From the NCBI GenBank assembly GCA_944383705.1, contig CALWQR010000004.1, positions 1-59,706 on the forward strand: 59,706 nt of DNA, written 5' to 3'. Source of the DNA: an uncultured Clostridia bacterium. GTDB lineage: Bacteria > Bacillota > Clostridia > Oscillospirales > CAG-272. Positions 1 through 59,706 of the stretch are shown one piece after another. The notes under the pieces are model-generated. The model did not search any database and was not told the DNA's origin. It saw only the letters and a program-made list of their open reading frames with translations. The translations under genes and the position numbers were made by a program. How positions within the stretch are numbered: position 1 is the stretch's first letter; each line of letters opens with the position of its first letter.

Positions 1-109
1 GACGGAAAAGATGCAAGAAGTTGCCCGGTCTGTACCGCCCGGGGGAGCCTTCCAAGGCGGGTCCCTCCAAGGTCTTTGCGTCCAGCGGTATCTATATCCC
101 CCGCCGGGG

Positions 110-844
110 TCAGCGGAAGTAATACAGGAAGCTGAAGTCTGTTTGGGAGTATTCCTGGCGGGAGAGCCATTTGTCGTCGGGGTCGAGAAATTCGCCGAGC
201 AGCTCATTGAAATCCGAAACGGAGAGGCAATAAATGTCATCGGCCGAGTAATAGGTCAGGGAGATGCGGCGGTAGGGGGCGAGGGTACCGTCCTTCCAGA
301 CATAGCCGGTGGTGGTATCGGTAGTGATATAGGATTCCGGATAATCGCCCACGGCGTCCTCGTGCTGGTAGCTCTGGGTAAAGGAGAACACGGCCTGTTC
401 TTCGGGGTTGGTGCCCAGGGTATACAGACCGGCGAAGAGGTCGGATTCCTCGTAGGAGCCGTCCTCGGTCTGCAAAAACACCCGTTCGGTGCGCTGGTCG
501 CCGGCGGCGGCCACTGCAATTTTCAGGTCATTGCGGCCGTCAAAATTGAGGTCAAGCACCGCAAAGCCGTAGTCGCCGCCCAGGGCGCCCAACGATTTTT
601 CCACCTTGACCTTGGTTTCCCATATCTGCGTGCTGCCCTGGCAGACCGCAATGCGCCCGGGGCGGCCGTTTTTGCCGTAGACCTGGCAGGTACGGTCCCC
701 ATCGGCAACGCTGTACAGCAGCTGCTGCCCGGAGGAGCAGGAGGCCAGGGGCAGCAGGCAGGCCAGCAGCAGGGCCAGGCCCGCGAGCAATGCCGCGGGG
801 CGCAGGGCGCCCGGGCGGCGGGGCGGGGGCAACATGAATTTCAT
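110..844 (-). CDS. Hypothetical lipoprotein with an FG-GAP/DxNxDG-like Ca-binding motif
   Basis: Hydrophobic signal peptide ending in lipobox LASC; DLNFDGRNDL motif; AGGAG RBS upstream. Confidence 0.75.
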   Translation of the reverse strand: MKFMLPPPRRPGALRPAALLAGLALLLACLLPLASCSSGQQLLYSVADGDRTCQVYGKNGRPGRIAVCQGSTQIWETKVKVEKSLGALGGDYGFAVLDLNFDGRNDLKIAVAAAGDQRTERVFLQTEDGSYEESDLFAGLYTLGTNPEEQAVFSFTQSYQHEDAVGDYPESYITTDTTTGYVWKDGTLAPYRRISLTYYSADDIYCLSVSDFNELLGEFLDPDDKWLSRQEYSQTDFSFLYYFR

Positions 845-882
845 GGCAATTCTCCTTTTGCATTTGGGGGTACGGACAGGGA

Positions 883-914
883 AGGGGAAAGGAAAACGGT
901 TTTTCCTTTCCCCT
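883..914. terminator. 14-bp perfect hairpin at the 3' end of rnpB
   Basis: aggggaaaggaaaa-cggt-ttttcctttcccct; no clear U-tract on the minus strand. Confidence 0.5.
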
Positions 915-917
915 GTG

Positions 918-1270
918 TACAGCTCCGTCTGTAAGCCGGGTTCTGTCTTGAACGGTCATCAATCTGCGCATCCCGTTGCCGGGAATGCTTCGGGAGAATC
1001 TCCCGTGCCACCCCGGGGCATATGCCGGACCGGCGCCCGGTGGGGTGTTGCTTCGGATAGGGTTTACAGCGGACCCATGTTACCATGGGAACGGGTGAGC
1101 TCTTACCTCGCCTTTCCATCCTTACCGCAGAGCGGCGGTTTATTTCTGTTGCACTTTCCCGGCGGTTACCCGCGGCCGACGTTATCGGCTATCCTGTCCT
1201 GTGAAGCCCGGACTTTCCTCACGGTAATACCTTACGGCGCCATACCGCGCGACCGTCCGGCGGGGCTGTA
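918..1270 (-). ncRNA. rnpB: RNase P RNA, bacterial class A
   Basis: Minus strand has GAGGAAAGTCCGGGCT near the 5' end and ACAGAACCCGGCTTAC near the 3' end (P4 signature), plus GTGCAACAGAAA; ends pair as P1. Confidence 0.96.
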
Positions 1271-1275
1271 CTGAT

Positions 1276-1304
1276 ATTATACCGGATTTGTCCGCATTTG
1301 TCAA
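1276..1304 (-). promoter_or_regulatory. Sigma-A promoter of rnpB
   Basis: TTGACA-17 bp-TATAAT on the minus strand directly upstream of rnpB. Confidence 0.85.
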
Positions 1305-1349
1305 GCGTTTGGGAAAAATTCGGGAAAATGCCGGTGCTTGCCGCCCGGC

Positions 1350-2726
1350 TCAGAAATAGTAGTTGGAGCCGATGCGCTTGATGTCGGTAGCCGAGGCCAG
1401 CACCTTGGCGTCCAGCTCGATTTCGGGGGAGAGGGTGTAGCATTCGTCCAGGAACAGCTTTTCCACGAGCGAGGAGTTGAAGTTCTGGAACCAGGGCTCG
1501 TTGATTTCCTCGTCATAGGCGCCGGGCGTGGGGGCGTACTTCATAATGATGTGGTAGCCGGCCGCATCGGAGGTGATTTTGACGATGTCGCCGTCCTCCA
1601 TCGCGTCCATGGCCGTGATGATGTCGGCGAAATAGGCGAAATCCGAACCGACGGCGGCATAGTCCACATTCTTTTGCAGATAGTAGCCGTCGGTGTAAAT
1701 CTCCTCGTTGTCGTACTCCTCGTTGTGCTTGGCCATTGCGGCCTCAAACTCTGCTGCCGTGCAGTTCTGCAGCTCCAGGTACAGCGCGTCGGCCTCCTTG
1801 TTCAGCGCCTCGCGCTCCTCCTCGGTCAGCTCCTCGGTTTTGGCCACGCCGTCGTCGTCCAGCACATAGCTGGGGACGCCGTTGACTGTGTCGTAGGCGA
1901 TGCGGGGGGATTCCTCCTCGTTGTAGTTCGGGGTTGCGTAGTAGATGGTGTCGCCGTTCGCGTCAGTAATCGGCGCGCCGTTTTCGTCGGTTCCCTCGTA
2001 GCCGTTGACCGTATCGTAGGCGATGGTTTTGAGCTGGGATTCCTCCACGTAGTAAACCGTGTCGCCGTTGGCGTCGGTCACATAGATATAGCGGTAGTAG
2101 GGGAAGAAGATCTGCTTGAAGTGTACGTAGTTTTCGGCCAGGAAATCCTCCTTGAGGTTGTGGCCGACCAGCGAGGCGTTGGCGCCGTATTTGGCGGTCT
2201 GCACGGTGTTTACCATTTCCTCCAGGGTGTAGACCTCCCGGAGCATGCTGTAATTGATGCCGTAGCCAGAGAGCACCGAGTTGAGCTTGGTTTTGGAGCC
2301 GTCGCCGTGCTCCTGCAGCACATCGTCCAGCCGGTCCTCAATGCTTTGCTGCTGGCTTTCCGACAGGGTCAGCCCCATGCTTTCAAAATACCACATGGCG
2401 GCCAGATACGTGCGGCAGTTTTCCAGAATCAGGTCGCCGTAGTATTCGCCCAGGGTCTGGATATCGGCGCCGTTGAAGGTGTCCTGATACTCCCAGAAGG
2501 CGTCCTGCTCGGGGGTGTAGCCCCCCACGGTATAGCCTCCCGAGACCAGCGCGCCCTTCATGCGGCTGAGCATAAACTCATAGAGGTTGACCGAAAAGGT
2601 GACCTTGACCCCGTCCTTGTCCAGGGTGAGCAGGGTTTTGCCCCGGGAGGAGCAGGAGGCCAGCGGCAGGGCCAGCAGCGCAAGCGCCAGCAGCAGGGTG
2701 CACAGACGAATGGTGCGGTGTTTCAT
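1350..2726 (-). CDS. PrsA/SurA-like foldase lipoprotein (degenerate parvulin domain with insertion)
   Basis: Lipobox LASC; YVHFKQIF and GYHIIMK parvulin-like strands; directly downstream of mfd as in many Clostridia; start set at MKHRT. Confidence 0.7.
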   Translation of the reverse strand: MKHRTIRLCTLLLALALLALPLASCSSRGKTLLTLDKDGVKVTFSVNLYEFMLSRMKGALVSGGYTVGGYTPEQDAFWEYQDTFNGADIQTLGEYYGDLILENCRTYLAAMWYFESMGLTLSESQQQSIEDRLDDVLQEHGDGSKTKLNSVLSGYGINYSMLREVYTLEEMVNTVQTAKYGANASLVGHNLKEDFLAENYVHFKQIFFPYYRYIYVTDANGDTVYYVEESQLKTIAYDTVNGYEGTDENGAPITDANGDTIYYATPNYNEEESPRIAYDTVNGVPSYVLDDDGVAKTEELTEEEREALNKEADALYLELQNCTAAEFEAAMAKHNEEYDNEEIYTDGYYLQKNVDYAAVGSDFAYFADIITAMDAMEDGDIVKITSDAAGYHIIMKYAPTPGAYDEEINEPWFQNFNSSLVEKLFLDECYTLSPEIELDAKVLASATDIKRIGSNYYF

Positions 2727-2728
2727 GT

Positions 2729-5700
2729 TCAGCAATCCTTTCTTTTATGGGGTGGTGCGTTTTCGGCCGGGGCCTGCGGCCCGCCGGCGCGGTAGCGCGA
2801 GAGGCAGGCCTGCAGGCGCTCCAGCCCCTGCGCGGGCTTTTGCAGGCGCAGGCAGACGTGCGGCTCGCCCGACATCAGAATGCGGAGCTGCCCCGGGAAG
2901 GCGTCGGAGACGTCGCTCCAGCGGTCAATGTCCAGCGTTTGCGGGTAGATGTGAATTTCCCGGCCGTTCTGCCGGACCGAGGTGACGCCGCAGGCCACCG
3001 CGGTGGCGTGTATCAGCGCAATGCGCAGCAGGTTGCGCGCCGCCGCCGGGGGCTCGCCGAAGCGGTCCAGCAGCTCGTCTGTGACGTCGGCCAGGTCGGC
3101 CTCGTTGGCAATCAGGGCGATTTTTTTGTAAAGCGCCATGCGCTGGGCAGGGTAGGGGACGTATTTTTCGGGCAGGTAGGCGTCAAAGTCCAGCGAAACC
3201 GTGCACTCGGCCTCGGGCGGGGGAGCCTCTCCTTTTTCCTCCAGCACGGCCTGGTTGAGCAGCCGGATATACAGGTCGTAGCCCACGGCGTCCATATGCC
3301 CGTGCTGCTCGGCCCCCAGCAGGTTGCCCGCGCCCCGGATTTCCATATCCCGCAGCGCAATCTGGAAGCCGGCGCCGAACTCGGCGTATTCCCGGATGGC
3401 CTCCAGACGCTTGAGCGCTACGTCCGAGAGCGCCATACCGGCGGGGTAGGTGAAATAGGCGTAGGCCCGGCGGGCCGAGCGCCCCACGCGGCCCCGGATC
3501 TGGTGCAGCTGCGAGAGCCCCAGCCGGTGCGCGTCCGAAACGATCAGAGTGTTGGCGTTGGGAATGTCCACGCCGGTCTCGATGATGGTGGTGCAGACCA
3601 GGATGTCAATTTCCCCCGAGAGCATCTGCTCCCAGATCTGCTCCAGCTCCTCCTTTTCCATCTTGCCGTGCGCCACCGTAATGCGGGCCTCGGGAATGGC
3701 CTGCGCCAGCCGCGCGGCCACCGAGTGGATGCTTTCCACCCGGTTATGCAGGTAAAACACCTGCCCGCCCCGCCGCAGCTCGCGCCGGATGGCCTCCTCC
3801 AGAATCAGGGGGTCCTCCTCCAGCACATAGGTCTGCACCGGCAGGCGGTCCACCGGGGCGTCGTCCAGAATCGAGATGTCCCGGATGCCTCCCATTGCCA
3901 TGTTCAGCGTGCGGGGAATCGGTGTGGCCGAGAGCGAGAGCACATCCACGCCGGCGGTGACCTGCTTGAGCTTTTCCTTCTGCGCCACGCCAAAGCGCTG
4001 CTCCTCGTCCACAATCACCAGCCCCAGGTCATGGAATTCCACGTCCCGCGAGAGCAGCCGGTGGGTGCCGACCAGAATGTCCAGCTCCCCCCGGCGGAGG
4101 CTGCGCAGGGTCTGCGCCTGCTGCCGCGAGGTGCGGAAGCGGGAAATCATGTCCACGTTGACCGCAAAGCTGCGCATCCGGCTGACGATGGTCTGGTAAT
4201 GCTGCAGTGCCAGGAGAGTGGTGGGGACCAGCAGCGCCACCTGCTTGCCGCCCAGCACGGCCTTGTAGGCGGCGCGCAGCGCCACCTCGGTTTTTCCGTA
4301 GCCCACATCCCCGCACAGCAGGCGGTCCATGGGCACGGCGCGCATCATGTCCTCCTTGATTTCGTCCGAGGCGGTGAGCTGGCTCTCGGTTTCCTCGTAT
4401 TCAAAGGCGTCCTCAAAGGCCTTCTGGTAGTGGTCGTCGGCAGGGAAGGCGTACCCCGGGCGGCGCATCCGCTCGGCGTACAGGCGGATGAGCTCCTTGG
4501 CCATCTCCCGGACCGCTGCCTTGGCACGGGCCTTGCTTTTTTTCCAGGAATCGCCTCCCATTTTGGAGAGCTTGACCAGCCCGTCGTCCGAGTGCGCCCC
4601 GATATATTTGGAGACCTTATCCAGCTTTTCCACCGGCAGAAAGAGCCGGTCGCTGCCGGCGTACTGGATGCCGATATAGTCGCGGGTGATCCCGTTGCAG
4701 GTCATGGTTTCAATGCCGGTGTAACGGCCGATGCCGTAGGTTTCGTGCACCACGTAGTCCCCCACCTCCAGCTCGGCGTAGGAAAGCAGGCTTTTGGTGT
4801 CCTTCCGGCGCTTTTTGCGCAGGGGGCTGCGGGCGGCGCGCAGACCGCCCTCGCGGCCGTCGGGCAGCAGCGAGAGCAGCACCACGCGGGGCACCGGCAG
4901 CTCAAAGCCGGGCAGCGCATCCTGCCAGAGCACCGTCACGCTGCCGCCCGGCATCTGCCCGACGTCCCCGGGCGGGGGCAGCAGCTCATACCCTTCCTCA
5001 CGCAGCCGCTCGGCCAGGCGCTCGGCCTCGGTCCGGTTTTCGGCCAGCAGCAGGCAGCGGTAGCCGTTTTGCACATAGCCCCGCAGGTCCTCGTCAAACA
5101 GCATTCGGTTGTTGGCATAGGAAACCGTATGCCGGGAGCGGAAGCCGAACAGCCCGGCCAGCCGCCGGTCCGAGATGCGGGGAGCGATGGAATCGATGTG
5201 CAGCGTCACACCGCCGTCGCAGAACAGCCCGAAGGCCGAGGCCGGCCGGGCATATTCGGCGTAGCGGGAGGCGATGGTGCCCCCCTCCATCAGTTCGGTA
5301 ATCACCTGGTTCATGTGCCATTCCGACGCCCGCAGGCGGTCGTTGACCGCGTTGGTCCCCCGCACCAGCACCAGGGGCCGGCCGGGCAGGTAATCCAGCA
5401 GGCAGGCGCGTTCCTCGTATACCAGTGTGATATATTTGTCCAGGAACGGGATTTCCCCGCCCCCGTCCCCGGCGGCGTCCGCAGCGGCGCACTCCCGCGC
5501 GAGCTCCTCGGCGGCCCGCTCCTCCTTCGCGCTCCGGCGCTGGGCGGCCAGAGCTTTTTTCAGACGCTCCAGCGCCGGCGGGTCGCAAAGCAGCTCCCGC
5601 GCGGGGGGCAGCTCTGCCGACACTACGGTCTGTGTCATGCGCTGGGAATCGGGGTCGAACAGCCCCATGCGGTCAATCTCGTCCCCGAACAGCTCGATGC

Positions 5701-6328
5701 GCAGGGCATATGCGCCGCTGTGCAGGCCGCCGTCGGCGTCCAGAAAGCTCCCGCGCGGGGGGTAGATGTCAAGGATCCCGCCGCGCACCGCAAACTGCCC
5801 CGCGCCGTCGGTCATGTCGGTCCGCACATAGCCTGCGGCCAGCAGCCGGGCCGACAGCGCGGGCAGGTCAACGCGGTCCTCGGCCTGCACCGAGATTGTG
5901 GCGCCGCGCAGCCGCGCGGGCGGAATGGTGTAGCCCAGCGCCGCGTCGGGCGTGGTGAGCACCGCGTCAAACTCCCGGTTGAGGATGCCGGAGAGCACCC
6001 GCAGCCGCTCGTGCTCGTATTCGTGCGAGGCAATCATGTTGTAAAAGGTCAGGTCGCGCGCCATATAAAAGCCGGCCCGCAGGCCGAAGCGCTCCAGCAG
6101 TCCCTGCAGGCGCACGCAGTCCTTTTCCTCGGGGCATACAATCAGCGCGCAGCCCTCGCGCAGGCGGGCGGTGTCCTCCAGCAACGCAAGAATCAGCGCG
6201 TCGGACGCGCCCTCGCAAAGCCCGCTGGCCAGGATGGGCAGGGGATTGGCGCGGAAATCCTGCTCGACGGTGCGCAGCAGCTGGCGGTATTCGGGGTCCA
6301 GGCGGATCCCGGAGGTGAAAATGCTCAT
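2729..6328 (-). CDS. mfd: Transcription-repair coupling factor
   Basis: GDYVVH RID domain, GDVGYGKT, DEEQRFGV, SATPIPRT, QIRGRVGR, TRCF C-terminus; 1199 aa. Confidence 0.98.
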   Translation of the reverse strand: MSIFTSGIRLDPEYRQLLRTVEQDFRANPLPILASGLCEGASDALILALLEDTARLREGCALIVCPEEKDCVRLQGLLERFGLRAGFYMARDLTFYNMIASHEYEHERLRVLSGILNREFDAVLTTPDAALGYTIPPARLRGATISVQAEDRVDLPALSARLLAAGYVRTDMTDGAGQFAVRGGILDIYPPRGSFLDADGGLHSGAYALRIELFGDEIDRMGLFDPDSQRMTQTVVSAELPPARELLCDPPALERLKKALAAQRRSAKEERAAEELARECAAADAAGDGGGEIPFLDKYITLVYEERACLLDYLPGRPLVLVRGTNAVNDRLRASEWHMNQVITELMEGGTIASRYAEYARPASAFGLFCDGGVTLHIDSIAPRISDRRLAGLFGFRSRHTVSYANNRMLFDEDLRGYVQNGYRCLLLAENRTEAERLAERLREEGYELLPPPGDVGQMPGGSVTVLWQDALPGFELPVPRVVLLSLLPDGREGGLRAARSPLRKKRRKDTKSLLSYAELEVGDYVVHETYGIGRYTGIETMTCNGITRDYIGIQYAGSDRLFLPVEKLDKVSKYIGAHSDDGLVKLSKMGGDSWKKSKARAKAAVREMAKELIRLYAERMRRPGYAFPADDHYQKAFEDAFEYEETESQLTASDEIKEDMMRAVPMDRLLCGDVGYGKTEVALRAAYKAVLGGKQVALLVPTTLLALQHYQTIVSRMRSFAVNVDMISRFRTSRQQAQTLRSLRRGELDILVGTHRLLSRDVEFHDLGLVIVDEEQRFGVAQKEKLKQVTAGVDVLSLSATPIPRTLNMAMGGIRDISILDDAPVDRLPVQTYVLEEDPLILEEAIRRELRRGGQVFYLHNRVESIHSVAARLAQAIPEARITVAHGKMEKEELEQIWEQMLSGEIDILVCTTIIETGVDIPNANTLIVSDAHRLGLSQLHQIRGRVGRSARRAYAYFTYPAGMALSDVALKRLEAIREYAEFGAGFQIALRDMEIRGAGNLLGAEQHGHMDAVGYDLYIRLLNQAVLEEKGEAPPPEAECTVSLDFDAYLPEKYVPYPAQRMALYKKIALIANEADLADVTDELLDRFGEPPAAARNLLRIALIHATAVACGVTSVRQNGREIHIYPQTLDIDRWSDVSDAFPGQLRILMSGEPHVCLRLQKPAQGLERLQACLSRYRAGGPQAPAENAPPHKRKDC

Positions 6329-6663
6329 GTCTGGCCTTTCTGTTTCGGAATGGAATCCATCGGAATGGGATCAAAGAGAAGGAACGACAGGGGGCGGCAG
6401 AGGGCGGCGGATGTGCGCCTCCTCTGCCGCGGGACGGACCGCGGCGCGCCCGCCGCCCCGGCCCTTTGCCGGTACGCCTGCCGGGCGGCGTGCCCCGGTT
6501 TTCCCGGATGCCCGGGAGCGACGGCCGGCAGTCCGGCCCTGCGGGCTCCCGCTTCCGGCAGCCCTGCCGCAGCAGGGCTGCCGGGGCTTTTACGGGGGGC
6601 CCACTCTGTCGCGGTGGGGCAGGCGGCCGGGCCTTTGCAGCAAGCCCTTCTCTGGTGCCGGCC

Positions 6664-7305
6664 TCAGCCGGGCCGGTGGGAGTTGCAGAGCTGTGCGGCG
6701 TCGTCAAACCTCCCCTGCAGAATCAGAGGGACGCCCTGCAGGGCGCAGCCGATGGCTGCGTCCAGCGCCCGGCGGTCGGCCGGGGGCAGGGCAGAGAGCA
6801 CCCAGTCGGCCAGGTCATACTCCGGGGTCGGCTTGGCGCCAACGCCCAGGCGGATGCGGGGGAACTCCTCGGTTCCCAGCTGCCGGATGATGCTCCGCAG
6901 GCCGTTGTGCCCGCCGGCGCTGCCCTGCCGCCGCACGCGCAGCCGGCCCGGGGGGAGGCTGATGTCGTCCGACAGCACCAGCACCTGCCCGGGCGGAATG
7001 CGGTAAAAGGCGGCGGCCTCGCGCACGGCCAGTCCGGATTCGTTCATATAGGTCATGGGCTTGAGCAGCAGCACCCGGGTGCCTGCCAGCGTGGCCTCGG
7101 CGGTCAGCGCATGAAAGCGCATCCGGTCGATGTGCAGCCCCTGCTGCCCGGCCAGGGCGTCCAGCGCCAGAAAGCCGGCATTGTGCCGGGTGTTCCGGTA
7201 CTCCTCCCCCGGGTTGCCCAGCCCCGCAATCAGCCAGCTCACCGGCCCGGCCGGGGCGGCGGGCTTGCCCGAGAGCTTGCGGAACAGCTCAAAAATATCG
7301 GTCAT
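6664..7305 (-). CDS. pth: Peptidyl-tRNA hydrolase
   Basis: GLGNPG, TRHNAGF, KPMTYMNESG, GGHNGLRSI. Confidence 0.97.
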   Translation of the reverse strand: MTDIFELFRKLSGKPAAPAGPVSWLIAGLGNPGEEYRNTRHNAGFLALDALAGQQGLHIDRMRFHALTAEATLAGTRVLLLKPMTYMNESGLAVREAAAFYRIPPGQVLVLSDDISLPPGRLRVRRQGSAGGHNGLRSIIRQLGTEEFPRIRLGVGAKPTPEYDLADWVLSALPPADRRALDAAIGCALQGVPLILQGRFDDAAQLCNSHRPG

Positions 7306-7437
7306 GGTTGCGTGATTCCTTTCGTGTCAGACGCCAAAAGGCGCCGGCCCCCGTGGGAACCCGCTGCCGTCCGCCTGAACATGCTGCGCGCCGGGACCGC
7401 GGCGTTGGCCGCGGACGTTTTTCGGCGTCACCGCAAT

Positions 7438-7466
7438 ATTATACTATAAAAATATGAACCTGTCAA
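7438..7466 (-). promoter_or_regulatory. Sigma-A promoter of pth-mfd
   Basis: TTGACA-17-TATAAT on the minus strand. Confidence 0.75.
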
Positions 7467-7539
7467 ATCGTTTTTGTGGAAAGGCACCGCCGTTCACAAA
7501 ATATTTACATGTGAAACGCCGAATCCGGAATGAAAGGAC

Positions 7540-7569
7540 TGGACAAACAGGCAAAAAATATGGTATAAT
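7540..7569 (+). promoter_or_regulatory. Probable ppdK promoter
   Basis: TGGACA-18-TATAAT with extended -10 (TG). Confidence 0.6.
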
Positions 7570-7670
7570 AACACGGTACTGTGAATGTCGGGAGGCAAGA
7601 GCAGCTTTTTGCTGCGCCTGCGGTTCGACCATGCCAGAATTTACAATAAATGTATGGAGGATTACCTTTT

Positions 7671-10292
<2,622 letters not shown>

Positions 10293-10327
10293 TCCGGAGC
10301 AGCCGGAGCTTGCAGCAATGGTTCCGC

Positions 10328-10369
10328 CGCCAGGGGAAGGCCGAAGCCCGGCCTTCCCCTGGCGTTTTT
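10328..10369 (+). terminator. Intrinsic terminator of ppdK
   Basis: cgccaggggaaggccg...cggccttcccctggcg followed by TTTTT. Confidence 0.8.
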
Positions 10370-10498
10370 GTGTGCGCCGTCCCCCGGCCGGGGGACGGCG
10401 CTTTGCTGTCCGGCGCGCCGACAGCCGTCCCGCGCTGCGGCGCGGTCTTCAAAAACGGCCCGACATCATGAAAAAATGTCACATTTTTCTTTTGTGTC

Positions 10499-10527
10499 TT
10501 GACTTTTGCCTGGCTCTTTGCTATAAT
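10499..10527 (+). promoter_or_regulatory. Sigma-A promoter of the SGNH-GH20 operon
   Basis: TTGACT-17-TATAAT with TG extension. Confidence 0.75.
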
Positions 10528-10562
10528 GGTGCTGAAACTTTATCCGACAAGGAGATATGCAC

Positions 10563-11648
10563 ATGAGCTATCAGGTGCCGGACCGGAATCTGGCCATCGA
10601 AACCTCCATCGGCGAGGCTGACGTGCGGTTTTACGACGTGCGGCAGGAGCCCTTTGCGGTCTACGGGCTGTACAATCCCCGCACCGAGCCCGATTTCAAG
10701 CGGATGCCCGATGCGGTCGCCGCCGCGGTCAGCGCGGGCGTGGCCAAGCTGGCCCGCAACACCGCGGGCGGGCGGGTGCGCTTCTGCACCGATTCCAGGT
10801 ATGTCGCCATCAGGGCCGAGATGCCCCTGATGTGCCTGATGTCCCACATGGCCTTTACCGGCAGCGCGGGCTTTGACCTGTACGTCGATTCACCAGAGAC
10901 CGGTATGAGCCGCTTCTGGCGGGCCTTCCGCCCGGCCGCCGACGCCAAGGGCGGGTTTGAGTCCAAGGTCGTCTTTGCCGACCGCAAGCGGCGCTGGTTC
11001 ACCGTCAACTTCCCCAGCTACAGCAATGTGCGCAATCTGTACATCGGGCTGCAGCAGGACGCGGAGGTCGGGGCGGGAATGCCCTACCGCAGCCCGCTGC
11101 CGGTGGTGTATTACGGCAGCTCCATCACGCAGGGGGCCTGCGCTACCCGGCCGGGCAACGCCTACCAGAACATCATCAGCCGGGAGCTGGGGCTGGACTT
11201 TCTCAACTTCGGCTTTTCGGGCAACGGCAGGGGGGAGGATGCGATGATCGATTATCTTGCCGGCCTGCCCATGCTGGCCTTTGTGTCGGATTACGACCAC
11301 AATGCGCCGGGCACGGCCCACCTGGCGCAAACCCACCGGCGGCTGTATCAGGCGGTGCGCGCGGCGCACCCGGACATCCCCTATCTGATGGTGAGCCGCA
11401 CCGACGACTACAGCTCGAATTACGGGCTGCGGCTGGACAACCGGCAGGCCGTGCTGGCCAACTTTGAGCAGGCCCGCGCACAGGGCGACGGCAATGTCTA
11501 CTATATCGACGGCGGGGAGATCTTCCGCGGTCCGCACGAGGACCAGTGCACCGTGGACGGCACGCATCCCACCGATATCGGCTTTTCGCTGATGGCCGAC
11601 GCCATCGGCTGCGCGCTCCGCCAGGCGCTGATGAAAAACAGTATCTGA
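10563..11648 (+). CDS. SGNH/GDSL hydrolase (GxDLY-type carbohydrate esterase)
   Basis: GFDLY N-domain; YGSSITQG, NFGFSGNG, DYDHN, DGTHP catalytic blocks; start could also be 10557. Confidence 0.88.
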   Translation: MSYQVPDRNLAIETSIGEADVRFYDVRQEPFAVYGLYNPRTEPDFKRMPDAVAAAVSAGVAKLARNTAGGRVRFCTDSRYVAIRAEMPLMCLMSHMAFTGSAGFDLYVDSPETGMSRFWRAFRPAADAKGGFESKVVFADRKRRWFTVNFPSYSNVRNLYIGLQQDAEVGAGMPYRSPLPVVYYGSSITQGACATRPGNAYQNIISRELGLDFLNFGFSGNGRGEDAMIDYLAGLPMLAFVSDYDHNAPGTAHLAQTHRRLYQAVRAAHPDIPYLMVSRTDDYSSNYGLRLDNRQAVLANFEQARAQGDGNVYYIDGGEIFRGPHEDQCTVDGTHPTDIGFSLMADAIGCALRQALMKNSI

Positions 11649-11667
11649 CCAGAGGAGGAACAACCAA

Positions 11668-13536
11668 ATGAGACAGGTTCAATTCAATGGGCTGGAGGAG
11701 GCGCTGCTGGCGCCCACCTCCGAATTCTGCCGGGAGCTGGGACTGGAGGTCTGCGTGGGGAAGGGTGCCCGCGTGCGCGCCGCCCGCGGGGACTGCCTTT
11801 CGCTTTCGCGCAGCGGGGACGAGGTGCTGGTTACCTACCGGGCGCGCAGCGAGTGGTTCCGGGCGCTGACCTTCCTGCCCGGCGTGCTGGAGGGGGGCGA
11901 GGGCGTCCGCCAGACCGGCAGATACCGGCTGCTGTGCTATATGGCCGACAATTCCCGCAACGCGGTTTACAACATTCCCACGGCCAAACAGATGATCCGC
12001 TGGCTGGCCGGCATGGGCTATACTTCGATGATGCTGTACACCGAGGATACCTACGAGCTGCCGGATTACCCGTATTTCGGCTATATGCGGGGCCGGTTTA
12101 CGGCGCAGGAGCTCCGGGAGCTGGACGACTACGCCGACAGCTACGGCATCGAGCTGATTCCCTGCATCCAGACCCTGGCGCACCTGAGCACCGCGCTGCG
12201 CTGGCCGGATTTTGACGGCTACAAGGACACCGGCGACATCCTGATGGTGGGGGACGCGCGCACCTACCGCTTCATTGAGGCCTGCGTGCGCCAGTGCGCC
12301 GCCTGCTTCCGCTCCCGCCAGATCAACATCGGGATGGACGAGGCGCATATGATTGCCTGCGGGGAATACCTGAAAAAGAACGGCTACCGCAAGCCCTCGG
12401 ACGTGATGCTGGAGCACCTGGGACGGGTTGTGGAGATCTGCCACGGCGCCGGCTTCCACCCCATGATGTGGAGCGATATGTTCTTCCGCATGGCCTCGGG
12501 CGGCGCGTATTACCTCCGGCAGGGCAGTGTGCCGGCCGATGTGATTGCAAAGGTGCCGGACGGGCTGGATCTGATTTACTGGGATTACTACACAATGGAC
12601 CGCGCGCTGTTCACCCACATGGTGGAGTGCCACAAGCAGTTCCGCAACGCCACGGTGTTTGCCGGGGGCGCATGGAAGTGGTATGGCTTTGGCGCGCACA
12701 ACGCCTTTTCGCTCAAGTCCACCCAAATGCAGCTGGACGTCTGCGCCGAGTACGGCATCGACCGCGTGATTGTCACCTCGTGGGGGGACAACGGCGGCGA
12801 GGCCTCGCAGTTCTCGGCTCTGGCCAGTATGCTGTACTTTGCCGAGCGCTGCTACTGCGACGCGGCGGACGAGGCCTGGCTGGATGCCCGCGCCCGGCAG
12901 TGCTTCGGCACGGACTTTGAGACCCTGATGGCGTTTGACCTGCCCGACAGCCTGCCCGGCACCACGGCAGAGGAGGTGGACAAGCCCAAAAACCCCAGCA
13001 AGTATCTGCTGTACAACGACCTGCTGGAGCGCTTTCTGGATTGCCACCTCGACCGCGCCACCGCGTCCCAGACCTACGCGGCCCACGCTGCGCGCCTGAT
13101 GCGGCTTGCCAAGGAGCCCCGCTTCGGATATGCAATGGAGACGCTGGGACGGCTCTGCCTGGTGCTGTCGATGAAATGCGACATGGGCTGGAGGCTGTAC
13201 GAGGCCTACCGGGACGGCGACCGGACCGCGCTCTCGACGCTGGCCAACGACGCCATCCCGCAGCTGCTCTCCGAGCTGGAGGCCTTTCTGGCCGCCTTCC
13301 GCCGGCAGTGGTACCGCGAGAACAAGAGCTTTGGCTTCATCACGCAGGAAATCCGCCTGGGAGGCCTGATGGAGCGCATCCGTGCGGTGCGCGCGCGACT
13401 GAACGATTATCTGAGCGGAGAGACCGCGCGCATCGAGGAGCTGGAGTCGGCCCCCCTGCCGATGTCCCCAGCCGCCAACGGCCAATACATCAACTACAAC
13501 AACTGGAACGGCAACGTCGCGGCAGGAATCCTCTGA
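11668..13536 (+). CDS. GH20 beta-N-acetylhexosaminidase (cytoplasmic, GcnA/HEXDC-like)
   Basis: MLYTEDTY, IPCIQTLAH, NIGMDEAH catalytic DE pair, MWSDMFF, YWDYY; no signal peptide. Confidence 0.9.
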   Translation: MRQVQFNGLEEALLAPTSEFCRELGLEVCVGKGARVRAARGDCLSLSRSGDEVLVTYRARSEWFRALTFLPGVLEGGEGVRQTGRYRLLCYMADNSRNAVYNIPTAKQMIRWLAGMGYTSMMLYTEDTYELPDYPYFGYMRGRFTAQELRELDDYADSYGIELIPCIQTLAHLSTALRWPDFDGYKDTGDILMVGDARTYRFIEACVRQCAACFRSRQINIGMDEAHMIACGEYLKKNGYRKPSDVMLEHLGRVVEICHGAGFHPMMWSDMFFRMASGGAYYLRQGSVPADVIAKVPDGLDLIYWDYYTMDRALFTHMVECHKQFRNATVFAGGAWKWYGFGAHNAFSLKSTQMQLDVCAEYGIDRVIVTSWGDNGGEASQFSALASMLYFAERCYCDAADEAWLDARARQCFGTDFETLMAFDLPDSLPGTTAEEVDKPKNPSKYLLYNDLLERFLDCHLDRATASQTYAAHAARLMRLAKEPRFGYAMETLGRLCLVLSMKCDMGWRLYEAYRDGDRTALSTLANDAIPQLLSELEAFLAAFRRQWYRENKSFGFITQEIRLGGLMERIRAVRARLNDYLSGETARIEELESAPLPMSPAANGQYINYNNWNGNVAAGIL

Positions 13537-13712
13537 CGAAAGTCCGGGCGGAGGCGCTCCGCACAGGTCAGGTCAGAGGGACCCCGAGGCGGCGCGCCGG
13601 GGGCCGGCATATGGCGCCGGGGGAGCAGGACCGGCCGCGGGCCGGCCCTGCTCCCCGGCGAGGGTGTTTCCCCCGGCAAAACCGAATGAGAATTTCCAGG
13701 GGAAGAGCAGAA

Positions 13713-13760
13713 ACAGGCCGGAGGCCGGCACGCAGGTTCGCGTGCCGGCCTCCGGCCTGT
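13713..13760. terminator. 21-bp hairpin between convergent GH20 and rpmF
   Basis: acaggccggaggccggcacgc-aggttc-gcgtgccggcctccggcctgt. Confidence 0.7.
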
Positions 13761-13771
13761 CTGGCTTGGCG

Positions 13772-13975
13772 TCAGGCCTTTTTCTGGTCGGCCTTGACTT
13801 CCATCACCTTTTTGCCTCTGTAAAAGCCGCAGACTTTGCAGACGCAGCCGCTCCGCACAAACTCGTTGCAGGCCGGGTTGGAGCATTTCACCATTCCGGG
13901 CAGCGAGAGCTTGCTGTTGTTGGAGCGCCGTTTGTCTCTGCGCGCCTTTGATACCTTTTTCTTCGGTACTGCCAT
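13772..13975 (-). CDS. rpmF: 50S ribosomal protein L32
   Basis: MAVPKKKVSKARRDKRRS, zinc-ribbon cysteines, CGFYRG; GAGGAGG RBS. Confidence 0.97.
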   Translation of the reverse strand: MAVPKKKVSKARRDKRRSNNSKLSLPGMVKCSNPACNEFVRSGCVCKVCGFYRGKKVMEVKADQKKA

Positions 13976-14027
13976 CTCTACACCTCCTCAATTGCGCGCC
14001 CGCCCGCCATGGGGGGCGCATAGATTT

Positions 14028-14558
14028 TTACTGATGCCGTTCCGTACTCTCCGATTGCTCCAGCAGCTTGCCCAGCACGGCCAGGCGTGGGTCCGGCTCG
14101 CGTTTGGGACAGCCGCAGTCGCCCAGACGCAGCGGTTTGCCGCACTTGGGGCAAAGCCCGGGACAGTCGGGGGAGCAGAGAAAGCGCGTGGGAAAGCAGA
14201 GCAGCAGCTCCTCGCGCACCAGCTCGTCCAGGGCAAGCCCGCCGTTTTCAATCACCGCGTACTCGTCCACGTTTTCCTCGAGCTGCTTTGCGCTCAGGGT
14301 TTCCTTCGCCGCTACCGTGCGTTCCAGCGTGACCGGAAAGCTGCCGGTAACGGGCGTCAGGCAGCGTGCGCAGACGGCGCGGTAATCCACCGAGGCGGTC
14401 AGCTGCAGATGCATATATCCCGCCTGGTCGGTCACCCTGCCCGTTACATGCGTTTCCCCTGTGATTTCCGCACCAACCGGAAGCGATAGGGGCAGGGAAA
14501 AATCAAAATCCATCCGTTTGATTTCGCCGCGCAGCATTGGCCGCATATCCAGAACCAT
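14028..14558 (-). CDS. yceD: DUF177/YceD family protein
   Basis: CARCL and LCSPDCPGLCPKCG motifs, DPRLAVL, upstream of rpmF. Confidence 0.92.
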   Translation of the reverse strand: MVLDMRPMLRGEIKRMDFDFSLPLSLPVGAEITGETHVTGRVTDQAGYMHLQLTASVDYRAVCARCLTPVTGSFPVTLERTVAAKETLSAKQLEENVDEYAVIENGGLALDELVREELLLCFPTRFLCSPDCPGLCPKCGKPLRLGDCGCPKREPDPRLAVLGKLLEQSESTERHQ

Positions 14559-14601
14559 TGCGTCACCCCACTTTCGGCTGGCATCAGATACAACACCCAT
14601 T

Positions 14602-14630
14602 ATTATACCTGAAAAAACATGATTTGTCAA
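14602..14630 (-). promoter_or_regulatory. Sigma-A promoter of yceD-rpmF
   Basis: TTGACA-17-TATAAT on the minus strand. Confidence 0.8.
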
Positions 14631-14702
14631 GTGTTTTTCGGATTTTCTTTATCCGGAACCGCTTTTTCCTCTGCAAAAATCCGCCCCGGCAGCCCCATCC
14701 CG

Positions 14703-17273
14703 TTACTCTACCGATTTGAGCGATTCGGCCATCGGCACCCGGTCCAGGCGGATGCGCATGAACAGATTTGCCAGCACGGCAAACGCCACAGTCATGCCGA
14801 AGGAAATCAGATAGCTCCACACCGTAATGCGCTCGTCAAAGGCCATGGCGTCCACGTGGATCTGCGCCATCACGTACCAGTGCAGCAGCTTGCCCAGCCC
14901 CAGCCCCAGCAGCCCGCCTGTGACCGCAAGGAAGAGATTTTCCCGCAGCACGTAGGAGGCGGTCTCGCGCGGGTAGAAGCCCAGGACCTTTACGGTTGCC
15001 ACCTCCCGGATGCGCTCCATGATGTTGATGTTGGTCAGGTTGCAGAGCACAATAAAGGCAAGCACGCCGGCGCAGAGCAGCGCCACCAGCACAATGTAGT
15101 TCATGCTGGCCATGGAGGTTTCCATCATAGCCCGCTCCTCGCTGACCACCGTGACATAGCTGACCCCAGCCACGCCGCGCAGCTCGGCTGCCAGCGCTCC
15201 GGCGTCGGTCTGCTCACCGGTCCGCACAAAGGCGGTATTGGACGCCTCCGGCAGGGAGTCGGCGGACAGGTAGACATAGTGATTGACATAATTGTCGCAG
15301 ATGCCGCTGACGGTCACCGTCACGGTCCCGCCCGGCAGGGGCAGGGTGACGCTGCCCCCCACTTTCAGCTCCAGCAGCTCGGCCAGCTTGGCCGAGAGCA
15401 CGGCCTCCCCGGCGCCGGGGTAGGCAATGGCGTCGCCGCCGTCGTGCAGGTCAAAGTAATCGGCCGCTTCCCCGGGCGGCAGGGCCACCGCGTAGGCCTC
15501 GTGCGCGTTCTCTCCGGCCTCTGCCCGCACGCTGTCCATATATCCGAAGACGTGCTGCCCGTCCTTGCCCTGCAGAGCCTGCGAGAGGGCGGCCTGCGTT
15601 TCCTCGCCGGCCTCAAAGCTGACCGAGAGGTCGTAGGTCTGGATTTCGTCGTACTGATAATCGAGGATGTTGGCCACCGAATCCTTCAGGCCGAAGCCGG
15701 TGACAATCAGCGCCGTGCAGCCGCCGATGCCCAGCAGCATCATGCATACCCGTTTTTTGTAGCGGAAGGCATTGCGGACCGTCACCTTGTTGAGGAAGGA
15801 GAACCGCCGCCAGACCGGCGTCAGCCGCTCCAGCAGGATGTGCTTGCCTGCGGCCGGGGCCTTGGGGCGGATCAGCTCCGCGGGCCTGCCCGCCAGCTCT
15901 GCCCGGCAGGCAAACAGCGTTGCCGCCACCGAGCCCGCCGCGGCCACCGCCAGGCAGCCAACGTACATCACCGTGCTGAAATGGTAGTCCAGCGGGGCAA
16001 AATCATAGTTGATGCGGTAAACCGTCCACACCACCTGCGGGATGACGCCGGTGCCCAGGAAATAGCCGATGACGCAGCCCATCAGCGCCGAGCTGACGGC
16101 GTACAGCAGATACTTGGCCGAAATGGCGGCGTCCCCGTAGCCCAGCGCCTTCAGCGTGCCGATCTGTGTGCGCTCCTCGTTGACCATGCGGGTCATGGTG
16201 GTGATGCACACCAGCGCGGCAATGATGACAAAGAAGACCGGGAAGACGTCGGCAATGCCGTTGACCACGGCAATGTCGTTGCCGAAGGATGCGTAGCCGG
16301 CGTTGCTGTCCGGCCCCAGCACATAGGTAACCGGGGCGGTCAGTGCCGCCAGTTGGGATTCGCCCTGTGCCAGCAGGGCTTCGCCCTCGGCAATTGCCTG
16401 CTGCAATGCCTCCAGCGTTGCCTGTGGGGCCCCGGCGGCCTGCATTTGCCCGTACAGTTCACGCGCCTCCTCCAGCCCGGCGCGGGCGTCGGCCAGCTCC
16501 TGCTCGGCGTCGGCGCGCAACTCCTCGTAGCGCAGCCCGGCGCGCTCGCGCAGCAGCGCTTCCACGGCCGGCTTGATTTCGGCCACCGCGTCCTCATAGG
16601 TATCGGAAAAGGCCATGCCGGGCAGGTCGAAGCGCAGCAGCGCCTCGTGGTAGACCTCCGAGTCGAAGGCGCCGGCCGGCAGATAGAGGAAGCCCTCCAG
16701 GCTGCCGCTGCCCAGCGCGGTGCTGCCGCGGTCCAGGCTGAGATAGCGGGGGGACTGCACCAGACCGACGATGGTGTAGCTCTGGCCGCTGAGGCAGTCG
16801 GCGGTATCGCCGCCGTCCAGCGTCAGGGTTTTGCCAAGATCCTCCTCGCCGAAGGCCTTGGAGTCGGCCAGGCATTCGGAGTCGTTCTCGGGCATCCGGC
16901 CGCCTGTCAGCCGGGGCAGGGCGACCTGTGAGGGCAGCGAGAGCAGCAGGAAGGCCGCCTCCTCGCCGTCCGCCAGACGGATCAGCGCCTCGGTGCGGTA
17001 CCCGCCCTCGGCGGCCGACACCCCCTCCATACCGGCCAGGGCGGCCAGGTCCCCGGCGGTCAGCCCCAGGGTGGAGACCAGCTGAAAATCATACATCAGC
17101 TGCTCGTCGTAATACCGGTCGGCCGTTTGCTGCATGGAGGGCTGCGCGTTGCGCAGTCCGGTGAAAAAGCCCACGCCCAGCGCCACGATGGCCAGGATTG
17201 CAAAATAGCGCCCCAGCGACCCCCGGATGCTGCGCAGCAGGGTTTTCAGCGTAAAATTCTTTTTGCGTTTCAT
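14703..17273 (-). CDS. ABC transporter permease, FtsX/MacB-like (two FtsX domains)
   Basis: RMVNEERTQIGTLKALGY and ERIREVATVKVLGF motifs; ends ESLKSVE. Confidence 0.9.
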   Translation of the reverse strand: MKRKKNFTLKTLLRSIRGSLGRYFAILAIVALGVGFFTGLRNAQPSMQQTADRYYDEQLMYDFQLVSTLGLTAGDLAALAGMEGVSAAEGGYRTEALIRLADGEEAAFLLLSLPSQVALPRLTGGRMPENDSECLADSKAFGEEDLGKTLTLDGGDTADCLSGQSYTIVGLVQSPRYLSLDRGSTALGSGSLEGFLYLPAGAFDSEVYHEALLRFDLPGMAFSDTYEDAVAEIKPAVEALLRERAGLRYEELRADAEQELADARAGLEEARELYGQMQAAGAPQATLEALQQAIAEGEALLAQGESQLAALTAPVTYVLGPDSNAGYASFGNDIAVVNGIADVFPVFFVIIAALVCITTMTRMVNEERTQIGTLKALGYGDAAISAKYLLYAVSSALMGCVIGYFLGTGVIPQVVWTVYRINYDFAPLDYHFSTVMYVGCLAVAAAGSVAATLFACRAELAGRPAELIRPKAPAAGKHILLERLTPVWRRFSFLNKVTVRNAFRYKKRVCMMLLGIGGCTALIVTGFGLKDSVANILDYQYDEIQTYDLSVSFEAGEETQAALSQALQGKDGQHVFGYMDSVRAEAGENAHEAYAVALPPGEAADYFDLHDGGDAIAYPGAGEAVLSAKLAELLELKVGGSVTLPLPGGTVTVTVSGICDNYVNHYVYLSADSLPEASNTAFVRTGEQTDAGALAAELRGVAGVSYVTVVSEERAMMETSMASMNYIVLVALLCAGVLAFIVLCNLTNINIMERIREVATVKVLGFYPRETASYVLRENLFLAVTGGLLGLGLGKLLHWYVMAQIHVDAMAFDERITVWSYLISFGMTVAFAVLANLFMRIRLDRVPMAESLKSVE

Positions 17274-17278
17274 AGGGG

Positions 17279-17986
17279 TTACCACTCAATATCCTGCACC
17301 GGCGTGACGGTCTCGTTGACGCCCGCGCTTTCAATCTGGCCGCTGCGGACGTGTATCACCCGGTCGGCCATGGCGCACAGCGCCTTGTTGTGCGTGATGA
17401 TGACCACGGTCATGCCGGTTTCGCGGCAGGTGTCCTGCAACAGCCGCAGGATGTTTTTGCCGGTCTGGTAGTCCAGCGCGCCGGTCGGCTCGTCGCACAG
17501 CAGCAGCTTGGGGTTCTTGGCCAGCGCGCGGGCAATGGCCACCCGCTGCTGCTCCCCGCCCGAGAGCTGGGCAGGGAAGTTGTTCAGCCGGTCCCCCAGC
17601 CCCACCTTTTGCAGCACCTCGGCCGGGGGCAGGGCTCCGCGGGTGAGCTGCGCGGCAATTTCCACGTTTTCCAGCGCGGTCAGATTGGGAATCAGGTTGT
17701 AGAACTGGAAGACAAAGCCCACGTCATAGCGCCGGTACTCGGTCAGTTTGCGCTTGTTGTAGGCCGAAATCTCGGCGCCGTCCACCAGGACCCGCCCGGA
17801 GCTGAGGCTGTCCATGCCGCCCAGGATGTTCAGCAGCGTGGTTTTCCCGGCGCCGGATTCGCCCACAATCACGCAGATCTCCCCGCGCTCGATGAAAAAG
17901 GAGGCCTCCCGCAGCGCCAACACCGGCACCTCTCCCGACCGGTACTCCTTTGTCACGTTTTCAAATTCAATGAAATGCCCGCTCAT
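17279..17986 (-). CDS. ABC transporter ATP-binding protein (LolD/MacB-like)
   Basis: [25 protein letters not shown]; GGAGG RBS before ATG 17986. Confidence 0.93.
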
Positions 17987-18052
17987 CTGTACCTCCCCGG
18001 GGCCCGGCCCTGCGCGGCGGAAAGCTCTCCCGCGCAAATCTGCGGAGCCCCC

Positions 18053-18108
18053 TTGACAAACAAAAGTTTCTGTGATATTATTATAGCAACATTCTGTAGG
18101 ATTTTCAA
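18053..18108. promoter_or_regulatory. Overlapping divergent promoters for tetR (+) and the ABC operon (-)
   Basis: + TTGACA(18053)-17-TATTAT; - TTGAAA(18108)-17-TATAAT; the two -10 boxes overlap. Confidence 0.65.
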
Positions 18109-18137
18109 CAATCAGTTTTTGCGAATGCGGTGCGTAT

Positions 18138-18162
18138 CCGACACTATCCCGAAAAGTGTCGG
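18138..18162. promoter_or_regulatory. Candidate TetR operator
   Basis: Inverted repeat ccgacact-N9-agtgtcgg between the divergent genes. Confidence 0.5.
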
Positions 18163-18229
18163 TTCCGCAACGCCGGACAGGCTGAATTTTAGGTGAAAAT
18201 TTTGTGTGGAAACCGGGAAGGAGCTTTTG

Positions 18230-18772
18230 ATGAAGGATAACAGGCGGGTACGCATGACCAAAAAGCTGATGAAGGACGCGCTGCTGGAGCTGCTGGAGCA
18301 GCATCCGCTGAACCGGATTACCGTGACCGACGTCTGCCGGTCGGCCGACGTCAACCGCTCCACGTTTTATGCCTACTACACCGACGTGGAGACTCTGATG
18401 CTGGAGATTGAGGACGACGTGCTCTCGCAGCTGCCGGATTTTCCGGAGGGGCAGGACATCTATTCGGACGACAGCTTCCTGCACCGCCTCCAGGCGTTTT
18501 TCGACTATGTGCGGGCGAACGAGCGCCTCTTCCGCATCATGATTGTGGTGCGGGACAACGACAGCTTCAACCAGCGGCTGGTGCGCACGGTGACCGAGCA
18601 CTATCTGCGGGGCAGTGGGGCCGGGGACAGCCTGGCGGCCCGCTATACCTACATTTACTGCGTCAGCGGCGTCATCGGCATGATCAAAACCTGGATTGTG
18701 GGGGGCTTCCCGATGGACGCCCATACCTTTGCGCAGATGGTGCTGCACCTCTCGGCCAAGGTAACCGGATAA
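18230..18772 (+). CDS. TetR/AcrR family regulator
   Basis: DNRRVRMTK, ITVTDVCRSADVNRSTFYAYY helix-turn-helix. Confidence 0.92.
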   Translation: MKDNRRVRMTKKLMKDALLELLEQHPLNRITVTDVCRSADVNRSTFYAYYTDVETLMLEIEDDVLSQLPDFPEGQDIYSDDSFLHRLQAFFDYVRANERLFRIMIVVRDNDSFNQRLVRTVTEHYLRGSGAGDSLAARYTYIYCVSGVIGMIKTWIVGGFPMDAHTFAQMVLHLSAKVTG

Positions 18773-18818
18773 GCCTCTGCCGCCGGAGCAATTTTTGACA
18801 CGAATTTGGAATAGGAAA

Positions 18819-18847
18819 TTGACATTTTGTGAAGTATGTGTTATAAT
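18819..18847 (+). promoter_or_regulatory. Sigma-A promoter of the NCS2 permease
   Basis: TTGACA-17-TATAAT. Confidence 0.8.
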
Positions 18848-18929
18848 AAAGAAAAACAGGCGTGCGGAGGGCTGCCGGGGTCGTGAGCCCGGGCACCGGT
18901 ACGCCGCCGGCCAACGGGAGGGACAACCA

Positions 18930-20285
18930 ATGGAAAAGCTTTTCAAACTGAAGCAGTACGGAACCACGCCCGGGCGCGAGGTGATTGCCGGGCTGACGAC
19001 CTTTTTTGCAATGGCCTACATCATTGTCGTCAACCCCACGCTGCTGAGCCAGGCAGGCATGGAGTGGGGCGCGGTGTTCCTGGCAACCATCATCGCCTCG
19101 ATTGCCGGGACACTGGTGATGGGGCTGTTTGCCAACGTGCCCTATGCGCAGGCGCCCGGCATGGGGCTGAACGCATTTTTTGTGTATACGGTCTGCTTTG
19201 CGCTGGAGTTTACCTGGCAGCAGGCGCTCTCCATGGTCTTTCTGTGCGGCCTTTTGAATATCCTGATTACGGTCACCAAAATCCGCAAATACATCATCGC
19301 CGCCATTCCGCGCAGCCTGCAAAACGCCATCGGCGGGGGCATCGGCATTTTTGTGGCCTATATCGGCCTGCTGAATGTCGGCATCATTGAGTTCGGCTCG
19401 GGTGTGCCGGCGCTGGCGGCCCTGAACCAGCCGGCCTTCTGGCTGTTTCTCATCGGGCTGGTCCTGACCGTTGTGCTGCTGGCCTGCCGGGTCAAGGGGG
19501 CCATTCTCATCGGCATTGTCGCCACCACGCTCATCGGCATTCCGATGAAGGTGACGGTCACGGCCGACACGGTCAGCTTTACCGAGGCCTGCCGCCAGCT
19601 GCCCCAGACGCTGGGCGTGATTTTTACCGGGGAGGGGCTGGGCTCGCTGTTTGCCGACGCCTCCCGCATCCCGCTGGTGCTGGTCACCATTTTCTCCTTC
19701 AGCCTTTCGGATACCTTTGAGACCATCGGGACGTTTATCGGCACCGGGCGGCGCACGGGCATTTTTGACGAGGAGGACGAGAAGGTGATGGAGTCGGCGC
19801 CCGGCTTCCGCTCGCGCATGGACCGCGCCCTGTTCGCCGACGCTACCGCCACCTCCATCGGCGCGGTGTTCGGCACCTCCAACACCACCACATATGTGGA
19901 GAGCGCAGCGGGCATCGGGGTAGGGGGACGCACCGGGCTGACCAGCGTGGTGGTGTCGGTCTGCTTCGCGCTCAGCGCGTTCCTTGCCGCCTTTGTCAGC
20001 GCCATTCCGTTTGCCGCCACCGCGCCGGCCCTGGTGGTGATTGGCGTGATGATGATGGAATCCTTCCGCGAAATCAAATGGGAGAGCTTCAACGAGGCGG
20101 TGCCTGCCTTTTTCGCCGGCATTTTCATGGCCATCAGCTACAGCATCTCGGACGGAATTGCGGCCGGATTCATCTTTTACTGTGTGATGAAGCTCTGTGA
20201 GCGCAAGCCGAAGGAGATTCATCCGATTATCTGGGTCTCCACCGGGCTGTTTGTCCTGAATTACATCATTTTCGCCCTGCTGTGA
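18930..20285 (+). CDS. NCS2/AzgA-family purine permease
   Basis: AGLTTFFAMAYIIVVNP, APGMGLNAFF, TTYVESAAGIGVGGRTGL; many TM helices. Confidence 0.93.
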   Translation: MEKLFKLKQYGTTPGREVIAGLTTFFAMAYIIVVNPTLLSQAGMEWGAVFLATIIASIAGTLVMGLFANVPYAQAPGMGLNAFFVYTVCFALEFTWQQALSMVFLCGLLNILITVTKIRKYIIAAIPRSLQNAIGGGIGIFVAYIGLLNVGIIEFGSGVPALAALNQPAFWLFLIGLVLTVVLLACRVKGAILIGIVATTLIGIPMKVTVTADTVSFTEACRQLPQTLGVIFTGEGLGSLFADASRIPLVLVTIFSFSLSDTFETIGTFIGTGRRTGIFDEEDEKVMESAPGFRSRMDRALFADATATSIGAVFGTSNTTTYVESAAGIGVGGRTGLTSVVVSVCFALSAFLAAFVSAIPFAATAPALVVIGVMMMESFREIKWESFNEAVPAFFAGIFMAISYSISDGIAAGFIFYCVMKLCERKPKEIHPIIWVSTGLFVLNYIIFALL

Positions 20286-20294
20286 CCGGCGGGC

Positions 20295-20345
20295 AAAGCC
20301 CCGGGCGGGCGTCTCGCATCAGAGACGCCCGCCCGGGGCTTTTTT
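20295..20345. terminator. Bidirectional intrinsic terminator
   Basis: aaagccccgggcgggcgtctc-gcatca-gagacgcccgcccggggcttttt between convergent genes. Confidence 0.88.
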
Positions 20346-20692
20346 CAGCGGTAATAGACGTAGAAGACAATGATGGTGCGCTCCCGGCCGCCGTGCTCGA
20401 TATCGGGCGCGGTGAGCACCACGCCGTCCTTGGAGAGCAGCTCCCAGGCCTGCAGACGGTCCACCTCGCAGCGGAAGACCACCTCGGAGGAGGCGAATAC
20501 AATGAACTCCCCGTTGCGGATGTCAATGCTGCCGTCCCGGCCGATGACCTCCTCCACCCCGTTGATTTTCTCGGTGACGTACCGGATGCGGTGCCCCGCA
20601 ATCTGCCGGGCCATCTCCCGGCGGTAGCTCCGGCTATTCGGATTTTTGTTCCGCCGGAACAGGCGGGCAAAGAACGAGCTGGACACTGCCAT
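20345..20692 (-). CDS. Hypothetical protein (115 aa)
   Basis: AGGAGG RBS, protein-like composition, last gene of a minus-strand operon. Confidence 0.7.
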   Translation of the reverse strand: MAVSSSFFARLFRRNKNPNSRSYRREMARQIAGHRIRYVTEKINGVEEVIGRDGSIDIRNGEFIVFASSEVVFRCEVDRLQAWELLSKDGVVLTAPDIEHGGRERTIIVFYVYYR

Positions 20693-21857
20693 TACCTCCT
20701 GTCAGAAAATCTCTTGCGGCCTGGTATTCGGCCCGGGCGCGCCGGGCGGCGGGGGAATTCCGGTCGGCGTCCGGACGGCGCAGCCCCCGCAGCATGATGT
20801 TCTTGGGCGTCTGCTCCGGGTCAATCAGCTCCAGCGCGCAGACCGCGTAGCCCTCGGACTCCAGATATTTCAGGCGCAGCGCGTCGGTGGCGGCGTCGCA
20901 CAGCTTCTACCGCAGCATCGAGTGCTCGGCGACAAAGGCCAGCGGCGGACAGCACAGGCCGTGGTTCAGCTCATGGTGGCAGCAGGGGGTGGAGAGGATG
21001 ACCTCGGCGCCCCAGTCCACCGCGCGGCGCAGCACCAGGTCGGTGGCCGTGTCGCAGGCGTGCAGCGACAGCACCAGGTGCACGTGCCCGCCGGCGTCAT
21101 AGGCCGCAACGTCTCCGCATATAAACTCCAGACCGTCAAAGCCCAACGCGCCGGCCGCCGCGGCGCAGCGCGCGATGACGTCGGGTTTGCGGTCCACGCC
21201 GGTCATGCGCACCTGCCGCCCCAGGATGTTGGCAAAATAGTGGTAGGCGGCAAACGAGAGGTAGCTTTTGCCGCAGCACAGGTCGCAGATGCGCAGGGCG
21301 CCGGTGGCGGGCAGCGCGGGCAGGCAATCGCGGATGAGCTCCAGAAAGCGGTTGATCTGCCGGAATTTGGCCTGCTTTTTGTCCCTGACGCGGCCGGTTT
21401 CGTCGCTGACGTCCAGCAGCCGCAAAAAGGGCTCGGCGCCGCTCAGGATGCGGTTTTTGCGGTGGTCGTTGCCCTCGGGCTCGCACGCACAGGCCGCGTC
21501 GGCCCCCAGCAGCGCCTGCCGCAGCCGGCTCCCACCCAGCAGGGTTGCCTTGCCGGACCGCTCCGCGCGGCGCAGCTCGCAGTCGCCGGCCGCGGTCAGC
21601 AGATTGATCTGCCCGTGGGAGGTCAGCAGCTCCTCCAGCCGGGGGCTGGGCCCGGGCGGCAGGTTTTCGTGCAGCGCCTTGCCGTCGGTCAGAAAGCGCT
21701 CGGCCTGAAGCCGCTCGGCCTGCCCGACGCGCCGCAGGGTCAGCACGGTTTTCTTCTCTCCTGCCTGCCGGGGCTTGGAGAGCACCGCCCGGGTCAGCAT
21801 ATGCCGCCGGGCCGCCAGCAACAGCAGCTCCTGCAGCGCCGCGTCGGCGGGGGTCAC
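20634..21857 (-). pseudogene. Class I SAM-dependent methyltransferase (Methyltrans_32-like) interrupted by an in-frame TAG at 20907-20909
   Basis: KFRQINRF, DLCCGKSYL, SLHACDTATD, PCCH before the stop; the same frame continues KLCDAATDALR...ELIDPEQTPKNIMLR to a TAG at 20634. Confidence 0.8.
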
Positions 21858-22705
21858 CGGTCCTCCTCCTGGCTGCGGCGGCCTTTTTTCTTCCGGTCGG
21901 AGCCGTCGGACCCGCCGGGCGCGGCGTCGTCCCCGGCGATTTTTTTCTTTTCGGTTCTGGAGAAGCTGATCTGGGATTCGGTGCGGTTGGAGATGCGCTT
22001 GAGGTTATCCTTGTGCCGGTAAACCACAAAGCAGGCCGTCAGCACGGCCATGGCCACGCAGAGCCCGGCGTTCGGGCCCGAGAGCGAGCGCAGCAGCACC
22101 GGGTAGAGCAGCGCGCAGATGACCGAGGCCATGGAGACATACCGGGTGCCCACCAGCACCAGCACAAAGGCGGCCAGCAGAATGAGAAAGGCAAAGGGCA
22201 CAAATGGCACCAGCCAGTTGTTGGTGAAGATACTGGTAATCAGCGCCACAACGGTCAGGCAGGCCACGCCCTTGCCGCCCCGGAATTTTTCAAAGACCGG
22301 GAACATATGCCCGAACACCACAAAGAAGCCGGCCAGCCCCAGGCCGTTCATTTCCCATATCAGCAGGCCCGCAAAGCAGGCCAGCGCCGCCTTGGCCAGG
22401 TCCAGCAGAAAGGTGGCCAGCGCCGCCTTTTTGCCGTAGGTGCGCAGCATGTTGGTGGTGCCGGCGTTGCCGCTGCCGTATTCCCGGATATCCTCGTGGT
22501 ACACCAGCCGGGAGATGAGAATGGCGGGGTTGACGCTGCCCAGCAGATAGGGAATGACAATGCAGGCAAGCACCCCCAGTACATAAACGGTATAATAGAG
22601 GGGACTGCCGGCCTGCAGGCCGAAGTGAACGACCGACCAGTCCACCAGATTGAAGAGAACGGTTTTTGCGGCCGGCTCGGCCGCCGCTGCCTGTGCAAAA
22701 AGCAT
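21854..22705 (-). CDS. plsY: Glycerol-3-phosphate acyltransferase
   Basis: YLLGS, DIREYGSGNAGTTN, GHMFPVF..FRGGKGVA, RHKDNLKR. Confidence 0.93.
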   Translation of the reverse strand: MLFAQAAAAEPAAKTVLFNLVDWSVVHFGLQAGSPLYYTVYVLGVLACIVIPYLLGSVNPAILISRLVYHEDIREYGSGNAGTTNMLRTYGKKAALATFLLDLAKAALACFAGLLIWEMNGLGLAGFFVVFGHMFPVFEKFRGGKGVACLTVVALITSIFTNNWLVPFVPFAFLILLAAFVLVLVGTRYVSMASVICALLYPVLLRSLSGPNAGLCVAMAVLTACFVVYRHKDNLKRISNRTESQISFSRTEKKKIAGDDAAPGGSDGSDRKKKGRRSQEEDR

Positions 22706-22756
22706 GAGTGAATTGTCCTTTCCGAAAAAATCGATGCCCGCTTGCCGCGCGGCGCC

Positions 22757-23833
22757 TTACAGCTCGATCAGCTCCTTGGGGCTCTTTGTGAAGTTGAAGA
22801 CGCTGCCGTCCGGCCGGATGGCCACCATATCCTCAATGCGGCAGCCGTATCTGCCCTCCAGGTAGATGCCGGGCTCAAACGTGACCACATTGCCCCGCCG
22901 CAGCACCTCCTCGGGAGCGGCGCGGGAGGAGAGCCGGGGATTTTCGTGGATGAACAGCCCCACGCCGTGCCCCAGCGAATGTCCGAAGGTCCCGGCGTAG
23001 CCCGCTCCGTCGATGATGTCGCGCGCGATGCGGTCCAGCCCCGCGCAGGAGGCGCCCTCGGCGGCTGCGTCCAGCGCGGCACGCTGGGCGCGCAGCACGG
23101 TTTCGTACAGCCGCTTCATTTCTTCGTCGGCCCGGCCGATGACCACGGTGCGGGTCATGTCGGCGCAGTAGCCGTTTACCCGGGCTCCGAAATCCATTGT
23201 GAAAAAGCCCTTTTCCAGCCGGCAATGCCGCGGCACCCCGTGCGGGCGGGAGGAATTGCTGCCCGAGACCGCAACCGTGTCAAAGGCCACCCCGTCGGCG
23301 CCGTTGCTGCGCATGAAGAACTCCAGTTCCAGCGCCACCTCGGCCTCGGTTCTCTCGGGCCGGATGAAGTTGAGAATGTGGGCAAAGGCCGCGTCGGTCA
23401 GGGCCTGGGCCCGGGCCATGAGCTCCAGCTCCTGCTCGGTTTTGGTCTCGCGCTGGCGCTCCAGCAGCCGGGAGGCGCCGCCCTCCAGCACAAGGCCGGG
23501 CAGCTGCTCCTGCCAGCTCCGGTAATCGCCCAGGGGCAGCACGGCCTCCTCAACGGCCACCCGGCGGCAGCCGCCGTCATGCAGCAGCTCGCGCACGCAG
23601 GCAAGCATGCCGTGCGCGGGCAGCAGCACCTCCATCCCCGGGGCGCACTGGGCGCGCGCGGCCTCGGCATAGCGGAAATCGGTCAGCAGATAGGCCGCGG
23701 CGGCGGTGACCACCACCAGCCCGTCGTCAAAATCAAAATCCGAGAGATAGCGCTGGCTGAGCTTGCCCGAGAGAACGGCGGCGTCAAAGCCCGCCGCGCC
23801 CAGCGAAGCGCGGAATGCGGAAAGATGGGACAT
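22757..23833 (-). CDS. Xaa-Pro aminopeptidase/dipeptidase (M24B)
   Basis: [43 protein letters not shown]. Confidence 0.93.
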
Positions 23834-23973
23834 GGGAATCGTACTCCTTTCGGTTCTGTCCCGCGGACCGATTGCCGGAAAAACCCGCGCGGCCGGGGAC
23901 GCTGTATTCATGATAGCACATTTTTGCGGAAAAGTAAAGGCATCGCGGAAAAATTTTTTTCGTGCGGCCCTGT

Positions 23974-24007
23974 TTTGACAAAATTATCCAGCCGGATGAG
24001 GTATAAT
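23974..24007 (+). promoter_or_regulatory. spoIIG-type promoter with a long spacer and a candidate Spo0A box
   Basis: TTGACA(23975)-21 bp-TATAAT(24002); TTTGACA is one mismatch from the reverse 0A box TTCGACA. Confidence 0.55.
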
Positions 24008-24036
24008 ATAGGCAACGGCGCAAGGGGGTGACGGGT

Positions 24037-24882
24037 TTGGGGAACGAAGTGTACGCCGATCTGTATTTTCTGGTGAACGCCAGCATGGATCTGCTCTGCC
24101 TGCTGATTACCTCCACGCTGCTGCACCGGCGCACCCGGCGCTGGCGCGCGCTGCTGGGCGCCGCGCTGGGCGGCGTATACGCAGTGGCGGCGCTGGTGCT
24201 GGAGATGGGCGGCGCGTGGGGGCTGCTGTGCGATGCGGCGGCCGCGCTGATGATTTGCGGCGCGGTATTTGCGGGGCGGGGGAGCCGGCCTTCCGCCCTG
24301 CTGCAGGCGGCCGCGGTGTTTGCGCTGACCTCGGTGCTGATGGGGGGCGTGATGACCGCGCTGTTTGCCTGGCTCAACCGGCTGCAGCTGCCCCTGGAGA
24401 GCCTGCAGGGGGACGGCCTTTCGGTGTGGATGTTTGCGCTGCTGGCGGCGGTTTCGGGCGTTCTGACCCTGCGGGGCGGGCGCTTCCTTGGGCGGTCGCG
24501 GCGGACGCGCAGCGTCACGCTGCTGGTTACGCTGTTCGGCAAAACCGTATCGCTGCGCGCCATGGTGGACTCGGGCAACCTGCTGCGGGACCCGGTCAGC
24601 GGGCGGAGCGTGATTGTGGTGGAGCGGGAAAAGCTGCGCCCGGTGCTGCCGCCGGCCTTTTTCCGGGAGGGCAGGCGGTGGATCCCGGATCACGACACCG
24701 CCCGCCGCGTGCGGCTGATTCCGGCGCAGACCGCAACCGGCCCCGGAATGCTGACCGCTTTTTTGCCCGAGGCGCTGACGGTGACCGACCGCCATGGCAG
24801 TCTGCCCTCGGATTACCTGCTTGCCCCGGTGGAGCTGGGCGGGCGGGCACAGGGCTTTGACGCACTGATTCCGGCCGACTGA
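24037..24882 (+). CDS. spoIIGA: Sigma-E processing aspartic peptidase
   Basis: [11 protein letters not shown]-terminus, several TM segments, DSGNLLRDP catalytic motif, upstream of sigE; start TTG 24037 or GTG 24028. Confidence 0.92.
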
Positions 24883-24937
24883 TCCGGCCGCGCGGCAGGG
24901 GCAGGCCCGGCCGCGGAATTTACATTACATAGGGGAG

Positions 24938-25654
24938 ATGGTAGGAATGAATGGGTTTATGCAGTTGTGGGAGCACATCCGGCAGTGGCTCTGCGGCGGG
25001 GCGTGCCGGAGCGGGGATTTTTACATCAACGGGCCGGAGGTGCTGCCGGCGCCGCTGGACCACGAGACCGAGGCCGGCTGGATTGCCCGCATCGACGAGG
25101 AGGAGGCGCGCAACGTTCTGGTGGAGCACAACCTGCGGTTGGTGGTGTACATTGCCAAGCGGTTTGAGAACACCGGCACCGGCATTGAGGATCTGATTTC
25201 CATCGGTACGCTGGGGCTGATCAAGGCCATCAACACCTTCCGGTCGGATAAAAGCATCAAGCTGGCCACATATGCCTCCCGCTGCATCGAAAACGAAATT
25301 CTCATGTATATCCGCAAGCGCAGCGGGCAGCGCTGCGAGGTCTCGATGGATGAGCCGCTGAATGTGGACTGGGACGGCAACGAGCTGCTGCTCTCGGATG
25401 TGCTGGGCAGCGAGGAGGACAGCGTTGCCTACGAGCTGGAGCAGCGCGAGGAGCGGGAGGCCGTGCGCGCGGCCGTAGCCGAGCTGGAGCCGCGCGAGCG
25501 GGAACTGATTGAGCTGCGCTACGGCCTGGGCGGCGGGGAGGAGCTGACCCAGAAGGAGGTGGCCGACCGGATGGGCATTTCGCAGTCCTACATCTCCCGT
25601 CTGGAAAAACGCATCCTCTCCCGCTTGCGGGAGAGGATTGCAGGGCGGATCTGA
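24938..25654 (+). CDS. sigE: Sporulation sigma factor SigE
   Basis: [65 protein letters not shown]. Confidence 0.95.
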
Positions 25655-25685
25655 GCCCGCTGGCTGTTTTCCCGGCCGGCCTGCT

Positions 25686-28097
25686 TCAGGCGCGGCGGAG
25701 CCTGGCGTAGGAGGCCATCAGCTTTTTGGTGCCTGCCGTGTCGAACATGACCTCATACAGGGTGTCCGATCCCATCCGGCGTACCGACAGGACCTCCCCT
25801 TCGCCAAACACCGGGTGCCGCACCCGGTCGCCCGGCTCAAACTGCTCCCGCGGGGCGGCCGGCCGCTTTGCAGCCGGCTTTTCCGCGGACGGGGCGCCGT
25901 GCTCCGAGAAGTAGACCCGGGGCTGCTCGGGCGCGGGCGCCGCCCCGCGGCTGCCGTACAGCCCCCGCCCGGCGCTCCCGCCGGAGCGGGGGCGGCTCTG
26001 CTCCAGCAGCGCGTCGGGAATTTCCGAGACAAAGCGCGAGAGGGGATTGTAGCCTGTGCGGCCGTAGAGCAGCCGCTGCGCGGTGTGCAGGATGTAGAGC
26101 TCGCGTTTGGCGCGGGTGAGGGCCACATAGCACAGCCGCCGCTCCTCCTCCATCTCGGCCTGTCCCGCATCGATGGTCTGCATTCCCGGGAAGAGCCCGT
26201 CCTCCATGCCCGGCAGAAAGACCGCCGGGAATTCCAGGCCCTTGGCCGCGTGCATGGTCATCATCACCACCGCGTCGGCGTCCTCGTCATAGCGGTCCAC
26301 CTCGGCCACCAGCGCGGTTTCCTCCAGAAAGCCGGCCAGCGTGGGCTGCTCCGCGTGCTTCATGTAGTCGATGATCTGGGATTTGAACTCCTCCAGGTTA
26401 TCCAGCCGTTCGGCCTCGCTCTCGCCGGCTTCGGTCAGCATCCGCCGGTAGCCCGAGCGGTCCAGCACCGCGTCAAAGAAGACGTCCAGCGGCAGCCGCC
26501 CGAGGTCCTCGGTCAGGGTGTGAATCAGGGCCGCGAAATCCTCCAGCATCGGCCGGGCGTTGCGCAGCGCGACAAAGTCGGCCGCCCGCTCGATGACCCC
26601 GAACATCGAGCAGTCCTGCTCCTGTGCAATCTGCGCCACGGCCTCCAGCGTCCGGGGGCCGATTTTGCGCCGCGGCTCGTTGATGACGCGCAGCAGGCGC
26701 AGGTTGTCGTCATGGTTGGCAATCAGCTGGAGATAGGCCGCCGCGTCGCGGATTTCCTTGCGGTCGTTGAAGCGCAGGCCGCCCAGCATCCGGTAGGGAA
26801 CCGCCGCGCGCGCAAAGGCCTGCTCCAGCGACTGCGACTGCGCGTTGACCCGGTACAGCACCGCAAAATCGCGGTAGCGGGCCTCCCCACGCGCCACCTT
26901 GCGCTGGATGACGTCCACAATCCGCCGCCCCTCGTCGTTCTGGTCGGCGCAGGAAATCAGGTGAATCGGCGCGCCCGCACCGGCGGCGGTCCACAGCGTT
27001 TTGCCCATGCGTCCGGCGTTCTGGCGGATGACGGCGTTGGCGGCGTCCAGGATGTTCTGGGTGGAGCGGTAGTTTTGCTCAAGCCGCACCACGGTCGCGC
27101 CGGGGTAGGCCTTGTCGAAGGAGAGGATGTTCTCGATGGTCGCCCCCCGGAAGCGGTAAATGCTCTGGTCGTCGTCCCCCACCACCATCAGGTTCCGGCT
27201 GCCGCCCGAGAGCAGGCGGGTCAGCGCAAACTGCGCGGGGTTGGTGTCCTGATACTCGTCTACGCAGACGTAGCGGAAGCGCCGCTGGTACTCCTCTGCC
27301 ACCGAGGGCTCCCTTTGCAGCAGCAGCACGGTCTGCATAATCAGGTCGTCAAAATCCAGCGCGTTGGATTCGCGCAGCAGCTGCTGGTATGCGGTATACA
27401 CCCGCGCAATCTGCCCCAGGCGGTAGTCCCGGCCGGCCTCGGCCTCGTATTCCTCGGGCGTCAGCAGGCGGTCCTTGGCCCGGCTGACCGCGTTGGCAAC
27501 CGTCTTCAGGGGCAGCACCTTTTCGTCCACTCCGGCCCGCTTCATGGCCTCAGAAAAGGCCTTTTTGCTGTCGTCGGCGTCGTAAATCGAAAAGCCCGGG
27601 CGGTAGCCGCAGGCCTCGCCGTGCCGGCGCAGGATGCGCACGCAGACCGAGTGAAAGGTACCGGTCCATATTTCGTCGGCGTACCCCGGCTGCTCGGGAA
27701 ACATGCCGGCCAGCCGGGTTTTGATTTCGTTTGCCGCCTTGTTGGTAAAGGTGATGGCCAGCACCCGCCACGGCGGGCAGGGGTCGTCGGCAAACTCGTC
27801 CAGCAGCGGGAGCAGCTCCCCGGGGGAGAGACTGGCGGCCTGCTCCAGCCGGCTGACGGCCGCCTCGGTCAGCGGCTCGGGCAGCCGCTCGCTGTGGTAG
27901 GCGTTGCCGTAGCGGATGAGAAAGGCAATGCGGCGCACCAGCACCGTGGTTTTGCCGCTGCCCGCGCCGGCCAGCACCAGAAGCGGCCCGTTGACGTGGA
28001 ACACCGCCTCCTGCTGGCGGGGATTGAGCGACGAAAAGGCGCGCTCGAACAGCGCGGCCTTGGCCGCAAGATAGCGTTGGGGGAGTGTCTGTTGCAT
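25686..28097 (-). CDS. pcrA: ATP-dependent DNA helicase PcrA/UvrD
   Basis: AGAGSGKT, ITFTNKAA, DEYQDTN, VGDDDQSIY, HAAKGLEF, EEERRLCYV, C-terminal Tudor-like GDRVRHPVFG. Confidence 0.95.
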   Translation of the reverse strand: MQQTLPQRYLAAKAALFERAFSSLNPRQQEAVFHVNGPLLVLAGAGSGKTTVLVRRIAFLIRYGNAYHSERLPEPLTEAAVSRLEQAASLSPGELLPLLDEFADDPCPPWRVLAITFTNKAANEIKTRLAGMFPEQPGYADEIWTGTFHSVCVRILRRHGEACGYRPGFSIYDADDSKKAFSEAMKRAGVDEKVLPLKTVANAVSRAKDRLLTPEEYEAEAGRDYRLGQIARVYTAYQQLLRESNALDFDDLIMQTVLLLQREPSVAEEYQRRFRYVCVDEYQDTNPAQFALTRLLSGGSRNLMVVGDDDQSIYRFRGATIENILSFDKAYPGATVVRLEQNYRSTQNILDAANAVIRQNAGRMGKTLWTAAGAGAPIHLISCADQNDEGRRIVDVIQRKVARGEARYRDFAVLYRVNAQSQSLEQAFARAAVPYRMLGGLRFNDRKEIRDAAAYLQLIANHDDNLRLLRVINEPRRKIGPRTLEAVAQIAQEQDCSMFGVIERAADFVALRNARPMLEDFAALIHTLTEDLGRLPLDVFFDAVLDRSGYRRMLTEAGESEAERLDNLEEFKSQIIDYMKHAEQPTLAGFLEETALVAEVDRYDEDADAVVMMTMHAAKGLEFPAVFLPGMEDGLFPGMQTIDAGQAEMEEERRLCYVALTRAKRELYILHTAQRLLYGRTGYNPLSRFVSEIPDALLEQSRPRSGGSAGRGLYGSRGAAPAPEQPRVYFSEHGAPSAEKPAAKRPAAPREQFEPGDRVRHPVFGEGEVLSVRRMGSDTLYEVMFDTAGTKKLMASYARLRRA

Positions 28098-28150
28098 AGA
28101 TACCTCGTAAGAACAGGGTGTGTTTTTATGAAAGGTCTTGGACGCCGGCA

Positions 28151-28175
28151 TCAGACCCTGGGCGCCGCCCAAACC
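28151..28175 (+). repeat. Dispersed intergenic repeat (copy A)
   Basis: tcagaccctgggcgccgcccaaacc, 23/25 identical to the reverse complement of 30804-30828. Confidence 0.6.
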
Positions 28176-28323
28176 AACCTTCCAAAAACCTGAAAAAAGG
28201 CATGGCGCAAAGCCGCAGCGCCGGCAGTACCCGGACGATGGTCTTTGTTTGATAAAAGCTTTTGAAAGGGGCGCGGGAAGGACTCTTCGGGGAACGCTTT
28301 TCCCGGGCAAACCTGCGGCCCCT

Positions 28324-29187
28324 TTACAGCCGCGCCGCCGCCTCCCACGCGCGCTTCATATAGAGCGCGTCCTCGGCCTGGGTGCCTGCCGATTCGCAGA
28401 TGATGCGGGGGCAGACCCCCTCGCGCACAATGGCCTCCGCCAGCGGCTCGAACACCGGGCCGAAGGTGTCGTCGGCAAAGGTCAGGTGTTTCTTTTCCCC
28501 GGCTTTTGTGTACTCAATTTTGGAGAAATGGCAGTGCAGGTGCCGCGCGTGCGCGTCGCCCAGCGTGCTGCCGATGCGGTCGAATATCCGGCGGTAGCTG
28601 TCGGCGTCCGGAAACGCACCGCCGATGCTGCGGGCGTTGAGATGCCCGAAATCCACAACCGGTGTGTAAATCGGGGAGACGCGGCACTGCTCAATGACCT
28701 CCTCGAGCGTGCCCAGCTGGTTGACCTTGCCCATCGTCTCAATCCCGAGCCGGGCGCAGGGCGCGTCTCCGACCGCCTCGGCCGTGCGGGAGAGCGTGTC
28801 GCAGGAGAGGCGCATGGCCTCCTCGCGCGTGAGCTTGCCCGCGCTGCCGCTGTGAATGACAATTGTGTCGGCGCCCAGCAGCCCGGCCGCCCAGAGCGAT
28901 TTCTGAATGTATGTGATGCTTTTGAGGCGCTTTTCCTCGTCGGCGCCCGAGAGCGAGATATAATACGGTGCGTGCAGCGAGAGCAGGATGCCGTGCAGCT
29001 TTGCCTGCTCCCCTATGGCGCGCAGGGAGGCCTCGCCGGCCGTCAGGCCGTTGCCGGCCTCATATTCAAAGGCGTCCAGCTGCTTTTCCTTCAGCCAGGC
29101 CGGCGCCTGCGCGGTGGTTTTGTTGCCCTCGGCGTAAAACCATTCGCCGTTTCCGCCGGGGCCGAAGGTTGGGGTGCCTGCGTTCAT
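28324..29187 (-). CDS. nfo: Endonuclease IV (AP endonuclease 2 TIM barrel)
   Basis: FGPGG start, SLHAPYYIS, IETMGK, DFGH, HCHFS, KKHL, IICES metal ligands. Confidence 0.85.
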   Translation of the reverse strand: MNAGTPTFGPGGNGEWFYAEGNKTTAQAPAWLKEKQLDAFEYEAGNGLTAGEASLRAIGEQAKLHGILLSLHAPYYISLSGADEEKRLKSITYIQKSLWAAGLLGADTIVIHSGSAGKLTREEAMRLSCDTLSRTAEAVGDAPCARLGIETMGKVNQLGTLEEVIEQCRVSPIYTPVVDFGHLNARSIGGAFPDADSYRRIFDRIGSTLGDAHARHLHCHFSKIEYTKAGEKKHLTFADDTFGPVFEPLAEAIVREGVCPRIICESAGTQAEDALYMKRAWEAAARL

Positions 29188-29322
29188 GGAAATTCTCCTT
29201 GTCTGCTGAAATGAAGCGGATGCGGGCGGTTCTGTCAGGGGAGCCGCCTGCTTTGTGTGCCGGTGCCCGCCCGGGCGGTGTTGCCGGGCCGGCATCCGGT
29301 CATGCCGCGTGGGCGTTCGGGG

Positions 29323-30705
<1,383 letters not shown>

Positions 30706-30767
30706 TTACAGCCTGAGAGGGAACAAATGGCTTTACACGATACCCTTTTTTTGGTTTTTTGAAGATT

Positions 30768-30828
30768 CTGAAGAAACTTTTTTTCAAAAAAGTTTCTTCA
30801 GCGGGTTTGGGCAGCGCCCAAGGTCTGA
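30768..30828. repeat. Palindrome plus dispersed repeat copy B
   Basis: ctgaagaaactttttt-tc-aaaaaagtttcttcag followed by ggtttgggcagcgcccaaggtctga. Confidence 0.6.
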
Positions 30829-30853
30829 AACCGCCCGAGGCTTTAAGCAGGCT

Positions 30854-31543
30854 TCAGCGGAGCAGGCCGAAGCCGGCCAGCAGAGCCTGCCAATCCCGCA
30901 GATCGTGCAGCTCGCGGTCTACCCGCATTCCGTCCGTGAGCGGGGAGGGGAAGCGCGCCTCCCACAGCGCAACCGCAGCCCCGGCGTCCGCAGCCGCAGC
31001 GGCGCGCAGGCCGCTGGTGCCGTCCTCCAGCACCAGGCACGCGGAGGGCTCCAGCCCCAGCCGTGCGGCGGCCAGCCGGTAGACGTCGGGGGCCGGCTTG
31101 CCGGGATAGCTGCCGTCAAAGCAGACGATGCGGTCGGGGGAGAACCAGCGGTCCAGCCCCAGGTGCTCCCGGTAGAACGCGATGTTCTCCGGCCCCGAGC
31201 CGGTGGCAAGGCAGAAGGGCACGCCGGTTGCCCTCAGGTGGTCCAGCATTTCTGGCGCGCCCGCCACCAGGTGCAGCCGCTCGGGCATTTGCAGGCAGAA
31301 GGACTGGTAGAGCGCCTCCTTGTCCCGCGCAAAGGCCGCGACCTCGTCCGGCCCCGCCCCGGGGCTGAACTGCTCGCGGCAGATGCTCTCGTTGCTGCGA
31401 CCGAACACCCGACGGATCATCTCCCGGTCCGGGAGCGCCGGCAGTCCCGCCCGGCGGAACATCTCGCGGAAGGCGGCCAGGTGCATCTCGCTGTCAAAAA
31501 ACAGCGTGCCGTTGAAGTCGAACAGAATGCCCTGCAGCGTCAT
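30854..31543 (-). CDS. HAD-family phosphatase (beta-PGM-like)
   Basis: FDFNGTLFFD motif I, GKPAPDVY, LEDGTSG; ATGA overlap with der. Confidence 0.9.
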   Translation of the reverse strand: MTLQGILFDFNGTLFFDSEMHLAAFREMFRRAGLPALPDREMIRRVFGRSNESICREQFSPGAGPDEVAAFARDKEALYQSFCLQMPERLHLVAGAPEMLDHLRATGVPFCLATGSGPENIAFYREHLGLDRWFSPDRIVCFDGSYPGKPAPDVYRLAAARLGLEPSACLVLEDGTSGLRAAAAADAGAAVALWEARFPSPLTDGMRVDRELHDLRDWQALLAGFGLLR

Positions 31544-32868
31544 GCCTCCTCCCCCTTCATGCGGATGATCAGCCGGATCGGCGTGCCCTCAAAGCCGAAG
31601 GCCTCGCGCAGGCAGTTTTCGATGAAGCGCTGATAGGAGAAGTGAAACAGCTCCACCCGGTTGCAGAAGATGACAAAGGACGGTGGCGCGACCGAAATCT
31701 GCGTCATGTAATAGATTTTGAGCCGGCGGCCCTTGTCCGACGGAGGCTGTACGCGGATCATTGCGTCGCCCAGCACGTCGTTGAGCATCCCGGTGGTGAC
31801 GCGCCGGGTGGCCTGCGCGAACACCGCGTTGATTTTTTCATAGAGCGCCGGGATGCGCTGCCCGGTTTTTGCCGAGACATAGAGAATCGGCGCGTAGGGC
31901 ATGTAGGCCAGCGCGGTGCGGATGCGGTTGTTGAATTCGGATACCGTGCGGTTGTCCTTTTCAATCAGGTCCCACTTGTTCACCACAATCACGGTGGCCT
32001 TGCCGGCCTCGTGCGCAATGCCGGCAATCTTTTCGTCCTGCTCGGTGATGCCGGCCTGCGCGTCAATCATCAGCAGGCAGACGTCGGCGCGCTCGACCGC
32101 CATGTGCGCGCGCAGGACGCTGTAGTGCTCGATTTTGTCCCCGATTCTGGATTGCCGCCGGATGCCGGCCGTGTCGATCAGGGTGTAGTTGCCGAACTCG
32201 TTGCGCAGGGTGGTGTCCACCGCGTCGCGCGTGGTGCCGGCAATGTCGGAAACAATCAGGCGGTTTTTCCCCACCATGCGGTTGATCAGCGAGGATTTGC
32301 CGGCGTTCGGCTTGCCGATAACGGCCACCCGGATGCCCCCGTCCTCATCCGCTTCCTCCGGCCGGTCCTCCAGCGCCTCCAGGCAGGCGTCCAGCAGGTC
32401 ACCTGTGCCCGAGCCGTGAATGCCGGATACCGGAATCAGCTCCCGGTCAAAGCCCAGCTCGTAGAACTCGTAAAACTCCATCGGGGGGGCGCCGACGCTG
32501 TCGCATTTGGTGATGCAGGGTACCACGGGCTTGCCGCTTTTTTTGAGCATGACCGCAATCTCTCGGTCGGCGGCGGTGGGGCCCGTGCGCACGTCGCAGA
32601 GGAAGACGATGACGTCGGCGTCGTCGATGGCAACCTGCGCCTGCAGCTTCATCTGCGAGAGTATGACGTCATCGGTTTTCGGCTCAATGCCGCCGGTGTC
32701 AATCACCACCAGCCTGCGCCCCCGCCATTCGGTTTCCCCGTAGATGCGGTCGCGGGTGACGCCGGGGGTGTCCTCGACAATGGAGCGGCGCTCCCCGATG
32801 AGCTTGTTGAACAGCGTACTTTTGCCGACGTTCGGCCGCCCGACAATGGCAATGACGGGTTTTGACAT
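31540..32868 (-). CDS. der: Ribosome biogenesis GTPase Der/EngA
   Basis: Two G domains (GRPNVGKS, GKPNAGKS), GVTRD/GTTRD, KH-like C-terminus. Confidence 0.98.
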   Translation of the reverse strand: MSKPVIAIVGRPNVGKSTLFNKLIGERRSIVEDTPGVTRDRIYGETEWRGRRLVVIDTGGIEPKTDDVILSQMKLQAQVAIDDADVIVFLCDVRTGPTAADREIAVMLKKSGKPVVPCITKCDSVGAPPMEFYEFYELGFDRELIPVSGIHGSGTGDLLDACLEALEDRPEEADEDGGIRVAVIGKPNAGKSSLINRMVGKNRLIVSDIAGTTRDAVDTTLRNEFGNYTLIDTAGIRRQSRIGDKIEHYSVLRAHMAVERADVCLLMIDAQAGITEQDEKIAGIAHEAGKATVIVVNKWDLIEKDNRTVSEFNNRIRTALAYMPYAPILYVSAKTGQRIPALYEKINAVFAQATRRVTTGMLNDVLGDAMIRVQPPSDKGRRLKIYYMTQISVAPPSFVIFCNRVELFHFSYQRFIENCLREAFGFEGTPIRLIIRMKGEEA

Positions 32869-32975
32869 TTCTATCACATCCTTCACCTGAAATTCGAGAG
32901 ACTTTGCGGGGGAGCCCTGCCGGGGCATGGGGCTTCCCCCTTGGACCTGTCCGGCGGAGCCTCGTTTTTTTGCGG

Positions 32976-34286
32976 CTACACGCCCAGCAGCGCGCGCAGC
33001 AGCGACTCGCCGTCGTTGCCCGCGGCGCGCACCGGAACGCCCAGCAGCTCCGAGAGCCGGGCAGGGGTCATGTCGTCAAGGAAGACGTCCCCCTCGGCGC
33101 GCAGCATGGCGGCGGGGAAGAGCAGCTCGTCCCCCAGCTCCTCCCCGGCCAGCTGCTCCGAGACGTCCTTGCCGGTCAGCAGCCCCGCCACGGTTACGCT
33201 CTCCCCGAAAAAGCGGTTGACGATGCGCCGCACCCGGACGGTCAGCCCCGGCACCCGCGCCTCGAGCCGGTGTGCCAGCCCGCAGATGTGGGCATATGCG
33301 GCGACCCCGGTTGCAACGGTTACCGTGCGGGGCGGCCGGAAGTCCGGGAGACGGGCGTCCAGTTCCTCCAGCGCAAAGTCAAATTCCGACTGCTGGGAGG
33401 CCAGCATCCCAACGCCGTTTTCGAGCTGGGAAAAGTCCTCGTAGTATTCCTCGGGCGGGACCGGCAGCCCGGCGCGCACATACAGCTCGTCGGCGCAGTA
33501 AAACAGACGGGTGCCCAGCCTGCGCAGGCAGTCGTCGCCAAAGCGGTTGACCTGTTCGATCACCCCGGCGCACTCGGCGGGCGTGAAGGGCTCGAGCGGA
33601 TAGAGCCCCTCCCGGAACCGGGTCAGCCCGGCCGGGACCACCGCGCAGGAGCGCAGCGCGGGGTGCAGCGCGCACAGGTCGCGCATGGTGCGGTCCAGCT
33701 CCGCCCCGTCGTTCAGCCCCCGGCAGAGCACAATCTGCGTGCACAGCGCAATGCCGGCCTCGGCCAGGCGCGGCAGATAGGCCAGCACCTCGCCCGCGCG
33801 CCGGTTCTTCATCATCTTCACCCGCAGCTCCGGGTTGGTGGTGTGCACCGACACGTTGATGGGGGAGAGATGCATGGCAATCAGACGCTCGATGTCGGCG
33901 TCGTGCAGATTGGTCAGCGTCACATAGTTGCCGTGCAGAAAGGAGAGACGGTCGTCATCGTCCTTGAAATACAGGGTCTGGCGCATTCCGGGCGGCATCT
34001 GGTCGACAAAGCAGAACACGCAGGCGTTGGCGCAGGAGCGCTTTTTGTCCATCAGCGGGGTGGCAAACTCCAGGCCGATGTCGTCGTATTCCCCCTTGTT
34101 GAGCGTGACGGCGTAGCGCTCGCCCTCCCGCTCCAGCTCCAGCCGCACCGAGCGGTCGGTCAGGTAAAAGCGGTAGTCCAGCACATCCCGGACGTCGTGC
34201 CCGTTGGCCGAGAGGAGCCGGTCGCCGCCCCGGATGCCGGCGTGTGCCGCCATGCTGCCCGGCGTCACCGATTGAATGGTCACCAT
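32976..34286 (-). CDS. DUF512 PDZ/radical-SAM-like protein
   Basis: N-terminal PDZ-like region, CANACVFC CxxxCxxC, LYFKDDD.RLSFLHGNY, QLENGVG; upstream of der. Confidence 0.9.
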   Translation of the reverse strand: MVTIQSVTPGSMAAHAGIRGGDRLLSANGHDVRDVLDYRFYLTDRSVRLELEREGERYAVTLNKGEYDDIGLEFATPLMDKKRSCANACVFCFVDQMPPGMRQTLYFKDDDDRLSFLHGNYVTLTNLHDADIERLIAMHLSPINVSVHTTNPELRVKMMKNRRAGEVLAYLPRLAEAGIALCTQIVLCRGLNDGAELDRTMRDLCALHPALRSCAVVPAGLTRFREGLYPLEPFTPAECAGVIEQVNRFGDDCLRRLGTRLFYCADELYVRAGLPVPPEEYYEDFSQLENGVGMLASQQSEFDFALEELDARLPDFRPPRTVTVATGVAAYAHICGLAHRLEARVPGLTVRVRRIVNRFFGESVTVAGLLTGKDVSEQLAGEELGDELLFPAAMLRAEGDVFLDDMTPARLSELLGVPVRAAGNDGESLLRALLGV

Positions 34287-34395
34287 AGTTTCACTCCCAA
34301 TCACACAAATGCGGGGGCGTTTGCCACGCCCCCGTGCCCCGCTTGCACAGGGTCAGCGTCGGATTCGTTTTTTCCGGACGGCGTCCGCCCGGCCC

Positions 34396-34773
34396 TCAGA
34401 TGAAATCCTCAATCGAGGTTTCGTTGTCCACTTCAATGGTGCGCAGCCGGTCGGCGGGCGGGACGGCCTCGGCGGCCCCGTCATCCTCGCGGTTCAGTGT
34501 TTCGCGGATCTGTTCGTCGGCCAGCGCGGCGTCCTCGTCGGTGAACATATCGTCCACCAGCACACGCTCGCGGTTTTCGCGGCGCCGTGGCTCGGTTGCC
34601 AGCACGGCCCCCACCAGGAGCCCTGCAATTCCCGCAACCAGCTCAACGGTATGGGCCGCCCGGTCTCTCCGCTTCCGGTCGGCGTAGTCCGCAATGGCAA
34701 TCAGGGAGCCCACCGCCACGGCGGCGCCCGTCAGCAGGAGTACTTTTTTGCTGTCCAGTTCCAGTTTTTTCAT
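34396..34773 (-). CDS. Small membrane-anchored hypothetical protein with an acidic tail
   Basis: Two hydrophobic segments, acidic C-terminus, AAGGA RBS. Confidence 0.7.
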   Translation of the reverse strand: MKKLELDSKKVLLLTGAAVAVGSLIAIADYADRKRRDRAAHTVELVAGIAGLLVGAVLATEPRRRENRERVLVDDMFTDEDAALADEQIRETLNREDDGAAEAVPPADRLRTIEVDNETSIEDFI

Positions 34774-34868
34774 TCTTTATTCCTTTCCTCCGGGCAATCC
34801 GGAAATGAGATGACAGATCGGCCGGCCGCCGGGGCGGCGGCTCTCCGGGGAGACCCCGGTGTGCGCGT

Positions 34869-35975
34869 TTATTTCGCGGTCATTTTGAGATAGGCGTTGA
34901 TAAAGCCGTCCAGGTCCCCGTCCATCACCGCCTGAATGTTCCCGGTTTCGTACCCGGTGCGGGTGTCCTTGACCAGCGTGTAGGGCATGAATACGTAGGA
35001 GCGGATCTGCGAGCCCCATTCGATGTTGGCCTTGTTGCCTTGAATGTCCTCGATGGTGTCCAGCCGCTCCTGCAGCTTGATTTCCATCAGCTTGGCCTTG
35101 AGCATGTGCAGCGCGGTTTCCTTGTTCTGCAACTGCGAGCGCTCGGTCTGGCAGCCCACCACAATGCCGGTCGGCTTGTGCACAATGCGGATGGCCGAGT
35201 CGGTTTTGTTGATGTGCTGTCCGCCGGCGCCGCTGGAGCGGTGCGCGGTGATTTCCAGGTCCTCGTCCCGCAGCACCACCTTGTCCACATCCTCAAATTC
35301 GGGCATGACCTCAATCGAGGCAAAGGAGGTCTGCCGGCGGCCGTTGGCGTCGAAGGGGGAGACCCGCACCAGCCGGTGCACGCCGTTTTCGCTTTTGAGA
35401 TAGCCGTAGGCGTTGGTGCCGATGACCATAATGGTGGCGCTCTTGATGCCGGCGCCGTCCCCCTCCAGCCAGTCGGTCAGCTTGACCTGAAAGCCGCTTT
35501 TTTCGGCCCAGCGGGTGATCATGCGGTAGAGCATCTGCGCCCAGTCCTGCGCCTCGGTGCCGCCGGCCCCGGGGTGAAAGGAGACAATGGCGTTGTTTTT
35601 GTCGTATTCGCCCGAGAGCAGAACCTCAATCCGGCGGTGCTCCTCCTCGGCGGTAATGGCCGCCAGCTCGGACTGCACCTCCTCCACGCAGCTCTCGTCG
35701 TTCTCCTCAATTGCCATTTCGGCCAGCGCAATGGCGTCCTCCAGCCGGGCGCACAGCCGCTCGTAGCCCTCCACCTTGTCCTGCGACTGCTTGATGACCT
35801 GCAGGACCTTGGAGGAGTTTTCGGTGTTGTTCCAGAAATCCGGGGCCGTTGTCTGCGCCTCCAGGTCCTTCAGCTTTTCCCGCGTCTCTTCAATCCGGAG
35901 CGCCGAGCCGAGATCCTTTACGCTTTCGCGCAGCCCGGTCAGCTTGTGCTTTGCATCCTCTAACGCAACGATCAA
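34869..35975 (-). CDS. prfB: Peptide chain release factor 2 (no programmed frameshift)
   Basis: GAGGTEAQDW, SPF anticodon motif, GAGGQHIN, WGSQIRSY; TTG start with GGGAGG RBS. Confidence 0.96.
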   Translation of the reverse strand: MIVALEDAKHKLTGLRESVKDLGSALRIEETREKLKDLEAQTTAPDFWNNTENSSKVLQVIKQSQDKVEGYERLCARLEDAIALAEMAIEENDESCVEEVQSELAAITAEEEHRRIEVLLSGEYDKNNAIVSFHPGAGGTEAQDWAQMLYRMITRWAEKSGFQVKLTDWLEGDGAGIKSATIMVIGTNAYGYLKSENGVHRLVRVSPFDANGRRQTSFASIEVMPEFEDVDKVVLRDEDLEITAHRSSGAGGQHINKTDSAIRIVHKPTGIVVGCQTERSQLQNKETALHMLKAKLMEIKLQERLDTIEDIQGNKANIEWGSQIRSYVFMPYTLVKDTRTGYETGNIQAVMDGDLDGFINAYLKMTAK

Positions 35976-36149
35976 ATGGTACCTCCCGCGCCCACCGGGC
36001 GCATTTTCGTCTCTATAAATTATTACCCGATATCTATTATATCATGCAAGCGTGTTCCTTGCAAGAGGATTTTCTGATTTTTTTGGAAATTTTTTCGCAT
36101 CGCGGCGAATCAGCGGCCCGATTCCGGCCCGGGCAGCGCGCTGCCGCCG

Positions 36150-37049
36150 TTATCGTTCCCGCCCGTCCGCTGTGCCCGGCGCGGGGAAAAAGGCCATTGC
36201 CCGGCCGACCGGGGGCGCCGGGAGGAGCAGCCCCAGCGAGGCCAGCACCCGCACGGCCGAGTAGGCGTCCAGCCCGCGCAGACGGCTCAGGGCCGAAAAC
36301 TGCCTGACGGTAAAGGGAGAGGGAAGCGCGGGGGGCACAAAACGGGCGAAATCGGAGGGCGTATGCAGCGAAAGCTCCCCCAGCAGCGAAAGCGGGATGC
36401 GCTCGAAGCGCGCCCGCCCGCCCCGGCGTCCCGGCGGGGGCGCCAGCCGGAAGTCGTACACCTCCAGCATCAGCAGCAGGAAGCGCAGGCGGGGGTGCCC
36501 GGGAAAGGGCAGGATTCCGTACAGCTCGGGCAGCAGCTCCTCGGCCCTGCCGTGGCGGGGGGAGCGGCGGCGGGGGGAAATTTCCTGCGTCCGGGGGTCA
36601 ATCAGGCTTACCCAGCGGTTCTGCGCCACCGGCCGCACCACCGTGACGGACAGGTCGGTCTGCTCCAGATAGTACCGCAGCTTTTCGCGCATCGGCGCGA
36701 AGGCGCCCGTCTGCACCTCGTACACCGACTGCCCGATGCGCACGTCCGGGATGTAGCGGGTGCCGGGGAGCCGCGTCTCGCACTGGGCGGGGTCGTCGGT
36801 CAGGTAGCGCTTGACAATCCGGTGCAGCCATTTTTCGGCCAATGTGCCGATGCCGGCCTCTCCGCTCCCACGCCGCTCGCGCATGGCCTCGGCGCACAGG
36901 CGCGCAAAGCGGGCGGCACGCTCCTGCGGCGTCAGCAGGGCGGGGACGCATGGGTCGGGGAAGCCGCCGGCCGGCTCCGCGGTCCGGGGAGCCGGCGCCG
37001 CAGGACCGCCCGGCAGCTGCGCGGGGTCTTGGGTGGACTGTGGCTTCAT
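36150..37049 (-). CDS. Hypothetical protein, possible PD-(D/E)xK-like fold with a C-terminal wHTH
   Basis: GIGTLAEKWLH, YIPDV..YEVQTG; GAGGA RBS; start uncertain. Confidence 0.65.
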   Translation of the reverse strand: MKPQSTQDPAQLPGGPAAPAPRTAEPAGGFPDPCVPALLTPQERAARFARLCAEAMRERRGSGEAGIGTLAEKWLHRIVKRYLTDDPAQCETRLPGTRYIPDVRIGQSVYEVQTGAFAPMREKLRYYLEQTDLSVTVVRPVAQNRWVSLIDPRTQEISPRRRSPRHGRAEELLPELYGILPFPGHPRLRFLLLMLEVYDFRLAPPPGRRGGRARFERIPLSLLGELSLHTPSDFARFVPPALPSPFTVRQFSALSRLRGLDAYSAVRVLASLGLLLPAPPVGRAMAFFPAPGTADGRER

Positions 37050-37303
37050 GGCGCTTCCTCCTCGGCGGCAGAATCACCGGGGGACGCCGCTCCGGCGGGA
37101 CGCCCGGTTTTGCTTTTATTTTACCACAACCGCCCCCGGTTGTCAAGCGCCGGGCGGGCAGTGTACGGCCCGCAGGTCTCTTTTTTGCAAAAAAGCATTG
37201 ATTTTTTCCGCAAAATGTGGTATGATAAAGAGCACGACATCCCGCCGCGGTGGGATGCATTGCCGGCGCGTGCTGCGCGCCGCACGACAGAGGAGCCTGT
37301 GAG

Positions 37304-38077
37304 ATGACCGAACTGATTGCAAAACGGCAGTTCTCAGCGATGTATATCTGGCTGGATCTTGCCTTTCTGGCCGTGCTGGCCGCGCTGTTGCTGTACCGGC
37401 GCAAATATGCCACGGTACTGGTCGGGCTGCTGGCCGGGGTGCTTTATATGCTGGTGGATTACGGCATTTTTCATCTGGTGTGCCATTCCCGCAGCATTCA
37501 GGGGGGCTCGCTGTTCTGGGTGCTGCTGTGGATGTCGATGAGCTATGGCTTTACCAACTTTGTCTGGATCTGGCTGTGGCTTTCCCGGGACCGGCACCTG
37601 TTTGAGTGGTCGGCGCTGATTCTGCTGTGGTGGTTCTGCTGCCCGCTGCTGGCCGAAACCTTTGGCGGGGAGGCGACCATTGTCATTCAGCGCACCACCG
37701 GTGCGTATCACGGGTACATGGCGCTGATTCTGTTTGCCGGATACCTGGGGGCCATTGTATACAATCTGGCGCAGGGGCAGCGCTGCCGGCGCGTCAGCCT
37801 GCCCTGGCTGCTGGCCATCGGCATCCTAGTGCAGCTGGGCTGGGAGGCCGGGCTGCTGCTGGGCGGCATCCGCAGCGCGGGCTTTGCTCCGGCCGAGCAG
37901 CTGCGCACACTCCTGGTCAATTCGCTCCTGGAGACCAACCTCGGAATGCCGTATATCTATCTGATTTTCATTGCGTTCACGGCAAAGCGCACCGAGCAGC
38001 TCCGCCGCCGGAGCCATCCCCTGACCCTGGCCGGACGGATTGAGGAAAACAACGCCGAGCGCGTCCGCGGGAGCTGA
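37304..38077 (+). CDS. Integral membrane hypothetical protein
   Basis: About 7 hydrophobic segments; GAGGAG RBS; TG-TATGAT promoter upstream. Confidence 0.75.
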   Translation: MTELIAKRQFSAMYIWLDLAFLAVLAALLLYRRKYATVLVGLLAGVLYMLVDYGIFHLVCHSRSIQGGSLFWVLLWMSMSYGFTNFVWIWLWLSRDRHLFEWSALILLWWFCCPLLAETFGGEATIVIQRTTGAYHGYMALILFAGYLGAIVYNLAQGQRCRRVSLPWLLAIGILVQLGWEAGLLLGGIRSAGFAPAEQLRTLLVNSLLETNLGMPYIYLIFIAFTAKRTEQLRRRSHPLTLAGRIEENNAERVRGS

Positions 38078-38277
38078 GCCTTCCGCACGGTCCCGGCGGC
38101 CGCCCGGTTTGCTCGGACTGCTGCGCGGGCAAAACGGCAGGACGTCCCGCAATTGGTACATCGGCTGTGATATACTGATTCTGCGGGCGGCCGCCGGGGC
38201 GGCGTCTGCCCGGGGCACACGCGGGCGTTTTCCTGCCCTGGCAGGAGTTCACAATTGCCGGAATTATATAAAAACAA

Positions 38278-38306
38278 TTGACAAATCGCATTTTTTGTGG
38301 TATGAT
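38278..38306 (+). promoter_or_regulatory. Sigma-A promoter of the rml-capD operon
   Basis: TTGACA-17-TATGAT with TG extension. Confidence 0.7.
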
Positions 38307-38512
38307 ATAAGACATCCGATGACGCATACCGTTTTGCATCGGCAGTCTTTTTTTGCGGGACGGGCTCCTGACGTCTGCCGGAAGCCGATCAAACCAGTTG
38401 ATAGAATTTGTAACAATCTGACAATGCCCGCCGGACGGCGGCGCCTGCTCCGGGACCGGTTGGAGCCGGCCGGGCATCTGGAAAACGACGGAACAGAGAG
38501 GAAGAAAAAGGA

Positions 38513-39415
38513 ATGCGGATTCTGATTACCGGCGCCCGCGGGCAGCTGGGGAGCGACCTGATGCGCGAGCTGTGCGCGCGGGGCGAGGACGCGGTGGGCG
38601 TGGACCTGGAGGAAATGGATATCACCGACCCTGCCGCCGTATCCCGCGTGCTGCGCGACGTCCGGCCCGGCGCGGTGATTCACTGCGCCGCCTGGACCGC
38701 GGTGGACGCCGCCGAGGAGCCCGAAAACCGGGAGAAGGTGCGGCTGGTGAACGCCGCCGGAACCGAGAACATTGCCCGGGTCTGCCGGGAGCTGGACTGC
38801 AAAATGATGTATATCTCCACCGATTACGTGTTCGGCGGGGATGGCAGCGCGCCCTGGGAGCCCGACTGTACGGCCTTTGCGCCGCTGAACGTGTACGGCG
38901 AGACCAAGCTGGCCGGCGAGATGGCGGTGCGGTCGCTGGTGCGGCGGCACTTCATCGTGCGCATTGCCTGGGTGTTTGGCCTGCACGGGGGCAACTTCAT
39001 CAAAACCATGCTGCGGCTGGGGAAAACGCACCCCTGCCTGCGCGTGGTCAACGACCAGATCGGCACACCCACCTACACGGTGGACCTGGCGAGACTGCTG
39101 GCGGATATGATTGCCACCGACCGGTATGGCTGCTACCACGCCACCAACGAGGGCGGATACATTTCCTGGGCCGATTTCGCGGCCGAAATTTTCCGTCAGG
39201 CCGGCATGTCCACAGAGGTGACGCCGGTCAGCACCGCCGAGTACGGGCTGTCCCGGGCCCGGCGACCTTACAACAGCCGGCTGGACAAGCGCAAGCTGGC
39301 CGAAAACGGCTTTGTTCCGCTGCCCGACTGGCGGGATGCGCTGGCAAGATATCTCAAGGAACTGGAAAGGTGGGAGGCAGATGGGACAGATTCGGGTCAC
39401 AAGACCGGAAATTGA
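38513..39415 (+). CDS. rmlD: dTDP-4-dehydrorhamnose reductase
   Basis: TGARGQLG, HCAAWTAVDAAE, ISTDYVF, YGETK, VNDQIGTPT. Confidence 0.96.
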   Translation: MRILITGARGQLGSDLMRELCARGEDAVGVDLEEMDITDPAAVSRVLRDVRPGAVIHCAAWTAVDAAEEPENREKVRLVNAAGTENIARVCRELDCKMMYISTDYVFGGDGSAPWEPDCTAFAPLNVYGETKLAGEMAVRSLVRRHFIVRIAWVFGLHGGNFIKTMLRLGKTHPCLRVVNDQIGTPTYTVDLARLLADMIATDRYGCYHATNEGGYISWADFAAEIFRQAGMSTEVTPVSTAEYGLSRARRPYNSRLDKRKLAENGFVPLPDWRDALARYLKELERWEADGTDSGHKTGN

Positions 39416-39932
39416 AGGGCTGTGCGTGATTGAGCCGACGGTACACGGCGACGAGCGCGGCTATTTTATGGAGACCTATAACCAACGCGACATGCGGGAG
39501 GCGGGCCTGGACATGGTGTTCGTGCAGGACAATCAGTCCATGTCCCGCCGCGGTGTGCTGCGCGGGCTGCATTATCAGAAGCGGCACCCGCAGGGCAAGC
39601 TGGTGCGGGTGATCTCGGGCACGGTGTTTGACGTGGCCGTGGACCTGCGCCGGGGCTCACCCACCTTTGGCAGGTGGTACGGCATTGAGCTGAGCGCCGA
39701 AAACAAAAAGCAGTTCTACATTCCCGAGGGCTTTGCGCACGGCTTTCTGGTCCGCTCCGAGACCGCCGAGTTCTGCTACAAGGTCACGGATTTCTATCAC
39801 CCCGACGATGAGGGCGGGCTGATGTGGAACGATCCCGACATCGGCATCGACTGGGGGGACGTGAGCCAGGTGATTCTCAACGAAAAGGACAAGCACCACC
39901 CCGGCCTGCGGGAGCTTGCCCGCACGCTGTGA
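39381..39932 (+). CDS. rmlC: dTDP-4-dehydrorhamnose 3,5-epimerase
   Basis: DERGYFMETY, FVQDNQS, VLRGLHYQ, GFAHGF. Confidence 0.96.
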   Translation: MGQIRVTRPEIEGLCVIEPTVHGDERGYFMETYNQRDMREAGLDMVFVQDNQSMSRRGVLRGLHYQKRHPQGKLVRVISGTVFDVAVDLRRGSPTFGRWYGIELSAENKKQFYIPEGFAHGFLVRSETAEFCYKVTDFYHPDDEGGLMWNDPDIGIDWGDVSQVILNEKDKHHPGLRELARTL

Positions 39933-39950
39933 GGCGGAAGGAGGAAACAG

Positions 39951-40976
39951 ATGGGCAAAACCATTCTTGTCACCGGCGGCGCCGGCTTCATCGGCTCCAA
40001 TTTCATTTACGACCAGCTGCGGCGCCATCCGGGCGACCGCGTGGTCTGCGTGGACTGCCTGACCTATGCCGGCAACCTTTCCACGCTGGCCGAGGCGCTG
40101 AAGCATCCGGACTTCCGCTTCTGCAAAATCAACATCTGCGACCGGGAGGGGATAGACCGCATTTTTGCCGAGGAGCACCCCGACATTGTGGTCAATTTTG
40201 CGGCCGAGAGCCATGTGGACCGGTCGATTGAGAACCCCGAGGTCTTTCTGCAAACCAACATTCTGGGCACCCAGGTGATGATGGATGCCTGTCGCAAATA
40301 CGGTGTCGGGCGCTACCATCAGGTCTCCACCGACGAGGTGTACGGCGACCTGCCGCTGGACCGCCCCGACCTGTTTTTCACCGAGCAGACCCCGATTCAC
40401 ACCAGCAGCCCCTACAGCGCCTCCAAGGCCGGGGCCGACCTGCTGGTGCAGGCCTATTACCGCACCTACGGGCTGCCGGTGACCATCAGCCGCTGCTCCA
40501 ACAACTACGGGCCCTATCATTTTCCCGAAAAGCTGATTCCCCTGATGATTGCCAATGCCCTGAACGACAAGCCCCTGCCGGTGTACGGCAAGGGGGAAAA
40601 CGTGCGGGACTGGCTGTATGTTGAGGATCACTGCCGGGCCATCGATCTCATCATCCGCCGCGGGACCGTGGGCGAGGTGTACAACGTGGGCGGACACAAT
40701 GAGATGTCCAACCTGGAAATTGTCAGACTGATCTGCAAAAAGCTGGGCAAGCCTGAGTCGCTCATCCGCTTTGTGGCCGACCGTAAGGGGCATGACATGC
40801 GCTATGCCATCGACCCGACCAAGATTCACAACGAGCTGGGCTGGCTCCCCGAGACCCGCTTTGCGGACGGCATTGACAGGACGATTGAGTGGTATCTGAC
40901 GCACCGCGAATGGTGGGAGACCATCATCTCGGGCGAGTACCGCAATTATTACGACCGGATGTACGCCAACCGCTGA
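39951..40976 (+). CDS. rmlB: dTDP-glucose 4,6-dehydratase
   Basis: TGGAGFIGSNF, FAAESHVDRSI, VSTDEVYG, YSASK, RKGHDMRY. Confidence 0.97.
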   Translation: MGKTILVTGGAGFIGSNFIYDQLRRHPGDRVVCVDCLTYAGNLSTLAEALKHPDFRFCKINICDREGIDRIFAEEHPDIVVNFAAESHVDRSIENPEVFLQTNILGTQVMMDACRKYGVGRYHQVSTDEVYGDLPLDRPDLFFTEQTPIHTSSPYSASKAGADLLVQAYYRTYGLPVTISRCSNNYGPYHFPEKLIPLMIANALNDKPLPVYGKGENVRDWLYVEDHCRAIDLIIRRGTVGEVYNVGGHNEMSNLEIVRLICKKLGKPESLIRFVADRKGHDMRYAIDPTKIHNELGWLPETRFADGIDRTIEWYLTHREWWETIISGEYRNYYDRMYANR

Positions 40977-41044
40977 CAGATCCGCCGGCCGTCCGCACCG
41001 CCCGCGGAGCGGAGGGCCCGGCATGCGCATAAGGAGAGAAACGC

Positions 41045-42964
41045 ATGAAAAAAATGAAAATCAGTATGAAGAACGTCATTCTCATCGGCTTCGATGTCCT
41101 TTGTTTCTGTGTGATTGCGGCGTTGTATTTTATCATTTCCGGGCTGGTATCCTACAGCATTCCGGTGGACGATGTGCCGCGGTATCTGGGGAATATCGCT
41201 ATTCTGCTGGTGCTGACCTTCGCGTTCCGCCTGCTGATGGGGGTGTACTCCACGGTGTGGCGCTACACCAGTACGCAGTCCTATTTCCGGCTGATTCTGG
41301 CCGACATGTTCGGGGGCCTTACCGCCCTGGTTGTGGCCCGCCTGTTCCGGCTGTGGCCGGGGGTGTGGCTGTTTGTTACGGTCACGGCCCTGAGCGCCCT
41401 GGCCGCGCTCTCGGCCCGCTACTGCTATCGCCTGCTGTACAAGCACCGGCACTGCGGGCAGCCCGGCCAGACGGGCACGCAGATCCGGGTCGCCATTGTC
41501 GGCGCGGGGCAGCTGGGGGTGTTCCTGGCCAATGAGCTGCGCACCAATCCCAACTCCCATTATCAGCCGGTCTGCTTCATTGACACCGACAAAAACAAAA
41601 TCCGCAGCAAGGTGGTGGAGCTGCCGGTTTACCCCGACCAGGGGGTGGGGGACCTGCTTTCCGCGCAGAACATCAGCGAGGTTATCATCGCCATCTCGCG
41701 CCTGAACACCGAGGAGCTGGAAAAGCTGTATCATCAGTATGAGGAATATGGCTGCAAGGTCAAAATTTACGACAGCCCGATCCGCGAGGGGATCGGTGTG
41801 GACGACCGGGAGGAGAAGCACCGGATCGTGCGGGAATTCCAGATTGAGGATTTGCTGTTCCGCAAGCCGATTTCGGTTACCGATTCCGAGGCACTGCGCT
41901 ATTACCGCGACCAGGTGGTACTGGTGACCGGCGGAGGAGGCTCGATCGGCAGCGAGCTCTGCCGGCAGATTGCCAAGTGCCGGCCCCGGCAGCTGGTGAT
42001 TTTTGATATCTACGAAAACAACGCCTACGACATTCAGCAGGAGCTGCTCAGCTTTTACGGCGACACCCTGCGGCTGAATGTGGAAATCGGCTCGGTGCGG
42101 GACCGCCAGCGCCTGGAGGCCGTGTTTGCGGCCTACCGGCCGGATATCGTTTTCCATGCGGCGGCACACAAGCACGTGCCCCTGATGGAGGACAGCGGCA
42201 CCGAGGCCATCAAAAACAACGTGCTGGGCACCTGTAACACCGCCGACATGGCCGAGGCCTACGGGGTGAAAAAATTCATCCTGATTTCCACCGACAAGGC
42301 CGTCAACCCCACCAATATCATGGGGGCTTCCAAGCGGATGTGCGAGATGGTGGTGCAGTGCCGGACCGACAGCAAAACCTCGTTTGCCGCGGTGCGCTTC
42401 GGCAACGTGCTGGGCTCCAACGGCTCGGTAATCCCGCTGTTCAAAAAGCAGATTGCCGCCGGCGGGCCGGTGACCATCACCGACAAGCGCATTGTCCGCT
42501 ATTTCATGACCATTCCCGAGGCCAGCCAGCTGGTGATGCAGGCCGGGGCCATGGCCAAGCGCGGGGAGCTGTTTGTGCTGGATATGGGCAAGCCTGTGCA
42601 CATCTATGAGCTGGCCCGGAATATGATCAAGCTCTCGGGCTTTGTGCCGGACAAGGACATTGAAATCAAGGAGGTCGGCCTGCGCCCGGGCGAAAAGCTG
42701 TACGAGGAGCTGCTGATGAAAGCCGAAACCATGGAGAAAACCGCGAACCACCTGATTTTCATCGAAAAGGATACCCCGCTGAGCCGCGAGCAGGTGGAGC
42801 AGAAGCTGGCCGTCCTGCAGCAGGCCGTGGAGGATTGCGAGCGCGGCGGAAAGCGCGAGGCGGTCAAGAACGCCTTCCGGCAGACCGTTCCGACCTATCG
42901 CGACCCCGAGGAGCTGAACCGTCGGGCAGAGCAGTCCAACGAAATGCAGATGGCAATTGTATGA
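41045..42964 (+). CDS. CapD/PglF/WbpM-type membrane NDP-sugar dehydratase
   Basis: 4 N-terminal TMs, TGGGGSIGSEL, HAAAHKHVP, STDKAVNP, RFGNVLGS, GLRPGEKLYEEL. Confidence 0.93.
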   Translation: MKKMKISMKNVILIGFDVLCFCVIAALYFIISGLVSYSIPVDDVPRYLGNIAILLVLTFAFRLLMGVYSTVWRYTSTQSYFRLILADMFGGLTALVVARLFRLWPGVWLFVTVTALSALAALSARYCYRLLYKHRHCGQPGQTGTQIRVAIVGAGQLGVFLANELRTNPNSHYQPVCFIDTDKNKIRSKVVELPVYPDQGVGDLLSAQNISEVIIAISRLNTEELEKLYHQYEEYGCKVKIYDSPIREGIGVDDREEKHRIVREFQIEDLLFRKPISVTDSEALRYYRDQVVLVTGGGGSIGSELCRQIAKCRPRQLVIFDIYENNAYDIQQELLSFYGDTLRLNVEIGSVRDRQRLEAVFAAYRPDIVFHAAAHKHVPLMEDSGTEAIKNNVLGTCNTADMAEAYGVKKFILISTDKAVNPTNIMGASKRMCEMVVQCRTDSKTSFAAVRFGNVLGSNGSVIPLFKKQIAAGGPVTITDKRIVRYFMTIPEASQLVMQAGAMAKRGELFVLDMGKPVHIYELARNMIKLSGFVPDKDIEIKEVGLRPGEKLYEELLMKAETMEKTANHLIFIEKDTPLSREQVEQKLAVLQQAVEDCERGGKREAVKNAFRQTVPTYRDPEELNRRAEQSNEMQMAIV

Positions 42965-43401
42965 AATTCGTTCCTGCCGTTTTTTGTTGAAATCTGACAA
43001 TCAACGACCGATCCGTACCGGCGCGTTATTGCCGGTCGCTCCGCTGCCAAACCGGGCCGGAGCCCATCGGTCGGGAGCCGCGCCGGCCCCATCCCTCCCC
43101 TCACCGGGCAGGGAAGGGGCCGGCGCGGCTGTATTCTTTTTCCGCCTGTTTTTCGCCGCCAATTGCAACCTGTATGCGTTTTTTTGACGCTCCCGCGTGC
43201 TTGCAGGGGCGCTTTGGGAACGTCCGGGCTGCCGCCGGCGGGAATTGTCGCTCCCTCCGCTTCACGCCGTAACAATCCGGCCCGGCAAAATTTCGGTTCG
43301 AAAAATTCCGGAAAAGGGTTGCTTTTCGGCTTCTGTTGTGGTATAATAGGTCCACCTGTGGGACACCGCAGGAATCCGTGGCAGAAAAGGAGAATGCCGT
43401 T

Positions 43402-43899
43402 ATGAGAAAATGTCTGTGGATGGGGGCGATTTTGCTGCTGGCGGTGGCCGTATCGGGCTGCTCGATGTTTGCCGACCCCAAAACTGCGGATCCGAAGGAC
43501 TTTACCCTGGAGGAACTGACCATTACGCTGACCGACGCTTTCAGCGACCTGGAGGTGGAGGGGGCCACCGGCGCGTTCCAGTCCCGGGACTGCTCCGTGT
43601 TTCTGATTCGGGAGGGGCTGGATCGGTTTGAAAACGGCTCCGAGATGACCATTGCGGATTACGCCGAACGGGTTCAGGAAAACAACCAAATGGAAGTGGA
43701 AATCAAAACCGAGGGCGACCTGACCTACTTCGAGCGTTCTGCCACGACGGACGGCCAAACGTTCAACTATTACAGTGTGATGTACCGCGCACCGGAGGCC
43801 TTCTGGCTGCTGCAGTTTGCCTGTGAGAGCGACGATTACGAGGTCTACCGCCCCTACTTTGTCAGCTGGGCCCAGTCCGTGACCTTTGCCGGAGCATAA
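43402..43899 (+). CDS. Hypothetical lipoprotein (possibly PsbP/DcrB-like fold)
   Basis: Lipobox VSGC; AAGGAG RBS; TG-TATAAT promoter upstream. Confidence 0.75.
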   Translation: MRKCLWMGAILLLAVAVSGCSMFADPKTADPKDFTLEELTITLTDAFSDLEVEGATGAFQSRDCSVFLIREGLDRFENGSEMTIADYAERVQENNQMEVEIKTEGDLTYFERSATTDGQTFNYYSVMYRAPEAFWLLQFACESDDYEVYRPYFVSWAQSVTFAGA

Positions 43900-44038
43900 T
43901 CTGCCGGCAACGGGGGTACGCGGGCGCCTGCGCGGCAGCTGCCGCCTGCCGCCATTTTGAGAAAAGGAAATGCGCTTTGCGCATTGGCGAAAACTTTAGT
44001 CAAACTGACAAAACCCCTTGCTTTGGTCAACAGTCTGT

Positions 44039-44086
44039 AAGGCCCGTATGGGTGCTGCCATGCAGCGCCCATACGGGCCTTTTTTT
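44039..44086. terminator. Intrinsic terminator between convergent genes
   Basis: aaggcccgtatgggtgctgc-cat-gcagcgcccatacgggcctt followed by a T-run. Confidence 0.8.
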
Positions 44087-44119
44087 GACGGAAGGCGGCC
44101 GGTGGGCCGGTGCGCTTTC

Positions 44120-45067
44120 CTACTTCTGTTCCTGCCGGCTGTCGATGAATTTTCCCTTGGACAACCGGAAAAGTCCCGGGGGCATTCCTTCCAGCCGTTT
44201 GAAAAACCGATTGAAATTGTTATGCTCGGAAAAGCCGAGCATTTCGCTGATTTGCTGCAGGCTGTAATCGGTTTCCAGCAGCAGCTTCCGGGCCTGCTTG
44301 GCCTTGCAGGAATCCAGATAGCTTTTGACCGACATGCCGAGGTTGGATTGAATGATATTCCGGAGCTGCCGGGGGCCGACATTCAGATATTCGGCCAGTT
44401 CCTGGACAGACAGCATCCGGTTCGGATTGTTGGCAATGTACTTTTCCAGATTGACCAGCCGGATGTCGTACGGCGGTTCGGGTGTTTGTGCCGGGGAGGT
44501 CAGAAAAATATGGCGGAGGATGTTGGTGGTCAGTACGGTCAGCAACGCTTTGATATTATAAAGACAGAACGGGCGGTTGTCATGAAATTCCTGCAGAATC
44601 AGTTCAATCAACTGGCTGATTTCATGGTCCATGGCGGCGGTGGCACTGGTGATGGCGTCAAATTGCGCCGCTATGCTTCTGCCTTGCCCGGTATCCTCAC
44701 AAATCGGGTCAAAGGTGACGGCAAACGTTTCCGCGTCCGGCTGCAGGGGCTTGAAGGAGTGGGAAATCTGCGGCGCGATCAGAATAAAGTTCCCGGTGCC
44801 GACGCGCAGATTTTGCCGTTCCGGGTCCTCATACGCGAAGGAACCGTTCAGCACACAGTGCAGCTCAAAAAACGAGTGGGCGTGTGTGGTGATATTGGGA
44901 GGAATTTTGGAACCGATTTTGTAGTGAATATAGCGGCACCAGAAAATATGAAGCTGAAAATCCCGCTGCGATGTGGTCTGATTGAACAGAGCCAGATTGT
45001 TGGCTTGCAGCATGGCGGCCTCATAATACGAGGCAGGATTCTGTAAAAAACGCTGGCTTTCGGTCAT
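44120..45067 (-). CDS. AraC family regulator with cupin sensor domain
   Basis: HAHSFFELHCV cupin; ISEMLGFSEHNNFNRFFKRLEGMPP HTH; divergent from the sugar operon. Confidence 0.92.
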   Translation of the reverse strand: MTESQRFLQNPASYYEAAMLQANNLALFNQTTSQRDFQLHIFWCRYIHYKIGSKIPPNITTHAHSFFELHCVLNGSFAYEDPERQNLRVGTGNFILIAPQISHSFKPLQPDAETFAVTFDPICEDTGQGRSIAAQFDAITSATAAMDHEISQLIELILQEFHDNRPFCLYNIKALLTVLTTNILRHIFLTSPAQTPEPPYDIRLVNLEKYIANNPNRMLSVQELAEYLNVGPRQLRNIIQSNLGMSVKSYLDSCKAKQARKLLLETDYSLQQISEMLGFSEHNNFNRFFKRLEGMPPGLFRLSKGKFIDSRQEQK

Positions 45068-45593
45068 GGCGCATATCCTCTCTTTTTCTGCTTCGGTCTG
45101 GCGGTTACCAATAGTATAACATAAAATTGATTTGTTTCCAAGTGGTTTTCTGTTTTTTCTTTTGGTTTGGCTGAATTCTGATGATGGGGGCAGAGGGCGG
45201 GGGGCAAGCGTCAGTCCTCCGTTGGATTGCATCGCGGTGCCGTTTGGATTTCAGGACGGCCTGATTTTTTGAACAATTGGGACAAAAATCAAGTGAATAT
45301 CTGCCATAAACCAGCCAATTTATTGTCTGCCGTTCCGGCTTTCTCGGCTTCTGTTGCTTCTGTTCTTCGGCTTGCGGGATATCATTTTGGTATACGATTT
45401 CTGAAATTGATACTCAATTTTCCGAAAATGATGTTGATATCGCGCCAAATTGTGCTATCATTATATTGCATTCTGCGAAGAGAAAAAACAGAAAAAAGAG
45501 AGGTGAAGAGCCATGCGTATGCCACAGCCCGATACCGGATAGCGCCCGCACCGGAAAACAAAAGCGAAACAGAAATCAGTTCAGGAGGTTTGT

Positions 45594-45821
45594 ATGTGGA
45601 AAAAGCAGAGGTCTGCCGTCTGTTTTCTGCTGGCTTTGCTGTTGGCGGCGGGCGGGCTTGCCGCCTGTCGTCAGAAGCAGGAGCCGGGGGAGAACGGGCA
45701 AACGGCCGAAACCATTGTAACAGGAACGGATGAGGATGGTATGAAGTACACAACGGTATCGTTAACCGATTCGGGGCTGGCAAGAGCGTTTTATGCTGTA
45801 TTTTGGCGGGGGTATTATTGA
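45594..45821 (+). pseudogene. Truncated lipoprotein N-terminus
   Basis: AGGAGG RBS, lipobox LAAC, linker, then runs out of frame into the next gene's signal-peptide DNA. Confidence 0.55.
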
Positions 45822-47061
45822 TGATGAGTGTGAGCTGCAAAAAAGATGAAGAAACACCGAACGTCCCTTCCTCCGGTGGGGATGCATATGGCTTGGTGAT
45901 TGACATTGCCAAGGAGGCGTCCTCGACGGCGCATACCTTTGAGACGATTCAGGCCATGATGGATGGGTATGCGCAGCAGGGGCTGACGCAGGTCTGGTTC
46001 CGGCCGATTCCGGATACCTATGCGGCGACGGATAGCTGCCAAGGCTCGGTGGTCTGTGACCCGTCCATTCAGACCGATCATATGCACCGGACCGTGCACG
46101 CGGTGACCGGCTGTATACCATCCCGTTTTCCATGATCAATCTGTACGGTCCCGACGGCACTGCGCTCACCTCCACAAAGGCCGTCTATACGCGGAATCCG
46201 CATTCCGATTCGCTGCTCCAGGTCGGGACGGTGCCGAACGATTACATCTGGGGCGCGGAGCGGCTGCCGATTCTGACCGATTCGCCCGAGGCGCTCACAT
46301 CCTTCCGGGCCTGGGGATTTGAGTATCAGTACGGCGGCATCGGCTCGGACTGGGGCGACGGCTGGCACAACGGCTATGTGTACGGTGTGGCGACCGGCGC
46401 GCAGAATCAGCTCTGCGGCAATCTGTGTGAGGGGTTTGATTCGGTCCGGGAATACTGGCTGGGACAGGTCGACCGGTTTTATGCCAAAGGGGCGGATACG
46501 GTGATCATCAGCCTGGAGAACTCCGGCGGAATGGTTTACGACTACCGGAATTTCGGTTATAACTACCTGTATGTCAAGGAATTTTCCGAGCGCTACGGAA
46601 TTGAAATTCTGGATGAGTCCTTTGACTACCTGCAGCTGATGCGGCTGCGGGGGGAGTATTTTACCGAATTTCTGAAGGGAGTGGATGAGGTCGCCGGGCA
46701 GAACGGGAAGCGCTGGGGCGTTCAGCTGCTGGCCGCGTTTGAAAACCCCTCGCTGGATGACGACCTGAACGGACTGTGCCATTACCGGATGCCAAAAATC
46801 GTGTTCGACTGGCAGCCGGTGGTGGAGCTGTGCGACACGGTGCTGATTGCCGACCGCCAGTACAACGGGTACCAGCAGACGGTCGCATCCGCCATCCGCC
46901 AATATGCGTCCGGGCACGGCAAGCAGGTGGTGGTGATGGCGTATGCGGCGTGCGGCGCGGATGCGGCTTATCTGGAAGCCGCGCTGCAGGATCCGCTGAA
47001 TCATTGCGTGGTTACCGATTCGCCCGACGTCTGCTTCGCCCCGATTTCCAATCCGCAGTGA
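45779..47061 (+). pseudogene. Fragmented lipoprotein, uncharacterised TIM-barrel (GH-like)
   Basis: Startless signal peptide GKSVLCCILAGVLLMMSVSC; frame switch near 46100; C-part contains GNLCEGFDSVREYWLGQV..GADTV and LRGEYFTEFL. Confidence 0.55.
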
Positions 47062-47091
47062 CAGACTGCAAACACAGAAAGGATGAATATC

Positions 47092-48549
47092 ATGAAAAAA
47101 TTTTGGTTGATTGCACTGATCTGCTGCCTGCTGCTCCCGGCTTTTGCCGCCTGCAAGGACGAGGAACCCGCACCGTCCGACGAAACCGGCGGGGCGGACA
47201 GCACCCCGGCCGTGACGACCGGTACCGAAGAGCCCGATCTGTTCCCGGACATCGATCTGGAGGGGGAGGAGATCAACATTCTGATGAGCACCGAGATGAG
47301 AACCTACTGCTATGCAGAGGAAGAGGGAATCAGCCAGGTGTCGGACGAGATTTATTCGACCTACCGGAATGTCAGCGACAAATACAATGTGGAATTCGTA
47401 TTTGATTTTGAAAGCAGCCAGGGCAGCAACACGGCCAAGTTCAATTCCAAAATCACCAACAGCATTTCCAGCGGCTTCGGCAACGGCTATGACCTGATCA
47501 TGGGGCAGATGCACAGCATCAGCCTTGCCATGCAGGGCAATTACCAGAATCTTGCCAAAACCGATCTTTTGAATCTGGACGCAGATTACTACTATCAAAG
47601 CATCAACGAGTCCTCTACCATTGAGGGGCAGCTTTACGCGATTGCCGGCGCCTATAATATGGATAAGGTGAGCATGTCCATCGTGATGTTTTTCAACAAA
47701 ACCCTGCATACCGATCTCTTCGGTACGGGAGAGTACAGCAACCTGTACCAGCTGGTCAGAAACGGTGACTGGACCTATGAGGTGCTGCAGGAAATGACGC
47801 GGGAAGCCTATTCCGAAAACGGCGACGGCGAATGGAATGAAAAAGACCGGTACGGCCTGATCGGCACCAACACGGGTACGGCGGCACTGGTTGGCTCCGG
47901 CATTGTCTCGGTCATCAAAAACGCCGAGGACAAGTATCAGGTTACCTTTTATGACGATCACCTGACTACGGTATACAATGCCTATCTCGGACTGTTCGGC
48001 CAGGATTACGTCAAGGTGGACGGCACCTATGACAATGAACCGATTTTCACCTCGGGCAATTCTCTCTTCTACTCGTCGCATGTTTCCAGACTGGGGACCA
48101 TGAACGGCATGACCAGCTTCAAAATCGGCGTGCTGCCCTTCCCGAAATACGATTCGCAGCAGGAGGATTACCGGACCTATGTCAACCGCTCCGAGATGCT
48201 GTTTGTGCCGGCCAACGCCGACATGGAGATTTCGGCTACCATCATCGAGTATCTCAATTACCTGTTCCTCCAGGACGTGGTCACTGCCTATTGGGACCAG
48301 TCACTGGCCGGCCGCTTTGCCGCCGACCCCGAGGACTCCGAAATGCTGGAGCTGGCCCGGAGCTGTGTGTTTGAGGACTTCGGCCTGACCTATACCAGTA
48401 TGCTGGATTACTTTTACGCCCAGGCCGGCGAAAAACTGATGACCGGCGAGGACCTTACCAGCTGGTGGGGAGGTGTGGCAACCGGCGTCGATGAAAAGCT
48501 GCAGGCGCTGATTGAAGACTACCGCGAGCTGGCAAGCAAAGGTTATTGA
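47092..48549 (+). CDS. Extracellular solute-binding lipoprotein (sugar SBP family 1-like)
   Basis: Lipobox FAAC; GDWTYE, DRYGL, IGVLPFPKYDSQQEDY motifs. Confidence 0.85.
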   Translation: MKKFWLIALICCLLLPAFAACKDEEPAPSDETGGADSTPAVTTGTEEPDLFPDIDLEGEEINILMSTEMRTYCYAEEEGISQVSDEIYSTYRNVSDKYNVEFVFDFESSQGSNTAKFNSKITNSISSGFGNGYDLIMGQMHSISLAMQGNYQNLAKTDLLNLDADYYYQSINESSTIEGQLYAIAGAYNMDKVSMSIVMFFNKTLHTDLFGTGEYSNLYQLVRNGDWTYEVLQEMTREAYSENGDGEWNEKDRYGLIGTNTGTAALVGSGIVSVIKNAEDKYQVTFYDDHLTTVYNAYLGLFGQDYVKVDGTYDNEPIFTSGNSLFYSSHVSRLGTMNGMTSFKIGVLPFPKYDSQQEDYRTYVNRSEMLFVPANADMEISATIIEYLNYLFLQDVVTAYWDQSLAGRFAADPEDSEMLELARSCVFEDFGLTYTSMLDYFYAQAGEKLMTGEDLTSWWGGVATGVDEKLQALIEDYRELASKGY

Positions 48550-48561
48550 GCGGAGGGATGT

Positions 48562-49578
48562 ATGAGAATCATCCGATATACCAAGGAGTATGTGTTTGAC
48601 CTTTGCAGCCCGCCCACCCCGCAGTGCCATGCCTCCACCGTCCTGAAGCTGCCGGACGGCGATCTGCTGGCCGCCTGGTTCGGAGGAACCAAGGAGGGAG
48701 ACCCGGATGTAAGAATCTGGGTTTCCCGCCGCCATAACGGCAGATGGGGAAAGCCGTTTGTGATTGAGGACGGGCTTGCATGGACGCATTGGAATCCGGT
48801 TCTGTTCCGGAACCGGAAGGGGGAGATTTTCCTGTTCTACAAATCGGGTTCGGACCGGATCGAAACCTGGAAAACCTATGTCGTCCGTTCCGTTGACGGC
48901 GGCCGGAGCTTTTCCGCCGCACGCGAGCTGGTGCCTGGAGATGTGGGGGGCAGAGGACCGGTCAAAAACAAACCGATCTACCTTTCGGACGGCACGCTGC
49001 TGGCTCCCGCCTCCATCGAGCGCCCCGATATCTGGTATTGCATGATTGATATTTCCCATGACGACGGGTACACCTGGGAGGCCGTCCGGATTCCGATGCC
49101 ACTGGAGCCGGACGCCGACCCCCGCACCACGCTGATTCAGCCAACCCTGTGGGAGGCGCCGGCGGGCTGTGTGCACGCGCTGATGCGCACCAACCGCGGC
49201 TGCGCATACAGGAGCGACTCCACCGACGGCGGCAGGAGCTGGTGCGCCGCCTACCCGACGGAAATTCCGAACAACGGCAGCGGCCTGGACCTGACGCAAT
49301 TGCGGGACGGAACACTGGCTCTGGTGAGCAATCCGGTCGCCAGGCACCGCTATCCGCTGACGCTTGGCTTTTCGGACAACGGCGGGCAGAGCTTCCGCCG
49401 GGTGCTGACACTGGAGGATGACGTTGGGGAATTCTCCTATCCCGCGGTGATTGCCGACGGGAATACGCTGTACATCACCTATACCTATGACCGCCGCGGC
49501 ATTGCGTTCTTTGAGGTGACCCTGGCGGGAGACGAACCGGCCGGCGCACGGCCCGGCAGCACCCCGGCGGGCGCCTGA
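48562..49578 (+). CDS. GH33-like BNR/Asp-box beta-propeller glycosidase
   Basis: Asp-boxes SVDGGRSF, SHDDGYTW, STDGGRSW, SDNGGQSF; QCHAST, AWFGGTKEG, GPVKNKP, EFSYPAV; no signal peptide. Confidence 0.85.
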   Translation: MRIIRYTKEYVFDLCSPPTPQCHASTVLKLPDGDLLAAWFGGTKEGDPDVRIWVSRRHNGRWGKPFVIEDGLAWTHWNPVLFRNRKGEIFLFYKSGSDRIETWKTYVVRSVDGGRSFSAARELVPGDVGGRGPVKNKPIYLSDGTLLAPASIERPDIWYCMIDISHDDGYTWEAVRIPMPLEPDADPRTTLIQPTLWEAPAGCVHALMRTNRGCAYRSDSTDGGRSWCAAYPTEIPNNGSGLDLTQLRDGTLALVSNPVARHRYPLTLGFSDNGGQSFRRVLTLEDDVGEFSYPAVIADGNTLYITYTYDRRGIAFFEVTLAGDEPAGARPGSTPAGA

Positions 49579-49596
49579 GGGAAGGGAGATGACGGT

Positions 49597-52251
49597 ATGA
49601 GCAATGTTCTCAAGGTGCTTTGCGAGACACTGGAGCACCCCCTGGGGGTGGACAATCCCGCCCCCCGGTTTTCCTGGTATCCGGACGTCGGGTTCCCCTG
49701 CCTTCCGCAGGTGGGCTACCGGATCCGGGTGACGGATGAGACCGGTCGCTGCGCCTGGGACAGCGGCGAAATGCAGGACGGAACGGCCACAATGGTTCCT
49801 TACCGGGGCGAGCCCCTGCGCAGTTTTACGGTTTACCGGGTGCTGGTTGCGTGCACGCTGGCCGACGGCGCAGTGTATTGCGGGGAAACGGATTTTGAGA
49901 CTGGGATTCTGGAGCAGACCGAGTGGCAGGGGGCGTTCCTGCGTTACCCGGAATATCAGAAGCGTCAGGCGCCGGTTTTTGTCTGGCGGTTCCGGCTCGG
50001 TCAGGAGATCAGACGGGCGCGCGCCTATTTCTGCGGACTGGGGTACGGTGAGCTTATGCTCAACGGTCGCCGGACGGACAACAGTGTGCTGGATCCTGCC
50101 TGGACCGACTATACCCGGCGTGTGCTGTACCGCACGCTGGATGTGACGGCCCTGCTGCAGGCGGGGGACAACACGGCACGGATTTTGCTGGGCGACGGCT
50201 GGATGGCGCACAACCACCGCTATTTCCGGCCCAAGCCGCCGCTGCCGTGGTATCATGAGCCCTGCTTCCTGCTGAACATCCGGGTGACGTATGCGGATGG
50301 TCGCAGCGAGCTGTATGCGCCGGCTCCGGAGAGCTGCTGGGCCAACACCAGCGAAATCCTTTCCCAGAATCTGTTTGACGGGGAGGAGTACAGCGCCGTG
50401 CGCGCGCGGGAGCTGGAGCGGCAGCAGGCCGGCGGGCTGCCGGAGGCGGACGGCTGGGTGGCGCCTGTGCGTACCGACATTGCGGGGGTGCTGCGCTCCC
50501 AGCTGATGCCCCCGATTCGCGAAACCGAGGTGCTGGAGCCGGTACGGATTGTTTCCATCCAGCCCACGGTGTATGTGGCGGATATGGGAATCAATTTCTC
50601 TGGCTATGCCCGCATTTCGGTGCGCGGAGAAAAGAACGCCAGCATTCGCCTGCGCTACTCGGAGCTGGCCAACGACGATGACACCATCAATCAGGTCAAT
50701 CTGCGCTATGCGCGGTGCTGCGACGTTTACCACCTGTGCGGCGAGGGGACCGAGGTTTATTCCCCGCGCTTTACCTATCGTGGATACCGGTATCTGGAAA
50801 TCACCCTGACCGGAACCGTGCAGGTGCTGGAGGTCAGGGGCGTCCGGGTACACACGGCAGTCAATCGCATCGGGGAATTCTCCTGCGACGATGCGCTGCT
50901 GAACCGCCTGTACCGGATGCTGATCAATACCGAGCTCAACAATATGCACTCGGTTCCCACCGACTGCCCGCAGCGGGATGAACGGCTGGGGTGGATGAAT
51001 GACAACACCATGCGGCTGGAGCAGAATTTTATGAATTTTGATTCGCAGCTGTTTTATGAAAAATGGTTTGCGGACATCCTGGATGCACAGCAGAAGTGCG
51101 GGACCGGCGCGGTTCCGGATACCTGCCCGTACTATTACGGCATGTCTCCCGCGCGTTGGAATACCTCGGTGTTTGTCATGATTCCGTATTTTCTCTATCG
51201 CTATTTTGGCGACCGACAGGTCATGCAGCGGCATTGGGACGCCTTGCTCTGGTATATGGAGTACCAGAAAAGCAAGCTGACGGATGAAGGGCTGATCGAC
51301 AGCTACTATGTCGGCGAATGGTGTCCGCCGATGAAGGACAGCATTCTGGAGGATCATCAGAGCGCTTTTGCACGGGACATCAGCAATCAGCTGCTGACCT
51401 CCTGCTTTTACTACATGGAGTGTCTGCTTTGCGGCCGTATGGCGGCTATGCTGGGGGATGATCGGGCCGCGCTGGATTTTGCGGAACGGATGCGTTGCCT
51501 GAAGGAGGCCGTCAACCGTCGCTTTTTCGACCGGGACGCGGGGTGCTACCGGCCCCTGTGCCAGGGGAACCAGATTCTGCCCCTGTATCTGGGGCTTGTG
51601 CCGGAGGGAATGGAGGAACGGGTCCATGCAAATCTGATGTCCTGTATTGCCGGGCGGGATGATTATCACATGACCACCGGCAGCCATTCCACGCGTTTTC
51701 TCTTTGAGGTGCTGACCCTGCTTGGAGAGAACGATGCCGCTCTTCGGATGCTTCGCAAAACCGATTATCCCAGCTTTGGTTATATGCTGGAGAACGGGGC
51801 GACCGCTCTGTGGGAACGTTGGGAAAAAAATCTGGGCTTTATGACCTCGCACGACCACCCGATGAGCGGGGGCTTTGGCGTCTGGTTTTTCAAGGCGCTG
51901 GGGGGCTTTGGCTTTGGAATGCTGACCGAGGCACAGCCCTTGCGCATTGCCCCTGCCATACCGGCAGGTCTTGGATTTGTGCACTGCCGCCGCCGTTGTC
52001 CCACCGGGGAGCTGGTTTGCGATTGGTACAGGAGCGGAAAGGACGTGCATTTTGACATCCGGATTCCGTGGAACCAACAGGCAGAACTGGTTCTGCCGCG
52101 GCTTGGGTGCGGCCTGGAGGAGCTGACCGTCAACGGGCGGCCGGCCACGGAGGATGCGCAGCTGCGCGAAACCCCGTCCGCCTTCTGCCTGGAGGTGGGC
52201 GCGGGATACTGGCATCTGGTGCTGCGTCCGGGCGCGGCATCGGGAAACTGA
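49597..52251 (+). CDS. GH78 alpha-L-rhamnosidase
   Basis: PRFSW, WDSG, PRFTYRGYRY, PTDCPQRDERLGW, GATALWERW, SHDHPM. Confidence 0.92.
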   Translation: MSNVLKVLCETLEHPLGVDNPAPRFSWYPDVGFPCLPQVGYRIRVTDETGRCAWDSGEMQDGTATMVPYRGEPLRSFTVYRVLVACTLADGAVYCGETDFETGILEQTEWQGAFLRYPEYQKRQAPVFVWRFRLGQEIRRARAYFCGLGYGELMLNGRRTDNSVLDPAWTDYTRRVLYRTLDVTALLQAGDNTARILLGDGWMAHNHRYFRPKPPLPWYHEPCFLLNIRVTYADGRSELYAPAPESCWANTSEILSQNLFDGEEYSAVRARELERQQAGGLPEADGWVAPVRTDIAGVLRSQLMPPIRETEVLEPVRIVSIQPTVYVADMGINFSGYARISVRGEKNASIRLRYSELANDDDTINQVNLRYARCCDVYHLCGEGTEVYSPRFTYRGYRYLEITLTGTVQVLEVRGVRVHTAVNRIGEFSCDDALLNRLYRMLINTELNNMHSVPTDCPQRDERLGWMNDNTMRLEQNFMNFDSQLFYEKWFADILDAQQKCGTGAVPDTCPYYYGMSPARWNTSVFVMIPYFLYRYFGDRQVMQRHWDALLWYMEYQKSKLTDEGLIDSYYVGEWCPPMKDSILEDHQSAFARDISNQLLTSCFYYMECLLCGRMAAMLGDDRAALDFAERMRCLKEAVNRRFFDRDAGCYRPLCQGNQILPLYLGLVPEGMEERVHANLMSCIAGRDDYHMTTGSHSTRFLFEVLTLLGENDAALRMLRKTDYPSFGYMLENGATALWERWEKNLGFMTSHDHPMSGGFGVWFFKALGGFGFGMLTEAQPLRIAPAIPAGLGFVHCRRRCPTGELVCDWYRSGKDVHFDIRIPWNQQAELVLPRLGCGLEELTVNGRPATEDAQLRETPSAFCLEVGAGYWHLVLRPGAASGN

Positions 52252-52326
52252 CCGCCCGGAATCCGACTTCACGCAAACCGGATGACCCGGGGTGCGTTCC
52301 CTGTTTTTGAGAAAGGAGATTGTTCA

Positions 52327-54348
52327 ATGAAACGCTTTTTTGCACTGCTTGTCGCACTGATGCTTTTGATGGGGACCGTTCCCACGGCTTTTGCGGCCGA
52401 TGCCGCGGCCGAGGATGCGGATCTTGCTTCGCATCTGGTTGTTCATTACGATTTTGAGGGGGAAAGCGTTGCCGAGGCGCTCACCGACAAGGCAACCGGG
52501 GGCAGCGCGCAGGACGATCTGCACGTGTATACTCCGGACAACAAAAATACCGATCCGTCCGGGCAGGCCGTAGAGGCCACCGCGGTGGATTCCTCGGCTT
52601 TTACAGAGAGCTTTGATGTAGACCCTGTGCAGGGCACGGTCAGCAATCTGCAGGCCGGCGCCACCCTGCAGGCGATCAGCTCGGAGGATGTCCGCAGTCT
52701 CTATTCCCGGGACGCCGATGACAATGTCGGCGCCGCCACATGGTTTATCCGCTTCCGTCTGGATGACGTGAGTCAGGCCGAGGCCCGGCTGGTGGATATG
52801 CGCGTGAACAACAGCGGCGGCCGGATGTTTTCCATCCTGGTCAACCAGGAGGGGGCGCTGCTGACCAACGCCGCCCGCACTGCCAGTAAAAACAACAACT
52901 ATGTCTATACCACCGATACCGCCGGCCGGGTGGAAAACGGCGTCTATGTCAATTTTGCGCTGGTCATGGAGACCGGCGTTGGTCTGAACGGTACATCCGG
53001 CTATGAAACGGATATCAAGTACACGCCCTACGTGTCCTATGGCACACCGACTTCGGCGTCCGACTGGATTCCGCTGCAGGGGACCGAGTATGTCTCGTTC
53101 CGCACTGACCGGCTGGCCGATGCGCCGCTCTCGCTCTTTGACCGCTATGACGGGGCGGGCAGCAACAATGCCACCCTGACGCTGGACGATGTGCGCCTGT
53201 ACAACAAGGGGTTGACCGCCGCGGAGCTGCAGGAAATGTTTGCCGCCGGCAGCTTTGTTGACGACGGCCGGCCAACCGAGCCGGATAACGACAAAATGGC
53301 AACCGGCGCTTACACGGTGGGGGAGGAATTTGTCTCGTTTTATCCCACGGATGACGCAACCTATGTGCGTCTGGATTCCGGCAACGCCTGGGCCTTAGCC
53401 GATGCCGAGGGCGCCATGGGCGGCAAGGCCATTACCTGCTCTGCCGAAGCATCGGACGCAGAGGGAGACGGCTTTACCTGGGTGTTTGTTGTCCCGCAGG
53501 ACGGTGACTACACCGTGTGGGGGCGCGTCTGTTATCCCACACAAACCGCCAATTCGCTCTTTTACTCGGTGGACGGAGGGGAATCTCAAATCTGGGACTT
53601 CCCGGATGAAGCCGATGCCGCGGCGGATTGCTATGGCAGCTGGCAGTATTTTTATCTGACCGAACGCAAAAGCGGCACCTATGACGACCCTGCGCAGTAT
53701 GGCCCGTGGACCATTGAGAACGGCGAATGGAGGCATTCGCCAATGGTGCTGCACCTGACGGCGGGTGAGCACAGCATTCATTTCACCGGCCGGGAGGCAG
53801 GCATGTCGATTGACGAGCTGGTGCTGACCAGCTACGAGGTCTCGGAGTATGACCCGAACCGGTTTGAGGGCAATTCCTGTCTGCTGGAATCCTGCCAGTT
53901 CTGCGGTACGGCATGGCAGCATTACTATTCGGACGGTTACGCACAGAACGGCGTGACGGCGCAGTCCTACTTCACCAACGTTCTGCATCCGGATGCCGCC
54001 GTTTGGCAGATTCCGCCCGTCACCCCCGTTCCGGAGGACCCGGACGAGCCGGAAGACCCCGATACGCCGACCGACACCGACGAGCCGGATACCCCCGGAG
54101 ATTCGGATGAACCCGACGAACCGGACGATTCGGACGAACCGGATGAGCCCGACGATCCCCAGGCCGCGACATCGGGGGGTGATGCCGGGACAGAGACTCC
54201 CGGTGCCGGGGATGAGAGCACCGGCGATTCTTCCTCCGCAGACGGGGACGGCTGTGCCTCGGTTTTTGGTTCCGGCAGCATGATGGCGGCCCTGGTTGTT
54301 GCCGGACTGGCTGCATCCGGTATCTTCAGACGGAAGGAGAACAGCTGA
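52327..54348 (+). CDS. Secreted LamG-like + CBM-like protein with acidic linker and C-terminal membrane anchor
   Basis: Signal peptide (AFA); LVVHYDFEG...LDDVRLYNKGLT; CBM6/35-like GDYTVWGRV...LTAGEHSI; PDEPD repeats; GC-TM-RRK tail. Confidence 0.8.
   Translation: MKRFFALLVALMLLMGTVPTAFAADAAAEDADLASHLVVHYDFEGESVAEALTDKATGGSAQDDLHVYTPDNKNTDPSGQAVEATAVDSSAFTESFDVDPVQGTVSNLQAGATLQAISSEDVRSLYSRDADDNVGAATWFIRFRLDDVSQAEARLVDMRVNNSGGRMFSILVNQEGALLTNAARTASKNNNYVYTTDTAGRVENGVYVNFALVMETGVGLNGTSGYETDIKYTPYVSYGTPTSASDWIPLQGTEYVSFRTDRLADAPLSLFDRYDGAGSNNATLTLDDVRLYNKGLTAAELQEMFAAGSFVDDGRPTEPDNDKMATGAYTVGEEFVSFYPTDDATYVRLDSGNAWALADAEGAMGGKAITCSAEASDAEGDGFTWVFVVPQDGDYTVWGRVCYPTQTANSLFYSVDGGESQIWDFPDEADAAADCYGSWQYFYLTERKSGTYDDPAQYGPWTIENGEWRHSPMVLHLTAGEHSIHFTGREAGMSIDELVLTSYEVSEYDPNRFEGNSCLLESCQFCGTAWQHYYSDGYAQNGVTAQSYFTNVLHPDAAVWQIPPVTPVPEDPDEPEDPDTPTDTDEPDTPGDSDEPDEPDDSDEPDEPDDPQAATSGGDAGTETPGAGDESTGDSSSADGDGCASVFGSGSMMAALVVAGLAASGIFRRKENS
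54013..54160 (+). repeat. Low-complexity Pro/Asp/Glu coding repeat (linker)
   Basis: PEDPDEPEDPDTPTDTDEPDTPGDSDEPDEPDDSDEPDEPDDP. Confidence 0.8.
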
Positions 54349-54349
54349 G

Positions 54350-55660
54350 ATGAAAAAAACAGCGGTTGCGTTGACGCTCGTCATGCTGATTCAGCTGACC
54401 GTGCTTGCCCTGCTGCCGGTCAGCGCGGCGGACGCCGGACAAGACCTGGCCGGACATTTGGTGGTGCATTATGATTTTGAGGGAGACACCGTAGAGGAGG
54501 CGCTCTCGGATAAGGCAACAGGCGGCCGTGTGTCGGATGCCCTGCATGCGTATACACCCGACAATAAAAATACCGACCCGACCGGGCAGACCGTTTCCCC
54601 CACTCTGATAGATTCCGATGCCTTCCGCGCAAGCTTTGATGTGGATACCGAGCGGGGGACCGTCCGCAATCTGCAGGCCGGCGCCGCGCTGGAAGCGGTC
54701 AGCTCGGAGGATATCCGCAGCCTGTATTCGCGGGATGCGGATAACAATGTCGGCGCTGCCACGTGGTTCATCCGCTTCCGTCTGGACGATGTGAGTCAGG
54801 GCGGCGAGGCCCGGCTGGTGGATATGCGCGTAAACAACAAGAGCGGCTGCATGTTTTCCGTTCTGGTCAGTACGGACGGGAAGCTGTGCACAAACGCTGC
54901 GAAAACCGCGAGCAGTCGGGAGACATATTTCTACACAACCGATGAAAAGGGTTTGGTGCAGAACGGGGAGTACGTCAACTTTATGCTGGTGATGGAAACC
55001 GGAACCGGCACCTCCGGGTATACTACGGATATGAAGTACACCCCCTATGTCTCCTACGGAATTCCGACCTGCGCCGAGGATTGGATTCCGCTGCAGGGAA
55101 CCGACTACGTATCGTTCCGTATCGACCGGTTGTCCACCGCCCCGCTTTCCCTGCTTGACCGGTACGACGGGGCCGGCAGCAACAATGTCACCCTGACACT
55201 GGACGATGTGCGGCTGTACAACAAGGGACTGACCGTAGAGGAGATGTCCTCCGTATTCACGCAGGGGAGCTTTGATACGGTTCATCTGGTGGGCTCTCAA
55301 ACCAAACGGAACGAACAGGACGGTTTTTATGACCTGCGGTTTGTGGCGGTTGCGGATGCGCTGGACGCCTCCCGCGTCGGATTTGAGGTGACCGCTGCGT
55401 ACAGACAGGACGGGGAGACGGTTGAGGCGGAGCCCTGCTCCTTCGATACCGACGTGGTGTATTCGTCCATTCGCGCCGGAGGCGAGACAATCATGGCCTC
55501 TGACCTGGGGGGAACGTATGTGATGGCACTGGTTATCGGGCACATCCCATCTCATTATCAGGAAGTCAGCTTTGAGGTGCGGCCATACCTGCTCTATGGG
55601 GAGACCCGGATCTATGGGCAGACGCAAACCGTGAGATATCCGGCAGAGGAATTGGCATAA
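54350..55660 (+). CDS. Secreted LamG-like paralog with an unnamed beta-rich C-terminal domain
   Basis: Signal peptide (VSA); N-domain closely similar to the upstream gene; C-domain YDLRFVA..VGFEV..VYSSI..LGGTYVMAL..FEVRPY. Confidence 0.8.
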   Translation: MKKTAVALTLVMLIQLTVLALLPVSAADAGQDLAGHLVVHYDFEGDTVEEALSDKATGGRVSDALHAYTPDNKNTDPTGQTVSPTLIDSDAFRASFDVDTERGTVRNLQAGAALEAVSSEDIRSLYSRDADNNVGAATWFIRFRLDDVSQGGEARLVDMRVNNKSGCMFSVLVSTDGKLCTNAAKTASSRETYFYTTDEKGLVQNGEYVNFMLVMETGTGTSGYTTDMKYTPYVSYGIPTCAEDWIPLQGTDYVSFRIDRLSTAPLSLLDRYDGAGSNNVTLTLDDVRLYNKGLTVEEMSSVFTQGSFDTVHLVGSQTKRNEQDGFYDLRFVAVADALDASRVGFEVTAAYRQDGETVEAEPCSFDTDVVYSSIRAGGETIMASDLGGTYVMALVIGHIPSHYQEVSFEVRPYLLYGETRIYGQTQTVRYPAEELA

Positions 55661-55786
55661 CCGCATAGTAAAACCGGATTTTGTGTGGGGGCAGGGCCGT
55701 CTTCGGTCTGCCTTGCCCCTTCGGACGTTGTATCCGCCCGGCCTTCCCGGGCCTGACAACCCGATATTGACAGAAGGGAGATTGCA

Positions 55787-55927
55787 ATGAGAAAAACCTA
55801 TATTCACCCGATGCTCGGAGTGGTATCCGGCGGTCCCGAGGACTGTATTGCCACATCCACCCTGACCTTTCATCCGACAGGGGAGGGGGACCCCATCAGC
55901 GTGGATTTTGACAGCATGTTTCACTGA
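55787..55927 (+). CDS. 46-aa small peptide with YxxP...EDCIATS leader-like motif
   Basis: Hand-translated MRKTYIHPMLGVVSGGPEDCIATSTLTFHPTGEGDPISVDFDSMFH; GAAGGGAG RBS 6 nt upstream; below the ORF-track size cutoff. Confidence 0.75.
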   Translation: MRKTYIHPMLGVVSGGPEDCIATSTLTFHPTGEGDPISVDFDSMFH

Positions 55928-55976
55928 TTCGCCGGTTCCTGTTTTGCGTCCGGATGGTTCCGGAAAAGCGGACAAG

Positions 55977-56039
55977 CCAATCGCAGCCCGCAGGACTGCG
56001 TCAAGGAGAAACCAATCTCAGTCCGCGGGACTGCGTCAA
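55977..56039. repeat. Two-copy 28-bp imperfect direct repeat with palindromic core
   Basis: ccaatcgcagcccgcaggactgcgtcaa / ccaatctcagtccgcgggactgcgtcaa, period 35. Confidence 0.65.
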
Positions 56040-56117
56040 AGTGCGGAAACCGGTCCCTCCGGACAATCGGAATGGGCGGGCAGAAAAAACGGTTTTGGGG
56101 GAATTTTGCTTACCCTC

Positions 56118-56146
56118 TTGCATTTCGTCCGGAAATGCGATATAAT
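56118..56146 (+). promoter_or_regulatory. Sigma-A promoter with an embedded inverted repeat
   Basis: TTGCAT-17-TATAAT; gcatttc-N5-gaaatgc at 56120-56138. Confidence 0.65.
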
Positions 56147-56224
56147 GTAGGGGAAGGAAACAGACTGAACGGAGCGCGCCCGAATATGCGGACGGGCGCA
56201 CCGTCCATCAGAAAGGGGAACATT

Positions 56225-56767
56225 ATGACCGAAAAGGAACTTCTTCAGCACGCCAAGGGCTACATTGACAACCTTGCAAATGGCATCAATCCACTCACGG
56301 GCGAGCCGGTCGCCGAGACCGACATCGTCAACAACGTGCGGATTTCGCGCTGCCTGTTCTATGTCTCCGGAATCCTGGACAAGGTTCTCAGCGGCAACAA
56401 GCAGATTGTCCCGCGCGATCGGCGCCTCCGCTTTTCGGTTTCACCGGAAAAACTGGAGGCGTTTCCGTATGCATCCGCTCCGATTTACGTGTCCGAAATC
56501 GCCAACCGGCTGTCCGCGCTGGCCGATGACGGCTCCGGGAAGATTTCTGCATACCGGATTACCAAATGGCTGTTGGCAAACGGATTTTTTGAGGAGCAGA
56601 CCGACAGCTCCGGCAAGCCCCGGCGGGTGGTGACCGAGGCCGGCAAGGAGATCGGTCTGTACCAGGTGGAACGGGAAAGCGCGCACGGCAAATTTCTTGC
56701 CACCTTATATCCAACCGAGGCCCAGCGCTTTATTGTGGATAACCTGGAGGCCATTCTGGCAGAGTGA
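56225..56767 (+). CDS. Hypothetical DNA-binding protein (antirepressor KilAC-like C-half)
   Basis: LANGINPLTG N-domain; ITKWLLANGFF..TEAGKEIGL..EAQRFI. Confidence 0.7.
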   Translation: MTEKELLQHAKGYIDNLANGINPLTGEPVAETDIVNNVRISRCLFYVSGILDKVLSGNKQIVPRDRRLRFSVSPEKLEAFPYASAPIYVSEIANRLSALADDGSGKISAYRITKWLLANGFFEEQTDSSGKPRRVVTEAGKEIGLYQVERESAHGKFLATLYPTEAQRFIVDNLEAILAE

Positions 56768-56871
56768 ATCCGGCCCCGCGCCCGGCGCTATGGCGCGGCT
56801 GCCTGGGGCGTCACCCGGCAGGGGCAAAGCGTCCGGCAGGGACGATATGTTCCTCTGACTAAAATTTTCTG

Positions 56872-56901
56872 TTGACAAAGCCGTAAAAGATGTGGTATAA
56901 T
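56872..56901 (+). promoter_or_regulatory. Sigma-A promoter
   Basis: TTGACA-18-TATAAT with TG extension. Confidence 0.7.
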
Positions 56902-56969
56902 AGAGATGGGTTTTATCTGATTGTGACAAACCGACCAAAATCCGCAAGAACACCAAAGGAGGATCTACC

Positions 56970-57590
56970 ATGAACCGAATCATTACCGTGGGACGTCAGT
57001 TCGGCAGCGGCGGGCGGGAGCTGGGCAAGCGCTTGGCCGACGAGCTGGGCTGCCCGTATTACGACAAGGACATCATCCGCGAAATTGCCGCCCGAACCCA
57101 GCTGGCCGAGAGCTACATCCAGCAGGTTCTGGAGCATCGCCCCAGCTACTTTTTTCCCATTACCACCGGCAACACGCTGCACAGCACCACGCCGGACTAT
57201 CTGCTGCACCAGCATACCTCGGTGTACACTGAGCAGGTCAACACCATCCGCGAGATGGCCGAAAAATCCGACTGCGTGATTGTCGGCCGCTGTGCCGACC
57301 ACATCCTGCGGGAGTTCCGCCCCTTCCGTCTCTTTGTGTACGCCGACATGGCGTCCCGCCTGGAGCGCTGCCGCAAAAAGGCTCCCGAGGATGAGGCCCT
57401 CTCGGACAAGGAGCTGAAAAAGAAGATTCTGCGTGTGGACCGCAACCGCGCCAGATATTACCGCTACTACACCGGACAGGTGTGGGGACAGCCGGCCAAT
57501 TATGATTTTTGCATCAATACCTCCTGGGTCAACATCAAGGCTGCCACGCACGCGCTGGCGCAGATGATCCGGGAGGAGCCGCTGCCCTGA
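56970..57590 (+). CDS. Cytidylate kinase-like family protein
   Basis: ITVGRQFGSGGRELG, CVIVGRCADHIL, RARYYRYYTGQVWG, YDFCINT. Confidence 0.9.
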   Translation: MNRIITVGRQFGSGGRELGKRLADELGCPYYDKDIIREIAARTQLAESYIQQVLEHRPSYFFPITTGNTLHSTTPDYLLHQHTSVYTEQVNTIREMAEKSDCVIVGRCADHILREFRPFRLFVYADMASRLERCRKKAPEDEALSDKELKKKILRVDRNRARYYRYYTGQVWGQPANYDFCINTSWVNIKAATHALAQMIREEPLP

Positions 57591-57616
57591 GGCAGAGCAG
57601 GAGGGAACCGGACAAA

Positions 57617-59677
57617 ATGAAAAAAAGACTTGCGCGGGAGATTGCTCCCGTTCTTTCCACCCTGCTGCTGATGGCCGCCGGCGGTCTGCTGCCCCGGGAG
57701 GGAATACGGGATTGGCGGCTGGTGCTCCCGTTGGCTCTCTGTGCCGTTTTGCCGCTGCTGCTGGAGCTCTGCGGGTTTGTTGCCTTCGAGCTGGTTAACC
57801 GCCGCCTGCGGCAGGCCGACATTGCCAAAATGCAGCGCTACCTGGTGGGGCACCGGGATGCCGCCGCCGAGACCGCCCGGGCCAAGCTGGCCAGCCTGCG
57901 GCGCCTCCGGATGCTGACCGGCGCATATACCGCGCTGCTCTGGTTGCTGGCTGCCGGGACGGCGCTGCTTGCCGGGCTGACCTTTCAGGAAGCGTTTTCA
58001 CTGCTCACGCTCCCGGTCTGCTTCTGGGCTTATCTGTTGTTTTACGCGGTATACAGCCGCTTCCGCCGCGAGCGGACGGACGACCCGACGGGGGACGGCG
58101 TGGTCCCCCTGGACGAGGCCGATTACCCCGCCCTGTACGCGGCGGCCCGCCGGGCTGCTGACAGCCTGGAATACCGGGGCCGCATCGGCATTCTGCTGAC
58201 GCCGGGCTGCAATGCCTCGGTCCTGCGGGAGCCGCAGGGCTGCCGCCTGCTGCTGGGAGCCATGCTGCTGCAAATCATGTCGGAGGAGGAGCTGCACTGC
58301 ATTCTGCTGCATGAGCTGGCGCATATCGCGGCCGCCCGGCCGGAGACGCTGCGCGAGGCGCGCTGCAATGCCCGGATCCATGAATGGGAATCCGATTCCA
58401 CGTGGCAGCTGCACGCCGTGCGGGGCTTATTCCTGCCGCTGGATTTTGCCTATACCTTCCACTACGGCCTCTACGAATACGCCTCCTCGGTCATCAACGA
58501 GCTGGCGGCCGACCGCGCCATGGCCGACTTCGGCTCTCCCGCCGCGGCGGTATCCGGTCTGCTGCGCCTCTTTTACACCGATCGGTACGAGTGGGAGGAC
58601 GGCTTGGAGGACAGAACCCCGCTGCTGGAGCCCGAAGAGCCTGCGCCGGATTATATCGCCCGGAATCTGGACGCCTTCCGGCAGGCCGTCGAACGGCGGC
58701 ACAAGGATTGGGACGCGATGGTGGGTATAGAAATTCTGGCCAACAACGCCTCCCATCCCACCCTGCGGATGCGCATGGAGGCGCTGGGGGTCAGCGAGGC
58801 GCGGACCATCCCGCAAAACGATTCGGCCGCCTGGACTGCCGAGATGCAGAAGGCATTGGCGGCCGCCGAGCAGGCCGTGCTGAAGGTCCGGAAAGAGACC
58901 TACGCAAAGGACCGCGAAGAGAATTATCTGACCCCGCTGCGGGAGGTAACCGAATGGGAGGAAAAGGGACGCCCGGTCACCTCTGGATATCCCGATATTG
59001 TGGCCGCGCTGGACCGGCTGTGCAGATACTCCGAGGCCGAGGAACTGTGCGAACGTGCCATGGCCGAGCTGCCCGATACCTCCTCGCTGTATGCCCGCTA
59101 CTTCAAGGGCTGCTGTATGCTGTACCGTTACGACGCGCGGGGGATGGAGCTCATTTACCACGCCATCGAAAAAAACTCCAACCTGCTGGAAAACGGGCTC
59201 AGCGTCATCGGTACCTTTTGCTGCTACACCGGGCGGGAGCAGAAACTGCAGGACTACCGCCGGCGCGCCGTGCAGCTCTCGCAAAAGGACAAGGACAGCA
59301 CCAGTCAGGCCGGGTTCCTGACCCAGCACGACCGCCTGAGCAGCGAAACTCTGCCGGAGGGAATGCTGGAGAATATCCTGGCCTACATCGGCAGTGTGGC
59401 GGACGGGAAAATCGCGCGCGTGTACCTGGTGCGCAAAACCGTGAGCGATTCCTTTTTCACCAGCGTCTTCCTGATTCGCTTTGCCGGAGGAACCGACCAA
59501 CAGCAGCGTGAGATCCTTCACAAAATTTTTCTCTACCTGGACGGCTACCCCGTAGAGTGGCAGTTCTCACTGTTCGATTACGCCGATTATGCCTTCATCC
59601 ACCCCGAAAAAATCAACGGCAGCCTCGTCTGGAGCAATACGCCGAAGGAGAAGACCTTGGAGGGCCCCGCCTCTTAA
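57617..59677 (+). CDS. M48-family membrane zinc metalloprotease with a helical C-terminal extension
   Basis: N-terminal TMs, CNA, HELAH, ELAADR, SHPTLRMRM. Confidence 0.85.
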   Translation: MKKRLAREIAPVLSTLLLMAAGGLLPREGIRDWRLVLPLALCAVLPLLLELCGFVAFELVNRRLRQADIAKMQRYLVGHRDAAAETARAKLASLRRLRMLTGAYTALLWLLAAGTALLAGLTFQEAFSLLTLPVCFWAYLLFYAVYSRFRRERTDDPTGDGVVPLDEADYPALYAAARRAADSLEYRGRIGILLTPGCNASVLREPQGCRLLLGAMLLQIMSEEELHCILLHELAHIAAARPETLREARCNARIHEWESDSTWQLHAVRGLFLPLDFAYTFHYGLYEYASSVINELAADRAMADFGSPAAAVSGLLRLFYTDRYEWEDGLEDRTPLLEPEEPAPDYIARNLDAFRQAVERRHKDWDAMVGIEILANNASHPTLRMRMEALGVSEARTIPQNDSAAWTAEMQKALAAAEQAVLKVRKETYAKDREENYLTPLREVTEWEEKGRPVTSGYPDIVAALDRLCRYSEAEELCERAMAELPDTSSLYARYFKGCCMLYRYDARGMELIYHAIEKNSNLLENGLSVIGTFCCYTGREQKLQDYRRRAVQLSQKDKDSTSQAGFLTQHDRLSSETLPEGMLENILAYIGSVADGKIARVYLVRKTVSDSFFTSVFLIRFAGGTDQQQREILHKIFLYLDGYPVEWQFSLFDYADYAFIHPEKINGSLVWSNTPKEKTLEGPAS

Positions 59678-59706
59678 ATTTCACACCGAAGGAGAAGACC
59701 TTGGAG
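59642..59706 (+). repeat. Direct repeat (21 bp or longer, period 44) cut by the window end
   Basis: ccgaaggagaagaccttggag at 59642-59662 and 59686-59706; related inverted copy at 55-76. Confidence 0.75.

Follow-up and report, generated by a model that had tools for sequence, protein, structure and literature searches.

Linear polyphosphorylated peptides (LPP), encoded by the lppA-K-B-S-D-N genes of Paenibacillus alginolyticus (Popov et al., Nat Commun 2026, PMC13381572), are the closest described counterpart of the peptide system analyzed here. According to that paper, LppK, LppB and LppS bring about the polyphosphorylation of core Ser3 and cleavage after T-1 of a YxxP leader, the precursors follow the motif YxxPxVLxHQxIxFETxxS / Px9Fx[T/A], and the biological role of the products is stated as unknown (PMC13381572). 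The account deals with Bacilli, the string "Clostridi" occurring 0 times in its main text, and the search for precursors was confined to 5 kb around the cluster (PMC13381572). Paeninodin-type phosphorylated lasso peptides also resemble the present system in their [Y/W]xxPx[L/V/I] leader, their discrete B1 RRE and their HprK-like tailoring kinase (PMC13381572, PMC7533575).

A precursor-like peptide gene and its family

The window, a clostridial stretch of 59,706 nt, carries the following features towards its end:

52327..54348, + strand: gene for a 673-aa protein, paralogous to the secreted protein and in tandem with its gene (ORF list; sequence comparison)
54350..55660, + strand: upstream gene, 436-aa secreted protein, counted from ATG (ORF list)
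about 54350-54436, + strand: signal-peptide-like N-terminus of the 436-aa protein (sequence)
55277..55657, + strand: unnamed beta-sandwich domain at the C-terminus, 127 aa (Pfam and NCBIfam without a match; AlphaFold2)
55687..55719, + strand: GC-rich hairpin in the 126-nt spacer, without a T-run behind it (fold)
55775..55780, + strand: Shine-Dalgarno-like AGGGAG, 6 nt ahead of the peptide ATG (sequence reading)
55787..55927, + strand: precursor-like peptide gene, 46 aa, ATG start, stop codon within (ORF list)
55787..55858, + strand: leader part of the peptide, residues 1-24, Y5-x-x-P8-x-L10 ... D19-C-I-A-T-S24, the conserved half of the family
55859..55924, + strand: variable acidic tail, residues 25-46, with an aromatic/acidic end (...VDFDSMFH)

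The 46-aa ORF was found with the sequence given for it in the initial annotation, and so were the good ribosome-binding site and the hairpin claimed there; folded at minimum energy, positions 55661-55790 contain a stem of 11 pairs at about 55687-55719. The stability of the whole spacer was ordinary (z -1.51; 13/200 shuffles equally stable), and a role of the hairpin as a terminator is unsupported, since no terminator-like site was found on the + strand. Neither the peptide nor the downstream 180-aa protein matched any Pfam or NCBIfam model.

A single-sequence search with the peptide in its own genome returned itself and one weak match (E 0.3), and the paralogues which it had missed emerged from a motif scan followed by a profile. 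This yielded 21 family members in the 2.18-Mb genome, namely the 46-aa ORF and 20 paralogues, with paralogue-to-profile E-values of 1e-13 to 1e-21; profile matches on contig C128 that had no peptide-like ORF, as well as a chance regular-expression match on contig C1 at 28781, were left out before the family was built. A 22nd, weak profile match (C23:14798-14896, E 0.002) lies outside the 21-member set. The codon-usage score was positive for 20 of the 21 genes, and purine-rich sites precede their starts. Among 1.84 billion public representatives, the profile of the 21 matched 885 representative clusters at E<=1e-3, nearly all of them from residue 1 onwards, with a length of 33-58 aa in 139 of the best 150. 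Ten family clusters looked up in public protein collections had no names attached, and the family profile gave no match at E<=10 against PDB chains, 9x8z included, whose leader chain may be too short. The ORF is therefore conserved, in its 20 paralogues as well as in the 885 clusters, and is a real gene.

Residues Y5, P8, D19 and S24 are nearly invariant both in the alignment of the paralogues (A1) and in that of the wider family (A3). The proposal that the N-terminus is an RRE-type leader held when confronted with the family, given that [YFW]xxPx[LIVMFA] is present in 17/21 paralogues (YxxP in 18/21), and a motif of the family's own, [YFW]xxP-x10-[DE]-h-h-x-x-S, was recovered in 17/21 paralogues and 48/50 members of the wider family. 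The border between leader and core of the 46-aa peptide would lie at residue 24/25. Family tails have a median of 20 aa, with about 20% D+E and 3% K+R, and carry an aromatic residue within the last eight positions in 15/20 (A1) and 43/50 (A3) cases. This conservation at the amino-acid level, comprising the N-terminal RRE-type motif and the composition pattern of the tail, spans genomes with a GC content of 35-62%, and the number of peptide genes per genome, 21 here, reaches 24 in one congener.

The kinase-RRE-peptidase trio and its relation to LPP

The initial annotation had noted that no RRE lies near the peptide gene, which we confirmed: the sole PqqD match in the genome (PF05402, 68 bits) is located on another contig, C9, as one discrete PqqD-type RRE. 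There it forms a trio in the order HprK-fold kinase, PqqD-type RRE and SipW-type Ser/His/Asp peptidase. The nearest NCBIfam models of the RRE are lasso PqqD chaperones, and in comparisons with PDB sequences it was no closer to LppB (9x8z_B, E 8.2e-4) than to lasso B1 (TbiB1, E 4.9e-5). The kinase showed a weak match to TIGR04352 (E 0.0012); its structural model (pLDDT 91.4) had HprK/P chains as top Foldseek matches (1kkl, E 4.9e-6), at a target-normalised TM-score of about 0.5, and the P-loop GxGKST was invariant in 12 homologues. In the 155-aa peptidase, S25, H65 and D80 were invariant in 16 sequences, and the match to TIGR02228 (archaeal-type signal peptidase I; E 3.5e-5, 23.7 bits) was below the cut-off of 51.85 bits. 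PDB sequence searches with the kinase and with the peptidase gave no match. On the 3' side of the peptidase gene, a 169-aa membrane ORF is followed by the end of the contig, and no NTP-transferase or exporter was found beside the trio, either on C9 or in two congeners. The 169-aa ORF, a first candidate for an exporter gene, was not seen in the congener examined for it.

All 21 peptide copies are placed on contigs other than C9, in an assembly fragmented into 174 contigs. In prochlorosin-type systems, a single modifying enzyme acts on many dispersed precursors whose leaders are conserved and whose cores vary. The present genome shares with these the combination of one enzyme set and tens of scattered precursor genes, but differs in its chemistry and enzymes and in that the precursor is tied to a particular neighbour gene.

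Across the genus, 11/18 congeners were peptide-positive, and PqqD and the peptidase were both present in 10/11 of these compared with 0/7 peptide-negative congeners (Fisher p = 1.6e-4 with the present genome included, the related genomes not being independent). Similarly, in a class-wide sample the peptidase was found in 32/33 peptide-positive and in 40/166 peptide-negative genomes, the latter 40 having no peptide by the models used here. It was missing from one peptide-positive congener (81% complete) and from one class genome (94% complete), and congeners without the trio also lacked peptides and the beta-sandwich domain. Furthermore, seven loci in six genomes have a same-strand peptide gene at a distance of 1.2-2.3 kb upstream from the peptidase gene. 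The initial annotation had proposed to test co-occurrence with RRE, peptidase and nucleotidyltransferase genes. As regards the last of these, the two PF14907 genes found here, on contigs C53 and C39, are unlinked to the trio, and within the genus PF14907 was detected in only 7/12 genomes with peptides (counting the present one) and also in 1/7 without. Elsewhere in the order, two further families have PF14907 at a distance of 0.3-3 kb from the RRE and peptidase genes. Processing of the peptide in trans by RRE/peptidase machinery, as initially suggested, is well supported by the presence of the trio on another contig and by the co-occurrence across genomes.

Compared with LPP (PMC13381572), the clostridial system has the same kinds of gene in the same K-B-S order: an HprK-like kinase, a discrete RRE of the PqqD family and a leader peptidase of the SipW/archaeal type with a Ser/His/Asp triad, the C9 peptidase being likened to LppS by family match. 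In both, the precursors are short, their YxxP leaders are conserved while the C-terminal parts vary, the 11th position past the proline is acidic (E-2 in LppA) and soon followed by a conserved serine, and the trio includes no cyclase. The differences are that Px9Fx[T/A] occurs in 0/21 paralogues and 0/50 wider family members, that the conserved serine lies at P+16 in the clostridial family and at P+15 in LPP, and that an LppN-type NTP-transferase or an MsbA-like LppD pump is not found beside the trio in this genus. In addition, the precursors here are dispersed outside the cluster, at about 21 per genome, and stand behind secreted-protein genes of Clostridia, whereas LPP genes are part of capsule loci and were described in Bacilli. 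What had been put forward as a candidate new system is hence not wholly new, as its trio corresponds to the core of the LPP RiPP family in the published text; judged by sequence, it is a divergent clostridial variant of LPP, divergent because it lacks the published leader motif.

We consider it likely that the 46-aa ORF encodes a precursor peptide, made by the ribosome and handled in trans by an LPP-like pathway. In such a pathway, the YxxPxL knob of the leader, in the conserved N-terminal half, would bind the single discrete PqqD-type RRE of C9; the HprK-fold kinase encoded beside it would phosphorylate a hydroxyl residue near the leader-core junction, the best candidate being the near-invariant Ser24; and the adjacent SipW-type Ser/His/Asp peptidase would then remove the leader. 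The released product, acidic, some 20-25 residues long and aromatic/acidic at its C-terminus, would be exported, and one kinase-RRE-peptidase locus would serve about 21 dispersed precursor genes. The peptide product probably acts jointly with the neighbouring secreted protein outside the cell, since the precursor genes are co-oriented with and tightly spaced behind the secreted-protein genes.

New with respect to the LPP paper is that precursor-like genes are dispersed and multiplied, each directly behind a secreted-protein gene, across Clostridia with a GC content of 35-62%. Literature searches, including one on RRE-Finder and Clostridia, returned no description of this dispersed-precursor arrangement; the supplements of the LPP paper may list clostridial clusters. 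RiPP mining centred on clusters overlooks the majority of such precursors, and the arrangement offers a concrete lead on LPP function, namely that the peptide works with the neighbouring secreted protein.

Secreted proteins, their C-terminal domain and a possible partnership

The 436-aa protein consists of a signal-peptide-like start, a weak concanavalin/LamG-like region (Laminin_G_3, E 0.036, below the cut-off) and a C-terminal domain. Over its N-terminal 276 aa it shares 73.6% identity with the 673-aa neighbour, in which Laminin_G_3 reached E 6.9e-4, likewise below the cut-off. In place of the beta-sandwich, the 673-aa paralogue carries a C-terminal G-C-A-S motif followed by a hydrophobic stretch and a basic tail, and it has no peptide gene behind it.

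The initial description of an unnamed, beta-rich C-terminal domain proved accurate: the last 127 aa matched no Pfam or NCBIfam model and were predicted by AlphaFold2 as a complete, all-beta domain (pLDDT 92.5). Foldseek returned nothing at E<=1e-3, the best PDB match (E 1.8e-3) belonging to generic Ig/ApaG-like sandwiches, and a word-based homology search retrieved four proteins only, none of them named. In the ESM Atlas, unnamed Bacillota clusters were found at 0.92 and fn3 at 0.81-0.84, the fn3 values being a lead only. The genome holds 15-16 copies of the domain, C-terminal in all cases.

With regard to gene order, 18/21 peptide genes lie within 48 nt downstream of a same-strand gene, mostly one coding for a signal-peptide protein; these upstream-gene counts are lower bounds, as gene calling overlooked at least one gene (that of a domain protein upstream of the peptide on contig C40). 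The positional link between domain and peptide that the initial annotation had assumed was confirmed: 12/16 domain copies in the genome have a peptide gene 1-126 nt behind them, and in congeners a peptide gene stands behind 29/82 domain matches, with 11/15 and 11/13 in two genomes. In other genera, the peptide lies within 28 nt behind a long frame (at least 273 aa, cut by the locus edge) in 7/11 loci. The pairing of the peptide gene with a secreted-protein gene is real and conserved, and these other-genus loci, along with the family matches, bear out the initial statement that MKKxYxxP...EDxIxTS peptides recur beside secreted proteins in gut Clostridia.

Compatible with processing of the precursor is a more specific proposal, according to which the beta-sandwich of the upstream protein would be the binding partner of the peptide, whole or processed to its acidic-aromatic core, with the peptide serving as a dedicated adaptor, for instance as an envelope link via a phosphorylated end. 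Besides the gene order described above, this is favoured by the distribution of the domain within the genus, where it was found in 9/11 peptide-positive and 0/7 peptide-negative congeners, and by a Mantel test on 11 pairs, in which domain similarity correlated with the similarity of the adjacent core (r 0.37, p 0.014), the leader showing no such correlation (r -0.12, p 0.75). Joint duplication of the two genes of a pair can, however, produce such a signal. The prediction of a peptide-domain complex passed as "weak support", with a score of 0.53 compared with 0.02 for the best of three controls, agreement between runs in at least 29% of contacts and a partner pLDDT of at least 42. The pass mark was reached by 58/80 solved complexes and 2/110 mismatched pairs, while a passing score of 0.60 or less was obtained for 7 of the 80 solved complexes and for both mismatches; for guesses that were not already likely, most weak passes are wrong, according to the tool itself.

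The proposal is further weakened by the 9/21 peptides that follow proteins without the domain, by 3-4 domain proteins with no peptide gene behind them, and by three congeners in which the domain resides within longer frames and a peptide is nearby in 0/9, 0/5 and 0/6 cases; nor was an exporter for the peptide found beside the trio of this genome. In the donor-strand complementation of chaperone-usher pili, a short peptide segment completes a beta-sandwich, and this is the idea behind the "partner strand" originally envisaged for the peptide core. Here, however, the domain is predicted to be complete on its own, so it would have no need of a donor strand, and no chaperone or usher is involved; the partner-strand role was accordingly not upheld by the structural model. 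Taken together, we regard specific binding of the peptide to the domain as unlikely, and a role of the peptide as a tether or in surface display as speculation. Equally doubtful, in our estimation, is the broader idea that LPP-type peptides are dedicated partners of secreted proteins, in which each acidic-aromatic peptide, once processed and phosphorylated, would pick out the C-terminal module of the protein encoded just upstream and provide for the anchoring, targeting or regulation of that protein at the cell surface, one trio serving more than 20 pairs per genome. If true, it would mean that a RiPP pathway has been recruited for protein display, instead of producing an antibiotic or a signal.

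Less probable readings of the ORF

That the ORF encodes an unmodified small protein, or acts as a translational or regulatory device of the operon (e.g., a coupled micro-ORF tuning the flanking genes) unrelated to the RRE locus, would agree with the tight spacing to flanking genes on both sides at many peptide loci. We consider this very unlikely, as it would leave unexplained the co-occurrence with the trio and the adjacency in six genomes, and is at odds with the amino-acid conservation of motif and tail composition across the range of GC contents given above.

A lasso-peptide precursor is more improbable still. The YxxPxL motif is common to lasso leaders and the best PDB match of the C9 RRE is a lasso B1 protein (TbiB1), but the neighbour of this RRE is a serine peptidase, and no Transglut_core3 (B2, PF13471) peptidase was detected in the genome (84% complete) at E<=1, which led us to reject the lasso reading and leaves the initial designation as lasso-type unsupported. 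Closure of the lasso ring uses an acidic residue at position 7-9. Behind Ser24, however, no acidic residue comes before the 10th position, and the tail is unfit for a macrolactam ring; this and the B2 cysteine peptidase that was not found also distinguish the system from the paeninodin-type peptides (PMC13381572, PMC7533575).

A chance ORF, suggested by the shortness of the frame and by single-sequence searches that find almost nothing (in its own genome, no match besides itself at E<0.3), is scarcely credible and already contradicted by the family evidence, that is, by the profile E-values of the paralogues, the number of representatives, the conserved position and ribosome-binding sites, and strain variants which differ at positions 16 and 25 and keep Y5, P8, D19 and S24.

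With respect to the locus itself, a 151-nt metatranscriptome contig (X18) from one of four RNA-labelled runs, whose library may contain DNA, spans 55808-55934, and a contig from a run that is probably DNA (X16) spans 55763-55913; cover lacking over other parts in the RNA runs proves nothing. A protein identical to the 46-aa peptide is present in public protein collections, with NCBI among the sources.

The peptide locus and its family

The window, which is one entire contig (C4) of a 2.18-Mb genome (174 contigs, 62.5% GC, estimated completeness of 84%), carries the following features around the peptide gene:

52327-54348, + strand: tandem paralogue of the 54350-55660 gene (73.6% identity over 276 aa)
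54350-55660, + strand: gene for a protein of 436 aa whose N-terminus is signal-peptide-like, 126 nt before the peptide ORF
6 nt 5' of the peptide ATG, + strand: RBS-like AGGGAG, found by sequence reading
55787-55927, + strand: peptide ORF of 46 aa with an ATG start, from the ORF list

The elements described here by the initial annotation (the ORF, with its sequence as given, the RBS, a hairpin and a C-terminal domain) were all confirmed. The spacer between the two genes contains a GC-rich hairpin, of 11 pairs in the predicted fold, with no T-run after it and no terminator-like call at this position on the + strand. The 127 C-terminal residues of the 436-aa protein have no Pfam or NCBIfam match and are predicted to form a complete all-beta sandwich (pLDDT 92.5). 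Foldseek returned nothing at E<=1e-3 with this model, structural neighbours being generic, and an Atlas search gave unnamed clusters only.

A search of the genome with the single peptide gave no convincing match, and 21 paralogues, 38-50 aa in length and spread over 19 contigs, emerged from a motif scan followed by a profile, a weak 22nd match being left out of this count. The paralogues share the pattern M-K-(K)-x-Y-x-x-P-x-L ... D-[VL]-[IL]-x-x-S, with Y5, P8, D19 and S24 near-invariant, and a tail of about 20 residues (acidic about 20%, basic 3%), usually with an aromatic residue in the last eight. Codon usage was gene-like in 20 of the 21, and the starts are preceded by purine-rich sites. 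Against 1.84 billion representative proteins, the profile of the 21 produced 885 matches at E<=1e-3; among the best 150 of these, 139 were 33-58 aa long and aligned from residue 1, 10 were long repetitive proteins regarded as false, and one was of 81 aa. The 10 peptide-family clusters checked were all unnamed. Public protein sets already include the exact 46-mer, and most changes among its strain variants fall at positions 16 and 25, with the conserved residues kept in nearly all of them (N at position 5 in 1 of 10). On the basis of the family, codon-usage, start-site and strain-variant evidence, the ORF is a real gene, and the initial annotation was correct in stating that such peptides recur in gut Clostridia.

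The kinase-RRE-peptidase trio and its relation to LPP

A single gene of the PqqD family is present in the genome. It lies on contig C9, and the PDB matches of its RRE product are to lasso B1 proteins and to LppB. Upstream of it lies the gene for a 246-aa P-loop protein, the model of which (pLDDT 91.4) is most similar to HprK/P (1kkl, E 4.9e-6), and downstream that for a 155-aa protein with Ser, His and Asp invariant among homologues, which matches archaeal-type signal peptidase I below the threshold. After the peptidase gene, a 169-aa predicted membrane protein without a family match is encoded (3177-3683 of the excised C9 locus, L023); in the congener examined, no such protein follows the peptidase. 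The lasso-type reading of the peptide was rejected, since no Transglut_core3 peptidase was found in this 84%-complete genome.

Peptide matches were obtained in 11 of 18 congeners (1 to 24 each). Both RRE and peptidase were present in 10 of these 11, the exception being an 81%-complete genome, and neither was found in the seven peptide-negative congeners (Fisher p = 1.6e-4 with the source genome included, a value inflated by the non-independence of kin). Of 199 further genomes sampled evenly from the class and searched with the broader profile A3, 33 had peptides; a peptidase homologue was present in 32 of these 33 and in 40 of the 166 peptide-negative genomes. Copy number differs widely among peptidase-positive genomes, with 24, 19 and 16 matches in congeners G213, G216 and G210, and 13, 8 and 7 in G186, G007 and G058 from other genera.

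Seven loci, in six genomes of the class sample, have a peptide gene on the same strand as the peptidase gene and 1.2-2.3 kb upstream of it. The three loci that were read run from secreted protein to peptide, kinase, RRE and peptidase, the RRE frame being listed in one of the three; two have an SLH-like protein or a lipoprotein between peptide and kinase, and one has an ABC-type protein beyond the trio. Standard RiPP clusters are laid out in this way, which identifies the peptide family as the probable substrate of the trio. The proposed processing in trans by RRE/peptidase machinery is thus supported by the trio on C9, by the co-occurrence and by these cluster-type loci.

The idea of a new system was not supported, since a trio of this kind forms the core of LPP, a family described in May 2026 (PMC13381572). 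In that family, the core comprises kinase, RRE and peptidase in the C9 order: LppK polyphosphorylates core Ser3, LppB binds a YxxP leader, and the SipW-like LppS cleaves after T-1 in an LppB-dependent manner (PMC13381572). Compared with that description, three defining features are shared, namely the peptidase type, a discrete RRE and an HprK-like kinase. In contrast, neither the NTP-transferase nor the pump of LPP adjoins the trio in the source genus (PF14907 genes are present elsewhere in the source genome, away from the trio), the leader motif Px9Fx[T/A] was found in 0 of 21 paralogues and 0 of 50 wider family members, and the precursors lie outside the trio cluster. Leader spacing is similar, with a conserved acidic residue at P+11, like E-2 of LppA, and a conserved Ser at P+16 versus P+15 in LppA. 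Because three defining features are shared, three are not and the spacing is similar, we filed the system as a divergent clostridial variant which would work like LPP. Its cleavage site and phospho-acceptor are predicted, Ser24 being the best acceptor candidate.

Pairing of peptides with secreted proteins

In the source genome, 18 of the 21 paralogues lie <=48 nt 3' of a same-strand gene. The window peptide (126 nt) is one of the three exceptions. The second is the copy on C40, the upstream gene of which escaped the gene caller and was recovered by a separate domain search; the third, on C24, precedes a secreted-protein gene by 25 nt. Upstream products are mostly of 400-900 aa with signal-peptide-like N-termini; in the 10 scanned, CBM9 alone scored above its cut-off, LTD and GLUG fell below theirs, and seven had no known domain. 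The beta-sandwich ends 15 predicted proteins of the genome, or 16 counting C40. The peptide gene is 1-126 nt downstream in 12 of these 16 and 23 nt upstream in one, and none adjoins the other three; for two of these three, on C104 and C151, reading the downstream DNA revealed no peptide frame. Nine of the 21 peptides follow proteins without the beta-sandwich.

Nine of 18 congeners had the beta-sandwich, all nine being peptide-positive, and 29 of 82 domain matches had a peptide match <=250 nt downstream. This share reached 11/15 and 11/13 in two genomes; four domain-bearing congeners had no downstream peptide, and in three of them the domain lay within longer frames. In seven of 11 loci taken from other clostridial genera (GC 35-53%), a long same-strand frame preceded the peptide by <=28 nt, which indicates that the order of secreted protein, then peptide, is conserved well beyond the source genome. 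No published description of the dispersed, multiplied precursors, or of their systematic pairing with secreted proteins, was found in a search that did not extend to the supplements of the LPP paper; as far as the searches reach, both features are unpublished.

By eye, a second, helix-rich C-terminal module is common to several pre-peptide proteins without the beta-sandwich, and it ends some of the long frames at the 11 loci:

Proteins with the second module (excised loci, own coordinates)
Own genome: L003:2798-5122, L017:5020-6978, L011:4312-6984, L019:5662-6984, L015:2677-4998
Other clostridial genera, upstream of peptides: L024, L030, L031, L033, L034

That the peptide tethers to, or partners, the beta-sandwich of the neighbouring secreted protein, as initially proposed, seems unlikely to us. 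A functional tie between the peptide and its neighbour is favoured by the conserved adjacency and by the joint occurrence of domain and peptides across the genus; so it is by the correlation of domain similarity with that of peptide cores (Mantel r 0.37, p 0.014, 11 pairs; none for the leaders, r -0.12), although duplication of the gene pair as a unit could explain this correlation as well. The suggested complex prediction passed its mark with a score of 0.53, classed as 'weak support' (best of three controls 0.02; contact agreement between runs at least 29%; partner pLDDT at least 42). Of 80 solved complexes, 58 attained this mark, as did 2 of 110 mismatches, scores <=0.60 comprising only seven of those 80 and both mismatches. 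By the tool's own account, a weak pass is wrong in more cases than it is right, except where the guess had good odds from the start. Moreover, the beta-sandwich is predicted to be complete without the peptide, many peptides adjoin proteins of other kinds, some beta-sandwich proteins have no peptide, and no peptide exporter was identified in the source genome.

Further features and occurrence of the locus

Several studies have runs with DNA near-identical to the locus, the labels being chicken gut, gut, manure and bird metagenomes. Most of the peptide ORF was covered by one short contig of a metatranscriptome library, which is not proof of transcription.

The tandem genes have divergent C-terminal ends, a membrane-tail type in the first versus the beta-sandwich plus peptide in the second: in place of the beta-sandwich, the 52327-54348 product has G-C-A-S followed by a hydrophobic stretch and then a basic tail. 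Several secreted proteins share this tail type (acidic, Pro-rich linker, G-C-[AQ]-S, about 20 hydrophobic residues, Arg/Lys-rich end), encoded at 54240-54345 in the window and also in genes downstream of peptides on C24 (L004:7161-9869), C7 (L009:5780-6991) and C40 (L016:7136-8833). This tail resembles a C-terminal sorting signal in which a Cys is conserved. A 180-aa ORF 3' of the peptide (56225-56764) has no Pfam or NCBIfam match.

At 59640-59706 there is a dispersed repeat, about 40-65 nt long, which recurs on C9, C55, C43, C5 and many other contigs and whose copies are often adjacent to each other. As 49 of its 178 blastn pieces lie <=200 nt from a contig end, the assembly was probably broken by this repeat.
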